From a virus, in the IMG/VR virus record IMGVR_UViG_3300043496_000175, positions 32,001 through 96,000 of that record: DNA of 64,000 nt; one strand, written 5' to 3'. Of this stretch, positions 1 to 64,000 are shown in pieces. Position 1 is the stretch's first letter. Each line of letters starts with the position of its first letter. The notes beneath the pieces were generated by a model. The model searched no databases. It was not told where the DNA came from and worked only from the letters and a program-made list of their open reading frames with translations. Both the position numbers and the translations under genes were made by a program.

Positions 1-14
1 CGAAGAGGTGCGAT

Positions 15-653
15 GTGAGTACTCCACAAGAGGAAGACGCGGGCAGCCTGATCCCGGCACTGCTGGCGATCTACACCAACTACCTGGCATTCCGCGCCGC
101 GCAGGGCAATGTATCCACAGCGTGGACAACTGTTGTGGATCAAATCGGTCTGCAGGCGTTCATTGGAGACCAGTTGGCGATGATCGCGGCCCGCGCCCTG
201 GCCCGCCAACGTGAAGGATTGGGTGCGGGAGCTGATGAGTTGTGGACCGCTGTTCCACAGGGTGTAGCGGCCGGAGTGAACGCCGGTTTACAGACTGTGG
301 CCGAGGCGCTTATCTGGACCGACGAGCACGAGGATGTGCCTACCAAGGACGAGGATGGACTGATTCCCACACAGTCGGATCCGCCCGAGGAACTTGCCAT
401 GGTCACCGCCCAAGCCGTTGCTTCAGCGGCGCAGGAAGCTACTGCGGAAGCTGCGGGATGGAGGTACAAGACGTGGGAAAGCATCGGAGACCGGCAGGTG
501 AGGGAGACGCATCGGGCGCTGGCGGGGCAGAAGATCCGGCTCGCGGAAGCATTCACAACGATCGATGGAGACTCGCTGAGATACCCGGGGGATCCATTGG
601 CCGAGGTCTCAAATCGCATCGGGTGCAGATGTACGCTGCGGACCTCTCGTTGA
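15..653 (+). CDS. MuF-like minor capsid / head morphogenesis protein
   Basis: C-terminal KTWESIGDRQVRETH...RYPGDP...IGCRC MuF motif; GAGG RBS upstream. Confidence 0.8.
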   Translation: MSTPQEEDAGSLIPALLAIYTNYLAFRAAQGNVSTAWTTVVDQIGLQAFIGDQLAMIAARALARQREGLGAGADELWTAVPQGVAAGVNAGLQTVAEALIWTDEHEDVPTKDEDGLIPTQSDPPEELAMVTAQAVASAAQEATAEAAGWRYKTWESIGDRQVRETHRALAGQKIRLAEAFTTIDGDSLRYPGDPLAEVSNRIGCRCTLRTSR

Positions 654-833
654 TCGTTGTGTCTATACTCCAGAGCGTGAGTTTCATCCGCCGAGTCCGC
701 TGGCTGCCGGTCCTGGTGCTGGGCATGAACCTCGCTGTGATCCTGCTGGCCATCCTCAATCCTGACCGCATCGGAACCTGCATCGCGCTGGCCATCTGTG
801 CGCTCTCCCTGGCTGTCCTTGAAGGAGTCCGCC

Positions 834-1133
834 TTGTCGAATCCCGTGGTCCTGGCCCTGGCAACCCAGCGCCTGACACAGTTGGTCGTAGAGGATGACA
901 TCACTCGGCCGGTACGTGAGGCAGTCAGTAGATGGGCCGCAGGTCATGAGGAGTACAGCTTCCGGGAGCGTGTGGATTTCGCTCTCAACTGCGGAGCTTG
1001 CGCCAGTGTCTACGCCGGTGCAGCCATCCTGCTGGCAGATCGAGTACCGCCCGGAAGAGTCCTCATTCGTGTGCTCGCAGCCAGCGCCGCAGCGTTAGGC
1101 ATCAAAGCCGTTCTGGAAAAACTGGAGGACTGA
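834..1133 (+). CDS. DUF1360-like membrane protein
   Basis: LALATQRLTQLVVEDDITRPVR...CGACASVY pattern; AAGGAG RBS before TTG 834. Confidence 0.65.
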   Translation: MSNPVVLALATQRLTQLVVEDDITRPVREAVSRWAAGHEEYSFRERVDFALNCGACASVYAGAAILLADRVPPGRVLIRVLAASAAALGIKAVLEKLED

Positions 1134-1552
1134 TGACCGAGCCGATCTACTACAAGGGCGATGTAGTCGAGCTGCACGCCGACCTGTTCCCTGGGTTCGT
1201 CAAGCCACTGCCTGCGGGCGTACCTTCCAACGTCGCCAAGAAGCGCGTCGTGGTCACCGAACGATGCCTCACCATCGCTTGGTCCATCGCCGGAGTAGTG
1301 CAGCGCATCGACATCCCGATGACCAAAGAAGAGACCGCTGAGGTCACTTTCCGGGGCGGTCAGGTCGGGGAATACGAGGTCGGTCGGGACAGTGGATGCT
1401 CCACCTGCGGAGCCGGAGCGATCAAGAATTGGCGGCCCTGGCCGGGTGTCACGATGAAGCAGACACCCCGCCTGGACGTCGCCGCAGCCGCCGTCAAAGA
1501 CGATGCGAACTTCGGTCTGCCATCCGGGAGATACTCGCGCTCTCGCCCGTAA
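1133..1552 (+). CDS. hypothetical protein
   Basis: TGATG coupling to previous gene, GGAGG RBS, CxxC motif. Confidence 0.6.
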   Translation: MTEPIYYKGDVVELHADLFPGFVKPLPAGVPSNVAKKRVVVTERCLTIAWSIAGVVQRIDIPMTKEETAEVTFRGGQVGEYEVGRDSGCSTCGAGAIKNWRPWPGVTMKQTPRLDVAAAAVKDDANFGLPSGRYSRSRP

Positions 1553-1579
1553 GGGTTACTGCCAGCTACGCTCTTGCCC

Positions 1580-3166
1580 ATGGGTCTGTTCACGCGCGAG
1601 GTTTCACCGGCAGAAGTGCCCCCGGTTGCCGGTCGCCGCGCTCGCAGCGCGAGCTGGGGACAGCACCGCGCGATCACCGCTTCAGCGGAAAAGATCAACC
1701 TCAAAAACCCGCTGATGCTGCAGGTTACGCAGAATCAGGCCGAGTGGCAGACCGCAGCCTGGACCGGCTACAACCGCGTCGGGGAAATCCACTACGGCTT
1801 CGGTTTGCTGGCCAACCTGCTCTCCCGCGTCCGCATCTACGCCGCCGTGGTGAACGAGTCCAACGAGGCCCCCAGCGACCTGTCCCAGCTCGAAGACGAC
1901 GATCGCATCTCGGAGAATCTAGCCGAAGCAGCCACTGCCGCGATTGCCGAATTGACCCTCAAAGACTTCGCCAGTTTCGTCCGCAAGTTCAGCCTCAACA
2001 TGTCAGTACCGGGAGAGTGCTACCTGGTGCACATGCCGCCGGTCGAGGGCGGCGAGAAGGCCTGGATCGTCTGTTCCAAGTCCGAGCTGGTGATCCGGAC
2101 GGACAGCATCCAATACCTCCCACTTCGGGGCGGGCAACGCCGGGAACTCCCCAAGGACACCTACGTCGCCCGCATGTGGCGGCAGTCCCCGGAGTACACC
2201 ATGGAGGCAGACTCCTCCATGATCGGTGTGCAGGACAGCGTCGAAGAGCTGCTCCTCTGCCAGCGACTGACACGCGGAGCCGCCCGCTCCCGGATGAACG
2301 CCGGTGTGTTGTTCATCCCGGATGGCATCACCACCGCCCGGACCGGGGCCACTGCTGAAGCCGTCATCGAAGAACCCGACGACGACATCTCCGGTCTCAC
2401 AGCCATGGCTCAGCAGGACCCTCGCGGGGACATGGTCAACCAGTTGATGGACGCCATGGTCACCCCGATCGGTGATGAAGGCAGCGCCGCCGGTGTCGTG
2501 CCCCTGGTGCTGGTCGGGCCCACGGACCAGGGCATGGGAATCCGGCATGTGTCCTTCGAGCGGAACACCGACGAGTGGTTGGTGAAGCGCGGGGAGATCG
2601 CGCTCGACCGGATCCTGCAAGGCATCGACATCCCCAAGGAAGTCGTCACCGGCATGCAGGCGGTGAAGTACTCCAACGCAGTGGTGATTTCTGAGGATCT
2701 GTACAAGGCCAACGTCGAGCCCCTCGCACTGGTGCTTGCGGATTCCCTGACCACGGTCTATCTCCGGCCAGTGCTTAAAGCCGCTGGCTTTACCGATGAG
2801 CAGCTCAAAGAGATCGTGGTCTGGTACGACCCCAGTGAGATTGTCACCCGCCCGAACAGCTCCGAATCCGCCACTCAGGGCGTGGATCGGAATCTGCTTT
2901 CCCATAAGGCCTGGCGGCGGGAACATGGCTACGCCGAATCCGATGCGCCATCATTGGAGGAGATCGCCCTCTCCAAGCTGGCGGAGCTACCGGAGGCTGT
3001 GCAGCTTCAGGTGCTGGCCAAAGTGTTCAAGGGCTTTGTTGATGTTGATGAGGATCCGGAGCCCGCTCCGCAGGAGAGGGCTACCGCGCGTCCCTTGGCT
3101 GCGGTCAAGGACGACACCGAGAAAGACCCCCAACGAGTCGCGATTCAACAGGTAGGGATCAAGTAA
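1580..3166 (+). CDS. portal protein
   Basis: ~528 aa; WQTAAW..Y..VGEIHY, NMSVPGECYLV and NAGVLFIP motifs typical of actinophage portals; position. Confidence 0.85.
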   Translation: MGLFTREVSPAEVPPVAGRRARSASWGQHRAITASAEKINLKNPLMLQVTQNQAEWQTAAWTGYNRVGEIHYGFGLLANLLSRVRIYAAVVNESNEAPSDLSQLEDDDRISENLAEAATAAIAELTLKDFASFVRKFSLNMSVPGECYLVHMPPVEGGEKAWIVCSKSELVIRTDSIQYLPLRGGQRRELPKDTYVARMWRQSPEYTMEADSSMIGVQDSVEELLLCQRLTRGAARSRMNAGVLFIPDGITTARTGATAEAVIEEPDDDISGLTAMAQQDPRGDMVNQLMDAMVTPIGDEGSAAGVVPLVLVGPTDQGMGIRHVSFERNTDEWLVKRGEIALDRILQGIDIPKEVVTGMQAVKYSNAVVISEDLYKANVEPLALVLADSLTTVYLRPVLKAAGFTDEQLKEIVVWYDPSEIVTRPNSSESATQGVDRNLLSHKAWRREHGYAESDAPSLEEIALSKLAELPEAVQLQVLAKVFKGFVDVDEDPEPAPQERATARPLAAVKDDTEKDPQRVAIQQVGIK

Positions 3167-3170
3167 GCAG

Positions 3171-3797
3171 ATGCCGAACACAGGCGCACTGTTTGTGGCA
3201 ACACCTGCTGCTGACGACCCCTTCCACCAGTTGTCCGAAGAAGATTCCGCTCACTGCACCATGACCTACTTCGGTGAAGCTGAGGATCTACCGGAAGATC
3301 TGGTAGATGAACTGCACAGTGTGCTGGCTCAGGTGTCTCAGACAGTTGGGCCGTTCAGTGCGGACGTTGCCGGAACCGCTGTACTCGGACCGGACAAGGC
3401 CGCCGTCGTGCTGGTGGAATCCTTCGAGTTGGTGGAACTACGGAACGCCATGCTCGCGTCTCCCGCCGTGCAGGAAGCACAGGGTTTGGCAGAGCGGCAA
3501 TTCCCATCTTGGTTGCCTCATCTCACGGTTTCTTACACCGGCAAGGAGTTCGAGCCGCCAGAAAGCATCCAGATTGATGCTGTGGGGTTCTGGATCGCAG
3601 GGGAAAAGGAATCCGTACCGCTACGCAAGATGCCGGTACTGGATCTCACTGCCGCCCTGTCCATCCCGGTGATCTCCTGTGCGTCGGACCTGGCGCTTGG
3701 GTTCCGGTACGGAGAAGCCGTACCTGACTCCCGCTGGTACGTCGCCAAGCGCGCCCGTGCGCTGGGTGTTTCTGTTCCTGCTGGTTGGGGTGTGTGA
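3171..3797 (+). CDS. 2H phosphoesterase (2'-5' RNA ligase/Acb1-like)
   Basis: Two HxT motifs: AHCTMTY and PHLTVSY. Confidence 0.8.
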   Translation: MPNTGALFVATPAADDPFHQLSEEDSAHCTMTYFGEAEDLPEDLVDELHSVLAQVSQTVGPFSADVAGTAVLGPDKAAVVLVESFELVELRNAMLASPAVQEAQGLAERQFPSWLPHLTVSYTGKEFEPPESIQIDAVGFWIAGEKESVPLRKMPVLDLTAALSIPVISCASDLALGFRYGEAVPDSRWYVAKRARALGVSVPAGWGV

Positions 3798-6067
3798 TGA
3801 CCGAACTACTGATGAGCGGACACGACCGCACCTACCAGCCGCCCCGCAGTCTTCGTCGCAAGGCGTCCGAAGTCGAGGACTCCGACCTACTCACCTCACG
3901 GGTGGCGGCCGGGCGTTGTGATGCCTGGGACCTGATGAAGCTCCAGGACCGTGAAGACACTGCTGACTGGGCGGCCACCACGTTGAACAGTGTGCTGGCC
4001 TCCATCGAAGCCGAAGCACAGGACGTCCTCGGCTGCACCGATTGTGAAGACACCGGGTTCTACGGGTTGCTGGCCGACGGCAATGAGGACATGGTGGTGG
4101 GACTGCTTCGGCGGGTAGGGGATGGGGAATACGAATCCCTGCAGGCCGACGGCATTTGGCAACCATGGGAGGCATCCAATGACGGAGCCGAGCTACTCAC
4201 TCTTGAGCTTGCTGAAGATGTGGCTGCTGCAATCACTGCAGGTGCTGTGGGACTCATTCGCAAATACAGTCAGCCCCTGGCGTTCCTTCCACCTGCAGAA
4301 TCTCTAGTCGCCAGCCCACTCGCGGATCACACCGAGACGGGCCTTTTCGCGGTTGTCGATGACGATGATCCCGGTGCGGTGATGCAGCTTGTCCGCGCCG
4401 GTGAAGAGTCGATGACCGAATGGATCGATGGGCAGTGGGAGCCGTGGGAAACGCCGGACTCTGACCTGCTGACGATCCCTCTGGATCAGGACACTTTCGA
4501 CTCCATCATCGCCACCGGCCTGGTCGCCTACACCAGCCCCGACCCCCGCGCCGAGAAGCTCCGGCGGTACTGGTCCACCGGACGTGGCGGAGCCAAGATT
4601 CGGTGGACCGCGCCCGGCAGTGGAGACTTCTACCGGTGCGTCAAGCATCTCCGGAAGTATCTAGGTCTGCGAGCTAAGGGGTACTGCGCCAACCTCCACA
4701 AGAGGAACACCGGTGTCTGGCCAGGGGATCGGCGCAATATCGGGCGTCGAGGCAGTGCTTCTCTCGAAGAGAATCTTGTAGCGTCACTGAAATCCGGATC
4801 ATGGTCCGGTGAACCGGAAAGGAACTCCGACATGCCCGAACTCACGGATGGGGTCTACTGCGAGGTGGACGATCACGACGCAGGACTGCTCCGGACGTTG
4901 GTGGCCGGGGGTTTCCCTGTCGCACCGCCGGATGACTGGTACACCAATCCTGCCTTCGAGGGCCCGACCCCGATGCAGGTCGATGACGACGGCCGGGTAC
5001 GCGGCCACATCGCCACCTGGGACGTCACCCACATCGGCATGGCCGGATCGGTGCACGCCCCAAAGAGCAAGTCCGGCTACGCCTACTTCCAGACTGGCCA
5101 GCTCAAGACCGCGTCCGGGAAGACGGTCAACGTCGGGCAGCTCACCCTGGCGGGTGGGCACGCCCCGATCCACGCCTCCGCCAAGGACGCCGTCAAGCAC
5201 TACGACGACACCAACAGCGCCGTAGCCGATGTCACGGTAGGGGAAGACGCATATGGCATCTGGGCAGCCGGATCCCTCCGCCCGAACATCACCCCGGAAC
5301 AGATCCGAACCTTCCGGGCGAGTCCTCTGTCAGGGGACTGGCGACCCATCGGCGGAAACCTCGAACTCGTTGCCGCATGCGCAGTTAACGTGCCGGGCTT
5401 CCCTATCGCCCAGGCACTGGCCGCAGGTGGGGCCATCGTCGCTCTCGTGGCAGCGGGGGCCCGGCCGTTGGCCCAACGACAGGCCGCTCTGACAGCGGAC
5501 GCCATCATCCTGGAGCGGTTGGATGCACTGGAGTCCCGGATTCCTGTGGCGGCAGAGCCGGAGCCGGTTGTAACGGAAACCGTTCCGGAGGTAACGCCGG
5601 AAGTTGTTCCGGAGACTGTCATCCCGGTGGATCCGGAACCGGTGGCTGAGCCGGAAGCTGTTGTGGTGGAAGAGCCGGAGCCGGTTGCGGCCAGCACCGC
5701 TGTTGCGGAAGCACCTGTTCTCGAAGAGCAGGTGGAGGAAGCTGTCGCAGCGGCGGAACAGAACACGCCAGAGGAAGTGCAGCCGGAGCCCACCGACAAA
5801 CTGGATCCGGATGAGGTGGCGCAGGCCCGCAAGGATGCCGCTGCTATCCGCCGGGATTGGATCCGCCGAGAAGTGCATGGAGAGGATGGCGTCACCGCAG
5901 CGCTGCCTCCGCAGTTCCTGGCCAAGGCCAAAGAGAAGGAAGCGTCCATCAAGGACGAGGCCAGTCTCAAGGCAGCGATCAAGTCCGCCAAGCCTTTTGA
6001 CCGGTCGCGCATCAAAGCGGCAGCGGCCAAGCTCAAGCTCTCGAACCTGATCCCCAAGGATTGGTGA
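3797..6067 (+). CDS. capsid maturation protease (multidomain)
   Basis: GRVRGHIATW, GGHAP, HYDDT, GEDAYGIWAAG, SGDWR motifs; between portal and capsid. Confidence 0.7.
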   Translation: MTELLMSGHDRTYQPPRSLRRKASEVEDSDLLTSRVAAGRCDAWDLMKLQDREDTADWAATTLNSVLASIEAEAQDVLGCTDCEDTGFYGLLADGNEDMVVGLLRRVGDGEYESLQADGIWQPWEASNDGAELLTLELAEDVAAAITAGAVGLIRKYSQPLAFLPPAESLVASPLADHTETGLFAVVDDDDPGAVMQLVRAGEESMTEWIDGQWEPWETPDSDLLTIPLDQDTFDSIIATGLVAYTSPDPRAEKLRRYWSTGRGGAKIRWTAPGSGDFYRCVKHLRKYLGLRAKGYCANLHKRNTGVWPGDRRNIGRRGSASLEENLVASLKSGSWSGEPERNSDMPELTDGVYCEVDDHDAGLLRTLVAGGFPVAPPDDWYTNPAFEGPTPMQVDDDGRVRGHIATWDVTHIGMAGSVHAPKSKSGYAYFQTGQLKTASGKTVNVGQLTLAGGHAPIHASAKDAVKHYDDTNSAVADVTVGEDAYGIWAAGSLRPNITPEQIRTFRASPLSGDWRPIGGNLELVAACAVNVPGFPIAQALAAGGAIVALVAAGARPLAQRQAALTADAIILERLDALESRIPVAAEPEPVVTETVPEVTPEVVPETVIPVDPEPVAEPEAVVVEEPEPVAASTAVAEAPVLEEQVEEAVAAAEQNTPEEVQPEPTDKLDPDEVAQARKDAAAIRRDWIRREVHGEDGVTAALPPQFLAKAKEKEASIKDEASLKAAIKSAKPFDRSRIKAAAAKLKLSNLIPKDW

Positions 6068-6378
6068 TCGTGGCGCGTGAATGCGGCCCCGGCCGGTGGG
6101 TGGATTTCGAGCGCACCGACCGGGACTACGTGAAGTGGGGCAGCTCCGGACTCACCGGAGCTGCCACCGCGACCGTGGAGTTGGAAAGCAACGGTACGTT
6201 CCACAACCTGGCTATTGATACCGAAACCGGTGATCTCACAGCTCTTTTCGCCGGGCCTGACGTTGTTTCACCAGGGGGAGCGATCGTGGTGCCTGAAACT
6301 TCTCACATTGAGGTACACATCGTTGATGGCGTGATCACCCGCACTCTGGACGGCGGGTTCATCCGGCTGGTACCTTGA
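6064..6378 (+). CDS. hypothetical protein
   Basis: GTGA overlap with previous stop, AAGGA RBS. Confidence 0.6.
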   Translation: MIVARECGPGRWVDFERTDRDYVKWGSSGLTGAATATVELESNGTFHNLAIDTETGDLTALFAGPDVVSPGGAIVVPETSHIEVHIVDGVITRTLDGGFIRLVP

Positions 6379-6399
6379 CCGGGTCCTGCTCGGACGGGT

Positions 6400-6439
6400 G
6401 AAGGCGGTCTCCTCGCGGAGGCCGCCTTCCTTTATTTCT
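6400..6439 (+). terminator. rho-independent terminator
   Basis: gaaggcggtctcc-tcgc-ggaggccgccttc followed by ctttatttct. Confidence 0.7.
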
Positions 6440-6543
6440 GGCATTGGTGTACTTTCGCGTTCGAGCGCTCGACACTCTCTGTGACCACACCAGATGAGGC
6501 CGGTACCTCTGGAAGGCAATGTTCCACTGTCTCTGGAGGACCC

Positions 6544-8160
6544 ATGACCCCCGAAGAACTCGCAGCCCTGACCAACTCGGAGCTGCACACGCTCGAAGAG
6601 AAGTTGATCTCTGACTTCGATGTCGCTGACAAGGCCGACGCCGACGCCGACATCATCCGCATCGCCAAGGAACTCAAGGCCGTCCGCGCCGACGTTTCCC
6701 GCCGCATCGCAGAGGCCCCCGTCCCGGAAGAGACCGAGACCGAGCAGCCCGCAGCGGACGAGGAGGCCGTCGTTGAGGCAGAAGCTCCCGCAGAACCAGC
6801 AGAGGTTGCCCCGGTCGCGGAGGCTGCCGAAACCACCACCGTCACTGCACAGGAAGGAACCCCAGTGGCCGCAAGCGCAACTGTCGCCGTCCCCCGTGGC
6901 TCCGAGCCCGTCGTGGCTTCGGCTGCTGCCTCTCGGGTCTACGCCGGAGCTGACCTCTCCGGCATCCACGTAGGAGCTGAGTTCTCCGACAAGCAGCAGC
7001 TTGCGGAAGCCTTCTCCAAGCGGATCCACGCGCTGAGCCGGGTCCACGGCGGCGACGGCGAGCAGGTGCTGGTTGCCAGCATCAAGCTCGATGACGTCGC
7101 CCCGGAGCGGACCTTGTCCCGGGATGACCCGTACGCCAACATGGACAAGATCGAGGCCGTCACCGACCCCGACGCCATCACCGCCGCCGGTGGCTGCTGC
7201 GCCCCGCTGGTCACCCGATATGACCTGTTCGACTGCGGCGGCGACACCTCCCGCCCGGTCCGGGACTCCCTGGCTTCCTTCCGCGCCGACCGTGGCGGGA
7301 TCCGGTTCTACCGTGGACCGGCCCTGGCCGACCTGCAGGGCGCGCTCGGGTTCTGGACCTGCCAGGACGACACCGACGCCGACATCGACACCCCGTCCAC
7401 CTGGAAGGTGTGCGCGCGGATCGAATGCCCGCCGGAGGAAACCGCCGAACTGCAGGCCATCACGATGTGTCTGACGTTCGGCGTACTGCAGTCCCGGATC
7501 TTCCCGGAGACCGTCACCGCCAACAACAAGCTGGCCCTGGTCGCCCAGGCCCGCTTGGCTGATTCCGCTCTGCTCGCACAGATCAAGGCCGGTTCGCTGG
7601 CCATCGCGGACTCTGGCTCCCCGCTCGGAGCGGTCCGTGACCTGCTCGACACCATCGGCCGCGCCGCGATCTACTTCCGCGACCGGTACCGGATCAAGAA
7701 TGTCCCGCTCCGCGCGATCATCCCTTCCTGGGTGGTCGAGGTGCTGCGCGGCGATCTGGTCAAGGGCGAGTTCGCCGGGCGGACCCCGTCGGAGTTCTTC
7801 GGAATCTCCGAGGACGAGGTCAAGTCCTTCTTCAGCCAGCGGAATATCAACGTCACCTGGGCCCTGGACTCCAGCGCCCCGGCCGCCCTGGGTGGCGGCT
7901 TCTACACCGCAGCCACCACGGCCATTCCGGCCTGGCCGACGTCGGTGCAGTGGGCGCTGTTCCCGGAAGGTACCTGGCTGCATCTGGACGGTGGCTCGCT
8001 GGATCTCGGCATCGTCCGGGATTCTTCGCTGATCCGGGTCAACGACTACATGCAGTTCAGCGAGACCTTCGAGTCGGTGGTCAACATCGGCTGCGAGTCC
8101 ATGTGGATCACGTCCACGATCGACGTCTCGGGCAAGTCCCAGGGCCCGATCGCAGGCTGA
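6544..8160 (+). CDS. major capsid protein with N-terminal scaffold-like region
   Basis: ITAAGGCCAP...RGGIRF...LDLGIVRDSSLIRVNDYMQFSETFE motif of mycobacteriophage cluster-B-like capsids; GGAGG RBS. Confidence 0.85.
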   Translation: MTPEELAALTNSELHTLEEKLISDFDVADKADADADIIRIAKELKAVRADVSRRIAEAPVPEETETEQPAADEEAVVEAEAPAEPAEVAPVAEAAETTTVTAQEGTPVAASATVAVPRGSEPVVASAAASRVYAGADLSGIHVGAEFSDKQQLAEAFSKRIHALSRVHGGDGEQVLVASIKLDDVAPERTLSRDDPYANMDKIEAVTDPDAITAAGGCCAPLVTRYDLFDCGGDTSRPVRDSLASFRADRGGIRFYRGPALADLQGALGFWTCQDDTDADIDTPSTWKVCARIECPPEETAELQAITMCLTFGVLQSRIFPETVTANNKLALVAQARLADSALLAQIKAGSLAIADSGSPLGAVRDLLDTIGRAAIYFRDRYRIKNVPLRAIIPSWVVEVLRGDLVKGEFAGRTPSEFFGISEDEVKSFFSQRNINVTWALDSSAPAALGGGFYTAATTAIPAWPTSVQWALFPEGTWLHLDGGSLDLGIVRDSSLIRVNDYMQFSETFESVVNIGCESMWITSTIDVSGKSQGPIAG

Positions 8161-8202
8161 CCGATTCCTTTACAAACTGACCAGTAGGAAAGGAATCGGA
8201 TC

Positions 8203-9351
8203 ATGGCTTACATTCAGGACAACGCCGCATCGGTCCGAGGTGTCGCGCTTCGCGCTACGCGCCTCGGGGCGGACGGTGCTCCTGTGGTCGGCACCGAGTG
8301 TGACGTCTACCTTTCCGGTGGGTTCATCAACTTCAGCTTCACCCCTGAGTACTCCGAGGGTGATGAGGTCGAGGTCAAGAACGCCGCCGGTGAGGTCTGC
8401 GTCTACTACAAGCTGCCGGACACGCTCAAGAACGTCACCACCAACCTGGAGATCTGTGATCCAGACCCGATTCTGACCCAGATGCTGGTCGGCGGTGCGG
8501 TGCTGGAGTCAGAGTTCAACTCCCCGCTGGCCCCGATCGGTGCCGAGTCCGGGGACACCGTGGCCTCCGGCTACGCCGCTGAGTTCATCGGCGTGGAAGC
8601 CAACCCCTACGGTGTGGCGATCGAAATCTGGGCGCAGGCGGTCGTCGGCGGCAAGGCGGCCAACACCGCCCCGTACTGGCACTACGTCTTCCCGTTCATG
8701 AAGTTCCGTCTCGACGGCGACCGTGTCGTGGAGAACGGTGCGCTGGCAACGGTGTTCGCCGGAACCGGCGGCGGCAACGCCGCCTTCGGTCGCGGTCCGA
8801 ACATGGACCTGGCCGACGTCTCCCCGGCTCCGGCCGACGGAGCGTTCGACTGGGGCTTCCCGTCCTACACCGAGCGTCCGTACCTGTACGCGCGGGCGAT
8901 GACCGGCCCGATCGGGCTGCGGGGCTGCTTCACCAACCTCGGTATCCCGGTCACCGCGATCACCGCTGGCTCCCCGGCCACCTACACCCCGGTGGACGCC
9001 ACTCGACCGGCCACGCTGGGAGCGCTCACCGATCTGGGGGCATTGGGCAACACCACGGCGTGGACCACGGGACAGTACGTTGTTCTTGCAGACGGCAGTG
9101 AGAGCTATTGGGATGGGAACTCGTGGGAATATGGGCGCAAGCCTGGCACCACGATTACCGCTACCAGTGCGGTGGCTGGCGATCCCGGCCATTACCTGCC
9201 CAGCGGTGCGGCGAACCCGGCGAACCTCGCGGGTCTGTCCAGCGTTACGGCTTCCCCGAGCACTGCGTGGACGACGGGGCAGTTCGTCAACGTGGCGGAC
9301 GGTACCAAGGCGCACTGGACTTCCAGCGCGTGGGCCGCAGGCGAAGCCTGA
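8203..9351 (+). CDS. major tail protein
   Basis: VRGVALRATRL, EGDEVEVKNAAGEVCV motifs; AAAGGA RBS; terminator follows. Confidence 0.8.
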   Translation: MAYIQDNAASVRGVALRATRLGADGAPVVGTECDVYLSGGFINFSFTPEYSEGDEVEVKNAAGEVCVYYKLPDTLKNVTTNLEICDPDPILTQMLVGGAVLESEFNSPLAPIGAESGDTVASGYAAEFIGVEANPYGVAIEIWAQAVVGGKAANTAPYWHYVFPFMKFRLDGDRVVENGALATVFAGTGGGNAAFGRGPNMDLADVSPAPADGAFDWGFPSYTERPYLYARAMTGPIGLRGCFTNLGIPVTAITAGSPATYTPVDATRPATLGALTDLGALGNTTAWTTGQYVVLADGSESYWDGNSWEYGRKPGTTITATSAVAGDPGHYLPSGAANPANLAGLSSVTASPSTAWTTGQFVNVADGTKAHWTSSAWAAGEA

Positions 9352-9368
9352 TAGTGCACGACTGGCTG

Positions 9369-9409
9369 AGCGCCCTCCCCTCTCTGGAGGGGAGGGCGCT
9401 TTGCTTTCT
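9369..9409 (+). terminator. rho-independent terminator
   Basis: 14-bp perfect stem agcgccctcccctc/gaggggagggcgct + T-rich tail. Confidence 0.85.
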
Positions 9410-9429
9410 GCGATGGAGAGGTGCGCGGC

Positions 9430-10185
9430 ATGATTTGGCTCAACCCGCTGGATCCGGCAGTTCGGTCCGCTGTTGTCTCAGGAGGGTGGGGGAAGGCCCC
9501 TCACAGTGAAGATGGCCATCCTTTAGCCACCGAAGACGGCATGGACCTGATCACTGTCGCGCTGCAGGTGGCCAGTGAGCTGCTCACCCCTCTGGCTGCC
9601 TACACCGTGCATCCGGCCGGTATCGCCACCGAAGACTTCACCGCCACTCCTGTTCCACACCGGCTCTCGGTCAACTACACCCCGGTTCGCAGGGTGATCA
9701 GCATCGAGCGGGTGCTGGAGGATGAGCTGGTCGAACTGGACACCGTTTGGACTCTGACAGGCAATGACATCCGGTTCCCCCGAACCCGCAGCGTCATCGG
9801 GCTGCTTTGCGAGCCGAGCCGTTACGGTGAAACCCTTCGCGTGACCTACCAGTTCGGCTCCACTATCACCTACTCCGCACGCCGCGCCGTGATCACCCTG
9901 GCGCACCAGATCTGGCTGGAAGCCGCTGGCTGCGATGAATGCGGCGAGTGTGAGCTTCCGGGCCGCACCACCTCCGTGCAGCGTGAAGGCATCTCCTACA
10001 CAATTCTGGACCCCCAGGACTACCTCCGGGACGGCAAGACCGGACTGCCGTCAGTAGACCTTTGGATTTCCACAGCCAATCCCCGTCGGGCTCTTCGGCC
10101 TTCTGCCGTCTACACGCCTGACAGCCCTCCGCCGAGCAACGTCAGCGTCCAAACGGTCCGTCCGGTATGGGTAGCTGGTGTTTAG
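9430..10185 (+). CDS. head-to-tail adaptor
   Basis: CELPGRTTSVQREGISY...GKTGLPSVDLW motif. Confidence 0.75.
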   Translation: MIWLNPLDPAVRSAVVSGGWGKAPHSEDGHPLATEDGMDLITVALQVASELLTPLAAYTVHPAGIATEDFTATPVPHRLSVNYTPVRRVISIERVLEDELVELDTVWTLTGNDIRFPRTRSVIGLLCEPSRYGETLRVTYQFGSTITYSARRAVITLAHQIWLEAAGCDECGECELPGRTTSVQREGISYTILDPQDYLRDGKTGLPSVDLWISTANPRRALRPSAVYTPDSPPPSNVSVQTVRPVWVAGV

Positions 10186-10278
10186 GATCAAGAACGGCCG
10201 GTCCTTATGTCGAGGCCCGGCTGGGCCCGGTGAGCACGACGGTGGGAGCCGGGCCACCTACGGTACGGAGGGACGATC

Positions 10279-10797
10279 ATGACTGAGGTCGTCTACTCCC
10301 GGGGCATCACGCCGGACTACACCATGTCCCTGGCTCCCTCACCTGAGATCACGCTCTACCAAATGGCGGAGCTGCTGCTGAATCGCACCCGCCAGGCGTT
10401 CGAGGAACGAGGCGTGCTGCTGCCGGGACGGCAGATCATCTACATGCCCCCAGCGGTAGTGGACTGTGAGCAGCTCGCGGTGCTAATCGGTGGCTACGCC
10501 CCGACCCCTCCGTGGGAAGAAACGATGACGTGTTCCTCCATCCGGTGGATGGGGAACTTCGACGTGGCGATCTCCAGGGCCACACCAGCCATGCCGAAGC
10601 GGGACAAGGCTCCGACACCCATCGAGATGGGAAAGGCCGCTCAGATCGCCTCAGACGATCTGGAGGGCCTGCTGCGCGTGGTGCAGGGTCTGGGTGAGAT
10701 CGGGCCGGAGTTCCAGCTCGACTCTGGAGCCCCCAACGGCGGCTTCCAGACCACCGTCCTGCATATCCAGCTTCCGTCCTTCGGCGGCCTGGACTGA
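10279..10797 (+). CDS. tail completion/terminator-like protein
   Basis: Position in head-tail module; GGAGG RBS. Confidence 0.55.
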   Translation: MTEVVYSRGITPDYTMSLAPSPEITLYQMAELLLNRTRQAFEERGVLLPGRQIIYMPPAVVDCEQLAVLIGGYAPTPPWEETMTCSSIRWMGNFDVAISRATPAMPKRDKAPTPIEMGKAAQIASDDLEGLLRVVQGLGEIGPEFQLDSGAPNGGFQTTVLHIQLPSFGGLD

Positions 10798-10800
10798 CTC

Positions 10801-11244
10801 GTGGCCACCTACCGAGTGATCATCTACCGGCCGGTGGTGAACCAGTTCCGAGGATGGACCGGGCCCGTGGGTCAGAGCACGCTGCGGCTTGCGCGGATGG
10901 CTCGGAATCGGCAGGTCGCGCTGGTGGGCAAGAAGTCCGGCCGCCTGGCCGACTCGATCAGCGTCGGGGCCCGGACCTACTGGTCCCGAGGCATCCAGAC
11001 CACCGTGGGAGCCAACGCTGGGCAGCGCACCAGAGGCGGGTACGGCGGCTACGCGGTGATGAATGAGGAAGGCACCCTGCCGCACCGCATCACGCCGAAG
11101 AAGCCCGGTGGCCAGTTGATCTTCTACTGGGCCAAGGTCGGCCGAGTTGTACACCTGAACGGGGTGAATCATCCCGGGAACAGGGCATACCATTGGGCCA
11201 CGCGAGGCATGGCCGCAGCTATGGCCACATGGCGGCGGAGTTGA
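10801..11244 (+). CDS. neck protein (HK97 gp10-like)
   Basis: SGRLADSI, EGTLPHRITP, VNHPG motifs. Confidence 0.7.
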   Translation: MATYRVIIYRPVVNQFRGWTGPVGQSTLRLARMARNRQVALVGKKSGRLADSISVGARTYWSRGIQTTVGANAGQRTRGGYGGYAVMNEEGTLPHRITPKKPGGQLIFYWAKVGRVVHLNGVNHPGNRAYHWATRGMAAAMATWRRS

Positions 11245-11264
11245 TGAGATGAGATGGAGATCAG

Positions 11265-11726
11265 ATGGCGAGTAAGACGTTCCGCGTCGCAGTGCAGACG
11301 GAGAGAATCAGCTTCACGCTGGAGTACCTGCAGGGCGGCAAGCCCGCCAGCAAGGTGTTCAACTGCCGCCCCACCGTTCCGGTCGGGCTGATCCTGCAGT
11401 TCGCGGACATCGGCAGCATGAAGGACGAAGACGAATCGTCCGGTGCTGTGGCGATCGACATGATCAAGCAGCTCTACCAGGCCGCGATCGTGCCGGAAGA
11501 GTTCCCGGCGTTCGAGGCACTTCTCGATGATCCCGACGCGGGCATCACCGTAGACATGTACTCCGAGATCGCTGGGTGGTTGGCCGGTGAGTACACGGCC
11601 CGCCCTACTGGAGAGAACTCGGAAAGTTCGCGACCAGCTTCCTCGTCTGGGACCGACTCGACGGTTGGTGCCTCTCCCGTGGTATTGAGCTACTCGAAGT
11701 CGGTGCCAGTAGAGGCTTCGGCCTGA
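11265..11726 (+). CDS. tail assembly chaperone
   Basis: Upstream of tape measure; WLAGEYTARPT motif. Confidence 0.75.
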   Translation: MASKTFRVAVQTERISFTLEYLQGGKPASKVFNCRPTVPVGLILQFADIGSMKDEDESSGAVAIDMIKQLYQAAIVPEEFPAFEALLDDPDAGITVDMYSEIAGWLAGEYTARPTGENSESSRPASSSGTDSTVGASPVVLSYSKSVPVEASA

Positions 11727-11893
11727 TCGAATACTGGATGGAAGACACCGGTGCGATCAGCAAGGAAGAGCACGAAGCCAGGGAGAACTTCCGTACTTCT
11801 CTGGTGAGATTGGGTAAGCAGGTCACCGACCAGCAAGAGGGCAGGGGTCCAGACCTTTCGATGGTCCCACCGCATTTGGTGGGGAAGCGATAG
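11603..11893 (+). CDS. tail assembly chaperone, -1 frame extension
   Basis: Open -1 frame from 11591 to TAG 11891-93: PYWRELGKF...WDRLDGWCLSRGIELL...HLVGKR. Confidence 0.6.
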   Translation, partial: PYWRELGKFATSFLVWDRLDGWCLSRGIELLEVGASRGFGLIEYWMEDTGAISKEEHEARENFRTSLVRLGKQVTDQQEGRGPDLSMVPPHLVGKR

Positions 11894-11908
11894 ATCGGAG
11901 GCACTGCC

Positions 11909-14900
11909 ATGGTGGTCGTCGGAGAAGCGGTAGTTCGCCTTCGGGTGATCAGTGACCGCCTTGCCTCTGACATCCGCGAGGCCGTCAAAAAGGGCCTCTC
12001 CGACGCCAACGCCGACATCGATGCCGAAGGTGAAAAGGCCGGTGACTCCTTCGGTGAAGGCGTCAAGAAGGGCATCCGCAAGCAGACCAAGAAAATCGGC
12101 AAGGAGATCGAGCTTACGGCTCGACGCTTCACGGCCGACGCCAGCGGTGTCATCGATGATGAGGGTGACCGGCTGGGCCGCCAGTTCACCACCTCCATCA
12201 GCAAGGGCCTGTCTGATAGCGGTGGCTGGGCGGAAGTAGTTCGAGTCACCCAGGAGAACTTCGAGCGGGTCTCCGAGAATGTCCGGACCGTCGGGGAAGA
12301 CGCCGGGAAGTCCTACACCGACGGCGTCCGACGGCAGCTCACCGCCGGGATGAAGGAGATCGGTCCCGGCATTCAGGACGATGTTCGCCGCGCGTTCCAC
12401 ATGCGCCCCGGGGACATCGATGACGACGGCGAGATAGCCGCACAAGGCTTCGGGGACGGGATCGACAAGGGTCTCCGAAGCCGGTTCGCCAAGGTTCGGC
12501 AGTCCGTGGATGACATGGCCAATGACATGGCCTCGCGTCTCGGCAATAACTACAGGTCCTTCCAGGACTTCGGTTCAAAAGCTGCCACCAATGTCAGGGA
12601 CTCCTTCAGGAATCAAATGAAGGAAGTCCGGCAGTCCATCAAGGACGAGTTCACCGGCATTACTCGTAACCTCCGGTTGGGGCTTCCAGACTTCGATCGA
12701 GTTGGACGGGAAGCAGGGGAAGCAACTACCCGGGGTGTCCGCCGGGGCTTGCTGAGAGACCGCGCCACCATGTTCAAGGCCTTCTCCGGTCTTGGTGGCG
12801 ACTTCATGCGGCACTTCAACTTGGGTATCGGCGCGGCCCGTATGGGTCCGGCCATCATCTCCCTGGTCGCCCTCGCTGCCCCCTCGGTGCTGTCCGCCGC
12901 TGCCGGTCTGGCCACCGCGCTCGGTGCCCAGCTCGTCTCTGGTATCGCTGCTCTTGGTCCGGCAGTAGCAGGAGCCGGAGGTGTAGCGGCAGCAGGATTG
13001 GCCACTCTGGCATTGAACGTCGGCTTGGTGATGGCTGCATTCAAGGCCGGGAACCCTGAGATCGATGCGGCCACAGAGAAACTCAAAGGTCTTGGAAAAG
13101 TCCTGGGGACTCCGATCGCCAACGGCATGGCGAAGGGATTCACCTCCTTTGTCGATGATCTCGGATCCGTTCTTCCACAGATCAACGACCTGCTGGCCGA
13201 GACTGGCGCGGCGTTCGGCAGAGTCTTCACCAAACTCGGTGAGACGATCAAGAGCGGTGACAACCTGGATCGGATCAGAGGGATCCTGGCCACCAACAAC
13301 TCGTTCATCGACAAGTTCGGTGACGGTCTGGCTGGTCTCACCACTTCCTTCCTGATTCTGTGGGACGCGGCGAAGCCGTTTATCGATGCCATCGGCAACG
13401 CCATTGCACAGTTCGGGACCTGGGCTCAGGCCACGTTAGAGGCAAAGGAAGCCAACGGGGAACTGGCCTCCTTCATGGAGACCACCCTGGCCCGCTTCAA
13501 GGAGGTTGCCAGCTCCATCGGAGACGTGCTCGTCGGTCTCTACAACATCGGCAAAGCCGCTGAGCCGTTCGGCCGGTCCATGGGGGATCTCAGCGAAAAG
13601 TTCCGCGCCTGGACGGAGAGTGATACCGGTCAAGAGAAGATGACCAAGTTCTTCGAGAAGGCACACATCCTGGCCGGTGGCCTGGCAGACATGTTCTCCG
13701 GCATCGGCAGTGCATTCGCCAACGCCTTCATCAACATTGATCCCGGGCCGATCCTTGAAGTCTTCCGCATCATCGGGGACAAGATGGCCCCAGCACTGGC
13801 GGAGCTGTGGAACCAGGTGCAGTCCGGGGCTGGTCAGAACTTGGTCAAGATCTTCGATAACCTCGCCACCGCGCTGCAAAAGATCGCTGACAACGGCAGT
13901 TTCGAGATCATCGCCAAGTTCATCTCGGACATGCTGGTCAAGATCAGCGAGTTCATTGCCTCCGACTTTGGAGCCACCATCGCTGGCTGGCTGATCCCAC
14001 TGACGCTGTTTGGCGGGCTGTTCACCAGCCTCATCGGACCGATCACCACCGTGCTCGGACTGTTGTCTGGTCCGGCCTTGGCGGTGGCTGCCGTCATCGC
14101 TGCCATTGCCGGGTTCTTCGTGTTGGTGTGGACGCAGTCCGAAGCCTTCCGGACCTCGATCGAAGGACTGGTCACCACCCTCGGTGGCACCTTCTCCAGC
14201 ATCTGGGACGAGATATGGCCCAAGGTGCAGCGGCTGTGGGAAGTGGTTGTCAAGCTGGCGCAGGCGGTGGGTGATCGGCTCGGTCCAGTGATCGAGTTCC
14301 TGACCCCGATCATCGCTGCTGCGTTCGAGACCCTTGGCACCATCTTCGGTTTCATCATCGACCACGTCACCGAAGTGATCGACTTCGTCGCCAACATCCT
14401 CAATGGGGATTGGGCAGCAGCTTGGGACAACGTCGTCGCGATCGTGCAGAACGTCTGGGACCTGCTGGTGGACCTGTTCGGTGACATCATCGCCGGGATC
14501 GGTGAATGGTTCGGCAAGATCCCAGAGGTTCTCGGCGGGGTTTGGGAGCGGATCGAGGACGGGGCGGTCAAGGCTTGGGAAGACTTGTTGACTTGGCTTG
14601 AGGGGATCTGGAACGACATCGTTGCAGCAGCAACACAGATCTGGAGTAATATCACTGGCTTCTTCTCAGGCATCTGGAACGACATTGTTGTTGCAGCAGA
14701 ACAAGTTTGGACCAACATCACTGACTCCTTCTCCAAGGGCTGGGAAGGATTGAAGTCGTTCTTCTCCACTTTGGGGGGAGAGTTGCGGAAGATCTGGGAT
14801 GTGATCTGGGCATTCGCTGTATTGCCGTTGGAGATCACCTGGAACCTGATCATGCTGATCTGGAACGGGATCAAGGACGGCCTGTTCGAGGCGTGGAACT

Positions 14901-16243
14901 GGATCAAGACCAAGGCCGAAGAGATCTGGAACGGGATCAAGGACTTCTTCGGCGGCATCTGGAACGGTGTCTCTGAAGCAGCCACTGAGGCCTGGGACAT
15001 CATCACCACTGAGCTGTCCGAGAAGTGGGAGGGTGTCAAGACCAAGGCGTCGGAGATCTGGAATGGGATCACCGAGTTCTTCTCTGGTATCTGGGATGGC
15101 ATTGCCACCAAGGCATCTGAGGTGTGGGAGACCGTCTCCACCTTCCTGTCGGAGAAGTGGGAGAGTATCCGTCTCGCGGCCGAGACAGCCTGGAACACCA
15201 TCACCACGTTCTTCGCCGGTATCTGGGACGGTATCTCTGCCAAGGCCAGTGAGGTGTGGGACACGATCACCACCTTCCTCAGTGAGAAGTGGGAAGGGAT
15301 CAGGGTTGCCGCTGAAACGGTCTGGAACACTGTCTCAACCTTCTTCACCACCAAGTGGAACGAGATCTCAGCTACCTTCCATTCGATCGTTGATCCCCTG
15401 GTTGATTGGCTTGGGCAGCGGTGGAACGACATCAAGGCTGCAGCGGAGACAGTCTGGAACAACATTTCGTCGTTCTTCTCGACCAAGTGGACTGAGATCA
15501 CCAACATCTTCCACACTGCAGTGGAAGCGGTGAAACAATGGCTCTCTGATCGCTGGGAAGACATCAAGAGCGCTGCGCAGACGGCGTGGGACACTCTTTC
15601 TGGTCTTGCACGTACAGCCTGGGAGAACGTCAGTAAGGCCATTCATGAGGTTGTGGATCCGATTCTCGGATGGCTGTCCGAGCGTTGGGAAGACATCAAG
15701 AGCGCCGTCACCACAGCGTTCGATGCTCTTGCTGGCCCGGTACGTGCTGCGTGGGACGCGGTTTACAGTGCCATCGTGGAGCCAGTTGTCAACGCTTTCA
15801 CTACTTTGAACGGGTGGATCACTAGCATCAAGGAACTGATCCAAGGAGCTTGGGACTTCGTCACCGGCAAGGTGGACGACATCAACGCCAAGATCGGTGA
15901 GGCTGCCACAGCGCAAGCTGAGTTCAACGCTGCGCACCCCGGAGGAGACGCTGGTATCTTCGCACCAGCCGCTGCCGAAGGCGGCATCCTCCGCCCAACG
16001 CCGGGTGGACAGATGGTGCGCGTGGCGGAGGCCGGGCAGGCCGAACGTATCGAGCCACTGGATGCCACCGGCCTGTCGCAGCGTGACCACGCCATCATCG
16101 AGAAACTCAGCGGAGCTGTCGGCGGCGGCAACACCATCATCGTCAAGATCGGGGAGACCGAGCTGACTCAGATCGTTGACACCCGCGTCGTCCGAAACAA
16201 TGAGCGCACGGGCAGAAGCCTGCGGAACGGAGTGCGGGTCTGA
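11909..16243 (+). CDS. tape measure protein
   Basis: 1444 aa, hydrophobic segments, Trp-periodic (~11/22 aa) repeats. Confidence 0.95.
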   Translation: MVVVGEAVVRLRVISDRLASDIREAVKKGLSDANADIDAEGEKAGDSFGEGVKKGIRKQTKKIGKEIELTARRFTADASGVIDDEGDRLGRQFTTSISKGLSDSGGWAEVVRVTQENFERVSENVRTVGEDAGKSYTDGVRRQLTAGMKEIGPGIQDDVRRAFHMRPGDIDDDGEIAAQGFGDGIDKGLRSRFAKVRQSVDDMANDMASRLGNNYRSFQDFGSKAATNVRDSFRNQMKEVRQSIKDEFTGITRNLRLGLPDFDRVGREAGEATTRGVRRGLLRDRATMFKAFSGLGGDFMRHFNLGIGAARMGPAIISLVALAAPSVLSAAAGLATALGAQLVSGIAALGPAVAGAGGVAAAGLATLALNVGLVMAAFKAGNPEIDAATEKLKGLGKVLGTPIANGMAKGFTSFVDDLGSVLPQINDLLAETGAAFGRVFTKLGETIKSGDNLDRIRGILATNNSFIDKFGDGLAGLTTSFLILWDAAKPFIDAIGNAIAQFGTWAQATLEAKEANGELASFMETTLARFKEVASSIGDVLVGLYNIGKAAEPFGRSMGDLSEKFRAWTESDTGQEKMTKFFEKAHILAGGLADMFSGIGSAFANAFINIDPGPILEVFRIIGDKMAPALAELWNQVQSGAGQNLVKIFDNLATALQKIADNGSFEIIAKFISDMLVKISEFIASDFGATIAGWLIPLTLFGGLFTSLIGPITTVLGLLSGPALAVAAVIAAIAGFFVLVWTQSEAFRTSIEGLVTTLGGTFSSIWDEIWPKVQRLWEVVVKLAQAVGDRLGPVIEFLTPIIAAAFETLGTIFGFIIDHVTEVIDFVANILNGDWAAAWDNVVAIVQNVWDLLVDLFGDIIAGIGEWFGKIPEVLGGVWERIEDGAVKAWEDLLTWLEGIWNDIVAAATQIWSNITGFFSGIWNDIVVAAEQVWTNITDSFSKGWEGLKSFFSTLGGELRKIWDVIWAFAVLPLEITWNLIMLIWNGIKDGLFEAWNWIKTKAEEIWNGIKDFFGGIWNGVSEAATEAWDIITTELSEKWEGVKTKASEIWNGITEFFSGIWDGIATKASEVWETVSTFLSEKWESIRLAAETAWNTITTFFAGIWDGISAKASEVWDTITTFLSEKWEGIRVAAETVWNTVSTFFTTKWNEISATFHSIVDPLVDWLGQRWNDIKAAAETVWNNISSFFSTKWTEITNIFHTAVEAVKQWLSDRWEDIKSAAQTAWDTLSGLARTAWENVSKAIHEVVDPILGWLSERWEDIKSAVTTAFDALAGPVRAAWDAVYSAIVEPVVNAFTTLNGWITSIKELIQGAWDFVTGKVDDINAKIGEAATAQAEFNAAHPGGDAGIFAPAAAEGGILRPTPGGQMVRVAEAGQAERIEPLDATGLSQRDHAIIEKLSGAVGGGNTIIVKIGETELTQIVDTRVVRNNERTGRSLRNGVRV

Positions 16244-17793
16244 TGCTAAGGATTGACAAGACCGAGATCAGGGGTCTGGTACGGGTATCAGGCATCGTCC
16301 CCAACGGAACACTGCGCGTGGAACGTTCAGTTCCGGGATCGGCACCGTTCGTGCTGCGGAACGCCGGTTCGATCATCGTGACTGACCAGGGGTTCTCCCT
16401 GGAAGACAGTGAGGCACCCATAGGGGTGCCGGTCACCTACACAGCGTTTGACCGGCCCGGGGTGTGGCCAGGAGAGCACCTCGATGAGCGTCTGGTGCAA
16501 CGGAACTACGTTCTCACTCCGACGCTGTCTCATGGTCAGCAGAGCTGGACACCGGGAGCGGCCAGAACCTTCAGCATCAGTGGAGCCAACGGATTAATCG
16601 GAGCCAACGCCAGCGGCACCGGTATCAGTGGCCGGACAATCGCGGAAGTCGGTGTCGCGCAACTGAAATCAAACACCACTTACTTGGTAACCGGGTTGGT
16701 GAAGTTCAAGACACCTGATGTTTGGACCTGGCAGGACGTGAAGAGTTTCGGAACTTGGGCTGCGGTAAAAGCTGCCAAAGCCAACTGGCAGGCTGTCATG
16801 TCTTCGGTTCCCAGTGGCACATCCGGGACGGACCTGGCTCAGATGTCGATCAGCCTGTCCAACGGGACCACGGATTATGTGACTCCTGTTGTGGCGTACA
16901 CGATCCCCCTGTCCCGTAGTAACGAGTTTGTGCATGTTTCGATCATGTTCACCACCCCGTTCACCATCCCACCGAGTGCCCGGCTGCGGCTGCTCCATGG
17001 GACCAGCACCCGTGAGAAGTCGATGACGTGGGAGGTCACCCAGTTTTCCATCATGACCGCCGCTGATGCTGCCAAGGAGTGGCGTCTGGCATACATGGAC
17101 GGGGACACCCCGGTCCCGCCGCGAGCAGCGGATTACATCGTGCAGAACAATGATTGGGAAGACCGGAGCGGAGACGCTTACATCGTCTGGGATGGGGTGC
17201 CTGGTAACTCCGGTTCCAGATTCATGGGTCCGTCGTACATCTCAACTTCTGCTACTACGACGCTTTACCCTCCGACTGGTACCCCGTGCTCTCCGGTGCT
17301 GCTATCGGATCCGGTTAACAGTGCGCTGGCACTGTGGTTTGGGCTGGCCGCGATCGATGACCTCAACTATGCCGCCAGAGCTGCCATCTTGTCGGTGATC
17401 AATCGGCCGGACTACATCAACTCTTCCTCGGTGCGGCAGACCGCTGATGGCGGGATCCAGTTGTTCACCAACACGCTGAAGGAACGGAGCGTGGCGCTGA
17501 CCCTGTTCCGTCCTGGCCGAGTACTGCTGCTGCGGAACCCTGATCCGGCTTACCCCGAGAACATGTGGTACCTGGGGATCGGCAATGTCACCGAGAGCCG
17601 CACCATCGGTGATGATGCCCGGCGGCCAGAACGGACCTGGGACGTGCCATTCGCCGTGGTGGAACGGCCAACCGGTCTGATTGAAGCCAGTTCCGGAACT
17701 ACCTGGCAGCAGATCAAGAACTCGGGCAAGACCTGGGCAGATCTGCGAGTTGATCACGCTGACTGGCTGGCTGTTACTTTGGACGCTCCATGA
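16243..17793 (+). CDS. minor tail protein
   Basis: TGATG-coupled to TMP; DSEAPIGVPVTY motif. Confidence 0.75.
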   Translation: MLRIDKTEIRGLVRVSGIVPNGTLRVERSVPGSAPFVLRNAGSIIVTDQGFSLEDSEAPIGVPVTYTAFDRPGVWPGEHLDERLVQRNYVLTPTLSHGQQSWTPGAARTFSISGANGLIGANASGTGISGRTIAEVGVAQLKSNTTYLVTGLVKFKTPDVWTWQDVKSFGTWAAVKAAKANWQAVMSSVPSGTSGTDLAQMSISLSNGTTDYVTPVVAYTIPLSRSNEFVHVSIMFTTPFTIPPSARLRLLHGTSTREKSMTWEVTQFSIMTAADAAKEWRLAYMDGDTPVPPRAADYIVQNNDWEDRSGDAYIVWDGVPGNSGSRFMGPSYISTSATTTLYPPTGTPCSPVLLSDPVNSALALWFGLAAIDDLNYAARAAILSVINRPDYINSSSVRQTADGGIQLFTNTLKERSVALTLFRPGRVLLLRNPDPAYPENMWYLGIGNVTESRTIGDDARRPERTWDVPFAVVERPTGLIEASSGTTWQQIKNSGKTWADLRVDHADWLAVTLDAP

Positions 17794-18896
17794 TCAAATG
17801 TTCTCAGCTTTTGAGAGACTCCGCTGCCTACTCGCAGACCACCAAGCTCGTGGTGGACATTCTGCAAGGCAACACGGTGGTGTTCCCGGACGTCCCGGTA
17901 CTACCTGGATCCTGCAAGATCTCCCAGGACCGAGGGTCCAAGACCAGGATGACGTGTGACGTCTCAGTGATCCTGGCCAACCGTCCAGATCTGAACATCA
18001 CCAACACTTCTCACCGATTCTCAGTGCGGCGGGGGTTCCAGAGCCTGGGAGTGGCGGAGACGATCAAGCACGGGATCTTCCGGATCGATGACATCAATTA
18101 CAACGACGACGGCACCATCGACATCGCCGGATCCGGCCTTGAGGCCTACGTTATCGATGCCCGATTCCCGACTCCACGCACTCCTCCCTACGGGCTGTCA
18201 ACGATCGAGTACATCAAGACGTTGATCACCGAAGTGCTTCCAGGGCAGATGATCTCGGTGGAATGCTCTAAAGACAAAATCATTCAAGCGCGGGCTCCTT
18301 GGAAGTTGGAGCGGTGGGACGCGATCGAATCCTTGGCGCAGAGCATCGAAGCTGAAGTCTTCGCTGACTACCGGGGTCTCTTCGTTATCCGGGACATTCC
18401 CACGGTTGCCCCTGATCGCCCAGCGGTCTACACCATCAGAGAAGGTGTAGGCGGCACGCTGATGGGACGGAAACGGAAGGTAAGCCGGGACAAGGTCTAC
18501 AACGCCATGGTGTGTTCCGGGCAGTCCTCGGATCAAAAGGTCCCGCCGGTGTGGGCGATGGCGATCGACAACGACCCCACCAGCCCAACCTATTACTACG
18601 GCCCGTTCGGTCAGGTGCCAAAGTTTTTCTCTTCACAGTTTTTCACTACCTACGACCAGTGCCTGGCATCAGCCAAGCGGCAACTGGTGGAAGCGCTCGG
18701 AGCTAACGAGCAGCTGTCAGTACAAGCGCTTCCGCTGACGTTCCTCGAACCGGGAGACCTGATCAACGTTGAAGTCACCAAAGGCGTGATGCTTCGCCGG
18801 ATCTTGGAGAAAATCTCGTTCGTGGCGGACTATGACGCAGCCGTGGACATCGACACGCTGTCACCCAAAGATCTCTCAGAGGTGGAGGAAGGATGA
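17790..18896 (+). CDS. minor tail protein (DUF5047-like)
   Basis: GIFRID, ERWDAIESLA, SPTYYYGPFGQVP motifs. Confidence 0.75.
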   Translation: MIKCSQLLRDSAAYSQTTKLVVDILQGNTVVFPDVPVLPGSCKISQDRGSKTRMTCDVSVILANRPDLNITNTSHRFSVRRGFQSLGVAETIKHGIFRIDDINYNDDGTIDIAGSGLEAYVIDARFPTPRTPPYGLSTIEYIKTLITEVLPGQMISVECSKDKIIQARAPWKLERWDAIESLAQSIEAEVFADYRGLFVIRDIPTVAPDRPAVYTIREGVGGTLMGRKRKVSRDKVYNAMVCSGQSSDQKVPPVWAMAIDNDPTSPTYYYGPFGQVPKFFSSQFFTTYDQCLASAKRQLVEALGANEQLSVQALPLTFLEPGDLINVEVTKGVMLRRILEKISFVADYDAAVDIDTLSPKDLSEVEEG

Positions 18897-19588
18897 GTCT
18901 TTACCTCACCCAACTCGCCGCCATGGGCGGTCCGAAGCTGGAATGGATCCAGGCCCGGGTCTTCTCCATCATCGGCGGGGACATCACGTTGACCTACGGC
19001 AACGGGCAAATTCGGTTCGCTGCTTGTCTGGCGTCCTACACGCCCGTGGCGGGTGACTACGTGCACTGCTTGAGTTTGGAAGGCCAAGGCGTACTGATCT
19101 TGGGGAAGGCCAGTGCTACCGGGTCCACGCCGCCGCCGGAAATTGCCCAGGCACCGGTGGTCTACACACCAGTGAGTCTGGCTACCTGGGATGCCACCTT
19201 CAATACGTGGGTACCCGATACGTTGCTGCAGGGACCCACCACCACGGGCATCTGGTTCTACTCCCCCACCACATTTGCCTCCATGGCAGGCAAGACCATT
19301 CAGAAGGCCGAACTGGAAGTCACGAGGACCTCCGGCGGTCCGTTGGAGATCACCCCACACCTGATCAGCAACACTACTGGCGGTCTTGTGCTGTCAGACG
19401 ATCCACCGATTCTGCCCACGGACCCTGCTGCCAACGTGGCCACCTGGGTCCCGATCCCCTTGGGCTGGGCAACTGACCTGGTCAATGGCACCATCAAGGG
19501 ATTCGCCATCACCGCTAGCTACGAACAGACCGGTGTTTACTCCGGCGGTGGCAGGGTGCGTTTGACGCCGCTATCTGTGACGATATGA
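18893..19588 (+). CDS. minor tail protein
   Basis: LASYTPVAGDYV N-terminal motif; ATGA coupling. Confidence 0.65.
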   Translation: MSLYLTQLAAMGGPKLEWIQARVFSIIGGDITLTYGNGQIRFAACLASYTPVAGDYVHCLSLEGQGVLILGKASATGSTPPPEIAQAPVVYTPVSLATWDATFNTWVPDTLLQGPTTTGIWFYSPTTFASMAGKTIQKAELEVTRTSGGPLEITPHLISNTTGGLVLSDDPPILPTDPAANVATWVPIPLGWATDLVNGTIKGFAITASYEQTGVYSGGGRVRLTPLSVTI

Positions 19589-19609
19589 GTATTGACGGAA
19601 GGAACCACC

Positions 19610-20353
19610 ATGAAGCTGCTTGAGGCCGCGCAGGTCAACCAGGGGTCCGAGCGTTGGACCAGTGGGTACAACTCCACGGCGCGGGAGTGTGGTGTCAACC
19701 TGCGGCTCACCGATGCCTGCGAAGAGACCAGCGTTGACCTGGTGGGCACCGATGCATCCGAAGCCAGCGCGTACCACGTCAATCCGTTCTCCATCGAGGC
19801 CCAGCTCAACCGCAGCGTGCTGTGTGAGCGGCCGGATGACCAGGCATGGGTGGAGAAGGCACTGGAAGCCAACCTCGAATACCCGCTGAGTCGGGCCCTG
19901 GTGATCCAGCCGATCGCTGAGACGGATTCCTGGCTCAACCACGCCGACGTCCAAGAGGTTGCTCTGGCTGGGAACACCGCAGACAACTACCGGACAGCCG
20001 TGGTGGCCGCCCGCAAGCTCTGGTACGAATCAGTCCTGAGCCTGGAGGGCCAGCCGATCTTCCACGTCCCGCCGAGCATCGCGCCGATCCTGGTCACCGC
20101 CGGTGTCCTGCAGATCGACGGCGGAGGCAAGGCCGTCACCATCTGGGGTGAACCGGTGGTGATCTCCAACGGCTATGAGATGAGCACACCACGGGCGTTC
20201 TTCACCGGGCCGATCAAGATCGAGTACACCTCGGTGCAGAGCAACGACATCCTGCGGCACGCCCGGATGAACAATTCCTCCATCGTGGCCAACGTCCTGG
20301 CCATCGTGGACACACCGCCGTGCGCCATCGTCCGAATTGGTGACTACGCCTAA
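19610..20353 (+). CDS. capsid-related protein (putative pentamer/decoration capsid protein)
   Basis: Resembles the gene that follows the capsid in cluster-B-like phages (ERW.SG, PFSI, LE.PLSRAL, T.WG.PVVI.NGY); AAGGA RBS. Confidence 0.45.
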   Translation: MKLLEAAQVNQGSERWTSGYNSTARECGVNLRLTDACEETSVDLVGTDASEASAYHVNPFSIEAQLNRSVLCERPDDQAWVEKALEANLEYPLSRALVIQPIAETDSWLNHADVQEVALAGNTADNYRTAVVAARKLWYESVLSLEGQPIFHVPPSIAPILVTAGVLQIDGGGKAVTIWGEPVVISNGYEMSTPRAFFTGPIKIEYTSVQSNDILRHARMNNSSIVANVLAIVDTPPCAIVRIGDYA

Positions 20354-20382
20354 CTGTTGATCGAAACCGCTATACTCCGAAC

Positions 20383-20640
20383 ATGTTGAAGGCCATCGCC
20401 CCTCGTGAGAAGCCCTTCAACAAGGGACCCAGGACGCCGGTGGATCACATGATCATCCAGGTGCTGACCGAGAACGGCCCATCCGAACCGCGCACCATCC
20501 GGGATCTGATTCCGGATTCGGACCTGCAGTACATCCATGCACGGTTACGGCGGATGGTCAGTCGCGGGGCGATCCAGCAGGTCAAGACTCCTGGTGGCCC
20601 GCGCCGGGGCCCGGGATCCAGTCTCTACCAGCTGCCATGA
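20383..20640 (+). CDS. winged helix-turn-helix protein
   Basis: wHTH-like (YIHARLRRMVSRGAI); TATACT 6 nt upstream of ATG (leaderless). Confidence 0.6.
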   Translation: MLKAIAPREKPFNKGPRTPVDHMIIQVLTENGPSEPRTIRDLIPDSDLQYIHARLRRMVSRGAIQQVKTPGGPRRGPGSSLYQLP

Positions 20641-21110
20641 TCCGCACCGTCAGGGACGGGGAGCGGATCCTGCGATTCGAGGCTGACGTTATCGCCACCG
20701 CCAGCTCACATCGGCCAGGTGCACCGCGCTGGAGTGAGCTGGTGGTGTACCGGCTGCCGAGCCAGCAGTACGTCATCTCGAAGATAGGCCGATCGGTACT
20801 CGCGCACCGGCCGGACTGTGTCCGTGTCACCGGAGAGATGCCTACCTGGCTGGAAGCCGGGGAAGAGGCTCGCGTGCATCGCGAGCCCTGCCTTGAGTGC
20901 ATGCCGGACGTCGGGGACGCCATGGACCCACAAACCGTGCTGGAAGCCACCAGGTCCAAAGTTCTTCAAGCCAGGGACCCAGAACACCTGTATCGCGCCC
21001 TGATGAACAACAGAACCGGACGCCCTGCTCCAATCGTGTCATCAGTCCTACGGCAGCTCCGTGATCATGACTCTGCGTTCGCAGATTGGTCCGCTGTAAC
21101 AAGCGTGTAG
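20637..21110 (+). CDS. hypothetical protein
   Basis: ATGA coupling; RWSELVVYR..YV motif. Confidence 0.65.
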   Translation: MIRTVRDGERILRFEADVIATASSHRPGAPRWSELVVYRLPSQQYVISKIGRSVLAHRPDCVRVTGEMPTWLEAGEEARVHREPCLECMPDVGDAMDPQTVLEATRSKVLQARDPEHLYRALMNNRTGRPAPIVSSVLRQLRDHDSAFADWSAVTSV

Positions 21111-21168
21111 CTGCCAGTAATCAGGGATACTTCGGCTGAAGACTTGTTTCAATGTCGAAGGAGCGCCA

Positions 21169-21762
21169 ATGGGCCGCATACGACGCTTCATTTTCGGCCA
21201 GCCGGGGTGGTCCGACTACCTCTTCCAGATACCTCCTAAGCAACCGGACGCCAGAGCCGTTTACCTCGCCGGGACTGGTTTGATCACCGCGATCCGGGGT
21301 GCGCAGACGGTGTGGGGCCAACCACCGCAAGCCTGGCTGTTTGTAGAACTTGGCTCGGTGTTCGTGCTGTTCTGGGGATGGGTCTGGATTGCGGTAGGTG
21401 TCATCACTCTTTTGGTGGCTGCCACGGGGCACCGACACCCCGACTGGGATCGACTCAGTGCATTCAGCATGCTGATGCTCTGGTTCGTCTGGGGTCTGAT
21501 CTACCTAGTTAGCGCATGGTTGGCTCCAACGAGTGACCGAAGGCTCATTGACCTGTATGCCGGTCTCGGGTTAATTTTCACGGGAATCATTCTGTCAGCC
21601 GGTGTTATCCAGGGCCTACGGAAGACTCACGAGATCTACCTGCGAGAGCAGTCCGAGAAGGCCCGGCGGGATCTTGAAGTCACTCTCATCGAGGTGACCA
21701 AGGAGAACGAGAGGCTCCGCTTGGACTGTGAGCACCTACGCAGGCCGGAGGTCGAGCTGTGA
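21169..21762 (+). CDS. multi-pass membrane protein (holin candidate)
   Basis: Four hydrophobic segments upstream of endolysin; AAGGAG RBS. Confidence 0.6.
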   Translation: MGRIRRFIFGQPGWSDYLFQIPPKQPDARAVYLAGTGLITAIRGAQTVWGQPPQAWLFVELGSVFVLFWGWVWIAVGVITLLVAATGHRHPDWDRLSAFSMLMLWFVWGLIYLVSAWLAPTSDRRLIDLYAGLGLIFTGIILSAGVIQGLRKTHEIYLREQSEKARRDLEVTLIEVTKENERLRLDCEHLRRPEVEL

Positions 21763-22232
21763 CCTTTGAACAGGCAATCGCGATCATCGTCGTCGCCATC
21801 ATCACGGCGGCGGGGAGTATCTACGCAGCACGGAAGTCAGCGAAAAACGACCAGAACCGGATCAACCAGGCCATGGTCACGGTGCTCGGGGTGGAGCGCG
21901 AAAAGATCGCGGCGGAACTGGATCGGGCAACCATCCGGACCAACGCTACGAATGAGCAGTTGGAAAAGGTGGGGACCGACTTGAGAGCTGCGAAAGAAGA
22001 GTTGACCGAAGTCAGGATCACTCACAGGGAAGCCATAGCCGAGAAGGACGCCACGATCAGGGAACGTGACGCTACGATCCGGGAGGTACAGGCTCGTACC
22101 ATCGAGCTGGAAGCCATGTTGAACGCCTGCCGAACCGAGCTGGGACAGGTGCGTGCAGAGCTGCAGAACGCCTTGACGTTGATCCACCAGCAGGCGCAGC
22201 AGCTTCAAACGCAAAGGAACGGCCAGTCCTAG
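21759..22232 (+). CDS. membrane-anchored coiled-coil protein (lysis module)
   Basis: N-terminal TM + heptad-rich C-terminus; GTGA coupling. Confidence 0.65.
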   Translation: MTFEQAIAIIVVAIITAAGSIYAARKSAKNDQNRINQAMVTVLGVEREKIAAELDRATIRTNATNEQLEKVGTDLRAAKEELTEVRITHREAIAEKDATIRERDATIREVQARTIELEAMLNACRTELGQVRAELQNALTLIHQQAQQLQTQRNGQS

Positions 22233-22247
22233 CCAGGAGGCTCCGTA

Positions 22248-23378
22248 GTGTCTCTCGACCAGTGGCCAGCAGCGTTCAAAGCTGCTGGCCTTTCCGTACA
22301 GCTACACAACGGGTTCCCCAACACATCCAAACCGCAGGGCTCACTGAACAGCCCGCTGATGTCCTTGTATGTCCACCATGACGCCACCCCGGCTGGGCCG
22401 ACGCCCGGCGCGTTGAACTGGATCATTGACTCCTACAATTCCGGTTCTCCCAGCGCCCAGCTTTGGCTGGACACCTCGGGTGTCTGGCACTTCTGCGGAG
22501 CTGGAGTGGCCTCCCACGCCGGGGTGGTCCGGGGTGGGCTCACCAACCGGAACTCGGTGGGTGTGGAGACGGATCACACCGTCAACGAGTTGTACCCAGC
22601 ACCCATGATGTCCAGCCTACTCAAAGGCTGTGCAGTGGCTTGCAAGGTGGAGAAGCGGCAGGCGGATTTCATCACCTTCCACAAGATCGAAGCGTCTCCG
22701 CGAGGCCGCAAGCAGGACCCATGGCTCACCCAGGCCAGCAACACCCAAGCCAACTGGGACAAGGAGCTGGCCGATTTCCGCGCCAAGGTTCAGATCCTGA
22801 TCAGTACCGGCGGCAACATAGACATTCCCACTGGCCCCAACATCCCATCTGAAGGAGATTGGTTCGACATGGCAACGGAAGCGGATCTGGAACGGGTCGT
22901 TGACAAAAAGCTCCAGCAGTATGCTGCGCACTACGGTCGTGAGTCAGTCAAGGCACTGATCAATCAGCAGACGAACGCTACTGGACAGCCGGATTACTAC
23001 CCCTACGGTGACACCGCGAAGACGCAGATCGCTGACACAGTGTGGAACAAGGGCATTAAGTCTTCCGTGGACGGACAGACCTATTCGGCGGCCGGATACC
23101 TGGCGTCGAGTGATTGGCGCATCCAGGATATTCAGTCGCGGATGAGCACATTGTCCCGGGCTGAGTTGAATGAGGTTGCTCGGTGGATCGTTGCAGAACT
23201 TGATGGCGATGCTTCCACCACTACCACTGCGACGTACACCGTCAAGTCCGGCGACACCTTCACCAGCATCGCCACAGCTCACGGCATCAGCGTGGACCAG
23301 CTCAAGGAGCTGAATCCGAAGGTCACCGACATCAACAACATCAACCCTGGGGATGTTTTGAACGTCCCAAAAGCGTAG
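22248..23378 (+). CDS. endolysin, amidase_2 + LysM
   Basis: VHHDA, SHAG, NSVGVE, FHK..RKQDP zinc-amidase motifs; C-terminal YTVKSGDT..IATAHG..LNP LysM. Confidence 0.9.
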   Translation: MSLDQWPAAFKAAGLSVQLHNGFPNTSKPQGSLNSPLMSLYVHHDATPAGPTPGALNWIIDSYNSGSPSAQLWLDTSGVWHFCGAGVASHAGVVRGGLTNRNSVGVETDHTVNELYPAPMMSSLLKGCAVACKVEKRQADFITFHKIEASPRGRKQDPWLTQASNTQANWDKELADFRAKVQILISTGGNIDIPTGPNIPSEGDWFDMATEADLERVVDKKLQQYAAHYGRESVKALINQQTNATGQPDYYPYGDTAKTQIADTVWNKGIKSSVDGQTYSAAGYLASSDWRIQDIQSRMSTLSRAELNEVARWIVAELDGDASTTTTATYTVKSGDTFTSIATAHGISVDQLKELNPKVTDINNINPGDVLNVPKA

Positions 23379-23896
23379 AGCCCGCGATCGACAAGCGGGA
23401 CAAGTACCGGGCGCAAGTTGATCAAGCAGTCGAGGACTTCGGAAACCTGCGTCCCACCAAGTGGGGACCTTTGCCCAGGGCCCGCGCCAAGCGGATCTCC
23501 TACCGCACGATCTTCGCAGAGACTGACTGGCGGAACCTGGCGAACGCATCGGTGCCGGAGAGTTTGAACTACCCCAACGATGGGCAAGGCAAGGACAAGG
23601 ACTCAGTCGGGCTCTACCAGCAGCGTGCTCGCTGGTGGGGGACCACGATGGGTTCGATGGATCCGTACATCGCCACCACGCGGTTCCTGGACCGGATGCT
23701 GCAGAACGCGCCGAGCTGGTTCACCACCGATGAAGCGGAGGTAGCTCAGATGGTGCAGGGCTCGCAGTACGACGGCGTTACGATTGATCCCGTCACCCGA
23801 AAGCCTTACCCTTTTGCTCAGAATTACCGCGATCGGGATGCTCAGACGGCGGCGATGGAGCGGGACCTGAGCTACTACGGAAACGGGGGCAAGTAG
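23372..23896 (+). CDS. lysozyme/transglycosylase-like domain, probably reached by -1 frameshift from endolysin (alternative TTG start 23471)
   Basis: AET.WRNLAN..VPESL..DSVGLYQQR..WG..MDP..AQMVQGS motif; frame open through endolysin end; CCCAAAA at 23366-72. Confidence 0.7.
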   Translation, partial: SVEPAIDKRDKYRAQVDQAVEDFGNLRPTKWGPLPRARAKRISYRTIFAETDWRNLANASVPESLNYPNDGQGKDKDSVGLYQQRARWWGTTMGSMDPYIATTRFLDRMLQNAPSWFTTDEAEVAQMVQGSQYDGVTIDPVTRKPYPFAQNYRDRDAQTAAMERDLSYYGNGGK

Positions 23897-24337
23897 GTGC
23901 CCGAGGAAGTACACATCCACGTTCACGTCCACACCGGTGGCACGAGCGAAGAACACACCCAGATCCTGGACGCCGTCCAGGAACTAACAGAAGGAGTCGC
24001 CAGCATGGCAGCAGATCTCTCCGGCCTCACCAATGAGGTATCGGAACAGGAAACCACCGTCGCCGGTGCGGTTGCACTGATCAACGGTTTCGGCGCTCAG
24101 CTCGATGAGCTGCTCCAGCAGGCGGAAGAGGGCCGCGTTGACGTGGCCGCCATCTCCGCTCTCAAGGACCGGCTCGACGCCTCCACCAACTCCCTGGCCG
24201 AGGCCGTTACGGCCAACACCCCGGAGTCCCCGGAGGAGCCGCCGGTTGAGGAACCGCCGGTGGAAGAGCCGCCCGTCGAGGAGCCTCCGGTTGACGAAGA
24301 GCCCGCGCCGCCGGTGGAGGGCAACGTCAACCCGTGA
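23897..24337 (+). CDS. hypothetical coiled-coil protein with EEPPV repeats
   Basis: ORF; alternative ATG at 24005 has AAGGAG RBS. Confidence 0.6.
   Translation: MPEEVHIHVHVHTGGTSEEHTQILDAVQELTEGVASMAADLSGLTNEVSEQETTVAGAVALINGFGAQLDELLQQAEEGRVDVAAISALKDRLDASTNSLAEAVTANTPESPEEPPVEEPPVEEPPVEEPPVDEEPAPPVEGNVNP
24233..24292 (+). repeat. 4x 15-bp imperfect coding tandem repeat (EEPPV)
   Basis: gaggagccgccggtt / gaggaaccgccggtg / gaagagccgcccgtc / gaggagcctccggtt. Confidence 0.85.
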
Positions 24338-24574
24338 TCACAGCTTGGTGACTTCGGACGGCCGGTAGTAGTAGACCCGGCCACCAATCTCCACGCCGAC
24401 TTCGCCCATATTGTGATTGTCAACAACCCCCGTGCGGCCATTGAAGTGGCCGCCGGGGGTTGTCCCTATTTTGACCCTGGCACCCACCGGCAGCCCGGTG
24501 ATCCGTTCGTACGTCCGAACGTTCTCTTCCTTGGTGATCTTCGCCTTGGCGGCGGATTCCTTCGTTCCTACCAT
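24338..24574 (-). CDS. hypothetical protein (SH3/KOW-like)
   Basis: VGARVKI..GHFNGRTGVV pattern; AAGGA RBS. Confidence 0.6.
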   Translation of the reverse strand: MVGTKESAAKAKITKEENVRTYERITGLPVGARVKIGTTPGGHFNGRTGVVDNHNMGEVGVEIGGRVYYYRPSEVTKL

Positions 24575-24599
24575 CGGTCGTCCACGTCCTTCTCAGTTG

Positions 24600-25589
24600 T
24601 CATGCGCGCTGGCGTGAGCGAATCGCTCGCACCGTCTGGTTGCTTTGGGATGGACGCAAGCGCGGAATGTCCTGGTCCTTGGTGTTCAAGCTGGCGATCC
24701 TGCTCCGCACCTCGTGCTGTACCGCCGTCGTCACATCCGGCGTCGTCCCCTCCGGGGATTCGTGGGCAGACTGTAGTGAATGGGCTCCCCATTGGTACGC
24801 CTCCTGCGTCTTGGTGGCGACCCACTGGTTGTGGATCTCATCCCGGAAGCTGTGAGCCATCACGGTAGGGCTGGCCGTGGCTTCCAGGTGCTGGAGACCG
24901 TACTGCGTGCGATCTACGTTTCCAAGCGGTAGAGAGGAATCCCACTCCGTTGACCTGGCAATACGGGAGATCGGTAGCTGTCCGTGGAGGATTCCGGTCC
25001 GGGACTTGACCATCCCGGGGATGTTCTGGTCTTCGCCGCGCATGTAGGTCTCCACAGCGACAGCACTCGCACGGACCCCGTAACTCTCCAGGTGACCGAT
25101 CGCCTTGGCGATGTGCTGGTTCAGCGGCTGCTGGAACTCTTCGGGGTCCAGTGTCCTGAGCACCTCAGCGCCCTTCTGGCTGAACAAAGCAGTGGCGATG
25201 AGGGCTTTCTCGGCGGTGGGGTTCCCGATAGGCGTACCAGGCATTGAGGGTGCCAATGCTTGCCACTGGGCAGCACGAGCATCTTCTGCAGCACTCTGAA
25301 GTTCCTGAGCTGCAATCACCCGCTGGCGGTCTGCCACGATAGCTGCGTTACGGCGAGCCATCTCTTCCTTGCTCAGTTCCATTTCGGGTGCCTTCTCTCG
25401 GTGGAGCATCCTGTCCTTGAGCAGCGGCCCTGGGTTTTCCTTCTCCCAGTCGCGGGTCTCTTCTGCGTACCCGAGGCCGCCGTTGTCACGCTTGACTTCC
25501 CACGCAGCTCGATCAGCGCGGTGCTCCTGCACCCACAGACGGTGGGCGCAGGAGCTGGCGCAGGCTCTCATGCCTGGTGAGCAGGGCAT
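24600..25589 (-). CDS. protein with DnaB N-terminal-like domain
   Basis: AEKALIATAL...LDPEEF..PLNQHIAKAI motif; no ATPase motifs; TGATG coupling. Confidence 0.6.
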   Translation of the reverse strand: MPCSPGMRACASSCAHRLWVQEHRADRAAWEVKRDNGGLGYAEETRDWEKENPGPLLKDRMLHREKAPEMELSKEEMARRNAAIVADRQRVIAAQELQSAAEDARAAQWQALAPSMPGTPIGNPTAEKALIATALFSQKGAEVLRTLDPEEFQQPLNQHIAKAIGHLESYGVRASAVAVETYMRGEDQNIPGMVKSRTGILHGQLPISRIARSTEWDSSLPLGNVDRTQYGLQHLEATASPTVMAHSFRDEIHNQWVATKTQEAYQWGAHSLQSAHESPEGTTPDVTTAVQHEVRSRIASLNTKDQDIPRLRPSQSNQTVRAIRSRQRA

Positions 25590-26068
25590 CAGGCCTCCAG
25601 TAGTTCTCTCAGGTTGAACTTCTTCCCGAGACAATCCTGGATGGTGACGTGAGCCCCTGAGAACCCGCGAAAGTGGTTGTCGTACAGCAGGCAGTGACTA
25701 GGCATGGTCACCTGTTGTCGGATGAACATCTCACCCTCCTTAGTCACTCTCCACCACCCAGCGCGTCCACCGTCTTCACGCTTCTCCTCGGCTTCTTCCA
25801 CCAAGCCCCAGTAGCGGAGTTTGCCCTCTTCACGGGTTCCGCCGAGACAGACCTTGGTGACATCCACGAACCATGTGGTGCCTCCCGCCTTGTACATCTG
25901 AATCAGTGAACGAGCCATCCCTGAGTTCAGTTTTCGGCGGTACTGCTTGGCGAGCTGGGTGCAGCAGGGGCATTTGGCTCCCTGTGCGTTGATGACCTGG
26001 TCACGGATCCAGGAGCGTGCTTCTCCCAGGGTGGCGTTCATGCCTCCGGGGAAGTCTGGGAGGTCCAT
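25589..26068 (-). CDS. hypothetical protein (CPCC motif)
   Basis: Clean ORF with RBS. Confidence 0.65.
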   Translation of the reverse strand: MDLPDFPGGMNATLGEARSWIRDQVINAQGAKCPCCTQLAKQYRRKLNSGMARSLIQMYKAGGTTWFVDVTKVCLGGTREEGKLRYWGLVEEAEEKREDGGRAGWWRVTKEGEMFIRQQVTMPSHCLLYDNHFRGFSGAHVTIQDCLGKKFNLRELLEA

Positions 26069-26086
26069 TGCTCGGACGGGCCTTTC

Positions 26087-26881
26087 CTAGTTATGTGACG
26101 CGGCGGGACGCCGACGCCGGTGCGCTGCGTACAGGAGCAGTCCGCCAAGAGCGACAGTGGCGATCCCGATGTACAGCAACTGAACGGTGTTGAGCCCGGT
26201 GTAGGCCAACGACTCAACACTACCGGATGCTCCGGTATCAAGCAATACCGGGGCCGCCGCTACTGTTGAGGTGAGGTAGCTAGTGGTCGGTGCGCCGTTG
26301 ACGTAGTTCACGATCGGCTGGATCACGCGCTCCTGGACCTGCAGCACGGTTTCGTTGTCACCCTGCACGGTCTCGGTGGCGATGACCGTCTTGGTGACTT
26401 CATGCGTCACGTCGTTGACCGAGATGACTGTCTTCTCCGCCGTTACCGTAGCCGTGGAAACATCGATCGCCGTGGTGATCGCGGTTTCCGTGGCCGTTTC
26501 GGTGGCGGTCGTGGTGATGGTTCCCACCGTGACGGTGCTGGTGACAGTAGCACCGGTTTCGGTCACCGTTGTGGTACCGCCCGGTGCGGTAACTGTCGCC
26601 GTCTCGGTGACCGTGTCCCCTGGAAGCTGCTCAGTGACCGTTGCCGTCTGGTGATCGGTGACCGTGGTGTAGACGTCCTCGTAGACGGTCGTCGGGACCT
26701 CTTCGTAGACGGTGGTGGGGACGTCCACGTAGCAGGTAACCGTCACGGTGACGGTTGTCGGGGGTGGTGTGCACCCGTACTGGCAGCCACCGTGGTCACC
26801 GGTAGCGAGTGCGGCGGTTGCCGATAGCAGCATCAGACCGGCGGAGAGTCCACCGACTGTGAGAACGGAACGGAGGTTCAT
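26087..26881 (-). CDS. secreted Thr-rich protein with LAYTG sortase-type anchor
   Basis: Signal peptide (..AALA), Thr/Val-rich body, LAYTG + TM helix + RRRR tail; AAAGGA RBS. Confidence 0.8.
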   Translation of the reverse strand: MNLRSVLTVGGLSAGLMLLSATAALATGDHGGCQYGCTPPPTTVTVTVTCYVDVPTTVYEEVPTTVYEDVYTTVTDHQTATVTEQLPGDTVTETATVTAPGGTTTVTETGATVTSTVTVGTITTTATETATETAITTAIDVSTATVTAEKTVISVNDVTHEVTKTVIATETVQGDNETVLQVQERVIQPIVNYVNGAPTTSYLTSTVAAAPVLLDTGASGSVESLAYTGLNTVQLLYIGIATVALGGLLLYAAHRRRRPAASHN

Positions 26882-26897
26882 GGGTGTCCTTTCAGGA

Positions 26898-27095
26898 CTA
26901 AGAGAGATCTCCAGGAGCGGCCGATGCCTGCTCCTGTGCCAGCACGAAGGCCGAGAGCTGATCCGGGTCTTCTACGTGCTGGTTGAACGTGGGCTCGGGC
27001 GGCGGATCAAGGAGATCGGCCGCCTCTCGTAGTTCGCGCGCGAGTGTTCCGCGTACATCGAACTTGAGCTTGACTTCGGCTTCGCCTAGATCCAT
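26898..27095 (-). CDS. hypothetical protein
   Basis: GAGG RBS; first gene of leftward block. Confidence 0.5.
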   Translation of the reverse strand: MDLGEAEVKLKFDVRGTLARELREAADLLDPPPEPTFNQHVEDPDQLSAFVLAQEQASAAPGDLS

Positions 27096-27136
27096 CTGGT
27101 GCCTCTCGTTCGTGAAGTTGTCGCTCCGTCATCATG

Positions 27137-27167
27137 AGAATAGCATGAGTATTGTCAACCTTGTCAA
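27137..27167 (-). promoter_or_regulatory. leftward promoter region with tandem TTGACA
   Basis: Minus strand TTGACAaggTTGACA...TGcTATTCT at the divergence point. Confidence 0.5.
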
Positions 27168-27195
27168 CAAGTTATCGGCGTGCTTCACTGGTCGG

Positions 27196-28179
27196 ATGCC
27201 GCTAGAACAGGTCTCTTACTCGTCCCTCAAACAGTGGTCAACGTGCCCCCGCCTCGGGTACTTCGGCCAATACCTCGGATTGGAGAAAAAGGAGCAGAAC
27301 CGCACGGGCGCAATGCCTTTCGGGTCACGGATCCACACCGCCCTGGAACTCTGGGGGCGCAGCGGATGGACCATCCCAGCCGCCACCATCTGGCAGAAGC
27401 TGATGGACCGGGAGTGGGAGATCGCAGAAGAGATGGCGTTCCCGCCAGAGGACCTGGACAAGGAATCCAAGATGGGCCAGATCATGCTCGAAGGCTTCGA
27501 GCAATGGCTGGAAGAGCAAGGTGTCTACGGCCACTGGAAGGTGGTGGGGATCGAAGTCAAGCTCTCCACCGTGCTGACCATCGAACTGGAGAGCGGGCAG
27601 CAGATCGACGTCTTGCTCAGAGGCAAGCTCGACGTCCTATCCCAGGACCAGCTCAGCGGTGATCTCTACGTGGAGGACTACAAGACGACGTCGTCCCTGA
27701 CCGAGGAGTCCAAGCTGGCGCTGCTCAACGAGAGCCAGGGTCCGATGTACGTGATCCTGGAGCGCCGCCAGGCCGGGCAGACCCAGCGGGTCTCCGGGTT
27801 CATCCTCACAATGCTCCGCAAGGTGATGCGCGGGCCGTCCAGCAAGCCGCCCTACTACAAGCGGTTGGTGGAGCCCTACACCGAGGACCGGCTCGCCGCC
27901 GCCGAGCAGAACGTCATCGCTCAGGTGGACCGGGTAGCCTCGATCGTCGGCAAGTTGGACGCCGGGGCAGACCATCGCAAGGTCGCGCCCTTCCAGACCA
28001 GTTGGCAGTGCAAGACCTGCCCTTACAAGCTCCCCTGCTACGAGATGCAGCAAGGTAACTTCTCCGGTGGAGAGCGAATGCTGCTGGACCTGTACGTCAA
28101 GGGAAACCCGTTGCAGCGCTACGAGGAAGACCCCGCCAACACCCTCACCGGACTTGGATTTCTTGACAAGGAGGTGTAG
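27196..28179 (+). CDS. Cas4/RecB-like PD-(D/E)XK exonuclease
   Basis: SYSSLKQWSTCPR, GSRIH, GKLD, EDYKT, CKTCPYKLPC. Confidence 0.85.
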   Translation: MPLEQVSYSSLKQWSTCPRLGYFGQYLGLEKKEQNRTGAMPFGSRIHTALELWGRSGWTIPAATIWQKLMDREWEIAEEMAFPPEDLDKESKMGQIMLEGFEQWLEEQGVYGHWKVVGIEVKLSTVLTIELESGQQIDVLLRGKLDVLSQDQLSGDLYVEDYKTTSSLTEESKLALLNESQGPMYVILERRQAGQTQRVSGFILTMLRKVMRGPSSKPPYYKRLVEPYTEDRLAAAEQNVIAQVDRVASIVGKLDAGADHRKVAPFQTSWQCKTCPYKLPCYEMQQGNFSGGERMLLDLYVKGNPLQRYEEDPANTLTGLGFLDKEV

Positions 28180-28255
28180 TATTGCAGAGCTATCAACAAG
28201 CGGTGAGGAGGGAAGAGCAGCAGTCCGCAGTCACTGTCAGTGAAAGGATCGTCCT

Positions 28256-29116
28256 GTGGCCTCAGAGCCGCGCAAGCTCAATCACTCCCTTTCCGTACTG
28301 GTGTACGGAGAGAGCAAGGCGGGCAAAAGTCTGCTCGCCATCAGCGGCATGGCACCGCGCCTGTTGCTGGACTGCGAATCGGCGGCGCAGTTCCTCCCGA
28401 TCAACGCCATCGTCTGGGATCCCATCGGCCCGCCACCGGTGCACGATGGCACCTGGGACACCGCTGTCGTTCAGGTGACCAAGTTCGACCAGGCTGCCAA
28501 GGCCATCGACTGGCTACACCGGCAGCCACATCCCTTCAAGTCCATCTCCGTGGATTCCATCTCCGAGCTGCAGTACAAGTTCGTGGAGGCCAAGGGCGCA
28601 AAGATGGACTGGGATGGCTGGGGAGAGATCCTCCGGCTGCTCCGCAGCTTCTGCAACCGGCTGCGGGACATGACCCAGCACCCCACGTTCCCGGTGAACT
28701 CCGTGGTCGTCACCTCCATGGCCCGCAAGGACGCCAAGGACGGTATCTGGCGGCCATGGCTGCAGGGACAGATGGGCAACGTCCTTCCCTACCTGTTCGA
28801 CATCAACGGCTTCCTGGAGAAGAAGCAGATCGTCCAGGGCAACAACGCAGTACTGGTCAGGCACCTGCACACCGAAGAGACCTATCCCAAGACCTTCGTG
28901 GCAGGCGGCCGGATCTCCGGCCGGATCGCTTCACCGTTCGAGCTGAAAGTCGTGACCGGTGAGTCCATCGCGGAGATCAGCAAGAACAACACCACCGTGC
29001 GGCAGATGATCCACGCCGCATTCGCTATGAGGCTGGACACCATGTCCAAGCCTGTACCCGTCCCCGTCGCCGTCGGTGCGCCGGAGATTCAACCCGAGAA
29101 GGAGAGCACCAAATGA
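28256..29116 (+). CDS. AAA_24/Sak4-like ATPase
   Basis: Walker A YGESKAGKS, ISVDS; next to exonuclease and SSB-like gene. Confidence 0.8.
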   Translation: MASEPRKLNHSLSVLVYGESKAGKSLLAISGMAPRLLLDCESAAQFLPINAIVWDPIGPPPVHDGTWDTAVVQVTKFDQAAKAIDWLHRQPHPFKSISVDSISELQYKFVEAKGAKMDWDGWGEILRLLRSFCNRLRDMTQHPTFPVNSVVVTSMARKDAKDGIWRPWLQGQMGNVLPYLFDINGFLEKKQIVQGNNAVLVRHLHTEETYPKTFVAGGRISGRIASPFELKVVTGESIAEISKNNTTVRQMIHAAFAMRLDTMSKPVPVPVAVGAPEIQPEKESTK

Positions 29117-29703
29117 GCTACGACGACGAAGAGGACTTCGACCTCGCTGACGAACTGGCTGGGATGGACGACATCGCCACCGGCAGCAAGCTGCTGCCTG
29201 AGGAGGAGTACGTCTGGTCCGTGGTCGATGCCAAGTACAAGAAGGCGAAGACCGGGACCCAGGGCATCAACGTCACCCTGGAGATCGCGGATGGCCCGTA
29301 CCGGGGCTCGCGGGTCTTCGATGACATCTGGTACTCGGAGAAGGCCGTCACCATGTTCTGGGGCCGGATGAAGAAGTTCGGCATCACCAGCGAGTGGGCA
29401 CGGGAAACCGGCAACACCAAGCTCTCTCGCATGGCAGAGCTGATCAAGGGCACCACGATCGTGGCCTCGATCAAGCACGACGACTACAACGGCGATGAGC
29501 GGGCGAAGATCAACCGTTACATCAAGCTGATCGGTGAGAATCAGAACCTGGCCGGTGCTGCTTCCGGAGCGGTCACCGGCGTAGTCGCGCCTCCGGCCGC
29601 TGCCACCCTCCCGGACCTCCCCGAGGAACCGGCTGAGCAGATTCCGGTCGCGGCCGGTGCGATCTCCACGGACGATCCGTGGGGCGCAGCGGACGATTCC
29701 TGA
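29113..29703 (+). CDS. DUF669-like ssDNA-binding protein
   Basis: LLPEEEY..KTG..LEIADGPYRG.RVFD; acidic tail ending DDPW. Confidence 0.7.
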   Translation: MSYDDEEDFDLADELAGMDDIATGSKLLPEEEYVWSVVDAKYKKAKTGTQGINVTLEIADGPYRGSRVFDDIWYSEKAVTMFWGRMKKFGITSEWARETGNTKLSRMAELIKGTTIVASIKHDDYNGDERAKINRYIKLIGENQNLAGAASGAVTGVVAPPAAATLPDLPEEPAEQIPVAAGAISTDDPWGAADDS

Positions 29704-29712
29704 TCCACCTCT

Positions 29713-29746
29713 GATGCCGGGTTCGGGTCTTCCCGGGCCCGGCATC
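29713..29746 (+). terminator. intergenic stem-loop
   Basis: gatgccgggttcggg-tctt-cccgggcccggcatc; no U tract. Confidence 0.55.
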
Positions 29747-29768
29747 GCTGTACCTACCAAAGGACACC

Positions 29769-31571
29769 ATGAACGCACCCACAGGTAAGGCCCGCGTCCT
29801 TACCAACCCGAGCAAGGTCGCTGACTTCTGGGACTGGCTCACACACCGCCCCCAAGGTTATGTCGCCTGCGACATCGAGTCGGGTTCCGATCCGGCAGGA
29901 TCTGAGCTGGACATCTTCAAGCCTGGGTTCCACGTCCGGATGATGCAGTTCGGTGATGCTGACGGCGGCTGGGCCATCCCGTTCCAGGAGTGGAAGGGCC
30001 TGGTCCGGGGTGCGTTCGACTGGATCTCGGAATCCCGCACTCAGCACGTCTGGCACAACGGCTTCGGGTTCGACGCTCAGGCGCTCCGCCAAGAGGGCAT
30101 CATCATTGATCCCTCGATCATGCAGGACACCCAGATCTGGGCCGGTCTGGGTGGATTCGCCGGTGAGAGCCGTGGCCTGAAGCAGTTGGCGCGCAAGGAA
30201 CTTGGCGACTTCGGAGCCAAGACCGCCATCGGTGCGGACAGGCTGCACAACGGCATGAAGCAAGCCGGGTGGACGTGGACCACTGTCCCCATGGGGTGGA
30301 AGCCCTACCCGCTGTACGGCGTCATGGACACCATGGCCACCGCCCGGCTGTATGAGAAGTGGGAGCCCTGGCGCAAGCAGTTCGCCTACCACCACGACAT
30401 GGAGATCGCCGTTTCGGTGATCACCAACCAGATGGCCCGGACCGGGATGGTGGTGGATGGTGAGTACATCGCCATCAAGGTCGATGAGCTGATGGAGGAG
30501 GAAGCCGAACTCGAAGCACAGTGCAACGCCGCTGGCTGGGGCAATCCCTCCAACCGGGCGGACGCGCTGCGGGTCCTCAAGGCTGCCGGGGTGCTGGACG
30601 AGACCAGACTGACTGATGGCGGCCAGGTCTCGATCGACAAGAAGCAGCTCCGCAACGTGGACCATCCGCTGGCTCGGCTCCGGCTGCAGTACATGAAGGT
30701 TCAACGGATGCGGAAGGACTACCTGGAAAAGCTCCTGCACATGATCGGCGGGGAGATGTCACCGCAGGTGATCCACCCCTCGATCTGGAGCATGGCCGCC
30801 AAGACCGGCCGCATGTCGGTGTCGAACCCGCCACTGCAGCAGCTCCCGGCTGGGGACACCACCGCACGGCGAGCGTTCCTTCCGGACAATCCGGATCATG
30901 TTCTCATCGGAGCAGATTTCGGACAAATAGAGATGAGGGCGTGGGCCATCCTCAACAATGACCCCATCCTCAAGCAGATGTTCAACCAGGCTGACGAGAC
31001 CGGGGATGACTTCTTCGTCCTGATGGGGCGAGACCTCTACGGGGAACCTGACTTTCAGAAGTCCGACCCACGCCGTTCCCCGATCAAGAACACCTCCTAC
31101 GCCACCATCTTCGCCGGGGGTATCAAGACCATCTCGGAGACCGCGAACCTACCGGAGTCTCAGGTGGAGCCGGTGCTGAACGCCCTCAAGAAGCGGTACC
31201 CCAGCTTCAAGGATCAGGGCGCTTCCATGGTGCACAAGAAGGACGGTGCCTATGAGATCTGGACGCCGAACGGACGTCGGTTCAAAGTGCGTGATCCCAA
31301 GGATGCTCGTGTGCTGCCGAACTGGGCCACGCAGGGTTGGGCCGCAACGATTCTCAAGGAGTCCGCATTGGGTTGCAAGGCAGCAGGACTAGGGGACAAC
31401 CTCCGTCTGGCCGTACACGACGAGCTGATCCTGTCTGTGCCACGCAGAGAGGCCAAGGACGCAGCGCACGAGATGGAAGAGATCATGAACGCGCAGATCG
31501 ATCCCGAGGAACACGGGGTCAGGATCTACGCCAAGGCCAACATCGGATCTAGCTGGGCGGAGCTGAAGTGA
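29769..31571 (+). CDS. DNA polymerase I (family A) with 3'-5' exonuclease
   Basis: CDIES exo I, TGRMS, ADFGQIEMR, K...Y motif B, VHDELI. Confidence 0.95.
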   Translation: MNAPTGKARVLTNPSKVADFWDWLTHRPQGYVACDIESGSDPAGSELDIFKPGFHVRMMQFGDADGGWAIPFQEWKGLVRGAFDWISESRTQHVWHNGFGFDAQALRQEGIIIDPSIMQDTQIWAGLGGFAGESRGLKQLARKELGDFGAKTAIGADRLHNGMKQAGWTWTTVPMGWKPYPLYGVMDTMATARLYEKWEPWRKQFAYHHDMEIAVSVITNQMARTGMVVDGEYIAIKVDELMEEEAELEAQCNAAGWGNPSNRADALRVLKAAGVLDETRLTDGGQVSIDKKQLRNVDHPLARLRLQYMKVQRMRKDYLEKLLHMIGGEMSPQVIHPSIWSMAAKTGRMSVSNPPLQQLPAGDTTARRAFLPDNPDHVLIGADFGQIEMRAWAILNNDPILKQMFNQADETGDDFFVLMGRDLYGEPDFQKSDPRRSPIKNTSYATIFAGGIKTISETANLPESQVEPVLNALKKRYPSFKDQGASMVHKKDGAYEIWTPNGRRFKVRDPKDARVLPNWATQGWAATILKESALGCKAAGLGDNLRLAVHDELILSVPRREAKDAAHEMEEIMNAQIDPEEHGVRIYAKANIGSSWAELK

Positions 31572-32023
31572 GCAAGTTGATAGCTGTTACCGGGTACAAG
31601 AACTCGGGCAAGAACGCGGTGTGTGATGTCCTCCGGGACACCTACGGGTTCGAGGTCACTGGCATGGCTGATGCACTCAAGGAGCGATTTCCAGAGATCC
31701 GGCGGCTCCTGCAGAAGGCTGGCACCGAGGGCGGGCGTGACATCTTCGGTCAGGAGATCTGGCCCAAGACCTGGTACAAAAGCGCAAAGGTCTTGCTGGA
31801 GCAGGGCTATGACGTCTGCGTCTCCGACCTCCGGTTCCTGAACGAGGCTGCGTTTGTGCGAGAACTCGGTGGAGAGGTGTGGCGGGTGTACCGGCCAGGC
31901 ACCGACGTCGGAGACAAGCACAAGAGCGAGACCGAGTTGGATTCCATCACGCCAGACCGGGTGATCCAGAACAACGGAAGTCTGGCTGATCTGCACGGAC
32001 TGGTTGTAGGGGCGATGCTATGA
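31568..32023 (+). CDS. deoxynucleoside monophosphate kinase
   Basis: GYKNSGK, RRLLQKAGTE, SDLRFLNEA, HKSE. Confidence 0.85.
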   Translation: MSKLIAVTGYKNSGKNAVCDVLRDTYGFEVTGMADALKERFPEIRRLLQKAGTEGGRDIFGQEIWPKTWYKSAKVLLEQGYDVCVSDLRFLNEAAFVRELGGEVWRVYRPGTDVGDKHKSETELDSITPDRVIQNNGSLADLHGLVVGAML

Positions 32024-32499
32024 AGGTTCTCGCGGTAGACCCTGGAGGCACCAGCAAGACTACCCGTGGCACCCGGCCGCAGGGCGTGAACGGAGCCACC
32101 GGAGCGGTGCTGTTCGAGCCGATCTCCAAGCTGGAGATCCGTGTGCTGGAGTGGCGAGAGACCGTGGAACGCATGGAGTTCCTGGACTGGGCAGCAGCCT
32201 TGAGACTCTACGGAGGCGTAGAGTACTGTATCTGCGAAGCGTATAAACCGGCCTCGTTCGTCAAGACCTGGGAGCCGGATGTCATCTACATTATCGGCAG
32301 CCTGGAACTGATCTTCCGGCCGGAGCGGTTCTTCAACCACACCTTCGCCGGGGCCGCCAAGGCGTGGGGGACACCGGATAAGCTCCGTCCCTACCGTCTC
32401 GGGGACAACCCGGTCGGCAAGGGTGGCGGCGGGCACGCGCTCATGGCTCTGAGCCACGCACTGCACTGGACAGCCAACCACTGGAACGGGAAGTCATGA
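32020..32499 (+). CDS. RuvC-like resolvase
   Basis: VLAVDPG, ICE, HALMALSHA. Confidence 0.7.
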   Translation: MKVLAVDPGGTSKTTRGTRPQGVNGATGAVLFEPISKLEIRVLEWRETVERMEFLDWAAALRLYGGVEYCICEAYKPASFVKTWEPDVIYIIGSLELIFRPERFFNHTFAGAAKAWGTPDKLRPYRLGDNPVGKGGGGHALMALSHALHWTANHWNGKS

Positions 32500-34562
32500 C
32501 ACAGTTGGAACTCTTGTTTCTCCCGGAGAGCGTGGGAGACCGACGCAACGCCGGACGCTTGGCTGTTTGCCACCCTCCCACTTTCCTGGACCGCATCAAG
32601 GCGATCCCAGGGTTCCGGTGGAGCACGCTGGGCAAGGTCAGCACCCTTCCGCGTGGCTGGCCGTCCGTGCTGGCGCTGGGGACCGTTTCACAGACCACCG
32701 GCGTCCCATTGGCTCCTGATGCAGAGGTCAAGGCCTGGTACAAGAAATCCGCTGAAGAGTGGAAGACGCTGCGGAAACTATCCGCAACGCTGGGGGTCGG
32801 GGAGAAGGCTGAGGGCCTGAGCTACTACCCGCACCAGGTGGCCGGTTCACAGTGGTTGTTGGCTGACACCGAGATGCGCGGCCGGATCCTGCTGGACGAA
32901 ACTGGGATCGGCAAAACGGGTACGTTCATCGCCGCCGTGCAGCAAGGACAGCTCCACAAGGAGGGTCCGATCTTGGTGGTCTGCCCGGAGTCGGTGATCA
33001 CGACCGGTTGGTTACGGACACTGCAGACTTTCGGACCGGAGCTGCGTTTCATCAAGATCACCGGCAACGCTACTCAGAGGAGCAAGAAGCTCGCTCAGGT
33101 GCGCGCAGGTGAGTTCGACGTCGCCATCCTGGGGTACTCGAACCTACGCACGTCCAGTCGCTTCGAGGCAGCTCCCGGCAAGTCGCTCCGGCGTTGCATC
33201 GCCTGCGGTGGGCCACGACTTACGTCCGGCTTGACTGATGAGAACGGCAAGCCGATCCCAGACATCGAGCCGGGCCATGAGCTGCACCTCAGCGAGGAGG
33301 GCTCCCAGGTGGTCTGCGACGACACGCTTTGTGACTACGTGGGAACCCTGTTCACAGGAGAAGATGCAGACAAGAAAGCTCTCGCGGAAGGTGAGGCGCA
33401 CACCAAGGAGACCAAGGGCCGCACCATCCGGGAGGTCACCGAAGCGCAGTGCCAGGTCCATATGAAGGATCTGAACACCATCGGCTGGTCGGTGATCATC
33501 GCGGACGAGGCGCACCGCGCGCTCAACCACGAGTCCCAGACCGCTCAGGCTCTCAACGGTGTCGGCAAGTACGCCCCTGGCGAGCCCCGCCGGTGGGCGG
33601 CCACCGGCACCCCGATCTCCAAACAGATCGACCAGGCGTGGGTGCTACTGCACTTCGCAGACCCCGTCTCCTGGCCGAACGGATCCCGCAGCAAGTGGGT
33701 GGACTGGTACTGCAACGCTGGCTACAACTGGGCCGGGTTCTGGGAAGTCTTCGGCTGGAAGGAGGAGCGGAAAGACGAGTTCCAGGCCACCTACACCGGC
33801 ATCACGCGGCGGGTGCTCAAGGAGCAGGTGCTCAAGGATCTGCCGCCCAAGCTGCGTGGTGGGTCTCTGGAAGAGCACCTGACCATGGGTGGTGAGCAGT
33901 TGCGGGTTTACAACGAGATGCGCGATGAAATGCTCGCTTTGGTGGACGAGGGTGCCATCACCGCCAAGGATGTCCTGGTGCAGGCCGGTCGGCTGTCCCT
34001 GCTGGCATCCGGTACCGGCTACCCCATCTCCGACACCGAAATCGGGATAAAGCCACCCAGCGTCAAGCTGGAGCGGCTGATCGAGATGTGGAAGGACGGG
34101 GAGTGGAAGGGTGAGCAGGTCGCCTTCCTGTTCACCTCCCGTAAGGCGCTGCGGATGGTGGAGGAGCGGATCTATGCAGAAGGCCTGGCCACTCCGATGG
34201 ACCTGGCGCTCATCTGTGGCGGGATCCCACAGAAGACCCGAGACCTGGACATCGAGGACTTCCAGTCCGGCAAGCGGAAGACCGTGCTGCTGACCTACGC
34301 GGCAGGCGGAACCGGCATCACCTTGACGGCAGCTTCTACCGTGATCGTGTTCGAGCGGAACTGGTCATCGATTCTCAACGTCCAGGGTGAAGATCGGTTC
34401 CACCGCATCGGTTCCGAGCGGCACGCTGCCATCACCTACCGAGACCTGGTGGTGGCCAACAGCAATGAGATCGCTCAACTGGCGCGGCTTGATGAGAAGG
34501 CTGAGGCGCTGGAATCAATCGTCCATGACCGGGACAAGCTCCGGGCCCTATTCGGTGGGTAG
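32496..34562 (+). CDS. SNF2-like DNA helicase
   Basis: DETGIGKT, DEAH, TGTP, QGEDRFHRIG. Confidence 0.9.
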   Translation: MTQLELLFLPESVGDRRNAGRLAVCHPPTFLDRIKAIPGFRWSTLGKVSTLPRGWPSVLALGTVSQTTGVPLAPDAEVKAWYKKSAEEWKTLRKLSATLGVGEKAEGLSYYPHQVAGSQWLLADTEMRGRILLDETGIGKTGTFIAAVQQGQLHKEGPILVVCPESVITTGWLRTLQTFGPELRFIKITGNATQRSKKLAQVRAGEFDVAILGYSNLRTSSRFEAAPGKSLRRCIACGGPRLTSGLTDENGKPIPDIEPGHELHLSEEGSQVVCDDTLCDYVGTLFTGEDADKKALAEGEAHTKETKGRTIREVTEAQCQVHMKDLNTIGWSVIIADEAHRALNHESQTAQALNGVGKYAPGEPRRWAATGTPISKQIDQAWVLLHFADPVSWPNGSRSKWVDWYCNAGYNWAGFWEVFGWKEERKDEFQATYTGITRRVLKEQVLKDLPPKLRGGSLEEHLTMGGEQLRVYNEMRDEMLALVDEGAITAKDVLVQAGRLSLLASGTGYPISDTEIGIKPPSVKLERLIEMWKDGEWKGEQVAFLFTSRKALRMVEERIYAEGLATPMDLALICGGIPQKTRDLDIEDFQSGKRKTVLLTYAAGGTGITLTAASTVIVFERNWSSILNVQGEDRFHRIGSERHAAITYRDLVVANSNEIAQLARLDEKAEALESIVHDRDKLRALFGG

Positions 34563-34572
34563 TATCTTTCCC

Positions 34573-34902
34573 ATGCCTCAACGACGCCGCGTCCTGGCCG
34601 AGCCCGACGCCCAGGTGGCTATTCAGCTCAAGTCCAACCCTGGGCAGTGGTACGCCATCTCATCCAGGCAGAAGGATCAGAAACATACCCTCAGTCAGGT
34701 GGCGTACCGGATCCGGAAAGGACAACAGTCAGCGTTCCGTTGCAACGCAGGGGTTTTCGAGACCACTGTGGTGACAGACGAAACGCGGACTGATCCGGTA
34801 GAGCTGTTGGCTAGGTACGTACCCGCCGAACGAGATTCAGAACCGGCTTCACCTGAGTCTTCGGTGGCTGCGTCAGTTGCGCCCGCATCGACGGGTGCCT
34901 GA
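34573..34902 (+). CDS. hypothetical protein
   Basis: LKSNPGQWY motif; TAGTAT 7 nt upstream of ATG. Confidence 0.55.
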   Translation: MPQRRRVLAEPDAQVAIQLKSNPGQWYAISSRQKDQKHTLSQVAYRIRKGQQSAFRCNAGVFETTVVTDETRTDPVELLARYVPAERDSEPASPESSVAASVAPASTGA

Positions 34903-35161
34903 GCACTGAGCCGGTCAGTTCCGGGTTGGCCACCATGTCCCGGGCCAGGTTCTTCGGGACATGGTGGACGGCCAAGTGGCGGTCCAGGGTGGATTTCACG
35001 GTTGAGTCCAGGTACTCCCGGGACATCGCTGACACCGGCTGAAGTTTGGTTCGTTCCTCCACCCGTTCCATTTGCCGGGAAGCCGCTTCGCTGGCCTCCT
35101 GCAACGTCATGCCGTACTCGTCCTGCAGTTGGTTGGCGACGTACGCCTCAAGTTCGCTCAT
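34811..35161 (-). CDS. hypothetical protein
   Basis: TATACT 6 nt upstream of ATG; 3' overlap with convergent gene. Confidence 0.5.
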   Translation of the reverse strand: MSELEAYVANQLQDEYGMTLQEASEAASRQMERVEERTKLQPVSAMSREYLDSTVKSTLDRHLAVHHVPKNLARDMVANPELTGSVLRHPSMRAQLTQPPKTQVKPVLNLVRRVRT

Positions 35162-35182
35162 GAGGAAAGTATAGTCGTCTGG

Positions 35183-37855
35183 TCAACTACGAGGGCGGGT
35201 AATACTGATCGTGGTGCCTCGTTCTGGGCCAGTAGTAAGACGAACTGGAATCCTATGGATGATCTCTTGGTTTCCGGCCGGAACAACATCCAGGACAGCC
35301 GTCCCCTCACCAGAGGCAGAGACCGAGCGGGTCACCACCAAGTGAGGGGCTACCGTCCCTACCAAGGTGCCGGAACCGGATGCCGTGATGCTGAGACGGT
35401 TACCCGGAGCCACCGTCACTGTGGCGGTACCAGACCCTGATGCAGCTAGAGCATCAGCGTGGGCATGCTTGAACAGCAGCGTGATACCACCGGTACCAGT
35501 ACCTGACGCCGTTGCGGAGATGCTGTGCCCTGGCCTGATATTGGTGATGGATGCTGTACCGGAACCAGACGCGGTGGCGGTGGCAAGCTGTACCTGTCCA
35601 GCCGTCACAACGGTGGTGCCATCACCGGACGCGGCTACGGTGAGGGCGGTAGCACTTCTAGTTGCGGTAACCGAGGCCGTTCCGGTGCCGGAAGCAGTAA
35701 CGGTCACCATCTGAGAAGGCACCGACGTCACCACGCTGGTACCGGAACCGGATGCGGAGATGTTCAATCGCTGGCCAGGCACCACTGTTGCTACCGATGT
35801 ACCGGAGCCGGATGCAGCAACCGAGACCGGCATGGTCCAGGTCATGGTCATGGAAACCCGTTCGATCCAGGTAGTGGTTCCTGAGTCGTAGGCCATGCCG
35901 TTGTAGTCGATCGTCAGCGTGCCACCGGCATCGGTGACGTCATACCAGCCGTACTGCCGGGCGGATCCAGAGCTGGTGGGCCACTTCCCGTCTGAGACAG
36001 TTTGCCCGTAGGTGTTGGCCGTGGTGCTCATCGGCGCATTGCCGGTGGTGGGGAACCCGCCCCAAGAGTTGTTGGCCCCACTGTCCGCGAACAGGGTGTG
36101 GATGTCGCCGCCAGCTCGCACGATGTGATCAGACACCCACGGTTTACCGGCAATGTAGGTACCGAGTTCAGTTCGCTCCGTGGAGTACGCCGTCCAGGTG
36201 CTGTTCGTTCCGCCAGTGGCTGCCGCACCGAGCCAGCCGCCGTCTCCCAGCCACACCACGGCCTGCTGCGCTGCTTCAGCGGCATCGATCTCCGCTTTGA
36301 ACCAGGCCTTCTGAGCTGTCCCTAGTTTGCTCTTAGAGGAGTTGTCCGTAGCTCCCCGGGCTGATGCCATGGTCAGCTCATCAGTCTGGATGAACCGAAC
36401 CCGTCCCACTACCCAGGAACGGGCCTGGGTGTCCGCCAACGGCAGCGTCGGATTCGGGAATTGGGCACGGTACGCGGCCTGCACATTGCCGCCGGTAAAC
36501 CCTACCCAAGTGCCGTCAGAGTTCGAGCCCGCCCCGTCACAATCGGAGTAGGTGTGGTGAATCGGGATCTCCCGGTACAGCCGCATGGGTAGCGGTCCGG
36601 TGATGGTGAGTTCCCGGTCAGCTACCAACGTGGCCGTGTTCGCCGGGGCGATAGGAGTGCCGCCAGAACCGATGTACGGATACCCCATATCACCGAGATG
36701 GGAACCGAACAGTGCCGTGAGACTACCAACGCCGGTCTTGGTGCGGATGTGCTCATAGACGTTGGAGCCGATCCAGTCATGACAGGAACCCACCCAGAAC
36801 GAGAACGATGCCAAAGATCCCACTGTCGGCAGAGTCCGAGCCATCCCTTGCTTTCCCAGGTCCAGGTGTCCATCATGCTCGATCGCCCAGTAGTACTGGG
36901 TGTTCGCGGTGAGACCGGTTGCGGCGTGGTGGGTGTATCCGTAGACGTCGGGGGTTTGCGCGCTGGTGTACGAGGCACTGGACAGGTCCGAGTTAACCGA
37001 CACAGCCATCCGCGCGGTGGTACCGGTGGTTTTCGCTACCGTCGCGAAGCCGGACGAGGTTGGTGCACCCGCCATGCACAGGATCAGTCCCTGCGTGACT
37101 GTGGGGATAGCTGTACCGGAACCTGATGCGGCAACGGTGAACGCGGTGGCGGACCGGACCGCTGTGACAACAGATGTGCCTTCACCGGAAGCGGTAACGG
37201 TGGCCGGGATCGCGGAAGAAGCCTCTTGCAACGCAAGAATCGCTGACCCAGCAACGGATGTCACCGCCGCACCGGTCGCGGTGCGGGAGTAGGTTCCAGC
37301 GGCCTGCGAACCAGCGTCCTCTGTAGCCACACACGCCGACACAGCCAGGGTGGCGGTGCCACGGCTGGTACCGGAGATGGTGAAGGTGGACCCGTTGCGG
37401 TCCGCCCAGGCAGCCAGGAGCTGCCTCGTGCCAGCCGTGGTGATACTGCTGGTGGTGCGGGTACCGGAGGAGGCTACCTGCGCGAGGTATGCCGCTTCAC
37501 CGCTGACAATCGGGGTGGTGGTGTCCACTCCGGACCAGGCCTGCACCACGATCGCAGCATGTGCACCGGAGGGAGCGGTGTAGTTCCACGTCCAAGAGGA
37601 GCCCTCGGAAGCCGCGACCTTGACGTACACGTCGAGCCTGATTGACGTGGACGCACCGAGGTCGTTCCCACCGACCACCAGTGTCCAGCCTGACGGTGGG
37701 GTGACGGTGACATCGAAGTTGGCTCCCAGTGCTTGGGTTGCCAGGTAAGCCAGTAGCACATGCCCGTCCGCTGTGCCGGTGGGCTTGTTGCAGGCGAGTG
37801 AGGTGGCCGGGTTCTGAACCGTATTGCTGGCTGATGCGACGAAGGCAATACTCAC
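35183..37855 (-). CDS. PhoD-like metallophosphatase in a virion-type protein with ASGSGT repeats
   Basis: GL.ANTQYYW (FN3-like), GSCH, HLGDMGY, SDCD, GGDIH; many ASG(S/T)GT repeats. Confidence 0.75.
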   Translation of the reverse strand: MSIAFVASASNTVQNPATSLACNKPTGTADGHVLLAYLATQALGANFDVTVTPPSGWTLVVGGNDLGASTSIRLDVYVKVAASEGSSWTWNYTAPSGAHAAIVVQAWSGVDTTTPIVSGEAAYLAQVASSGTRTTSSITTAGTRQLLAAWADRNGSTFTISGTSRGTATLAVSACVATEDAGSQAAGTYSRTATGAAVTSVAGSAILALQEASSAIPATVTASGEGTSVVTAVRSATAFTVAASGSGTAIPTVTQGLILCMAGAPTSSGFATVAKTTGTTARMAVSVNSDLSSASYTSAQTPDVYGYTHHAATGLTANTQYYWAIEHDGHLDLGKQGMARTLPTVGSLASFSFWVGSCHDWIGSNVYEHIRTKTGVGSLTALFGSHLGDMGYPYIGSGGTPIAPANTATLVADRELTITGPLPMRLYREIPIHHTYSDCDGAGSNSDGTWVGFTGGNVQAAYRAQFPNPTLPLADTQARSWVVGRVRFIQTDELTMASARGATDNSSKSKLGTAQKAWFKAEIDAAEAAQQAVVWLGDGGWLGAAATGGTNSTWTAYSTERTELGTYIAGKPWVSDHIVRAGGDIHTLFADSGANNSWGGFPTTGNAPMSTTANTYGQTVSDGKWPTSSGSARQYGWYDVTDAGGTLTIDYNGMAYDSGTTTWIERVSMTMTWTMPVSVAASGSGTSVATVVPGQRLNISASGSGTSVVTSVPSQMVTVTASGTGTASVTATRSATALTVAASGDGTTVVTAGQVQLATATASGSGTASITNIRPGHSISATASGTGTGGITLLFKHAHADALAASGSGTATVTVAPGNRLSITASGSGTLVGTVAPHLVVTRSVSASGEGTAVLDVVPAGNQEIIHRIPVRLTTGPERGTTISITRPRS

Positions 37856-38004
37856 GACAGCCTCCCCCGGTCAGTGGTCACCTCTTCAACTTGGTGCCTC
37901 AACCAGTCGGGAAGGTCCTCCGGCAACTCCGCTCCTGCACGGACTACCTCGACCCAACCCTGGACGGCCCAGCTTCGTGGAGCCAGATCATCATCGGATC
38001 CCAC
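37852..38004 (-). CDS. small hypothetical protein (50 aa)
   Basis: Fills gap; GAGG-like RBS; GTGA coupling to 37855. Confidence 0.4.
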   Translation of the reverse strand: MGSDDDLAPRSWAVQGWVEVVRAGAELPEDLPDWLRHQVEEVTTDRGRLS

Positions 38005-38039
38005 AGCGATTTCCCTCCTCTCAGGGGGAGGAGGGAAGG

Positions 38040-38381
38040 TCAGGTCTGGGTGTAGGTGATGCTGACGACGGCGGTGCCGTCACCGGGGTACACGATGTCG
38101 GTGACGTCGAAGCCGTCCCGGAAGGAACCAGAGGTCAGGGCTGACCAGCCACCGACATGGGTCAAGGTGCCACCGGTGTTCACGATGTCGATCGTGGCGG
38201 TCCCGGTGATCGCAGAGGTAGCAGCGGTGCCCCAGGTGATCGCACCTCGCGCATACCCGGTGCCGGACATTTCATTCGCGCCGGTGGTGGATGGGCTGGC
38301 GGTGTGGGCCGACAGATGGGTCACCAGCGTGGAGTAGTACGTCGCCATGAGGGTGCGAGTTGCTTCAACGGAGATCGCCAT
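38040..38381 (-). CDS. small tail-fibre-associated structural protein
   Basis: LSAHTASP..GANE.SG.GYAR.AITW motif. Confidence 0.65.
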   Translation of the reverse strand: MAISVEATRTLMATYYSTLVTHLSAHTASPSTTGANEMSGTGYARGAITWGTAATSAITGTATIDIVNTGGTLTHVGGWSALTSGSFRDGFDVTDIVYPGDGTAVVSITYTQT

Positions 38382-38423
38382 TGGTCAGCCTTTCACAGGA
38401 GGTTGTCCTGTAGCTTAGACGCT

Positions 38424-39491
38424 CTACGCAGGTAGGGCGTAGATCCGCACGTAGTCCACCTGGTAGTCCAGGTTCTGGGTGTAGGCCTTGTTCGCCGGAT
38501 CCGGCAAACCCCAGTACGCCACAGATGGTCCGATGTGCATGTTCAGACGGACGTGCATCGGTGAACCGAAGTAGGCCGCGTTCCACAGACCGGTGCCACC
38601 GTCTGCCGACGGAGTCACCCGCATGATTTGAACACCGTCTACAAAGGTAGCGGCATAGTCCGGGGTGTACTCGAAGGCGTAGACGTGGAAGTCCTGCCAG
38701 ACGTTCGCAGGGCCACCGTGTTCCTTGTGCCGCCAGAACTTCTTGGTCCCGGAGCCATCGGTCTTGGTGTGGATGGTGGTGACTGCGGTGTCCTTCAGAT
38801 ACTTGGTGTGGTCGGTGGCCATGGTGCCGCCATACCCCCACGCCTCCATGATGTCGATCTCCCCGGATCGGTCATTCGGGCGCAGCCAGAACGCTGCCAA
38901 GGAACCCCTGGTGTTCGGGCCGGTCGGGGTCTTGCAACGGATCTCCCACCGGCCATAGGTCTGAGAGAACGTCTTGTCCCCGGTCTTGAGGGGCCGCAGA
39001 TCGATATACCCGGTGGTGTGGGTGAGTACCGTGACGCCGGTGGCGGATGCTGAGCGGGACCGGGGAGCGTCCGGCAGCCACTCACCTTTGATGTGCAGCA
39101 ACCCGTTGGAGACGGTGACGTTGGCGGCTTCCGGGATCCCGGCGTCGATCCCGAGACCGAAGTTCGCTTGCGTCCGAACGTTCCACTTGTCCAAGCCACC
39201 GGTGAACTCATCCCGCCAGACCGGGGTGCCCCAGTAGAACAAGTCTGCGGGATCCGTGGGAGGGGTAACCGGGTTCTCCAGTTCCGTGATCCGCGTCTTC
39301 AGCGTGGCGATTTCATCTTCGCGGCGAGCCACCTGTGTGGTCAGGTCAGCGATCTGGTTGCTCTTGACCTCCACAGCGGCGGCGAGTTGAGCGCGGGCGT
39401 TCTCCGCATCCATCAACTTGGTGGTCAACTCCGAGACCAGTGTGTCCACGTAAACGTTCAGTAGCCGGGCGATCTCATCGGAGTGAGCCAT
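38424..39491 (-). CDS. GH16 glycoside hydrolase with N-terminal coiled coil
   Basis: VWRDEF, YGRWEIR, AFWL, GEIDIME, FHVY, VDYVRIY. Confidence 0.9.
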   Translation of the reverse strand: MAHSDEIARLLNVYVDTLVSELTTKLMDAENARAQLAAAVEVKSNQIADLTTQVARREDEIATLKTRITELENPVTPPTDPADLFYWGTPVWRDEFTGGLDKWNVRTQANFGLGIDAGIPEAANVTVSNGLLHIKGEWLPDAPRSRSASATGVTVLTHTTGYIDLRPLKTGDKTFSQTYGRWEIRCKTPTGPNTRGSLAAFWLRPNDRSGEIDIMEAWGYGGTMATDHTKYLKDTAVTTIHTKTDGSGTKKFWRHKEHGGPANVWQDFHVYAFEYTPDYAATFVDGVQIMRVTPSADGGTGLWNAAYFGSPMHVRLNMHIGPSVAYWGLPDPANKAYTQNLDYQVDYVRIYALPA

Positions 39492-39492
39492 A

Positions 39493-39759
39493 TCAGAGCC
39501 AATCTGTGGCGGTAGCCCGGAACAGGGTGGCCTGATGCCATGCCCCGTCATCGAGCAGAATCATGTGGTGCGCAGCATCGGTTTTGATGTACTGCTCATA
39601 CACCCGGGCTTGCAACCCGGAGGGGATCTCTGAAGAAGCGAACTGCTCATACACTCGTGCCAGGACCGAGGTGTAAGTGGTGGCGTACTGCTCATACACC
39701 CGTGCCAGGTTCGCGGTGTAGGTAGAAGCGTGCTGCTCGTAAACCTTGGCGGTAGCCAT
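39493..39759 (-). CDS. small protein with 4x A(R/K)VYEQ repeats
   Basis: Four internal repeats. Confidence 0.65.
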   Translation of the reverse strand: MATAKVYEQHASTYTANLARVYEQYATTYTSVLARVYEQFASSEIPSGLQARVYEQYIKTDAAHHMILLDDGAWHQATLFRATATDWL

Positions 39760-39760
39760 A

Positions 39761-40840
39761 TCAGACCACGAAGCTGGTGCGTACTCGCAGGTTTTCCCGA
39801 TCGGTGATCAACGCTTCTTCGCCGCCGGAGCAGGTGTATTCGTAGGTGGTGGGAGTGGTGGGGATGTCGTTCTGTGTGCGAGTAGCAATCACCGACGCAC
39901 CCTGCATCAAGGCGATGGTGCAGTCCACGCCAGGATTGGCGTCCGCAGCAACACGGGACCCGAACTTCACCGGACCGGTGGTCAGGGCGGTCAGCCGGTT
40001 CTCCACATAGGAAGCTGTTCCGGACAGCACCCCGGTTTCCGAGTATGAGGTGTCCGACCCGTCAGCGGCTGCCGAGTAGTGCTGAGCTTTGCCAACGGAG
40101 GTCATGTTGACTGACGCGATGGTTTCCAGCGGCCGGGCCAGGGAGGAAGCTACCGGCCCGATCCAATCCGTGCCGTAAGCGATCCCGTCATACACAGCGT
40201 CCAGGGTGGCGGTGCCGGTAGATGGCTGGGCACCCCAGGTGATGTTGTCGAAGAAGGTCAGTCCAGTGGCGACACCGGAACCGCTGATCGGATCCGACAG
40301 CATGATCCACGGGTTGTTCGCGGAAGCAGTGGACGCCAGGTAGCAGCGCAGCTCCCAGTCCCCGGCGGCGGTGAAGTGGCAGTCCAGCCGGTACCAGACA
40401 CCGGTGGTGACCGGGGTGACCATGGACGCCAGGGTCGCGGTGGTGACGGACCGCTTGTAAACCGACAGCACTCCGGTGGTGGAGAGCCGGACGGAGAAGC
40501 CGGAGGCTGAAAGTGCGAAGTCGTTGGCGTTGATCAGGAAAAGGGTGGCTGATCCAAAGGCGTCGATCTTGAAGTAGGACTTCAGGTATAGATCGGTGAC
40601 CCCGGCGGCGGCGGTGCGGAAACCGAACGTGGTACCCGTTGAGGCCACCAGCCGGGCGAGCCCAGCCAGGGATCCGTCGTGGGCATCGCTGGTGAACAAC
40701 GCTGCACCGCCGGTGGCGGCGAAGACGTTCGCGAGCCAGTCACCGGCTGAACCTCCGGTGTTGCCCGTGGCACCGGCGGTCAGCGCGGTCCCGGAAGGGT
40801 TACCCGACTCGAAGGTGTTGAGCTTCGTGATGTTGGTCAT
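39761..40840 (-). CDS. beta-rich virion/accessory protein (lectin-like)
   Basis: Thr/Ala/Gly-rich; AHDGSL, WYRLD, WIGP; TGATG coupling. Confidence 0.6.
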   Translation of the reverse strand: MTNITKLNTFESGNPSGTALTAGATGNTGGSAGDWLANVFAATGGAALFTSDAHDGSLAGLARLVASTGTTFGFRTAAAGVTDLYLKSYFKIDAFGSATLFLINANDFALSASGFSVRLSTTGVLSVYKRSVTTATLASMVTPVTTGVWYRLDCHFTAAGDWELRCYLASTASANNPWIMLSDPISGSGVATGLTFFDNITWGAQPSTGTATLDAVYDGIAYGTDWIGPVASSLARPLETIASVNMTSVGKAQHYSAAADGSDTSYSETGVLSGTASYVENRLTALTTGPVKFGSRVAADANPGVDCTIALMQGASVIATRTQNDIPTTPTTYEYTCSGGEEALITDRENLRVRTSFVV

Positions 40841-41970
40841 CAGTACCCCAAGTCATAGACGCGGACGTAGTCGATTTCAAATGTGCAGGGGAACTGCACC
40901 AAGTACAGGTTGGTCATATCGCAAGCTGATGGGACGCCTCCGGTTGGGGCTACCTGATTCTGTGAGCACTTGTGCTGCATCGGCAGGTACCCGAGCTGCT
41001 GATCCGGCTGCCCAACCCACTGCCCACCGACCGCATTATTCAGGCAGATGTCCCACGCCAGATTATCTGTGCGGCGCTTCAGCCCGGTGGTCCGGTCGAT
41101 CATGTTCAGGTCACGAATCGACATGACATCCGTCAATCGGTAGGAAGCGTACTGCACACCGTCAAGGTGCGCGGTGAACAGGATCGGGCATTGCAACGGA
41201 TCCAGATGCGCTGCATTGCCTGGAGTTGGATCCGGTTTGATCTCCACATCGTAAACATGCCAGTTGGTGCTGGCTCGTTGGGGAAGAGGGTTCTCCACGA
41301 TCTTCGACTGCTGGGTGGCGTTCACACCGATGGTGTTCGGGAAGTGCATGGAGTACTTGGTGTAGCCATGCCGCCAGGATCCGAAGTGCTCGAAGATGTC
41401 GATTTCACCCCACGACGCACCGAAATTGGTGCCGTCAGAAAACGCAGCACGGCGTAGCCAGAACGCTGGGAGTGTGCCCTGCCCAAACGGGAACTTTGCC
41501 CGAATCTCGAACTTGCTGAACAGAGGGAAGTACCGGGCTGGTGAAGCTCCACGGGTATCCATCATCCCGGAAGTCCAGTAGCGGATGCCGTTGGGGAGTT
41601 GCGTCATCGGTGTTGCCCGCATGACGCCGTACACGTACGGATCAGCGGTGGTGCCTTGCCCGGAGCGAGTCGTCAATGGTTCCACTGGTGCAGACGACAA
41701 CCCGGTCTGCGTTTCGGCTTTGCTGATGATTTGGCACGACTGGCCGGTGCCGCCTGGGGTCGCGGTTGCGGTGATGATGTTTGCGGGCCGGTACATCTGC
41801 GACTCACGGTTACCGGCGGCGAACGGGCTGTTCTGCTTGCCCCAGTTCGTGGACAAGATACCGGCTGAAAAGTCGTCCTCCCAGTAGAGTCCCGGATCCG
41901 GAGGCGTGACCTGTGGATCAGAACCGCGTGATTTCCATGCGTTAGCTGTCGCTATCCAGGTACGGCTCAT
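40840..41970 (-). CDS. GH16 glycoside hydrolase
   Basis: WEDDF, PAFWL, GEIDIFE, WHVY, IDYVRVY. Confidence 0.9.
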   Translation of the reverse strand: MSRTWIATANAWKSRGSDPQVTPPDPGLYWEDDFSAGILSTNWGKQNSPFAAGNRESQMYRPANIITATATPGGTGQSCQIISKAETQTGLSSAPVEPLTTRSGQGTTADPYVYGVMRATPMTQLPNGIRYWTSGMMDTRGASPARYFPLFSKFEIRAKFPFGQGTLPAFWLRRAAFSDGTNFGASWGEIDIFEHFGSWRHGYTKYSMHFPNTIGVNATQQSKIVENPLPQRASTNWHVYDVEIKPDPTPGNAAHLDPLQCPILFTAHLDGVQYASYRLTDVMSIRDLNMIDRTTGLKRRTDNLAWDICLNNAVGGQWVGQPDQQLGYLPMQHKCSQNQVAPTGGVPSACDMTNLYLVQFPCTFEIDYVRVYDLGY

Positions 41971-42353
41971 TCCGGCCTCAACCACTCATCCCCCACGACC
42001 CACAGATCAGCGGTCGCCTTGGGGTCGGTGAATCCTCGGAACCTCACCACGATGTCAGTGCGGGTGGTGCCTCTGGTGTAGACACTGGAGATCTCGTTCA
42101 CGGTGTGGGAGTACCCGGCAGGAGCATTCACCAGTGTCATCGGGGTAGTCGCCAGCGCGTTCAGTTGCTGGGTGAGACCGTTGACCTCTCCAATTTCTGT
42201 GGTGTGCGCAGATGATGGGTAGGTTGCCGGTTTTCCGATGATGTCGTCCCACAGCACGGGACCATTGGGGGTCGTGGGATTGCCGGTACCACCGGTGGTT
42301 TCGATCATCTCCCCGTTCGGACCGAGGACGTAGATCGTGTATGTGTCAGCCAT
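41967..42353 (-). CDS. tail-fibre-like small protein
   Basis: WDDIIGKPATYPSSAHT fibre motif; GAGG RBS. Confidence 0.65.
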   Translation of the reverse strand: MADTYTIYVLGPNGEMIETTGGTGNPTTPNGPVLWDDIIGKPATYPSSAHTTEIGEVNGLTQQLNALATTPMTLVNAPAGYSHTVNEISSVYTRGTTRTDIVVRFRGFTDPKATADLWVVGDEWLRPE

Positions 42354-42365
42354 CGACTACGCCTC

Positions 42366-45300
42366 TCAGGTATTCGCGAACAGGGTCTTGTACTTCAGGG
42401 ACGAGTTCGGTGAACGAGTACCTGACTCCGGGAACAGGTCGAACTGGTGGTTCGACCACACGTCATTGAACAGCGCTTCGTACTCGATCTTCCCTGCTGC
42501 CCTGCCGGGTGTATTCCCATCGGAGTGAAGTTTGTACCAGTTGTACATGTGCTCGATATAGAGCGGCTGGTCACCCGAAGGCTGCCCCGTCTGGGTGGTG
42601 CCGGTGGCTCCGTTGTTCATGCCCCACTCCGGCATCGCGAACGGGACACCATGTGCGAGAGCAAACTTCCGGTGAGCTTCGATTCCAACGGGACCGCCCC
42701 ACTGGTCAAGGGTTTCGTTGATCTGCTGCCCACATCGGATCCAATGGTTCGAGTACCAGTCAGTGGCGTAGACATCCACGTAGGAATCGCCCGGCCACAG
42801 GCTGGTCCAGTTGTACTGCTGTCCTGATGTGTCTCCGTTGGTGCCGAACGTGTACTTCGCTGCGGGGAAGATCGATCGGCCGATGTTCACGAACCGCCGC
42901 CACGCCGCGATAAAGTTCGCCTGCTGACCGTTCGGGACCGACCAGTCGTACCAGTTGCCGTTCATCTCGTGCGCGTACCGGATGTAAACGGTGCCGCGAG
43001 AAATGGCTGTCCACTTGGCTTTCAGGTTGTTGAACATGGTGGTGTACAAACCATCGTTACCACCAGCGGCGGCGCTCGCCCACGTCGAGTGACCCGTCCA
43101 GATCGCACCCACCGACAGGTCGCAGTGACCGGTCCAGTTGACGTACTCCTTACCGGGATCGAACTGCCACAACCCGGTATGCGCTGCAGGGCCCTGAGCA
43201 GCGCCGCCGAGAGTTGACCAGGTGGTTCCCAGTTCGACGGGCTCGTTCCGCCAGTTACCGAACTGTCCGTTCGTGGTGTACGGGCCGGATGATCCAGAGA
43301 TCCATGAACCGGTGCCGCCGGGGACGGAAACCGCCTGAGTTGTTTGGCTGGCGACAGCGGTGATGGTCTCTCCCGTGGAGAGGGTCCCGGTCAAGGTGTA
43401 CGTGTACTGGGTGTTCGGGGCCCGTCCGCTATCAGTGTAGGTGCGGGTCGCGGCGGCAGGGTTGTTGATGATGCTGCCACCAGTGGTGCCACCTGATCGA
43501 GAAAGTGACTGGGACGTCAGAGTCGCTGTACCGCTGAAGGTCCAGGCGAGATCCAGTTCTGTGGTGGGGGTCGTTGCATCTCGGGTGACAGTGAAGCTGG
43601 TGTACCGGCCGGTGAGGACCCCCCGGACGGTGGGCCCGACGTCCAGCGGGCCATCGTAGGGAGTGGATCTGGCGGCGAGGCCGATGTCGTCCCAGAACCC
43701 GATACCTCGAAGGTTGGGGTTCGCGGTCAAGGCTGCCGTCCACGCGGTATCAACCAGGGCGGTCGTTGGCGTGAGGTTGGATCCGGCAGACCCCAGTGCG
43801 TAGACCGGGACGATCTTCGAGGCCGGGATGCCAGCTGTCACCATCGCGGATACGGTGCTGGTGGTCAATGCGGTGAGCCGGGAGTCGGTGGCCTCAACCT
43901 GATTCCACAAACCAGGGGACATGAAGTCCAGGTTGTTCGCCAGGGACACACCAACGGAGATCCACTGGCTTGTCTTGTTGTTGATGCCGATGACGAACCC
44001 GGTACCAAGGTCGGTCTTCAAGCGGGAAGCTACCCGCATGATCGCAGCTTCTGTCCAGCGGGTGGACTGAATGTCGAACACGATGCCATTGATACCGATC
44101 GTGGACGCCAGTGACTTGATCGATGCCACCATCTGGTCGGCTTCAGTGTCGTTCGTGACGGTGATGCCACCGTCCGCGCCACCACCACCACCGATGGCGA
44201 GGAACACGTCCCGGCCAGCAGTTTTGTGCGCGTTCACCGCCGCCAGTATTTGCGCGGTGGTCTGCCCATTGGCTTCGGTGTACTTCAGGGTGCCGGTGCC
44301 AGACGTCGCAGCTTGCGCGTAGTTCAGCCGGATGGTGTTGACCTCAGCGAGAACTGGGGCTGGGTAGCTTGAAAGTAGGGGAGCGGTGCTGGTGTAGGAC
44401 GTGTGGTCCATCATGATCGGCTTGGCGTGTAGCCCGGACGGCTGGACGGGCGGAACTTCCGGATCCGGATCGGTTGGAGGGGTGGTCTCCTGGGAGAGAA
44501 CTACAGCCGCACCGATGGTGGCGTTGTCCAGCAGCCATTGCCCAGCCGTGCCCGTGCCCTTACCTTCACCGGACAGAACATAGTGATCAACGGGAATCGT
44601 TGTACCGGTAGTGGATCCGGTCGCAACCCGGTCATTGCGAGCGGTGACTAGTCCGGTCAGCAGGGACACCGTGACTTCGATCCCGGCCGGGCCGGTGGGG
44701 GTGACCGTTTGATCCACGGACCGCACATACCGCACGATCTGCCCGGTACCCCGGATAATGTCTGTGCCAGCTAGTGCCTTCTTCGCAGACCCGATGGTGA
44801 TCGTGTTCGCTGGGGCCGGGGCGGCGGTGATCAACTTCCACCACTCGTCATAGACACCGAAAGGTTGCCCGATAGTCAAAGGGTTTGGGCCATTTTTGTA
44901 GACATGGGTTGTCTTGCTGGTGTCGTAGGGAGAAGGTTCGTAGGAATCTCCGTCCCAAGTCCTGATTTGTACGCCACCGGCGGTGGTCAATGCAGCGTTC
45001 AGTCCGTTGATGTCACTGATCGTCAGCGATGCGTCGGGGACCGCAATACCGTCAGTGAAGGTCTTGATCCCGGCGACGGTTTCCGCGCCGGTTTTGTGCA
45101 CCAGATTGGCGTCTGCTCCTGTCCCGGCGACAGCGGCATTGAGCTGAGCCCTGGTAACTGGATTGTCATCGGCAGTAGCAGCCGGGATGACGGGTGGGTC
45201 GAGGTAGGTTTTGACTCCGTCGATCGTCTGGTCACTGACCGTATTGACGGTGGTGGAGGTATTGGCCTTAGCCGCCAGGGAGGTGGCCAGCGCAGCCGCA

Positions 45301-46097
45301 TCAGCGGCGGTTCCAGCGGTGGTGCCGATGACCAAGTTGGATGTTCCGCTGCCGGTGCCTGCACCGATGCGGGCACGCATCGCAGCCTGGGTGGTGTCTG
45401 CATTGAGCTGCCGGGCCAGCGGCGACATGTCGGTGATCTTGGAGAGGATGGTCGAGGGGTTGACCCCGCCACCTCCGCCGCCGCCGAGGATCTTGTTCCC
45501 GAAGGCGTCGTTGACATCGCCGTCGTTGTCCAGCGGGGCAACGCCACCGGCCTGACCCTTGTTGATGCTGGCAACCGCAGCCTGTGCAGCCGCTGCGCTG
45601 GCGGCAGCATTGGCGGCGGCGATCTCAGCGGCTGTCGGAGCGGTGCTGCTGGTAGTCCGTTGCGGGGTGATGATCGCCATGTCCACGACAGCGCCAGCAG
45701 GAGCCGGGGTCCGGAACGCGCGGAAGTTCGTGGCTCCCGGTCCGGTGAAGGTGACCAGGTACTTCCAGCCGGTGGGGGTGATGTCCGGATCATCTGAAGC
45801 GATGATCTGGCAATTCCGGTTGTTGCCCTTGCCGTCCAAGTCGAAGCCATCGACCGGATCGGACATGTACCCCTCGGAGTCCGTAACGAACTGCCGGGGC
45901 TTGGTGGCGATGACCACCGGTGAAGGTGTGGCCGTCATGTTGGTGACGAACGGGTAGGCCGGGGAGAAGGTGACCTGCATGCCTACGTACGGGGTGAACT
46001 GTGGCTCGGATTCACCAGCTACCGTGGCTGATGCGCCGTATCGACCGCGAACCGTGCACAACGCCATATTGCTGGGAAGCGGTGAACTCACCGTCAA
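42366..46097 (-). CDS. large tail-fibre-type protein with GH18-like, FN3 and GH26 domains
   Basis: N-terminal fibre repeats (VHKTGAETVAGIKTF); FLAIGG..INGIVFDIQ; PNTQYTY; IRYAHEMNG.WY.W and PEWG. Confidence 0.8.
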   Translation of the reverse strand: MTVSSPLPSNMALCTVRGRYGASATVAGESEPQFTPYVGMQVTFSPAYPFVTNMTATPSPVVIATKPRQFVTDSEGYMSDPVDGFDLDGKGNNRNCQIIASDDPDITPTGWKYLVTFTGPGATNFRAFRTPAPAGAVVDMAIITPQRTTSSTAPTAAEIAAANAAASAAAAQAAVASINKGQAGGVAPLDNDGDVNDAFGNKILGGGGGGGVNPSTILSKITDMSPLARQLNADTTQAAMRARIGAGTGSGTSNLVIGTTAGTAADAAALATSLAAKANTSTTVNTVSDQTIDGVKTYLDPPVIPAATADDNPVTRAQLNAAVAGTGADANLVHKTGAETVAGIKTFTDGIAVPDASLTISDINGLNAALTTAGGVQIRTWDGDSYEPSPYDTSKTTHVYKNGPNPLTIGQPFGVYDEWWKLITAAPAPANTITIGSAKKALAGTDIIRGTGQIVRYVRSVDQTVTPTGPAGIEVTVSLLTGLVTARNDRVATGSTTGTTIPVDHYVLSGEGKGTGTAGQWLLDNATIGAAVVLSQETTPPTDPDPEVPPVQPSGLHAKPIMMDHTSYTSTAPLLSSYPAPVLAEVNTIRLNYAQAATSGTGTLKYTEANGQTTAQILAAVNAHKTAGRDVFLAIGGGGGADGGITVTNDTEADQMVASIKSLASTIGINGIVFDIQSTRWTEAAIMRVASRLKTDLGTGFVIGINNKTSQWISVGVSLANNLDFMSPGLWNQVEATDSRLTALTTSTVSAMVTAGIPASKIVPVYALGSAGSNLTPTTALVDTAWTAALTANPNLRGIGFWDDIGLAARSTPYDGPLDVGPTVRGVLTGRYTSFTVTRDATTPTTELDLAWTFSGTATLTSQSLSRSGGTTGGSIINNPAAATRTYTDSGRAPNTQYTYTLTGTLSTGETITAVASQTTQAVSVPGGTGSWISGSSGPYTTNGQFGNWRNEPVELGTTWSTLGGAAQGPAAHTGLWQFDPGKEYVNWTGHCDLSVGAIWTGHSTWASAAAGGNDGLYTTMFNNLKAKWTAISRGTVYIRYAHEMNGNWYDWSVPNGQQANFIAAWRRFVNIGRSIFPAAKYTFGTNGDTSGQQYNWTSLWPGDSYVDVYATDWYSNHWIRCGQQINETLDQWGGPVGIEAHRKFALAHGVPFAMPEWGMNNGATGTTQTGQPSGDQPLYIEHMYNWYKLHSDGNTPGRAAGKIEYEALFNDVWSNHQFDLFPESGTRSPNSSLKYKTLFANT

Positions 46098-46168
46098 CCA
46101 CCTACCGTCAGCTAGTATCGTGCCCCGTCAAAAGGTCACCATACTGGCGCTGCACATGTTGACGGAAG

Positions 46169-47938
46169 CTACAGTCTCGCGGTGGTCTTCACGACGTAGT
46201 AATCCGACGCCTGCCCCACAGCGTTCTTCGCTCCTGGACGCTTCTCAATACCGGACGTCGGATCGGAAGTCAGTTCCTGCAGTGATGTCTTGAGCAATGT
46301 CCCCACGCTGTTCCTGGTGTGCCGAGGTAGCCTGCGCCGCACCAGGTCTCGAAGTTTGGAGATCGGCATTCCGGTGCTCTTCAGCTCAGGGTGTTCACCA
46401 GCCAGGCCTACCAGGATCTTGGAGATCATCGCCGCCGGAGACAGATCCTGTTGCGCGGGGTTGTAGCTGATCACAGCGTCGGCCATGATGTCTTCCGCCC
46501 GTTCGTTGGCCCGTCTGGTGAGGGCATTCGCTGAGAGGCACCAACGCCACGGCAGGATCCTTGTCGCTGCGTCTTCGATGAACTCTGCGGTCACTTCCTT
46601 CTTGCCAGCAGCCAGCGCCACAATCAGCGCCTCGCGGAGCACGTGCTGGGTGACGCGGGTGGCCAGCGGATTCCACAGCAGCCGGTTGTCATCGTCATCG
46701 GCGGCCTGAATGTGGTCCTGGATCTCGCTCATCATCCGCTGCAGGCGGCGGTAGGCCAGCCGCCCGGCGGCGTCGAGCCGGATGATCTCCCGCTCAGCCT
46801 GTTCCGGCTCGGGGACCTGCAGGTCGGTGCCGTACTTGGTGCTCGCCATCTCCCAGGCCCGGCGGATCGCCTTGGCCACGCGGTAGGGGTTGCTGTCCAG
46901 GACCAGCTCCCGCAGGTTCTGCACGTAGTCCATGGCCGAGATGCCCAGGTCGGTTGGTTGACCGTCGGCGGTGAGGTACCCGTTCATGTCGAAATGATCA
47001 TGATCAAAGTCGTTGTCGTCGGCGTAGGACCGGGCCACCGCAATGAAGTCCCCGGTCTTGTCCGTCTCCACCACCCAGAACCGGCCGAACATGCCACGAG
47101 CTACAAACGAGTCCGCCCCGGACCCCATGCCATGCGCGTTGCCGCTGGTGACCTCGGAGAACACCTCGGTCTGGAAGAGCACGCACATGGAGATCGATGC
47201 GTGCTCGATGGTCAGGTCGGTGTTAGAGACGCGGGTGGTGTCGATGTCCCCCTGATCCCAGCCGTTGAGGAACAGCGACAGGGATCCGGCGTCCTTCGAG
47301 TAGGCCCCAACGTTCCGGAAGATGTCCGGCTCACCGGCCAAACAGCCACCGTGCCCTCCGTTGTTCACCACCTGATTCCGCAAGGCTTCCTGCGTGGGAT
47401 CCTGGGTGAGGGTCTTCGGGCAGAGCCCGGCGTCGTAGACCTCTTTGAACTGCTTGTCGTCCGGGACCAGTGTGGGGTCCGGGTTGTTGTCCGTGAACTG
47501 TTGCAGCGCAGCGTTTTTCAGTGTGGGTAGCAGTGCCCTGCGTTGTGCGATCCCCGCGCTGAGAGCTTCCCTGAGCGGTTCGGTCCCTACGGCCAGCGCG
47601 GTGGACTTTCCCCAGCCGGACGGAGCTACCCCCAGCGCCATCAAGATGGCCGGGATCTTGAGCCAGCCGCCGTCAGCGATCGGAGCCTGCAGCACGTAGG
47701 CACCCTGCGCAGCGATGCAGGTGGAGACCCCCAGGATGTTGTAGATGATCGCCAGGTCAGAGGTGGGATGCACCTTGACATACTCGCGGGCGTATCGCTC
47801 CAGTCCGATCTTGCTCCCCGGTCCTTCAGGGAGTGGGCGTGCGGTGATCAGTGACTCTCCGCCGTCGATCAGATCCTTGATCGTGTTGGTAGCTGCGCGC
47901 CAGGCTGGCGGAAGATCAAAAACGTCATCCGAGGTCAT
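46169..47938 (-). CDS. DUF3987-like primase-associated helicase
   Basis: APSGWGKS, DPTQEAL, GWDQG..RV, GMFGRF. Confidence 0.75.
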   Translation of the reverse strand: MTSDDVFDLPPAWRAATNTIKDLIDGGESLITARPLPEGPGSKIGLERYAREYVKVHPTSDLAIIYNILGVSTCIAAQGAYVLQAPIADGGWLKIPAILMALGVAPSGWGKSTALAVGTEPLREALSAGIAQRRALLPTLKNAALQQFTDNNPDPTLVPDDKQFKEVYDAGLCPKTLTQDPTQEALRNQVVNNGGHGGCLAGEPDIFRNVGAYSKDAGSLSLFLNGWDQGDIDTTRVSNTDLTIEHASISMCVLFQTEVFSEVTSGNAHGMGSGADSFVARGMFGRFWVVETDKTGDFIAVARSYADDNDFDHDHFDMNGYLTADGQPTDLGISAMDYVQNLRELVLDSNPYRVAKAIRRAWEMASTKYGTDLQVPEPEQAEREIIRLDAAGRLAYRRLQRMMSEIQDHIQAADDDDNRLLWNPLATRVTQHVLREALIVALAAGKKEVTAEFIEDAATRILPWRWCLSANALTRRANERAEDIMADAVISYNPAQQDLSPAAMISKILVGLAGEHPELKSTGMPISKLRDLVRRRLPRHTRNSVGTLLKTSLQELTSDPTSGIEKRPGAKNAVGQASDYYVVKTTARL

Positions 47939-49004
47939 GGTGATCTCGCAGCCCTGACGTCAGGCCGCTGGTGATCGTGGCCTCTGCTCCCGGTGTTCCG
48001 TTGCGCATCGCTGCGTTCAGCAATCGGGATCGGACCTTCTCCTCCGGCCAACCGGCCGCGATGGCGTCAGCGCCGGAGTGATAGGCCGTGGTGTTCAGTG
48101 CATTGTTGCGCCCGGATTCCGGACCCATCTTGTCCAGCATCGATGCCCACCTCTCGAACTCCCGCCAAGCGAGAGCCATATCTGCTTCGCTGCCATCGAG
48201 CTTCAGGGCGGGCCGCGCCGCCTTGTTGTCCGTTCCCGCCTGCCTGATCCGCTCCCGGAGGTCATCGTCCATGACACGGTTCCATGGCGCGAGAGATCCA
48301 TCCTGCACCATACGATCACGCGGCATGCCCCGCCCGGCGAACTGCACCTGAGCGCGGAACTCGGTGAACGGTACCCACCGGCGGTCCCGCGAACCCTCTC
48401 CTGGCCACACGGTGTAGCGGTTCGGGCCGGTCCGGATGTCGATCAATAGGCCACGCCGGGAGACCTTCCTGTCGTCCACGCCGTCCCAGTCGCTGAGCCA
48501 CTCTCGGGTAGCGATGGTGGCTGCCTTCTGCGTCCACTCCGGGCAGTGCAGGTACAGGTGCCAACCGCGCGGGGTCCGGGCGATCCCGATGATCTTGTCC
48601 AGCGGAACGTGCCGGGCGAAGCGGTAGAAGGACAGCAGCGCCCGCTGAGAGTCGATGTCGATCATGATCACGTCGTTCAGACACATCGCCAACCGGCGGC
48701 GTCCTCCCGGGGCTCCGTGCTTGTCCAGCAACTCCTGGTACGGCAGCGCATCAGCCGCGCCGTGCCGGAAGCCGGTCAGCTCGCCGTCCTTCCAGATGGT
48801 GAACGGGTGTTTACCTGCGCCGTTGGAACAATCCATGGTCCCGCCGATGGCGACGTCGTGATCGGTGGTCCGATGAAACCCGCCACGAGAGCACAAGCAC
48901 TCTCCGAGCGCCCCGAGTGCCCAGAGGTAGAACCATGTGGTGTTGCCCAGGCGCGCGTCTGTCGGCTCGATTGACAGACTGAGGGGTTGCGTGGACGATA
49001 ACAA
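47925..49004 (-). CDS. bifunctional primase/polymerase
   Basis: GKHP, IDID, RTPRGWHLY, DIR, GRNNALN. Confidence 0.85.
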   Translation of the reverse strand: MLSSTQPLSLSIEPTDARLGNTTWFYLWALGALGECLCSRGGFHRTTDHDVAIGGTMDCSNGAGKHPFTIWKDGELTGFRHGAADALPYQELLDKHGAPGGRRRLAMCLNDVIMIDIDSQRALLSFYRFARHVPLDKIIGIARTPRGWHLYLHCPEWTQKAATIATREWLSDWDGVDDRKVSRRGLLIDIRTGPNRYTVWPGEGSRDRRWVPFTEFRAQVQFAGRGMPRDRMVQDGSLAPWNRVMDDDLRERIRQAGTDNKAARPALKLDGSEADMALAWREFERWASMLDKMGPESGRNNALNTTAYHSGADAIAAGWPEEKVRSRLLNAAMRNGTPGAEATITSGLTSGLRDHHDLG

Positions 49005-49042
49005 CTGAGGACCGAACCTTTCCTGGCGGCAGCGGGATTGGT

Positions 49043-49074
49043 AGACCCCGATCGTGTGGCAGCGATCGGGGTCT
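49043..49074. terminator. intergenic stem-loop
   Basis: agaccccgatcg / cgatcggggtct 12-bp inverted repeat. Confidence 0.6.
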
Positions 49075-49082
49075 TTCTCGTT

Positions 49083-49226
49083 CTACTTCTCGGCGGGCTT
49101 GTTCTCCCCCACCGGTGCCTTGTTGCTGGCTGCGGTCTTCTTCTCCGCTACCGGTGCTTCAGCGGCCTTGCCCGCAGCCTTCTGGGCGTCGGACAGTTCC
49201 TGCAGAACCTCTGAGTTCGAGGACAT
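49083..49226 (-). CDS. small Lys/Ala-rich protein (47 aa)
   Basis: AGGAG RBS; MSSNSEVLQELSDAQK... Confidence 0.55.
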   Translation of the reverse strand: MSSNSEVLQELSDAQKAAGKAAEAPVAEKKTAASNKAPVGENKPAEK

Positions 49227-49238
49227 TTTCTCTCCTGG

Positions 49239-49577
49239 TTACTTGTAGGCGTTGATGTAAAACGAGATGTTGTCGGTGCCGGACGCCGGGGCGGCGGAGA
49301 AGGTGACGACGACGTTGGCGGTGGTCACGCTGGATACGTGATGCAGCGCGGACGAGACAGCGTTGCGTGGGGTGACCTGGACACTGGTTGGAGAGATGCC
49401 GTTACCGGAGGAGTTCTTCAGTCCGTGGGGGAAGGTGAACGCGGTAGCGGAAGCATCACCGTTTGCGGTGACCGCGAGCTTGACACCCTCCAAGGCATCA
49501 TGGGGAGCCTGCGGTGCATCGGACCGAGCCTTCCACGCAGCACCGAGGGTTCCGAGGGTTGAGGTATTTCCGGCCAT
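49239..49577 (-). CDS. small structural-type protein
   Basis: ATAFTFPHGL..P..V.VTP..VTFSAAP; GAGGA RBS. Confidence 0.6.
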   Translation of the reverse strand: MAGNTSTLGTLGAAWKARSDAPQAPHDALEGVKLAVTANGDASATAFTFPHGLKNSSGNGISPTSVQVTPRNAVSSALHHVSSVTTANVVVTFSAAPASGTDNISFYINAYK

Positions 49578-49634
49578 GGGGGTGAGTCCTCTCACAAGGT
49601 GGTCTTTAGCCCATGACGGTACCGCCCTCTGACC

Positions 49635-49880
49635 TCAGTTGCCTAGCAGGGATCGCCCTGCATCTGTCAGAGCGAGGACTCGTTCGCCGCCGCGAGCGTT
49701 GTCCTGGTGACTGACAGTGATGAGTCCCTCGTTCAGCAGCGCTCTGACGCGACGGTAGGTAGCCCGCTGTGGCAGCCCCGTCTGTCTGGAAATCCAGAGC
49801 GTCCGGTTGAACCGCCTGCTGATCAGGTCAAGGATCAGCAGACGATCATCCTCGGGCGGCACCGGTAGGCACCTTCCCAC
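49635..49880 (-). CDS. winged-helix (MarR-like) DNA-binding protein
   Basis: TGLPQRATYRRVRALLNEGLI...LTDAGR. Confidence 0.65.
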   Translation of the reverse strand: MGRCLPVPPEDDRLLILDLISRRFNRTLWISRQTGLPQRATYRRVRALLNEGLITVSHQDNARGGERVLALTDAGRSLLGN

Positions 49881-50361
49881 CCCGGTAGCCCCGGCGGGTC
49901 TCTCCGGCGACGAAGTAGCCGGGCCCTGGGCGGGTGGCCAGGTGGTCCCGCAGCTCGTTCGGATCCCACAGCGGATGCCCCCGGTAGTGCTTCACCGGCT
50001 GGGGAGCAGGGGACAGCGTCTCCAGTCCCTCAGCGGCCCGCTTGGCTGCCCGGCGGACGTAGGAGTTGAAGGTGGTCTCCGCGATCGGGGTCGGGTTGTA
50101 CAGCGCCGCGCACTGCCGGGTGTCGAGCAGGTCCCGGTCGGTGAGCTTCACTTCCCTGGTGCGCCGGTTCGGCACCTTGGTCTTGTTCGCGGCGACCAGT
50201 GGCTGAATCTGCTCTGGCGTCCACAGAGGATCCTGGTGCACCGGAGTAGGCAAGCCGGGGTAGGTCTGCCAGGTCCTGGGGAACTGGTACGGGTCTTCCC
50301 CGAGCAGCAGCGCCACCTGGCGGACGGTCAGTAGTTGTTCATCGTTCCATGAAGCCATCAT
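49846..50361 (-). CDS. tandem AlpA/excisionase-like HTH protein
   Basis: Two LL(T/D).RQ.A...P.P....PLW units. Confidence 0.65.
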   Translation of the reverse strand: MMASWNDEQLLTVRQVALLLGEDPYQFPRTWQTYPGLPTPVHQDPLWTPEQIQPLVAANKTKVPNRRTREVKLTDRDLLDTRQCAALYNPTPIAETTFNSYVRRAAKRAAEGLETLSPAPQPVKHYRGHPLWDPNELRDHLATRPGPGYFVAGETRRGYRGGKVPTGAARG

Positions 50362-50365
50362 GCTC

Positions 50366-50755
50366 CTATTGTAGAGTAACGGGCGGTAGAGTGTCCAGCC
50401 ATGCCTTGCACTCACGGCACTGCCATCCAGCAGGAGCCAGGTATGCAGGCTGCCCGCAGTGGTCCGGCTGGTCTGCGCGGGGCTCGGGCTGGATTGCTGA
50501 GGGGACGTGCATTTGCAGCCATCCCCCGAAGTCCAGGTCCACCTTCAGCCGGGAGTACTCCTGCATCGCGGCGGCGTACCGGGCATCCTTGTTACTGATA
50601 GCTGCCAGCTTGTTGAGCCGCTCGTAGGGATCAAACGAGTAGCGCTCGTGCATGTGTTTGCCGTCCTCATCCACCCACCCCCACTCCACCGGAGAGATCG
50701 GTACTTGGTGTAGGGCCTTGCCGCAGTACGGGGCTGCGCAGGTTGCGGTGCTCAC
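50366..50755 (-). CDS. hypothetical zinc-binding protein
   Basis: Cys motifs; GTGA coupling. Confidence 0.55.
   Translation of the reverse strand: MSTATCAAPYCGKALHQVPISPVEWGWVDEDGKHMHERYSFDPYERLNKLAAISNKDARYAAAMQEYSRLKVDLDFGGWLQMHVPSAIQPEPRADQPDHCGQPAYLAPAGWQCRECKAWLDTLPPVTLQ
50368..50397 (-). promoter_or_regulatory. promoter TGGACA-18-TACAAT (leaderless)
   Basis: -10 lies 6 nt from ATG 50361. Confidence 0.55.
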
Positions 50756-51060
50756 AGCTCGTGCCTGATGCCGCGCTCGATCTCATCATGAGAGATCGAG
50801 AGATGGTGGCCACCAACCGGGTAGGTGTCGTTGCCCTTGACCACCGCGCAGGCCCAGGAATTACCGCTGGTGTGCTCGAACGGCACCACCCAAAGGCCGG
50901 TGAGCGGCAGCTCAACTATGAACCCGAGTGGGTAGTGCTTGATCTGTACCGGCAGCTTGGCCAGCATGCCATAGGTACTGGTGGGTGGACAGCTCTCCAG
51001 GAACGCCTGACGCTCCGCACGCTTGTTCTCGGCGTACTGCCGGATGGAATCAAAGGACAT
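50752..51060 (-). CDS. hypothetical protein
   Basis: TGATG coupling. Confidence 0.55.
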   Translation of the reverse strand: MSFDSIRQYAENKRAERQAFLESCPPTSTYGMLAKLPVQIKHYPLGFIVELPLTGLWVVPFEHTSGNSWACAVVKGNDTYPVGGHHLSISHDEIERGIRHEL

Positions 51061-51332
51061 CAGAGCACCACCTTGAAGCAAGACTCCACTGTCTCGAACA
51101 CGCATAGCAGAGATGGACCACCCTCTTCGTAGGCATGGGTGGTGCGAAGGTGTTTCCCTTTGGGATCGAACTTCTCGATGGTGAAGCCGTCTAGGTAGAA
51201 GCCTGCCGGAACTCGTCTCACGGTTCCGCTGTACTGGAAGCGGAATAAGTTGAGGTCGTCGGGCTGTAGTGCCTGGATAACGATGAAGTCGCCGTCCTTG
51301 ATCCGGCTCATCGCGATTCTCTTGAGGTACAT
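51060..51332 (-). CDS. hypothetical protein
   Basis: GGAG RBS downstream of promoter. Confidence 0.55.
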   Translation of the reverse strand: MYLKRIAMSRIKDGDFIVIQALQPDDLNLFRFQYSGTVRRVPAGFYLDGFTIEKFDPKGKHLRTTHAYEEGGPSLLCVFETVESCFKVVL

Positions 51333-51363
51333 GATTCTCCCTGCTCGGGGTTGGTGTCTGCCT

Positions 51364-51392
51364 AGAGTAACGGTAGAGTGTCAGTATGTCAA
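51364..51392 (-). promoter_or_regulatory. sigma70-type promoter TTGACA-17-TACTCT
   Basis: Near-consensus hexamers and spacing. Confidence 0.75.
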
Positions 51393-51742
51393 CGTGGGCA
51401 GTAGACGTCTGGATCGGGGTGGACGGTCCCATTGATGAGGAAGGCCGGATCGCGCGGGACGCTGCGTGGGCCGGTGGACACATGGTGCACCGCTTCATCG
51501 TGGAAGCGGAGTGGCACTTGGATGCTGAGCTGGCGGCCTGCCAGATGGCAGCTTCGCACGGCGGATGGACGCCGGTACGTAGCCGCGTGCTAGGGCAGGT
51601 TGAGCCGGTTCACGACCTTGGCCATGACGCTGTTGGGGATGGCGAACTCAATCCCGATACGGCGGGGCTCCTCGCCCGCCTTGATGCGGTCGTAGATCTC
51701 TTCGAGCTGGCCGAGCGTCAGGTCATAGTGCCCCGGCCCTGA
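51386..51742 (+). CDS. hypothetical protein (leaderless, counter-oriented)
   Basis: TAGAGT 6 nt before ATG; 3' end overlaps the GH81 gene. Confidence 0.35.
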   Translation: MSTWAVDVWIGVDGPIDEEGRIARDAAWAGGHMVHRFIVEAEWHLDAELAACQMAASHGGWTPVRSRVLGQVEPVHDLGHDAVGDGELNPDTAGLLARLDAVVDLFELAERQVIVPRP

Positions 51743-54274
51743 CCGGATCACCCCAATCAGGAACTGCCGGGGGTCGTCCCGCAGGAACGAGGTATCCACC
51801 GGGGTCTCCGGGTCCACCGGATCCGGAGGCTCCTCCAGCCACGGCACCAACACGATCGTCAAGATCGTGCGGGACAAGGACAACGCAGACCCTGCCAACG
51901 TCATGGGCTGGCCGAGAGCTGTCTGGGACGTGGTGGAAACAGAGCGGGCAGTGCCGGACAAGGACTTGCTAGAAGACAGACCTAGAGCCCCGGTGGTGGT
52001 GCTCGTGCTCTGCGCTGCACCGGACAGAGTCTTGGCGGTGCTGGTGGTTTGGCTGGCGATATGCACCAGGGCCTGGGTCTTGGAAGACCCATCGTCAAAG
52101 GAACTGAGAGCTAGTGTCTTGGTCCAGGCATCATCGGGGTTGACCTGGGAGTAGGCCCCGAGAATGACTGCCTTCCAGCCATCCTCGGGCTGCGTCCACA
52201 CCCGCACCTGCGCCCCGGAGCCGCCGGAGCCGTTCAGGGTGATGGTCTCCCCGTTGGTGTAGCCGGTGCCGTGCTGGTCGAAGATGATGTACACGCCGAT
52301 GATCTGCCCGGCGGTGATGTTGACGTTGAAACCCAGGCCGCTGCCGGTACCGCCGGAAGCGACCAGGCCGTTGGTGTACCCCTGCCCAGTGGGGGAGAAC
52401 TGCGCAGCGGTGTACCCGCTGCCGCCGTTGAGCAGCTCCGCCCGCCACACACTGGTGCGGGTCCACAGAGCGCTGAGCTTGGACGCCCACACCTCAGCGA
52501 TCCAGTCATCAGGGATCAGCAGCTCAGTGGCGGGAATGGTCGGCAACATCTGGATGCCGAAAATGTACTCAGCCTGCGCACCGAACCAGGTGGCGTAGTC
52601 CACCTTGTTGGACCAGAGGATCCCCACCACCCCGTGGTCGTTGAATGGCTCCGGGTAGATGGTGTCGGACTGCTTGATCTGCCAGTACCGCTTGGCGGTG
52701 GCGGCCTCTTGCGCCAACAGCAGGCGGCCTAGCTCAGTGAGTTGCGTTTGGCTGGACGCCACGCCCCACAGGTGCAGCCCGTACCAGGCATTCACCGCCT
52801 CGCTGGTGGACTCCTGATTCCGGTTGTCCCCGAACTCGAAGGTCCCCGCCGCCCAGGAGTGCCCCTCGTACCAATCGAAGCAGCGCATCGGGGTGAACCA
52901 GGTGTCCGTGGCGCTGGGGTTCGCGATGTCACGGACCAGGTCGTTGATCGTGGTCTGGTAGGTGGTCAGCCACGCCCCGTCGAACTTGGCGATTACCGCT
53001 GCAGCGTAGATGACGTAGCCGTAGTGGAAGTTGTGGTCGTTGTATCGGCCGTTGCCGAAGTCGGAGTCCTGGTTGGTGAGCCCGGCGGCGGAGACGATGC
53101 CCTTCCACATGGTGTCGTACCGCAAGCTGGTAGACAGGTTCCCGGCCAGGTACTGGTTGATGACAGCTTTCAGGTTGTTCAGCAGCGTGTTCCGGGCGGT
53201 GGTGTCTCCCACCTGGTCCGCGATCAGCGCCAGCCGCGCAGCCTTGGCAAGCTGCTTCCCGCCGAAGTAGGTGTCGGAAACCTGTGGCACGAACGTCTTG
53301 TCGCTGGCCAATGCAGTGGTAACGGCCGAAAGTCGTGATGCGTCAATAGGATTGGCGTTGTTCCAGCTAGTAGTGGGTAGCGGAATCGCCAGGGACCAGG
53401 AGTACCCCAGCACCGCACGGGCGGACCCACGCAGAGTGGAGAGGGTGAACCCTGTGGGGTAGCTAGGACTGGAAAGCCAGTCCTGGTGGTGCGGCAGCGC
53501 GTAGGTGAGCAGCGTCCCGGTGCCGGTGCTCGACCAGGTGTAGACCTCGGTCGCGGTGTTGCTGGCGATCGTGTAGTCCACCGTGCCGCCGGTATGAATC
53601 CGCGTGGCGGATGAGTCCAGCGTTGCCTCGGTAGCACCTGTGGGAAGCAGCGCCATCCGGAAGGTGCCAGTGAAGGCTGCGCCTGCCGTCAAAGTGTTAG
53701 CTGTAGACAAGGTGAGGGTTACGCTCGCGGACGTGTAAAGAATCCAGGTTTGTCCGTTGTTGAGGGTGACCTTGAACTTGGTGCCGGTGAAGGTACCGGT
53801 GGACCCTACGGCGGTTCCGTTCATGGTCAGGATGGCGTTCTGCGTGTTCACCACCGGGGTCACGCCGGAGTAGTTCATGGTCACGTAGGCCGCGCCCCGG
53901 ACAATCGTTGCGGCCATGGACCCGCCGGGCAAGGTCCAGGTGAGGGTGGCTCCCAGGTCGGTGAACGCCGTCAGCTTCTGCGCCGTGCTGGTGGCGGTGG
54001 CACGCAGCGAGAAGTTCTGCAGCATGGTCGCCAGGACCGCGTTGGGAAAGCTGGTGTTGGCCTGGGGGACGCAGAAGTCAAGCCCTTGGGTGGTCACCTT
54101 CACCATGTACGGGAAGATGTTGATCGGCTGCTGGCCGGTGCCGAGCAGGAAGTTCTCGAACCAGGCGTTGGTGGGGATCGGCCCGGTCAGGGTGGTGCGC
54201 GCACTATCTACGGGGTAGTAGCTAACCCCGGCGGGGAAGACCGGTGCTGATGTTGAGATCGCAGTCCTGGTCAT
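51590..54274 (-). CDS. GH81 endo-1,3-beta-glucanase
   Basis: PTNAWF, DTYFGGKQLAK, YNDHNFHYGY, GHSWA.G, RNQESTSEA, GIQMLP. Confidence 0.9.
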   Translation of the reverse strand: MTRTAISTSAPVFPAGVSYYPVDSARTTLTGPIPTNAWFENFLLGTGQQPINIFPYMVKVTTQGLDFCVPQANTSFPNAVLATMLQNFSLRATATSTAQKLTAFTDLGATLTWTLPGGSMAATIVRGAAYVTMNYSGVTPVVNTQNAILTMNGTAVGSTGTFTGTKFKVTLNNGQTWILYTSASVTLTLSTANTLTAGAAFTGTFRMALLPTGATEATLDSSATRIHTGGTVDYTIASNTATEVYTWSSTGTGTLLTYALPHHQDWLSSPSYPTGFTLSTLRGSARAVLGYSWSLAIPLPTTSWNNANPIDASRLSAVTTALASDKTFVPQVSDTYFGGKQLAKAARLALIADQVGDTTARNTLLNNLKAVINQYLAGNLSTSLRYDTMWKGIVSAAGLTNQDSDFGNGRYNDHNFHYGYVIYAAAVIAKFDGAWLTTYQTTINDLVRDIANPSATDTWFTPMRCFDWYEGHSWAAGTFEFGDNRNQESTSEAVNAWYGLHLWGVASSQTQLTELGRLLLAQEAATAKRYWQIKQSDTIYPEPFNDHGVVGILWSNKVDYATWFGAQAEYIFGIQMLPTIPATELLIPDDWIAEVWASKLSALWTRTSVWRAELLNGGSGYTAAQFSPTGQGYTNGLVASGGTGSGLGFNVNITAGQIIGVYIIFDQHGTGYTNGETITLNGSGGSGAQVRVWTQPEDGWKAVILGAYSQVNPDDAWTKTLALSSFDDGSSKTQALVHIASQTTSTAKTLSGAAQSTSTTTGALGLSSSKSLSGTARSVSTTSQTALGQPMTLAGSALSLSRTILTIVLVPWLEEPPDPVDPETPVDTSFLRDDPRQFLIGVIRSGPGHYDLTLGQLEEIYDRIKAGEEPRRIGIEFAIPNSVMAKVVNRLNLP

Positions 54275-54279
54275 GGATG

Positions 54280-54693
54280 TCAGTCGATCGAGACCGTGAT
54301 ACTACCGATCGCTGCCGTTAGTGTGTCAGACGCTGCCGGGGTCCGTGGGGTCACCATGTCCCCGAACGCCACGCACTCCCCGGTGGTGCCGGACGCGGTG
54401 GACACCAGCGCCCAGTAGGTCACCGCCGTGGTTCCGTTGGCTCCGGTGAGCGGCCCGTAGGACAGTCCGGCGGTGTTGGCGATGACGCGAGGGGTCCCCG
54501 AAGGGGTCCCCATAGCGCAGAGCTGCCGGGAGTAGCCAGTGGCGGCGTACTCGGTCATGGTGGCCGGGGTGGTTGTCACGCTCGCCGGAGCGGTGAGCAG
54601 CGCCAGGTAGAGGTTGCGTGCGGTGATATTGGTGCGCCCGCTCATGCCGTCCAGGGCGATGCCTGCGCCGACGACAGTCAGTTTTCCAGCCAT
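54280..54693 (-). CDS. small tail-fibre-associated structural protein
   Basis: YLALLTA..EY...GYSRQ motif; GGAGG RBS. Confidence 0.65.
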   Translation of the reverse strand: MAGKLTVVGAGIALDGMSGRTNITARNLYLALLTAPASVTTTPATMTEYAATGYSRQLCAMGTPSGTPRVIANTAGLSYGPLTGANGTTAVTYWALVSTASGTTGECVAFGDMVTPRTPAASDTLTAAIGSITVSID

Positions 54694-54815
54694 GGCTCAG
54701 ACCCTCCAACAAGTTGTTAGCTGTGAGGGTATCGCAGTGGGGCAACTAGACAACGTGGCTCGTCACGTCAACCGATAGAGCACCCTGCCCAAGGGTGCGC
54801 CTAGCCGCCAGGCAG

Positions 54816-54888
54816 TCTCGGTGGCAGGACTCGAACCTGCAATCTTCCGCTCCCAAAGCGGATGGGATCCCAATTTCCCTACACCGGG
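54816..54888 (-). tRNA. tRNA-Pro(TGG)
   Basis: Cloverleaf: CCCGGTG/CACCGAG, GGGA/TCCC D stem, TCCGC-TTTGGGA-GCGGA, GCAGG-TTCGAGT-CCTGC; no encoded CCA. Confidence 0.9.
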
Positions 54889-54934
54889 TTGTGCGGTCCA
54901 GGCAGAGGGGGATCCGCCGGACCGCAGGTTGATG

Positions 54935-55144
54935 CTACTGCAATTCTTTCTTGGTGGCGATGGAACTGAGGAGCGAGACGAACGCCGATAGGGCTGAGAT
55001 GCTTAGAGCCTGCAGCCAGTTGACGTCGGTGATACTCGTGACGTTGGTACCGAACAGGGCCACCAGGGAGGCCGCAGCCGTCTTGATGGCCCTGTCACAG
55101 GCTTCGACCCAGAACTCTGGGTCGGAGTATCTCGATCTCTTCAC
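54935..55144 (-). CDS. holin (r1t-like)
   Basis: FW....DRAIKTAA..VNW...SLLSSI; two TM helices. Confidence 0.8.
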   Translation of the reverse strand: MKRSRYSDPEFWVEACDRAIKTAAASLVALFGTNVTSITDVNWLQALSISALSAFVSLLSSIATKKELQ

Positions 55145-55356
55145 ACCTCCATTCTGATCTGATAAATGCGCGCTCTGGTCATTCCAGTGCGCTCAGCGAT
55201 GTCGGCTACTGCGGCCCCCGCCTGCAGTGCTGCCTTGATCGCCTGGGCTTGCACGCTCCGAGCAGCCTCCGCATCCGCGTCCGACCGACGCCGAGCTTGG
55301 GTTGCAAGCTCGACGTCGATCAGGGCAGCGCGGGGACTGATGATCATGTCCGCCAC
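55141..55356 (-). CDS. small HTH protein
   Basis: IAERTGMTRARIYQI. Confidence 0.7.
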   Translation of the reverse strand: MADMIISPRAALIDVELATQARRRSDADAEAARSVQAQAIKAALQAGAAVADIAERTGMTRARIYQIRMEV

Positions 55357-56036
55357 CTCTCATGATCCTGAGTTCGATAGCGTTGGATGATCTCGTCTGC
55401 AAACTTCAGAAGATCTTCGACCCGTTGACCTGGTAAGTGCTGTTTGGCCCAGAGTTCTAAGTTTTCTGGACGATTATCAAGACGAATACCGTTTCGGTGG
55501 TGCACCGTTTCTTGAGGTAAAAGTTCTCTACCGATTATTTGTTCCATCACTAATCGATGCTCTTGCTTATACTTCCCAGGTCCGAGATAGATCATTCGGT
55601 ATCCCTGGCTAGTAATTACTTCTTTCTGTGCTGTAGATCTTCCGTTGTCAAGGTTTGCTTCTCCACCTCGACGCCAACGTTGGTAGTGCATTGTGCACCA
55701 CCCGCGCCTGCCAGCGCCTATGATTCGATCACATGTTTCATGCTTACAGATGGTACCCTCTGGTACTGAAACCCATGCACGAGCGCCAGCTTCTGGGTCT
55801 CCGTGCTTGCGCCAACGTAACCAATGTGTTGAACACCAAGTTCGACTTACTGCTCGTTTAGGGCAATCTTTGATTGAACATATCTTTTGCTGTGGACGCT
55901 GGCCACGGAATCGACCTTTGAGCGGATCGCCATATTTCTGCCAGTGCACGTAATGGATTCGACAATACCCTTTCGCCTTGCTCAGTAGATCACATGACTC
56001 TACTGAGCAAGGCGGCAAAGGCGGTAGTCCAGGCAT
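55344..56036 (-). CDS. HNH homing endonuclease
   Basis: Three C..C...C..H repeats; EHRLVM, VHHRNGIRLDNRPENLE; AT-richer than flanks. Confidence 0.9.
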   Translation of the reverse strand: MPGLPPLPPCSVESCDLLSKAKGYCRIHYVHWQKYGDPLKGRFRGQRPQQKICSIKDCPKRAVSRTWCSTHWLRWRKHGDPEAGARAWVSVPEGTICKHETCDRIIGAGRRGWCTMHYQRWRRGGEANLDNGRSTAQKEVITSQGYRMIYLGPGKYKQEHRLVMEQIIGRELLPQETVHHRNGIRLDNRPENLELWAKQHLPGQRVEDLLKFADEIIQRYRTQDHERWRT

Positions 56037-57682
56037 CAGTGAACCTGAAGATCCTTTCGTTCCCAGGGCCAGTTCTGAGAAAGCCCACGTTCGATGGACT
56101 CAATCAAACGGAACGATACATCGCTCAGGCCGCCGAACGTGTGCCGCTTACGGTTCCCCGAGCGTCCCTGGGCTGCGCGGTAACCCGCGAAGTTCCAGAC
56201 GTACACCGGAGCCTTGGTGGCCGCCAGAGCATCGTCCACCGCTGCCCAGGTAGGCAGACCCTGGTTGGTAGCCCAGGCCGGGGCGTACTGCTCATCAGTC
56301 AGCAGCACGATCCGGTCCTGCCCGGTGTAGGTGTTCTGAATCGCCTGGATGGTGTTGGTGCCGCCCAGACCCGGGAACATCTGACCGATATAGCCCGCCC
56401 GGGAACCGTCCACCTGAACATCAGCCATGCCCTTGGCCAGCTTGAGCAACGAACCCCGAACCTGGAACGGCTTGGTCTCCCAGCCAAAGCCGTACAGGTC
56501 CACCTGCTCCGAGCGCCGAGCCAGCGCCGCCCCGAAGATGCAGGCCGCGTCCGCCCACCGCAGATTCGACATCTCGGTGAGGGTGTGGTCATACATTGAG
56601 CCGGACAAATCCGTCAGGATCAGCGTCCGACCGCCGAGCACGGGCACATTGCTCAGCGACAGGTCCAGCGCGGTCTCCAGGATCGGACCCCACGCCGTCA
56701 CGGTGTCGGACTCATCCACTGCCCGGTAGGCGTTGAGGAAGCTCATCGGGAACATCCGGGACTTGGCGATCTCGTCCGGATCCGTCAGCTTGTCCTCGAT
56801 CAACCGGACCGAGGTCCGGCTGATCTTGGACTGGTCGAAGTTCCGGAGGTTCCGGACCAGGGCAAAGATCCCCATGGACGGGATGATCTTGTCCCAGGAC
56901 GGACCGTCCATCGCGGACTGCTTCCAGCCCGCGAACGACTCCCAGGTCATGCCTGCCTCCTGGAGCTGACCGGCGGTGACTTCGCTGCGCGCTGCCACCG
57001 GCATCTCCATGAGCGCCTTGCGGGCACGCACCATGCCGAGGATCTCGGGAGTCTCGTTCGTCCCGTACCGGTTGTCCAGGGAGAACTTGAACAGTGCGTT
57101 CTGCCACTGCTTCTCGGACTTGGGGTGACAGATCTGCAGGACGTCCGCGAACCGGAAGGCCTTGGAGTCGGTGTCCCACTTGAGGTAGGAACGCTCGTTC
57201 CACATCCGGTCCAACGCATCAGCGATGCCACGCTTGACCGGCTTGGGGACGTTCCGGCCGTAGGTGGCGAACCAGTACGCCAGCATCTCGCCCGGCTCAT
57301 CCGCCCGCTGCAGGGCAGCGGAGATGATCTGCCGGTTGCCCTGAATGCCTCGGGACAGACGCTCGTGCACGGCGTCAGCCGCAGCCACGATGGACGCCGA
57401 GCGGATGTTGGCCTCGCCGCGCAGGTAGCCGATGAAGCCGGTGATCCAGTCGGTGTCCGGAGACAGTTCCCGCACGAGGTGCGTGAAGCGCTCATCCCGG
57501 GCCCGGCCGTCCTCGTGGAACGCGCCCTTGGGCTCGCTCATGTTGGAGACGGCCAGGAGGAACAGCTCTGAGCGCTGATCACGGGAGACGCCACGGGCAC
57601 CGAGTGCGGTGCGGGCGGGGGCCTCGATCGTTGCGATCGGAGACCGGACGCCGAGGTGAGGGGCGGAGTTGAAGCGAGCCAC
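56036..57682 (-). CDS. rsr: Ro60/TROVE-vWA RNA-binding protein
   Basis: ELFLLAV, RADEPGE, TWE, ALVRNLRN, SRMFP, DLSGSM (MIDAS), GGTN, LTDEQ; AGAAAGG RBS before GTG 57682. Confidence 0.93.
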   Translation of the reverse strand: MARFNSAPHLGVRSPIATIEAPARTALGARGVSRDQRSELFLLAVSNMSEPKGAFHEDGRARDERFTHLVRELSPDTDWITGFIGYLRGEANIRSASIVAAADAVHERLSRGIQGNRQIISAALQRADEPGEMLAYWFATYGRNVPKPVKRGIADALDRMWNERSYLKWDTDSKAFRFADVLQICHPKSEKQWQNALFKFSLDNRYGTNETPEILGMVRARKALMEMPVAARSEVTAGQLQEAGMTWESFAGWKQSAMDGPSWDKIIPSMGIFALVRNLRNFDQSKISRTSVRLIEDKLTDPDEIAKSRMFPMSFLNAYRAVDESDTVTAWGPILETALDLSLSNVPVLGGRTLILTDLSGSMYDHTLTEMSNLRWADAACIFGAALARRSEQVDLYGFGWETKPFQVRGSLLKLAKGMADVQVDGSRAGYIGQMFPGLGGTNTIQAIQNTYTGQDRIVLLTDEQYAPAWATNQGLPTWAAVDDALAATKAPVYVWNFAGYRAAQGRSGNRKRHTFGGLSDVSFRLIESIERGLSQNWPWERKDLQVH

Positions 57683-57706
57683 CAGAGTAGCCTTTCTGCT
57701 CGTAGA

Positions 57707-57810
57707 GTGATGGTGAGAAATGATCGATTTCAGGAAGACCCCTACCCGGTCTAAGCCGGAGGATCCGCGTAACAAGCGGAAGTACCTGACACCCTTCGCA
57801 CCACCATCAC
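57707..57810 (-). ncRNA. Y-RNA-like element E (104 nt)
   Basis: GUGAUGGUG/CACCAUCAC stem; GUGCGAA, UACUUC, UUUCU motifs; inner UCAGG/CCUGA. Confidence 0.75.
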
Positions 57811-57823
57811 CAGTCGAGTAGAA

Positions 57824-57953
57824 GAGAGTGAGAAAAAGACGGTTCTGGTTATTGACTGCTCTGCCGTTGAGCTACCGCACCGAAGTGCGACTCGGAATCG
57901 AACCGAGAACCTATCTCTTACAAGGAAGTAACCAGTACCTGCGCACCACTCTC
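57824..57953 (-). ncRNA. yrlA: YrlA-type Y RNA with permuted tRNA-like domain, element D (130 nt)
   Basis: GAGAGUG/CACUCUC stem; CUGGUUA/UAACCAG; T arm, UUCG-capped acceptor stem, then D arm. Confidence 0.88.
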
Positions 57954-57969
57954 GAAGACTGAAAGGTGA

Positions 57970-58069
57970 GGCAGCGAGAAAGATCGGACACGGTTCCTGA
58001 GCGTCGAAGCCCAGCCAGAGCAAGGCTCTGGTTTCTGCCTGAAGTAACCGTTTCCTGCGCACCGCTACC
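57970..58069 (-). ncRNA. Y-RNA-like element C (100 nt)
   Basis: GGUAGCG/CGCUGCC stem; GUGCGCA, UACUUC, UUUCU; inner ACGGUU/AACCGU. Confidence 0.75.
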
Positions 58070-58085
58070 GTGCTATTTAGTTAGG

Positions 58086-58203
58086 AGCCAGCGAGAAATG
58101 ATGAAGTTCAGACGGTACTATCTTGCGGACTTTCCTTGTGTCCACCAATCAACGGGGCGAGGCCCCTGGCAGGAAGTATCTGATCCTCTTCGCACCGCTG
58201 GCT
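58086..58203 (-). ncRNA. Y-RNA-like element B (118 nt)
   Basis: AGCCAGCG/CGCUGGCU stem; GUGCGAA, UACUUC, UUUCU; inner UCAGA/UCUGA. Confidence 0.75.
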
Positions 58204-58220
58204 TACTTGTTCAGTTGTTG

Positions 58221-58294
58221 AGGCAGTGAGAAAAATCGACGTCCCGGCGTAGTTTCACCAGAAGAAGTAGCCGGAGGTCTTCGCACCACTGCCT
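58221..58294 (-). ncRNA. Y-RNA-like element A (74 nt, minimal)
   Basis: AGGCAGUG/CACUGCCU stem; GUGCGAA, UACUUC, UUUCU; inner CCGGC/GCCGG. Confidence 0.75.
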
Positions 58295-58304
58295 TGCTGA
58301 GATG

Positions 58305-58333
58305 ACTATTGCACTCCGGTCAACCGGTGTCAA
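58305..58333 (-). promoter_or_regulatory. promoter of Y RNA array: TTGACA-17-AATAGT with extended TG
   Basis: -10 ends 10 nt upstream of element A. Confidence 0.65.
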
Positions 58334-58826
58334 CCCCATTTGAACGACCGGTCTCGGCGTCCTGGTTCAGCGCGTGCAGGTCCGCCAGGTACTCGATCTG
58401 CTCGGAGGTGAAGTGATCCTGGATTTCCGGTGAGCCAAGGTCGATGTTCAGGTTGGAGTGGATCTCCGGATCCCAGAACTCGCCATCCACGATCAGCGCA
58501 ACGGCGAAGTTCGCCTGCTCCACCTCGATCACCGGCCGCTCACCGATGCCGGTATTTGCGCACACGAGCACCTCCCCGTCATAGAGCTGAGCATCCTTCA
58601 TCACGATCTCCTGCAGGTCATACAGCAGGGCGCGAACGGTGCCTGGGCGGGCCGGTACCGGTTCCCCGGTGTCCTTGCGGGCATCGTTGACCAGGGACAG
58701 TAGGTCGAGCACGAGTTTCTCCCATGCCTCCTGCGGCATGTTGTAGTGCAGGTCGCCCTCGTAAAGGTCGTGCTGGATCTTCCGCGCGAACGCGAGAGAC
58801 TCCTCCTGCTCGGGTAGCCCAGTCAT
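58320..58826 (-). CDS. hypothetical protein
   Basis: GAGG RBS, ATGA coupling. Confidence 0.6.
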   Translation of the reverse strand: MTGLPEQEESLAFARKIQHDLYEGDLHYNMPQEAWEKLVLDLLSLVNDARKDTGEPVPARPGTVRALLYDLQEIVMKDAQLYDGEVLVCANTGIGERPVIEVEQANFAVALIVDGEFWDPEIHSNLNIDLGSPEIQDHFTSEQIEYLADLHALNQDAETGRSNGVDTG

Positions 58827-59173
58827 CCGGGACACACCTCTGTCTCTGCTCGGTTAGGTTCGCAATAGATGCACCATGAATCATCACAGCGGGCACATGG
58901 TTGAAGGTAGGTACACCGATCTCCCGCGTCCATCTTGGCAAGTGTCTTGCCATCCTCATCCAGAGGGAACTCATGGCCGCCAGGAATGAATTGGATGAGA
59001 CCGTAACGCTGCACCCACTCTCGATAGGTGGTCCTGTTGATGGCAGCCTTGATGCTGTCTTCCACCAAGAGAGTCCAGGTTTCACACCCATGACCTCGGT
59101 GCAACTCAATCAGCGCTTGCTCTGTTGCTTTTGTGATCATGTTCGTCCTTGCTCGGAAGTTTGGGAGGGCCAC
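58823..59173 (-). CDS. hypothetical protein, Cys-rich C-terminus
   Basis: ORF in leftward block. Confidence 0.55.
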   Translation of the reverse strand: MALPNFRARTNMITKATEQALIELHRGHGCETWTLLVEDSIKAAINRTTYREWVQRYGLIQFIPGGHEFPLDEDGKTLAKMDAGDRCTYLQPCARCDDSWCIYCEPNRAETEVCPG

Positions 59174-59250
59174 CTGAGACAGGCCAGACTCTCTAGCAGC
59201 CAGACCGGCGCTGCTCTACCTCAGGTATTACTGGGGGCGCGTCCCCGCCC

Positions 59251-59664
59251 TCATGCGGCAAGCTGCCGCCGGAAGATCTCGATCGCGGTGGTGCACTTGA
59301 CGCACGGGCAGGTAGGCCAGTCGTCCTTCTTCTTGGTGTTGCAGCGGGCATGGACATTCTTGAGGATGTTCCACGCTGCATCCGGGCCACCCTTGGCCCG
59401 AGGGATGATGTGATCCCTGGTAGGCCGCAGGTGCTTGTCGGTCTCATCGATGTGACCACCGCAGTAGTGGCAGTTCGCTGGCTTCATCAGCACGGGGAAC
59501 TCTGTGCCCTCCACGATCTTGCTTACCTTGCAAGATCCGCAGTTCAAACAGATCCACTTCTCGGTTCCGTTTGGGTAGACCAGATGTTCCACGAGCACCC
59601 GCCGCTTCTCGGGGAAGCAATGCCCGCTGCTCTGTATGAGCGGTCCCGCTCTTGGCTCTGTCAT
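59251..59664 (-). CDS. HNH endonuclease
   Basis: CHYCG..TRDHIIPRAKGG..N...HARCN.KK. Confidence 0.85.
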   Translation of the reverse strand: MTEPRAGPLIQSSGHCFPEKRRVLVEHLVYPNGTEKWICLNCGSCKVSKIVEGTEFPVLMKPANCHYCGGHIDETDKHLRPTRDHIIPRAKGGPDAAWNILKNVHARCNTKKKDDWPTCPCVKCTTAIEIFRRQLAA

Positions 59665-59674
59665 AGACAGTACC

Positions 59675-60175
59675 CTAGACTGCGGTAGACAGCTCCGCAA
59701 GTAGTTTCTCGGAGGTTCCTGGCATCTCCCGGTCCAGCAGGTAAACGTAAGCTGCCATGAACTTCTGGTCGTGCTTGGCCTCGACACCCACCAGGTGATG
59801 CGCCAGCTCATGCAGGAGCACCATCTGCTGCACCGGCACCGGCACCATCAGCACCCCGGAGTGATAGCGCGGCAGACCGTCCAGCGTGGCCCGGACATCA
59901 CACGGCCAGGACGCTCGGGAGTAGTCCGTAGCCCCGGCCAGAACTCCCCTGCAGTAGGTCTGCGCCTCGGGTAGGGACCGCAGCCAGTACTGGCTTCGCA
60001 TCCGTGCGTACAGGCGGCCCTCAGCTCGGTAGAGGGACTGCCGGTAGAACCCGCCGGGGGCGGCAGGCTTGTCCGGGCCGTCCGTCTTCCGCTTGAGCGG
60101 GGTCGTCAGCTCACGGACTATCTGGCGGCCCTTGCGCTGCACGTTGCGGATCGGGCGGAACTTGTCATAAGGCAT
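59675..60175 (-). CDS. HExxH metallohydrolase (SprT/Rv0185-like)
   Basis: LYRAE, VLLHELAHH, H...F. Confidence 0.75.
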   Translation of the reverse strand: MPYDKFRPIRNVQRKGRQIVRELTTPLKRKTDGPDKPAAPGGFYRQSLYRAEGRLYARMRSQYWLRSLPEAQTYCRGVLAGATDYSRASWPCDVRATLDGLPRYHSGVLMVPVPVQQMVLLHELAHHLVGVEAKHDQKFMAAYVYLLDREMPGTSEKLLAELSTAV

Positions 60176-60178
60176 GAC

Positions 60179-60454
60179 TCAGTCTGTCAGAGCAACAAGA
60201 CCTGCAGCCAGACCGTAAAGCAGAAGCACAAACAGCATAGTGCCGGTAACCGGGAGCATCATGAGCTGAATGTTGTGAGGGAAGCTGTCTGGCGACAACC
60301 AATAGAGCAACCAAAACACGCCACACATCAGGATCACTGTCAGCAGGATCCAGAGCACTGTCTCGTGCGGCCGGAGGTAGTTGAGTGTTGCGTAGTAGAC
60401 AGCGACTGAGACGCCTGGAACGGCCAGAAGCACGAGCACAAAGAGAATGATCAT
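60179..60454 (-). CDS. membrane protein (3 TM)
   Basis: Hydrophobic; ATGA coupling. Confidence 0.65.
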   Translation of the reverse strand: MIILFVLVLLAVPGVSVAVYYATLNYLRPHETVLWILLTVILMCGVFWLLYWLSPDSFPHNIQLMMLPVTGTMLFVLLLYGLAAGLVALTD

Positions 60455-60771
60455 GATTCCAACTTGCTGATCAAGGCGCGCATGTCCAGCGTGATGGACA
60501 CCGGCCCATTCTGGTAGACCAATTCGGTCATGCCGTTGTGCATCCCGTACCTGGCGAACTGCGCAGACGCCGTCCGGACGGTGACACCGGCATGGATCAA
60601 GGACGCCAGCACCATGAGACGGAGGGTCTCCGAGTAGCTGAACGTCCGGCTGTTCCCGGTACCTGGCCGCGCAGCATCGATACGCACGAACCCGGTGGTC
60701 ACCCAGTGATCAAGCTGACGATAGGTGATCCCGGTGAGATCGAGAACCTCTTGGGAGGTAAACGTTCTCAT
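60451..60771 (-). CDS. MerR-like HTH protein
   Basis: TGITYRQLDHW...GTGNSRTFS. Confidence 0.85.
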   Translation of the reverse strand: MRTFTSQEVLDLTGITYRQLDHWVTTGFVRIDAARPGTGNSRTFSYSETLRLMVLASLIHAGVTVRTASAQFARYGMHNGMTELVYQNGPVSITLDMRALISKLES

Positions 60772-60953
60772 TGCTTCGCGGCCGGGATGCACCACTGCCG
60801 GACACCGTCATAGGTGTCGTAGACAGTCAGGGTGTACCCCGGAGGGCAGATCAGCAGTGGAGACTGAGAAGCATTGATTCCCATCCAAACACAGACGCCG
60901 ATGATGGCGACAACGATCACGGCCCACAGCGCCATGATCCCGTGCTCGCTCAT
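60768..60953 (-). CDS. small membrane protein
   Basis: Single TM; ATGA couplings. Confidence 0.55.
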   Translation of the reverse strand: MSEHGIMALWAVIVVAIIGVCVWMGINASQSPLLICPPGYTLTVYDTYDGVRQWCIPAAKQ

Positions 60954-61843
60954 GCCTCGCCCCGGATGAACTTGAGCGCCGCTTCCTTGCGGTGCGTCAG
61001 GATCGGGGTCTGGATGTCGGCACCGTTGAACGGGGCCGGACGCTCGGTCACCAGACCGCAGATCCGGTCGTTCTGGTCGAAGCGCATGGCGATCTTCCGT
61101 CCCCGCCAGCGGGCCACCACGTTGGTGGCGTCTTCCTGCAGGATCTCCCACAGGTTTGCGGTGAGAACTTCCTGGATCTCTGCTCGTGTTGTGCTCATGG
61201 GCATCCTTTGCTCAGAGGGTTCCCTTGAGTCTACACGGAAAGTCGCTAGTCTGTCTAGCTTCTCCTGGCGCTTGCGGTGATGGGATTCCCGCTTGCGTTG
61301 TAGCACCTCTTCGGGAGTAGGGGACCGGCGCTTCGGCACGGCATGCCAGTAGCTGCAAACTTGGCAGTGCTCGACGTCCGCCCATTTGCCGGTCGCGGCA
61401 AGATGCTCGATAACCGCGTCCTTGGTGAGGAAGCGTTCTCGCTTTGCGTGCGTCCGCTGCGCGGACCGCTCTTTCAGAGCGGCCCGGCAGGGCTCGCAGA
61501 TCGGCGTCTTGTTGGGGCCGGTGTGGTGGGCGTTGTAGCCGGTCGTGGTGCCGTGCAAGGTGCTGGAGACCTTGGTGGTCGAGGGCTTGGCCCGGGACTT
61601 GCGTGGCTTGGCGGGAGCTGCGCGCTTGTCGGTGTACTTCACCGAGCGGTGCACGCTGCGCGGCATCACCACCTTGCGGGGTGCCTTCTCCTCGGGCGGC
61701 TCGGGGCGCTCCCACTCCAACGCGTCCAGGATCTTCTGTACCCGCTCCTCCTCAACCCCGGCTGCGGCGGCTGCCTCGGCCTCGGATGCTCCGTTGTTGA
61801 TTGCCTCCAGGACGGTGCTGCGGATCTGCTCGGCTTTGGTCAC
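60950..61843 (-). CDS. hypothetical protein with zinc-finger motifs
   Basis: HGT..GY..H...CEPC; C..C..WH. Confidence 0.65.
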   Translation of the reverse strand: MTKAEQIRSTVLEAINNGASEAEAAAAAGVEEERVQKILDALEWERPEPPEEKAPRKVVMPRSVHRSVKYTDKRAAPAKPRKSRAKPSTTKVSSTLHGTTTGYNAHHTGPNKTPICEPCRAALKERSAQRTHAKRERFLTKDAVIEHLAATGKWADVEHCQVCSYWHAVPKRRSPTPEEVLQRKRESHHRKRQEKLDRLATFRVDSREPSEQRMPMSTTRAEIQEVLTANLWEILQEDATNVVARWRGRKIAMRFDQNDRICGLVTERPAPFNGADIQTPILTHRKEAALKFIRGEA

Positions 61844-62016
61844 TCCGCCAACTCCTCTGCCAAGTCACCAAGAATCTTGGCGACAGCTACCCCGTGAGGG
61901 ACCGGCTCATCAGCGGCGGTCCGCAGCGCGTGCGTGCGCTTGTAGATCTTCCCGGGGATGTTGACGGTCACCGTGAGGTAGACGTACTCCAGGTCAAGGT
62001 GTGGTTCGGCGCTCAT
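61840..62016 (-). CDS. small hypothetical protein (58 aa)
   Basis: GAGGA RBS after promoter; GTGA coupling. Confidence 0.5.
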   Translation of the reverse strand: MSAEPHLDLEYVYLTVTVNIPGKIYKRTHALRTAADEPVPHGVAVAKILGDLAEELAE

Positions 62017-62046
62017 GTGTTTCCTCTGCTCGGTGGGTGTCGGTTA

Positions 62047-62076
62047 ACTGTAGCGGCTCGGTGTGCAGTGTGTCAA
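62047..62076 (-). promoter_or_regulatory. promoter TTGACA-18-TACAGT
   Basis: Near-consensus hexamers. Confidence 0.65.
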
Positions 62077-62258
62077 TAACGGCGGTCCGCAGCGTTGGCC
62101 AGCACGACCAGCCACGCCAGCGCGCTGAGCAACAAGGGCAGGACGATGCGCAACCACACTGGCCACTCAGGGGCAAGGAAGATGCCGGTGGTCACGAGTG
62201 CCATGGTGGCAGCCGATGCGATGAGCACGTCCATGGCCAGCTCATCCCGGGCGGTCAC
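62073..62258 (-). CDS. small membrane protein
   Basis: 2 TM; GTGA coupling. Confidence 0.55.
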   Translation of the reverse strand: MTARDELAMDVLIASAATMALVTTGIFLAPEWPVWLRIVLPLLLSALAWLVVLANAADRRY

Positions 62259-62524
62259 CGGGAACCCCACATTGTCCAGTCCTCAGAAGAACCGGCCTCA
62301 TTCAATGTCCACTCAAAATCGGTCGAGTCGTAGCCCACGATCGGTGAGCCCTTCGGTCGGTACCAGTCCGAACGAATCACGATGCCCCCGTCCGTGGTGC
62401 GCATCAAGATCCCCTGATCAATCGCGGTTCCGGTCGCCCGCACTTTCACGGTTGCGACCGTCGTAAACCCAGTAGGCAGGCGCGCCGAGAACAGGCTGTC
62501 CGGCGTGGGCTGCGGGGCGGTCAC
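62255..62524 (-). CDS. hypothetical protein
   Basis: Starts MTAPQPTPD; GTGA coupling. Confidence 0.55.
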   Translation of the reverse strand: MTAPQPTPDSLFSARLPTGFTTVATVKVRATGTAIDQGILMRTTDGGIVIRSDWYRPKGSPIVGYDSTDFEWTLNEAGSSEDWTMWGSR

Positions 62525-62718
62525 GGGGTCACCTCGGACAGTCCCGCGAGTGCGGCGTCAAGACCGGCGGTGCACTTGTCCAGCCGCTTCTCATCACACG
62601 GCGGGCACCAGTACGGACCCCACGACGTACCGGCGGGTTGATCGCAATCAACACAGACCCGACCGCTCGGCACCTGACAGACATGTTCGCCTGCGTCCTT
62701 GCAACGTTGATGACTCAT
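62521..62718 (-). CDS. small Cys-rich protein
   Basis: CxxC pairs; AGGAG RBS. Confidence 0.55.
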   Translation of the reverse strand: MSHQRCKDAGEHVCQVPSGRVCVDCDQPAGTSWGPYWCPPCDEKRLDKCTAGLDAALAGLSEVTP

Positions 62719-63008
62719 GACTGCTCCTCACTCTGGGATGTGGACAGGTCCGCGAGGATGGCGCGGGCCACCTCGCGCCCGGTGTTCCTGTCCCGGAAGA
62801 TGACGTGCATCCACAGGACATCAGTGACCCGCTCGACCAACTCAGGGGAAGACGGATCGAGGACCAGCCGTTCGTTCGCCGCTTCCAGTTGCCGCGCGAG
62901 GTCGATCCCCTTCTCCTGCGCCAACTTCATGCCAACGACAGCCGCATCCAGTTCGGATTGCAACTCGCAATCCGCGCATCGGTCCGGCGTGGGCTGCGGG
63001 GCGGTCAC
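62715..63008 (-). CDS. hypothetical protein
   Basis: Starts MTAPQPTPD. Confidence 0.55.
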   Translation of the reverse strand: MTAPQPTPDRCADCELQSELDAAVVGMKLAQEKGIDLARQLEAANERLVLDPSSPELVERVTDVLWMHVIFRDRNTGREVARAILADLSTSQSEEQS

Positions 63009-63178
63009 TAGACCCGGAATTTCTTGTCGCCACCGATGCCGATGATGTGGCGGATACGGACCGGCACGCCATCAGCGCCAGGAACCGTGTAACCCCGGAC
63101 AATGAACGACGGAGCATTACTCGGAGCCTTCGGGGGCTTGACAGTGTTGATCATCTTGATGCCTTCCTTGTTGGTCAC
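63008..63178 (-). CDS. small hypothetical protein (56 aa)
   Basis: Fills gap with stop/start couplings on both sides. Confidence 0.45.
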   Translation of the reverse strand: MTNKEGIKMINTVKPPKAPSNAPSFIVRGYTVPGADGVPVRIRHIIGIGGDKKFRV

Positions 63179-63363
63179 AGCGGGCCTTCCCCTGTGAACG
63201 TCGAAAACTCATCGCCCGGCAGGATGCTGTGCGAGTTCATCCGCTGATACCAATTCCGAGTCACCCGGTTCTTGTGCGCAATAGCATTGTCCAGTGCTGC
63301 GGTTGCACGGGCAACCGCCTGCTCGGCCGCCACAACCTCGGGAGGCTTGCGCTGGGCGGTCAC
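63175..63363 (-). CDS. small hypothetical protein
   Basis: GTGA coupling. Confidence 0.45.
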   Translation of the reverse strand: MTAQRKPPEVVAAEQAVARATAALDNAIAHKNRVTRNWYQRMNSHSILPGDEFSTFTGEGPL

Positions 63364-63662
63364 AGCTTTGACCCGTAGATGTCGCGGGTAGCTGGACGTG
63401 AAGGTGGGTAGCGCACTCGCCATGCTCTGCTGGAGTTCTTGTGTCTCCACCACCCCCGACCGTCATACCGGATGGCTCCACAAGCGCACCGCTCGATGAA
63501 ATCACCTTTGTTGATGTACACCGATTGAGCCCTGCACCTGTGCAACAACGAAGGCATATGTGCATCTGACCAATACACCCCTCCCAGATCTGCAGCAAGG
63601 AACCCCTTCTCGTTCACCTTCATTTCATCGAAGTTAGGTACCCATCGCTGCGGGGCGGTCAC
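63360..63662 (-). CDS. hypothetical protein
   Basis: Starts MTAPQ; GAGG RBS; GTGA coupling. Confidence 0.5.
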   Translation of the reverse strand: MTAPQRWVPNFDEMKVNEKGFLAADLGGVYWSDAHMPSLLHRCRAQSVYINKGDFIERCACGAIRYDGRGWWRHKNSSRAWRVRYPPSRPATRDIYGSKL

Positions 63663-63859
63663 GGGGTCACCTCGGGGATGCTGACCGTGTCCCACATCGC
63701 CTTGTGGTAATCGTCATAGGGGATTCGCTCTCCCGAATCGACGTACCTCCACCAGCCGTCTGCTCCCTTGACGATGAGGATGTCGTTGGCTGGATGACCG
63801 ATGGTCGCCACGGTGCCTCGTGGGCAGTCTTCTTTGAAAGCAGGCCTACTGTTGATCAC
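63659..63859 (-). CDS. small hypothetical protein
   Basis: AAAGG RBS; ends EVTP. Confidence 0.5.
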   Translation of the reverse strand: MINSRPAFKEDCPRGTVATIGHPANDILIVKGADGWWRYVDSGERIPYDDYHKAMWDTVSIPEVTP

Positions 63860-64000
63860 TGCTTCGCCTTTCCGAGGAGTGCATCGAAGACCGGGTACTT
63901 CTTCCGCATCTCAGACTGCAGCGTGTCAGTGGTGAAGAAGACCACCACCTCCGGGTTGAAGGAACCTAACTGGAAGCTGACGCCTTCCGCGTTGGTCTGC

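Follow-up and report, generated by a model that had tools for sequence, protein, structure and literature searches.

A probable programmed -1 ribosomal frameshift joining a GH184 muramidase domain to the amidase-LysM endolysin of a soil actinophage

Introduction

Programmed -1 ribosomal frameshifting is probably used close to the stop codon of the endolysin gene found in the stretch of viral DNA analysed here (64,000 nucleotides, positions 32,001 to 96,000 of the IMG/VR record IMGVR_UViG_3300043496_000175; hereafter the window). The fusion of the endolysin to a second domain by frameshifting had been put forward in a first-pass annotation of the same DNA, and the computational checks that it had suggested all came out in favour of this reading. 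Programmed frameshifting in phages is established for tail-assembly chaperones and for a few capsid genes. To our knowledge it has not been demonstrated for any lysis enzyme, and a literature search on frameshifting in lysis enzymes returned unverified in-silico remarks only.

The endolysin gene and its slip site

The source of the window is a soil actinobacterial phage; blastn of the locus against isolated phages gave no match, and a scan of genome contigs gave distant Actinomycetota matches only. The endolysin gene (Table 1) is preceded by a Shine-Dalgarno (SD) sequence whose duplex with the 16S tail has an energy of -10.3 kcal/mol, the median for the window genes being -7.2. The ORF matches phrog_880 and phrog_291 endolysin and, by tblastn, an annotated N-acetylmuramoyl-L-alanine amidase (1e-9) together with actinophage lysin A genes. 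The window endolysin itself has no match to Pfam Amidase_2 even at E <= 5, and the assignment of its N-terminal domain goes through the homolog P0032 (50% identity, E 1.3e-59), which matches Amidase_2 (PF01510) at 9.6e-9; the Zn-ligand pattern of the domain is a by-eye reading only. The C-terminal LysM domain belongs to its Pfam family with a score of 53.7 bits against a gathering cut-off of 20.9.

The gene closes with the codons GTC (23364-66), CCA (23367-69), AAA (23370-72), GCG (23373-75) and TAG (23376-78), so that a C_CCA_AAA heptamer lies in phase with the endolysin frame, while the -1 frame stays open between 23204 and the TAG at 23894-96, giving ...PK SVEPAIDKRDKYRAQVDQAVEDFG... across the slip. 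The predicted products are of 376 aa and of 375+174 = 549 aa. On all three points, namely the phase of the heptamer, the open -1 frame and the product lengths (given there as 376 and about 549 aa), the first-pass annotation agrees with the recomputed values. The string CCCAAAA has a single copy in the window, counting both strands, which is the slip site itself, and the two codons composing it are rarely chosen (CCA is 16% of the Pro codons and AAA 16% of the Lys codons of the window). By analogy with dnaX, the SD-like GGGGA found upstream of the heptamer is a possible stimulator. In E. coli, V_VVA_AAR heptamers are among the most shift-prone (PMC4066793), and C_CCA_AAA without a stimulator is known only to exceed 0.1% (PMC4066793); the slip-motif rules applied here are those of E. 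coli and not of actinobacteria.

Table 1. Position of the features of the endolysin locus in the window.
Feature	Position	Strand	Remarks
Shine-Dalgarno AGGAGG	22235..22240	+	7 nt 5' of endolysin start GTG 22248; read from sequence
0-frame endolysin ORF, 376 aa	22248..23378	+	Amidase_2-like N-terminal domain, linker, C-terminal LysM
LysM domain, residues 330-374	23235..23369	+	Pfam PF01476, E 2e-14; ends at the Pro codon within the slip site
GGGGA, SD-like stretch	23349..23353	+	12 nt 5' of the heptamer; read from sequence
Slippery heptamer C_CCA_AAA	23366..23372	+	in phase with the endolysin frame; V_VVA_AAR class
-1 frame CDS of the GH184 muramidase domain (predicted), 174 codons + TAG	23372..23896	+	entered by re-reading A23372
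0-frame stop TAG	23376..23378	+	one codon 3' of the heptamer
Hairpin of the first-pass annotation, cccgc (23381-85)-N9-gcggg (23395-99)	23381..23399	+	8 nt after the heptamer; without statistical support
Helix 1 codons, residues 8-26 of the GH184 fold	23393..23449	+	AlphaFold2, pLDDT 89-98; upstream of any canonical start
TTG, first canonical start (ATG/GTG/TTG) in the -1 frame	23471..23473	+	database gene call, 141-aa P0001
Glu50 codon, aligned with catalytic Glu41 of KsGH184	23519..23521	+	HMM alignment to 8b2e

The record is a metagenome assembly and the site is a short homopolymer, which brings up the case of an assembly or sequencing indel: the true gene would read AAAAA and encode a plain in-frame amidase-LysM-GH184 endolysin. 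One in-frame LysM-GH184 protein does exist in nature: P0015 has the architecture LysM-LysM-GH184 and is colinear with the conceptual fusion (identity at 116/221 residues and, where the two parts meet, a gap of one residue). Checked on contigs, not on raw reads, the indel that the first-pass annotation had flagged as a possible refutation does not appear. The Logan assembly of the probable source run (X1), which derives from the same reads and is therefore not fully independent, is identical over 23000-23900 at a depth of 22.4; a 20-nt stretch comprising CCCAAAA and TAG recurs unchanged in a contig of run X6, which belongs to another soil study; and ten relatives from other samples share both the stop and the -1 relation. 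An indel is thus a very improbable origin of the split frames.

The downstream GH184 domain

The domain encoded in the -1 frame, called lysozyme-like in the first pass, can be assigned more precisely to the GH184 family of muramidases on the basis of profile and structural-model comparisons, its activity being predicted. The profile A1 matches 8b2e with an E value of 2.4e-23 and 8b2h with one of 1.9e-20, and the AlphaFold2 model of the domain (mean pLDDT 93.3) gives Foldseek TM-scores of 0.84-0.85 with GH184, normalised by target length, and aligns to 8b2e in VIA-align with a Z of 20.4 and an rmsd of 1.9 A over 136/141 residues. In KsGH184 (8b2e), Glu41 has been named as the catalytic residue (PMC10394673); the Glu50 aligned with it is invariant in the alignment A1, and D75, which aligns with Asp66 of KsGH184, is present in the window and in most members, not all. 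Of ten more distantly related GH184-like proteins searched against Pfam, one, P0281, had an informative architecture. A segment homologous to GH184 is also found in actinophage tape-measure proteins; among isolated phages, the GH184-like domain was seen only inside proteins of this type and never adjacent to an endolysin.

The part of the model equivalent to 8b2e spans residues 6-167 and begins 5 residues after the slip site; therefore, a start at TTG 23471 would remove helix 1. This helix (residues 8-26), carrying the conserved motif DKRDxYRxxVDxAV, precedes residue 34, which corresponds to the TTG, and belongs to the core aligned with 8b2e, in agreement with the loss of a first helix foreseen in the first pass. 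The same annotation had described TTG 23471 as the sole downstream start, with an at best weak and close ribosome-binding site, and this holds: a GGGGA sits just 2 nt 5' of it. Independent initiation here, which would produce the 141-aa protein of the database gene call and leave the 33 upstream codons untranslated in the window phage, has in its favour that very gene call, the lack of any earlier canonical start and the GGGGA just upstream. It is nevertheless quite improbable, because the GGGGA is spaced by 2 nt only, the relatives do not retain the TTG as a start, and the 33 upstream codons form helix 1 of the GH184 fold (pLDDT above 89) and are conserved as protein, their changes being mostly synonymous. 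Over the stretch of 99 nt that separates the endolysin stop from the TTG, pS is 0.66 and pN 0.18 in the -1 frame, compared with about 0.2 and 0.3 for the two remaining frames; these 99 nt are protein-coding in the -1 frame and encode helix 1.

Conservation among relatives

The relatives considered are 10 distinct metagenomic sequences with DNA (54-65% aa identity), obtained by an alignment-based scan of viral contigs; scans of such contigs with single proteins brought no useful result. In the window and in 10/10 relatives, a gene ending in LysM is followed by its stop and then by a GH184 domain in the -1 frame, with an in-phase shift-prone motif 0-1 codon before the 0-frame stop in 11/11. The motif is C_CCA_AAA in the window and in L004, L025 and L009 (4/11), as well as in the contig of run X6, G_GGC_CCY in L006, L023, L007 and L022, and a C_CCT directly followed by the stop in L024, L005 and L008. 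Both the conserved arrangement and the in-frame counterpart (P0015) to which the first-pass annotation had pointed as checks were thus encountered. Protein searches for longer fused homologs of the GH184 domain, and for a full-length fusion of ~550 aa among the endolysin homologs, found none, both searches being insensitive for this purpose.

From the codon usage pooled over the sequences (CCA 17%, CCT 13% and AAA 17%, vs CCG 45%) and from the near saturation of synonymous sites around the motif (pS 0.57-0.87), the slip motif appears to be conserved at the nucleotide level beyond the need of the protein, the lineages being not independent and the probabilities rough. Part of the explanation for the Pro codon and the C preceding it lies in the conserved LysM ending and the G+C-rich codon use. 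Transcriptional slippage was considered and rejected: the A run is only four nucleotides long and the C_CCY relatives are devoid of any run.

In 4/11 members, namely the window, L006, L023 and L007, neither ATG nor GTG nor TTG occurs between the stop and the conserved DKRD...VDxAV helix. That the GH184 frame lacks a start codon of its own could also befit a decaying, unexpressed remnant of a gene once fused or once separate; this is extremely improbable, since the ORF is intact over its 174 codons, the catalytic Glu is invariant and purifying selection is strong, including in the start-less L006, L023 and L007. Among L006, L023 and L007, pN is 0.02-0.09 vs a pS of about 0.6. In the stretch from stop to helix of the start-less members, pN/pS is about 0.03-0.3 in the -1 frame.

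In 7/11 members a GTG or TTG is found at or near the stop, either overlapping it (TAGTG, GTGA, TTGA) or 8-20 nt after it, and for several relatives the gene calls are stand-alone proteins of 168-181 aa. Among actinophages, a split lysin A gene is common. These observations speak for the synthesis of two polypeptides by translational coupling, in which ribosomes would re-initiate without an SD near TAG 23376, using a non-canonical start in the window (e.g. ATC 23387) and the GTG or TTG overlapping the stop in relatives, with the stem-loop described below as a gate. Separate expression by coupling is possible in the seven start-bearing relatives and could be the ancestral mode. As an account of the whole group it is rather unlikely. 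No suitably placed canonical start exists in the window, L006, L023 or L007, whose near-cognates are just ATC 23387 (without an SD), a non-conserved ATG/CTG 64 nt upstream within LysM, or none. It also speaks for frameshifting that the junction start candidates of the other seven have SD duplex energies of +0.4 to -3.8, with one of -6.8, against the window-gene median of -7.2. Start codons are variable among close relatives and the slip motif is constant, and coupling leaves unexplained the rare choice of CCA AAA or CCT and the fixed 5-nt spacing of the stem. More than half of the database GH184 homologs start within the conserved helix. One database homolog, on a 116-kb contig, has a gene call shortened as in the window.

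RNA structure downstream of the slip site

The hairpin that the first-pass annotation had described after the heptamer is present in the sequence, but a stimulatory role for it found no support. The 60 nt following the heptamer fold no better than their dinucleotide shuffles (z = 0.05; 99/200 shuffles as stable), their minimum-energy fold does not include the cccgc/gcggg pairing, and this hairpin is not the element conserved in relatives. A possible pseudoknot between the loop GAUCGAC (23386-92) and GUUGAUC (23416-22), seen by eye and with its stem in the 60-nt minimum-energy fold, was dropped as no better than shuffles and not conserved. In the CCCAAAA group, including the window, no downstream structure above chance or positionally conserved was found, and for this reason the frameshift efficiency in the window may be low.

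The C_CCY members, on the other hand, share in 7/7 cases a stem of the form GGCCCGG.../...CCGGGCC, 7-11 bp long, which begins exactly 5 nt after the tetramer. Compensatory double changes in the stem occur in L008 and L009, the covariation score of 0.208 (0.091 in shuffles) was reached by 2/500 shuffles, and the folding z-scores range from -0.6 to -4.2. The activity of tetramers in E. coli decreases in the order A_AAG > U_UUY > C_CCY > A_AAA, with C_CCG and C_CCA barely active (PMC4066793).

Proposed mechanism

In the proposed mechanism, the majority of ribosomes would read GTC CCA AAA GCG and stop at TAG, releasing the 376-aa amidase-LysM endolysin, while a minority would slip by -1 on C_CCA_AAA, with tRNA-Pro moving from CCA to CCC and tRNA-Lys from AAA to AAA. 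The slipped ribosomes would then read 174 further codons and produce a 549-aa amidase-LysM-GH184 protein with the junction ...NVPK-SVEPAIDKRD.... Lysins with one and with two enzymes would in this way arise from the locus at a fixed ratio, and LysM would act as the tether for the GH184 muramidase, which itself lacks a wall-binding module. We infer the occurrence and frequency of slippage, the role of a stimulator in the window phage and the purpose of the ratio. The tail-assembly-chaperone site of the window, taken as an internal positive control, has no canonical in-phase heptamer and was uninformative.

Extended to the relatives, the reading that we favour on balance, with somewhat more reserve, is that this soil actinophage lineage expresses the second endolysin domain only or mainly by -1 frameshifting, through two interchangeable signals placed at one codon, a strong C_CCA_AAA lacking any obvious structure and a weak C_CCY followed after 5 nt by a conserved stem-loop, and that such recoding would set the stoichiometry of amidase-LysM to amidase-LysM-GH184.

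Comparison with known systems

Two endolysin products are reportedly made by in-frame internal initiation in Ms6 LysA, CD27L/CTP1L and Lys170. As in these cases, one lysis gene is predicted here to give two polypeptides with a common module; in those systems a second start yields a shorter product, whereas the present one would be lengthened, by recoding at the 3' end, into a two-enzyme form. Lysin-associated frameshifts are said to have been proposed in silico for the endolysin/internal virion protein of Alteromonas virus H4/4 and for the Streptomyces BI phages, and these proposals share with the present one a -1 shift at the end of a cell-wall hydrolase gene, but concern other phage groups and hosts, with other domains and signals. 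In E. coli dnaX (tau/gamma), as predicted here, -1 frameshifting fixes the proportion between two forms of a protein, an enzyme subunit in that case, and the SD-like element ~10 nt upstream of the dnaX heptamer resembles the window GGGGA 12 nt upstream; in dnaX, however, the shift truncates the product and a strong stem-loop is present, while in the window the shift would extend it and no stem-loop is above chance.

A close phage precedent for such a site is lambda gpG/gpGT, and the -1 frameshift of the tail-assembly chaperones is reported as conserved in dsDNA phages (Xu, Hendrix and Duda 2004, as cited in PMC5506516). Common to both are a phage late gene, an X_XXY_YYZ heptamer close to where the upstream ORF ends, the conservation of the site across divergent phages and a short major product with a C-terminally extended minor one in a fixed ratio (here predicted); the differences are that the present gene encodes a lysis enzyme rather than a virion-assembly chaperone, that the extension is a complete catalytic domain, and that the motif type varies by branch (heptamer vs tetramer with stem-loop). 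In the OrfA-OrfAB genes of IS3/IS911 (PMC4066793; PMC13313380), a -1 shift just before the 0-frame stop likewise adds a catalytic domain, and the Z_ZZN sites of this family, which depend on a structure ~5 nt downstream, have the geometry of the seven C_CCY relatives. Unlike those elements, in which A_AAA_AAG or A_AAG is the usual motif and is accompanied by a pseudoknot or three-way junction, the present group uses C_CCY with a simple stem-loop and also C_CCA_AAA without clear structure, and its product is a lysin. As regards the domain itself, the fungal KsGH184 (8b2e) and TtGH184 (8b2h) are homologs in sequence and fold with a conserved catalytic Glu (PMC10394673), and TtGH184 also has a wall-binding module before the catalytic core; in the characterised GH184 enzymes, which are fungal, the modules are SH3-like and in frame, whereas here the module is LysM and would be joined by recoding.

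Biological significance

If this reading is true, gene callers make a systematic error on this GH184 gene, cutting it short or starting it at the wrong place, and the GH184 family, so far characterised in fungi only, would gain members from bacteria and phages that have a defined role in lysis. Slip-site rules are poorly measured in high-G+C hosts, and in such hosts this family would provide a natural experiment in which two designs of frameshift signal occupy the same homologous site. For the phages themselves, the composition of the endolysin would be tuned at translation, with one-enzyme and two-enzyme forms in a fixed ratio sharing one common wall-binding module.

The endolysin gene and its proposed slip site

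The endolysin ends in a LysM domain (residues 330-374; PF01476, E 2e-14). Its N-terminal half, for which a Pfam search returned no direct match, matches phage endolysin families as well as actinophage genes annotated as amidase or lysin A, and P0032, a database homolog 50% identical to the endolysin, shows an Amidase_2 match at 9.6e-9. Since the gene terminates as GTC CCA AAA GCG TAG, the heptamer C_CCA_AAA lies in the endolysin phase; this slippery site, the open -1 frame and TTG 23471 as the first ATG, GTG or TTG of that frame, all proposed in the first-pass annotation, were recovered. CCCAAAA occurs once in the 64-kb window, both strands counted, where CCA accounts for ~16% of Pro codons and AAA for ~16% of Lys codons. 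A candidate SD-like element, GGGGA, lies 12 nt 5' of the heptamer.

An indel at the junction, by which the two frames would be an artefact, is unlikely and a weaker explanation than frameshifting. The Logan assembly of a run covering the whole stretch, probably built from the source sample, gave a contig of 106,910 nt that matches 23000-23900 exactly, at a depth of 22.4 and with no indel. The same 20 nt across CCCAAAA GCG TAG are present in a contig of another soil study, a further relative retains the frame relation, with 76 nt in place of 82 nt, and the ten relatives described below come from other samples.

Features of the window
Feature	Position	Remarks
Likely tail-assembly-chaperone gene	11265-11891	-1 frame open 11591-11891
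Tape-measure gene	11909-16243	1444 aa
Two membrane-protein genes	21169-22232	197 aa, several hydrophobic segments; 157 aa, single N-terminal hydrophobic helix, then long coiled coil
Endolysin ORF	22248-23378	GTG start, AGGAGG 7 nt 5'; 376 aa
Open -1 frame	23204-23896	
C_CCA_AAA	23366-72	in phase
Proposed hairpin	23381-99	cccgc-N9-gcggg
GAUCGAC/GUUGAUC	23386-23392/23416-23422	can pair (7 bp), enclosing the proposed hairpin region
ATC	23387	near-cognate start candidate
TTG	23471	residue 34
Glu50 codon	23519-21	
Gene 3' of GH184 frame	23897-24337	GTG start at TAG stop (TAGGTG), SD-like GGGGG upstream; 146 aa

Phage affiliation and neighbouring genes

The window derives from an IMG/VR viral record of 107 kb, and its portal protein shares ~39% identity with the counterparts in large actinophages, among them Gordonia GMA2 and Actinomycetia phage DSL-LC01. 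The two membrane-protein genes directly 5' of the endolysin are candidate holin or lysis-accessory genes, and the gene directly 3' of the GH184 frame, positioned within the lysis cassette, encodes a protein that is His-rich at its N-terminus, resembles a coiled coil in its middle part and contains four EEPPV repeats. The likely tail-assembly-chaperone gene, just 5' of the tape-measure gene, lacks an in-phase X_XXY_YYZ heptamer of the canonical kind; should the gene undergo the usual G/GT frameshift, the site would be a non-standard one.

A GH184 muramidase domain in the -1 frame

The lysozyme-like domain announced by the first-pass annotation can be assigned to the GH184 muramidases by profile and predicted fold. 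A profile built from the -1 frame product together with its homologs matched the crystallised fungal enzymes KsGH184 (8b2e, E 2.4e-23) and TtGH184 (8b2h, E 1.9e-20), and the AlphaFold2 model of the domain (mean pLDDT 93.3) superposed on 8b2e, also a Foldseek match, with Z 20.4 and an rmsd of 1.9 A over 136/141 residues. Glu50, invariant across the family alignment, is aligned with Glu41, the catalytic residue of KsGH184 (PMC10394673). Because model residues 6-167 correspond to 8b2e chain residues 7-142, the GH184 core begins 5 residues past the slip site. Independent initiation at TTG 23471, the start of the window's own gene call (P0001), is a weaker explanation; as anticipated, it would cost the domain its first predicted helix (residues 8-26), which lies wholly 5' of the TTG.

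GH184-like domains are also found within tape-measure proteins of 470 phage records (Gordonia, Mycobacterium and related), for example at 14073-14459 of Gordonia phage Cozz, and the annotations of these records do not name the domain as GH184. The metagenomic protein P0281 (548 aa) joins Peptidase_M23, GH184-like and NlpC/P60 domains in one frame, a three-enzyme cell-wall hydrolase by domain content.

Conservation of the junction among relatives

In a large protein collection, several GH184 homologs of 168-181 aa span the 33 residues 5' of the TTG and share the motif DKRDxYRxxVDxAVxxFG, within or past which the gene calls of many other homologs begin. The junction DNA of ten distinct relatives, taken from viral and metagenome contigs, was compared with the window: in 11/11 the stop codon of a gene ending in LysM lies at the junction, with the GH184 domain placed behind it in the -1 frame.

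Junction motif classes
Type	Motif	Members
A	C_CCA_AAA, 0-1 codon, stop	window, L004, L025, L009
B	G_GGC_CCY, 0-1 codon, stop	L006, L023, L007, L022
C	(A/G)CC_CCT, stop immediately	L024, L005, L008

A canonical start 5' of the DKRD motif is present in seven sequences, overlapping the stop in four of them, and absent in the window, L006, L023 and L007. In L006 the first start 3' of the junction lies 44 codons inside the conserved domain; near-cognate candidates are limited to ATC in the window and, for L007, a CTG located 64 nt upstream, each without a Shine-Dalgarno site. That CTG (410) shares a -1 frame column, 64 nt 5' of the stop, with ATG in L006 (2941) and L023 (458), because 0-frame LysM Ala-Trp codons lie there; the column has no SD and is not kept as a start codon among relatives. 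Start codons are gained and lost among close relatives, and their SD duplex energies range from +0.4 to -3.8 kcal/mol, with one at -6.8 (reference: window genes median -7.2, endolysin -10.3 kcal/mol).

Coding constraint was measured over 18 ungapped codons (DKRD...FG) in all sequence pairs. The -1 frame gave pS 0.66 and pN 0.18, the other two frames pS ~0.2 and pN ~0.3, and the three start-less relatives pN 0.02-0.09 at pS ~0.6. Judged from these substitutions by frame, the stretch is protein-coding in the -1 frame, start-less genomes included; a decaying remnant is the weaker reading.

Codon choice and RNA structure

Across the pooled relatives, Pro is encoded by CCG in 45% of cases, CCC in 25%, CCA in 17% and CCT in 13%, and AAA makes up 17% of Lys codons. 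C CCA AAA is kept in all four type-A sequences although synonymous divergence is near saturation, and types B and C always use CCY after a C (CCT in six, CCC in one, CCG in 0/7), counts that are not independent draws, the lineages being mutually related. In E. coli, V_VVA_AAR heptamers rank with the most efficient shift sites, and a downstream structure takes effect only on the tetramers A_AAG, U_UUY, C_CCY and A_AAA, and barely on C_CCG and C_CCA (PMC4066793); the codons chosen are thus exactly the shift-prone ones.

In 7/7 C_CCY sequences a stem begins exactly 5 nt past the tetramer, the spacing of the IS3 test constructs (PMC4066793). Its 5' arm is GGCCCGG plus 3-4 bp, within G-P-x codons, and its 3' arm ...CCGGGCC, within Y-R-A codons. 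L008 pairs ACCCCGG with CCGGGGT, two compensatory pairs that also alter the amino acids, and L022 includes a G-U pair; in L009 the stem is remodelled with complementarity retained. The covariation score was 0.208 against 0.091 in shuffles (reached by 2/500), and folding z-scores of the C_CCY sequences ranged from -0.6 to -4.2. For a set of 11 sequences, such signs of a conserved stem are suggestive but fall short of proof. The hairpin proposed as stimulator in the window is not supported, since the small local hairpins of the CCCAAAA members, 8-9 nt 3' of the heptamer, differ in register and fold no better than shuffles (window z = 0.05). The GAUCGAC/GUUGAUC pairing belongs to the 60-nt minimum-energy fold, yet shuffles equal it and relatives do not conserve it.

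Predicted fusion product and interpretation

The conceptual 549-aa product is colinear across the junction with P0015, a natural in-frame LysM-LysM-GH184 protein: fusion residues 327-546 and P0015 residues 86-302 share 116/221 identities, with a one-residue gap at the join. Fungal TtGH184 likewise places a wall-binding module ahead of GH184 (PMC10394673). Translational coupling at GTG/TTG codons may contribute in some relatives, but fails to explain the four start-less members, the slip-site codon choice and the fixed spacing to the stem. The best explanation, in our judgement a fairly probable one, is a conserved programmed -1 frameshift by which the amidase-LysM endolysin is extended with a GH184 muramidase. 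In the phage of the window the slip site would be a strong heptamer for which no stimulator could be demonstrated, so the long form probably makes up only a minor part of the product.

For frameshifts close to lysis genes, the literature search yielded in-silico remarks only (PMC5658483; PMC9671017) and no case demonstrated by experiment. On the frameshift reading, an established type of recoding would operate in a class of genes new to it, and the homologous site would carry either of two signal designs.
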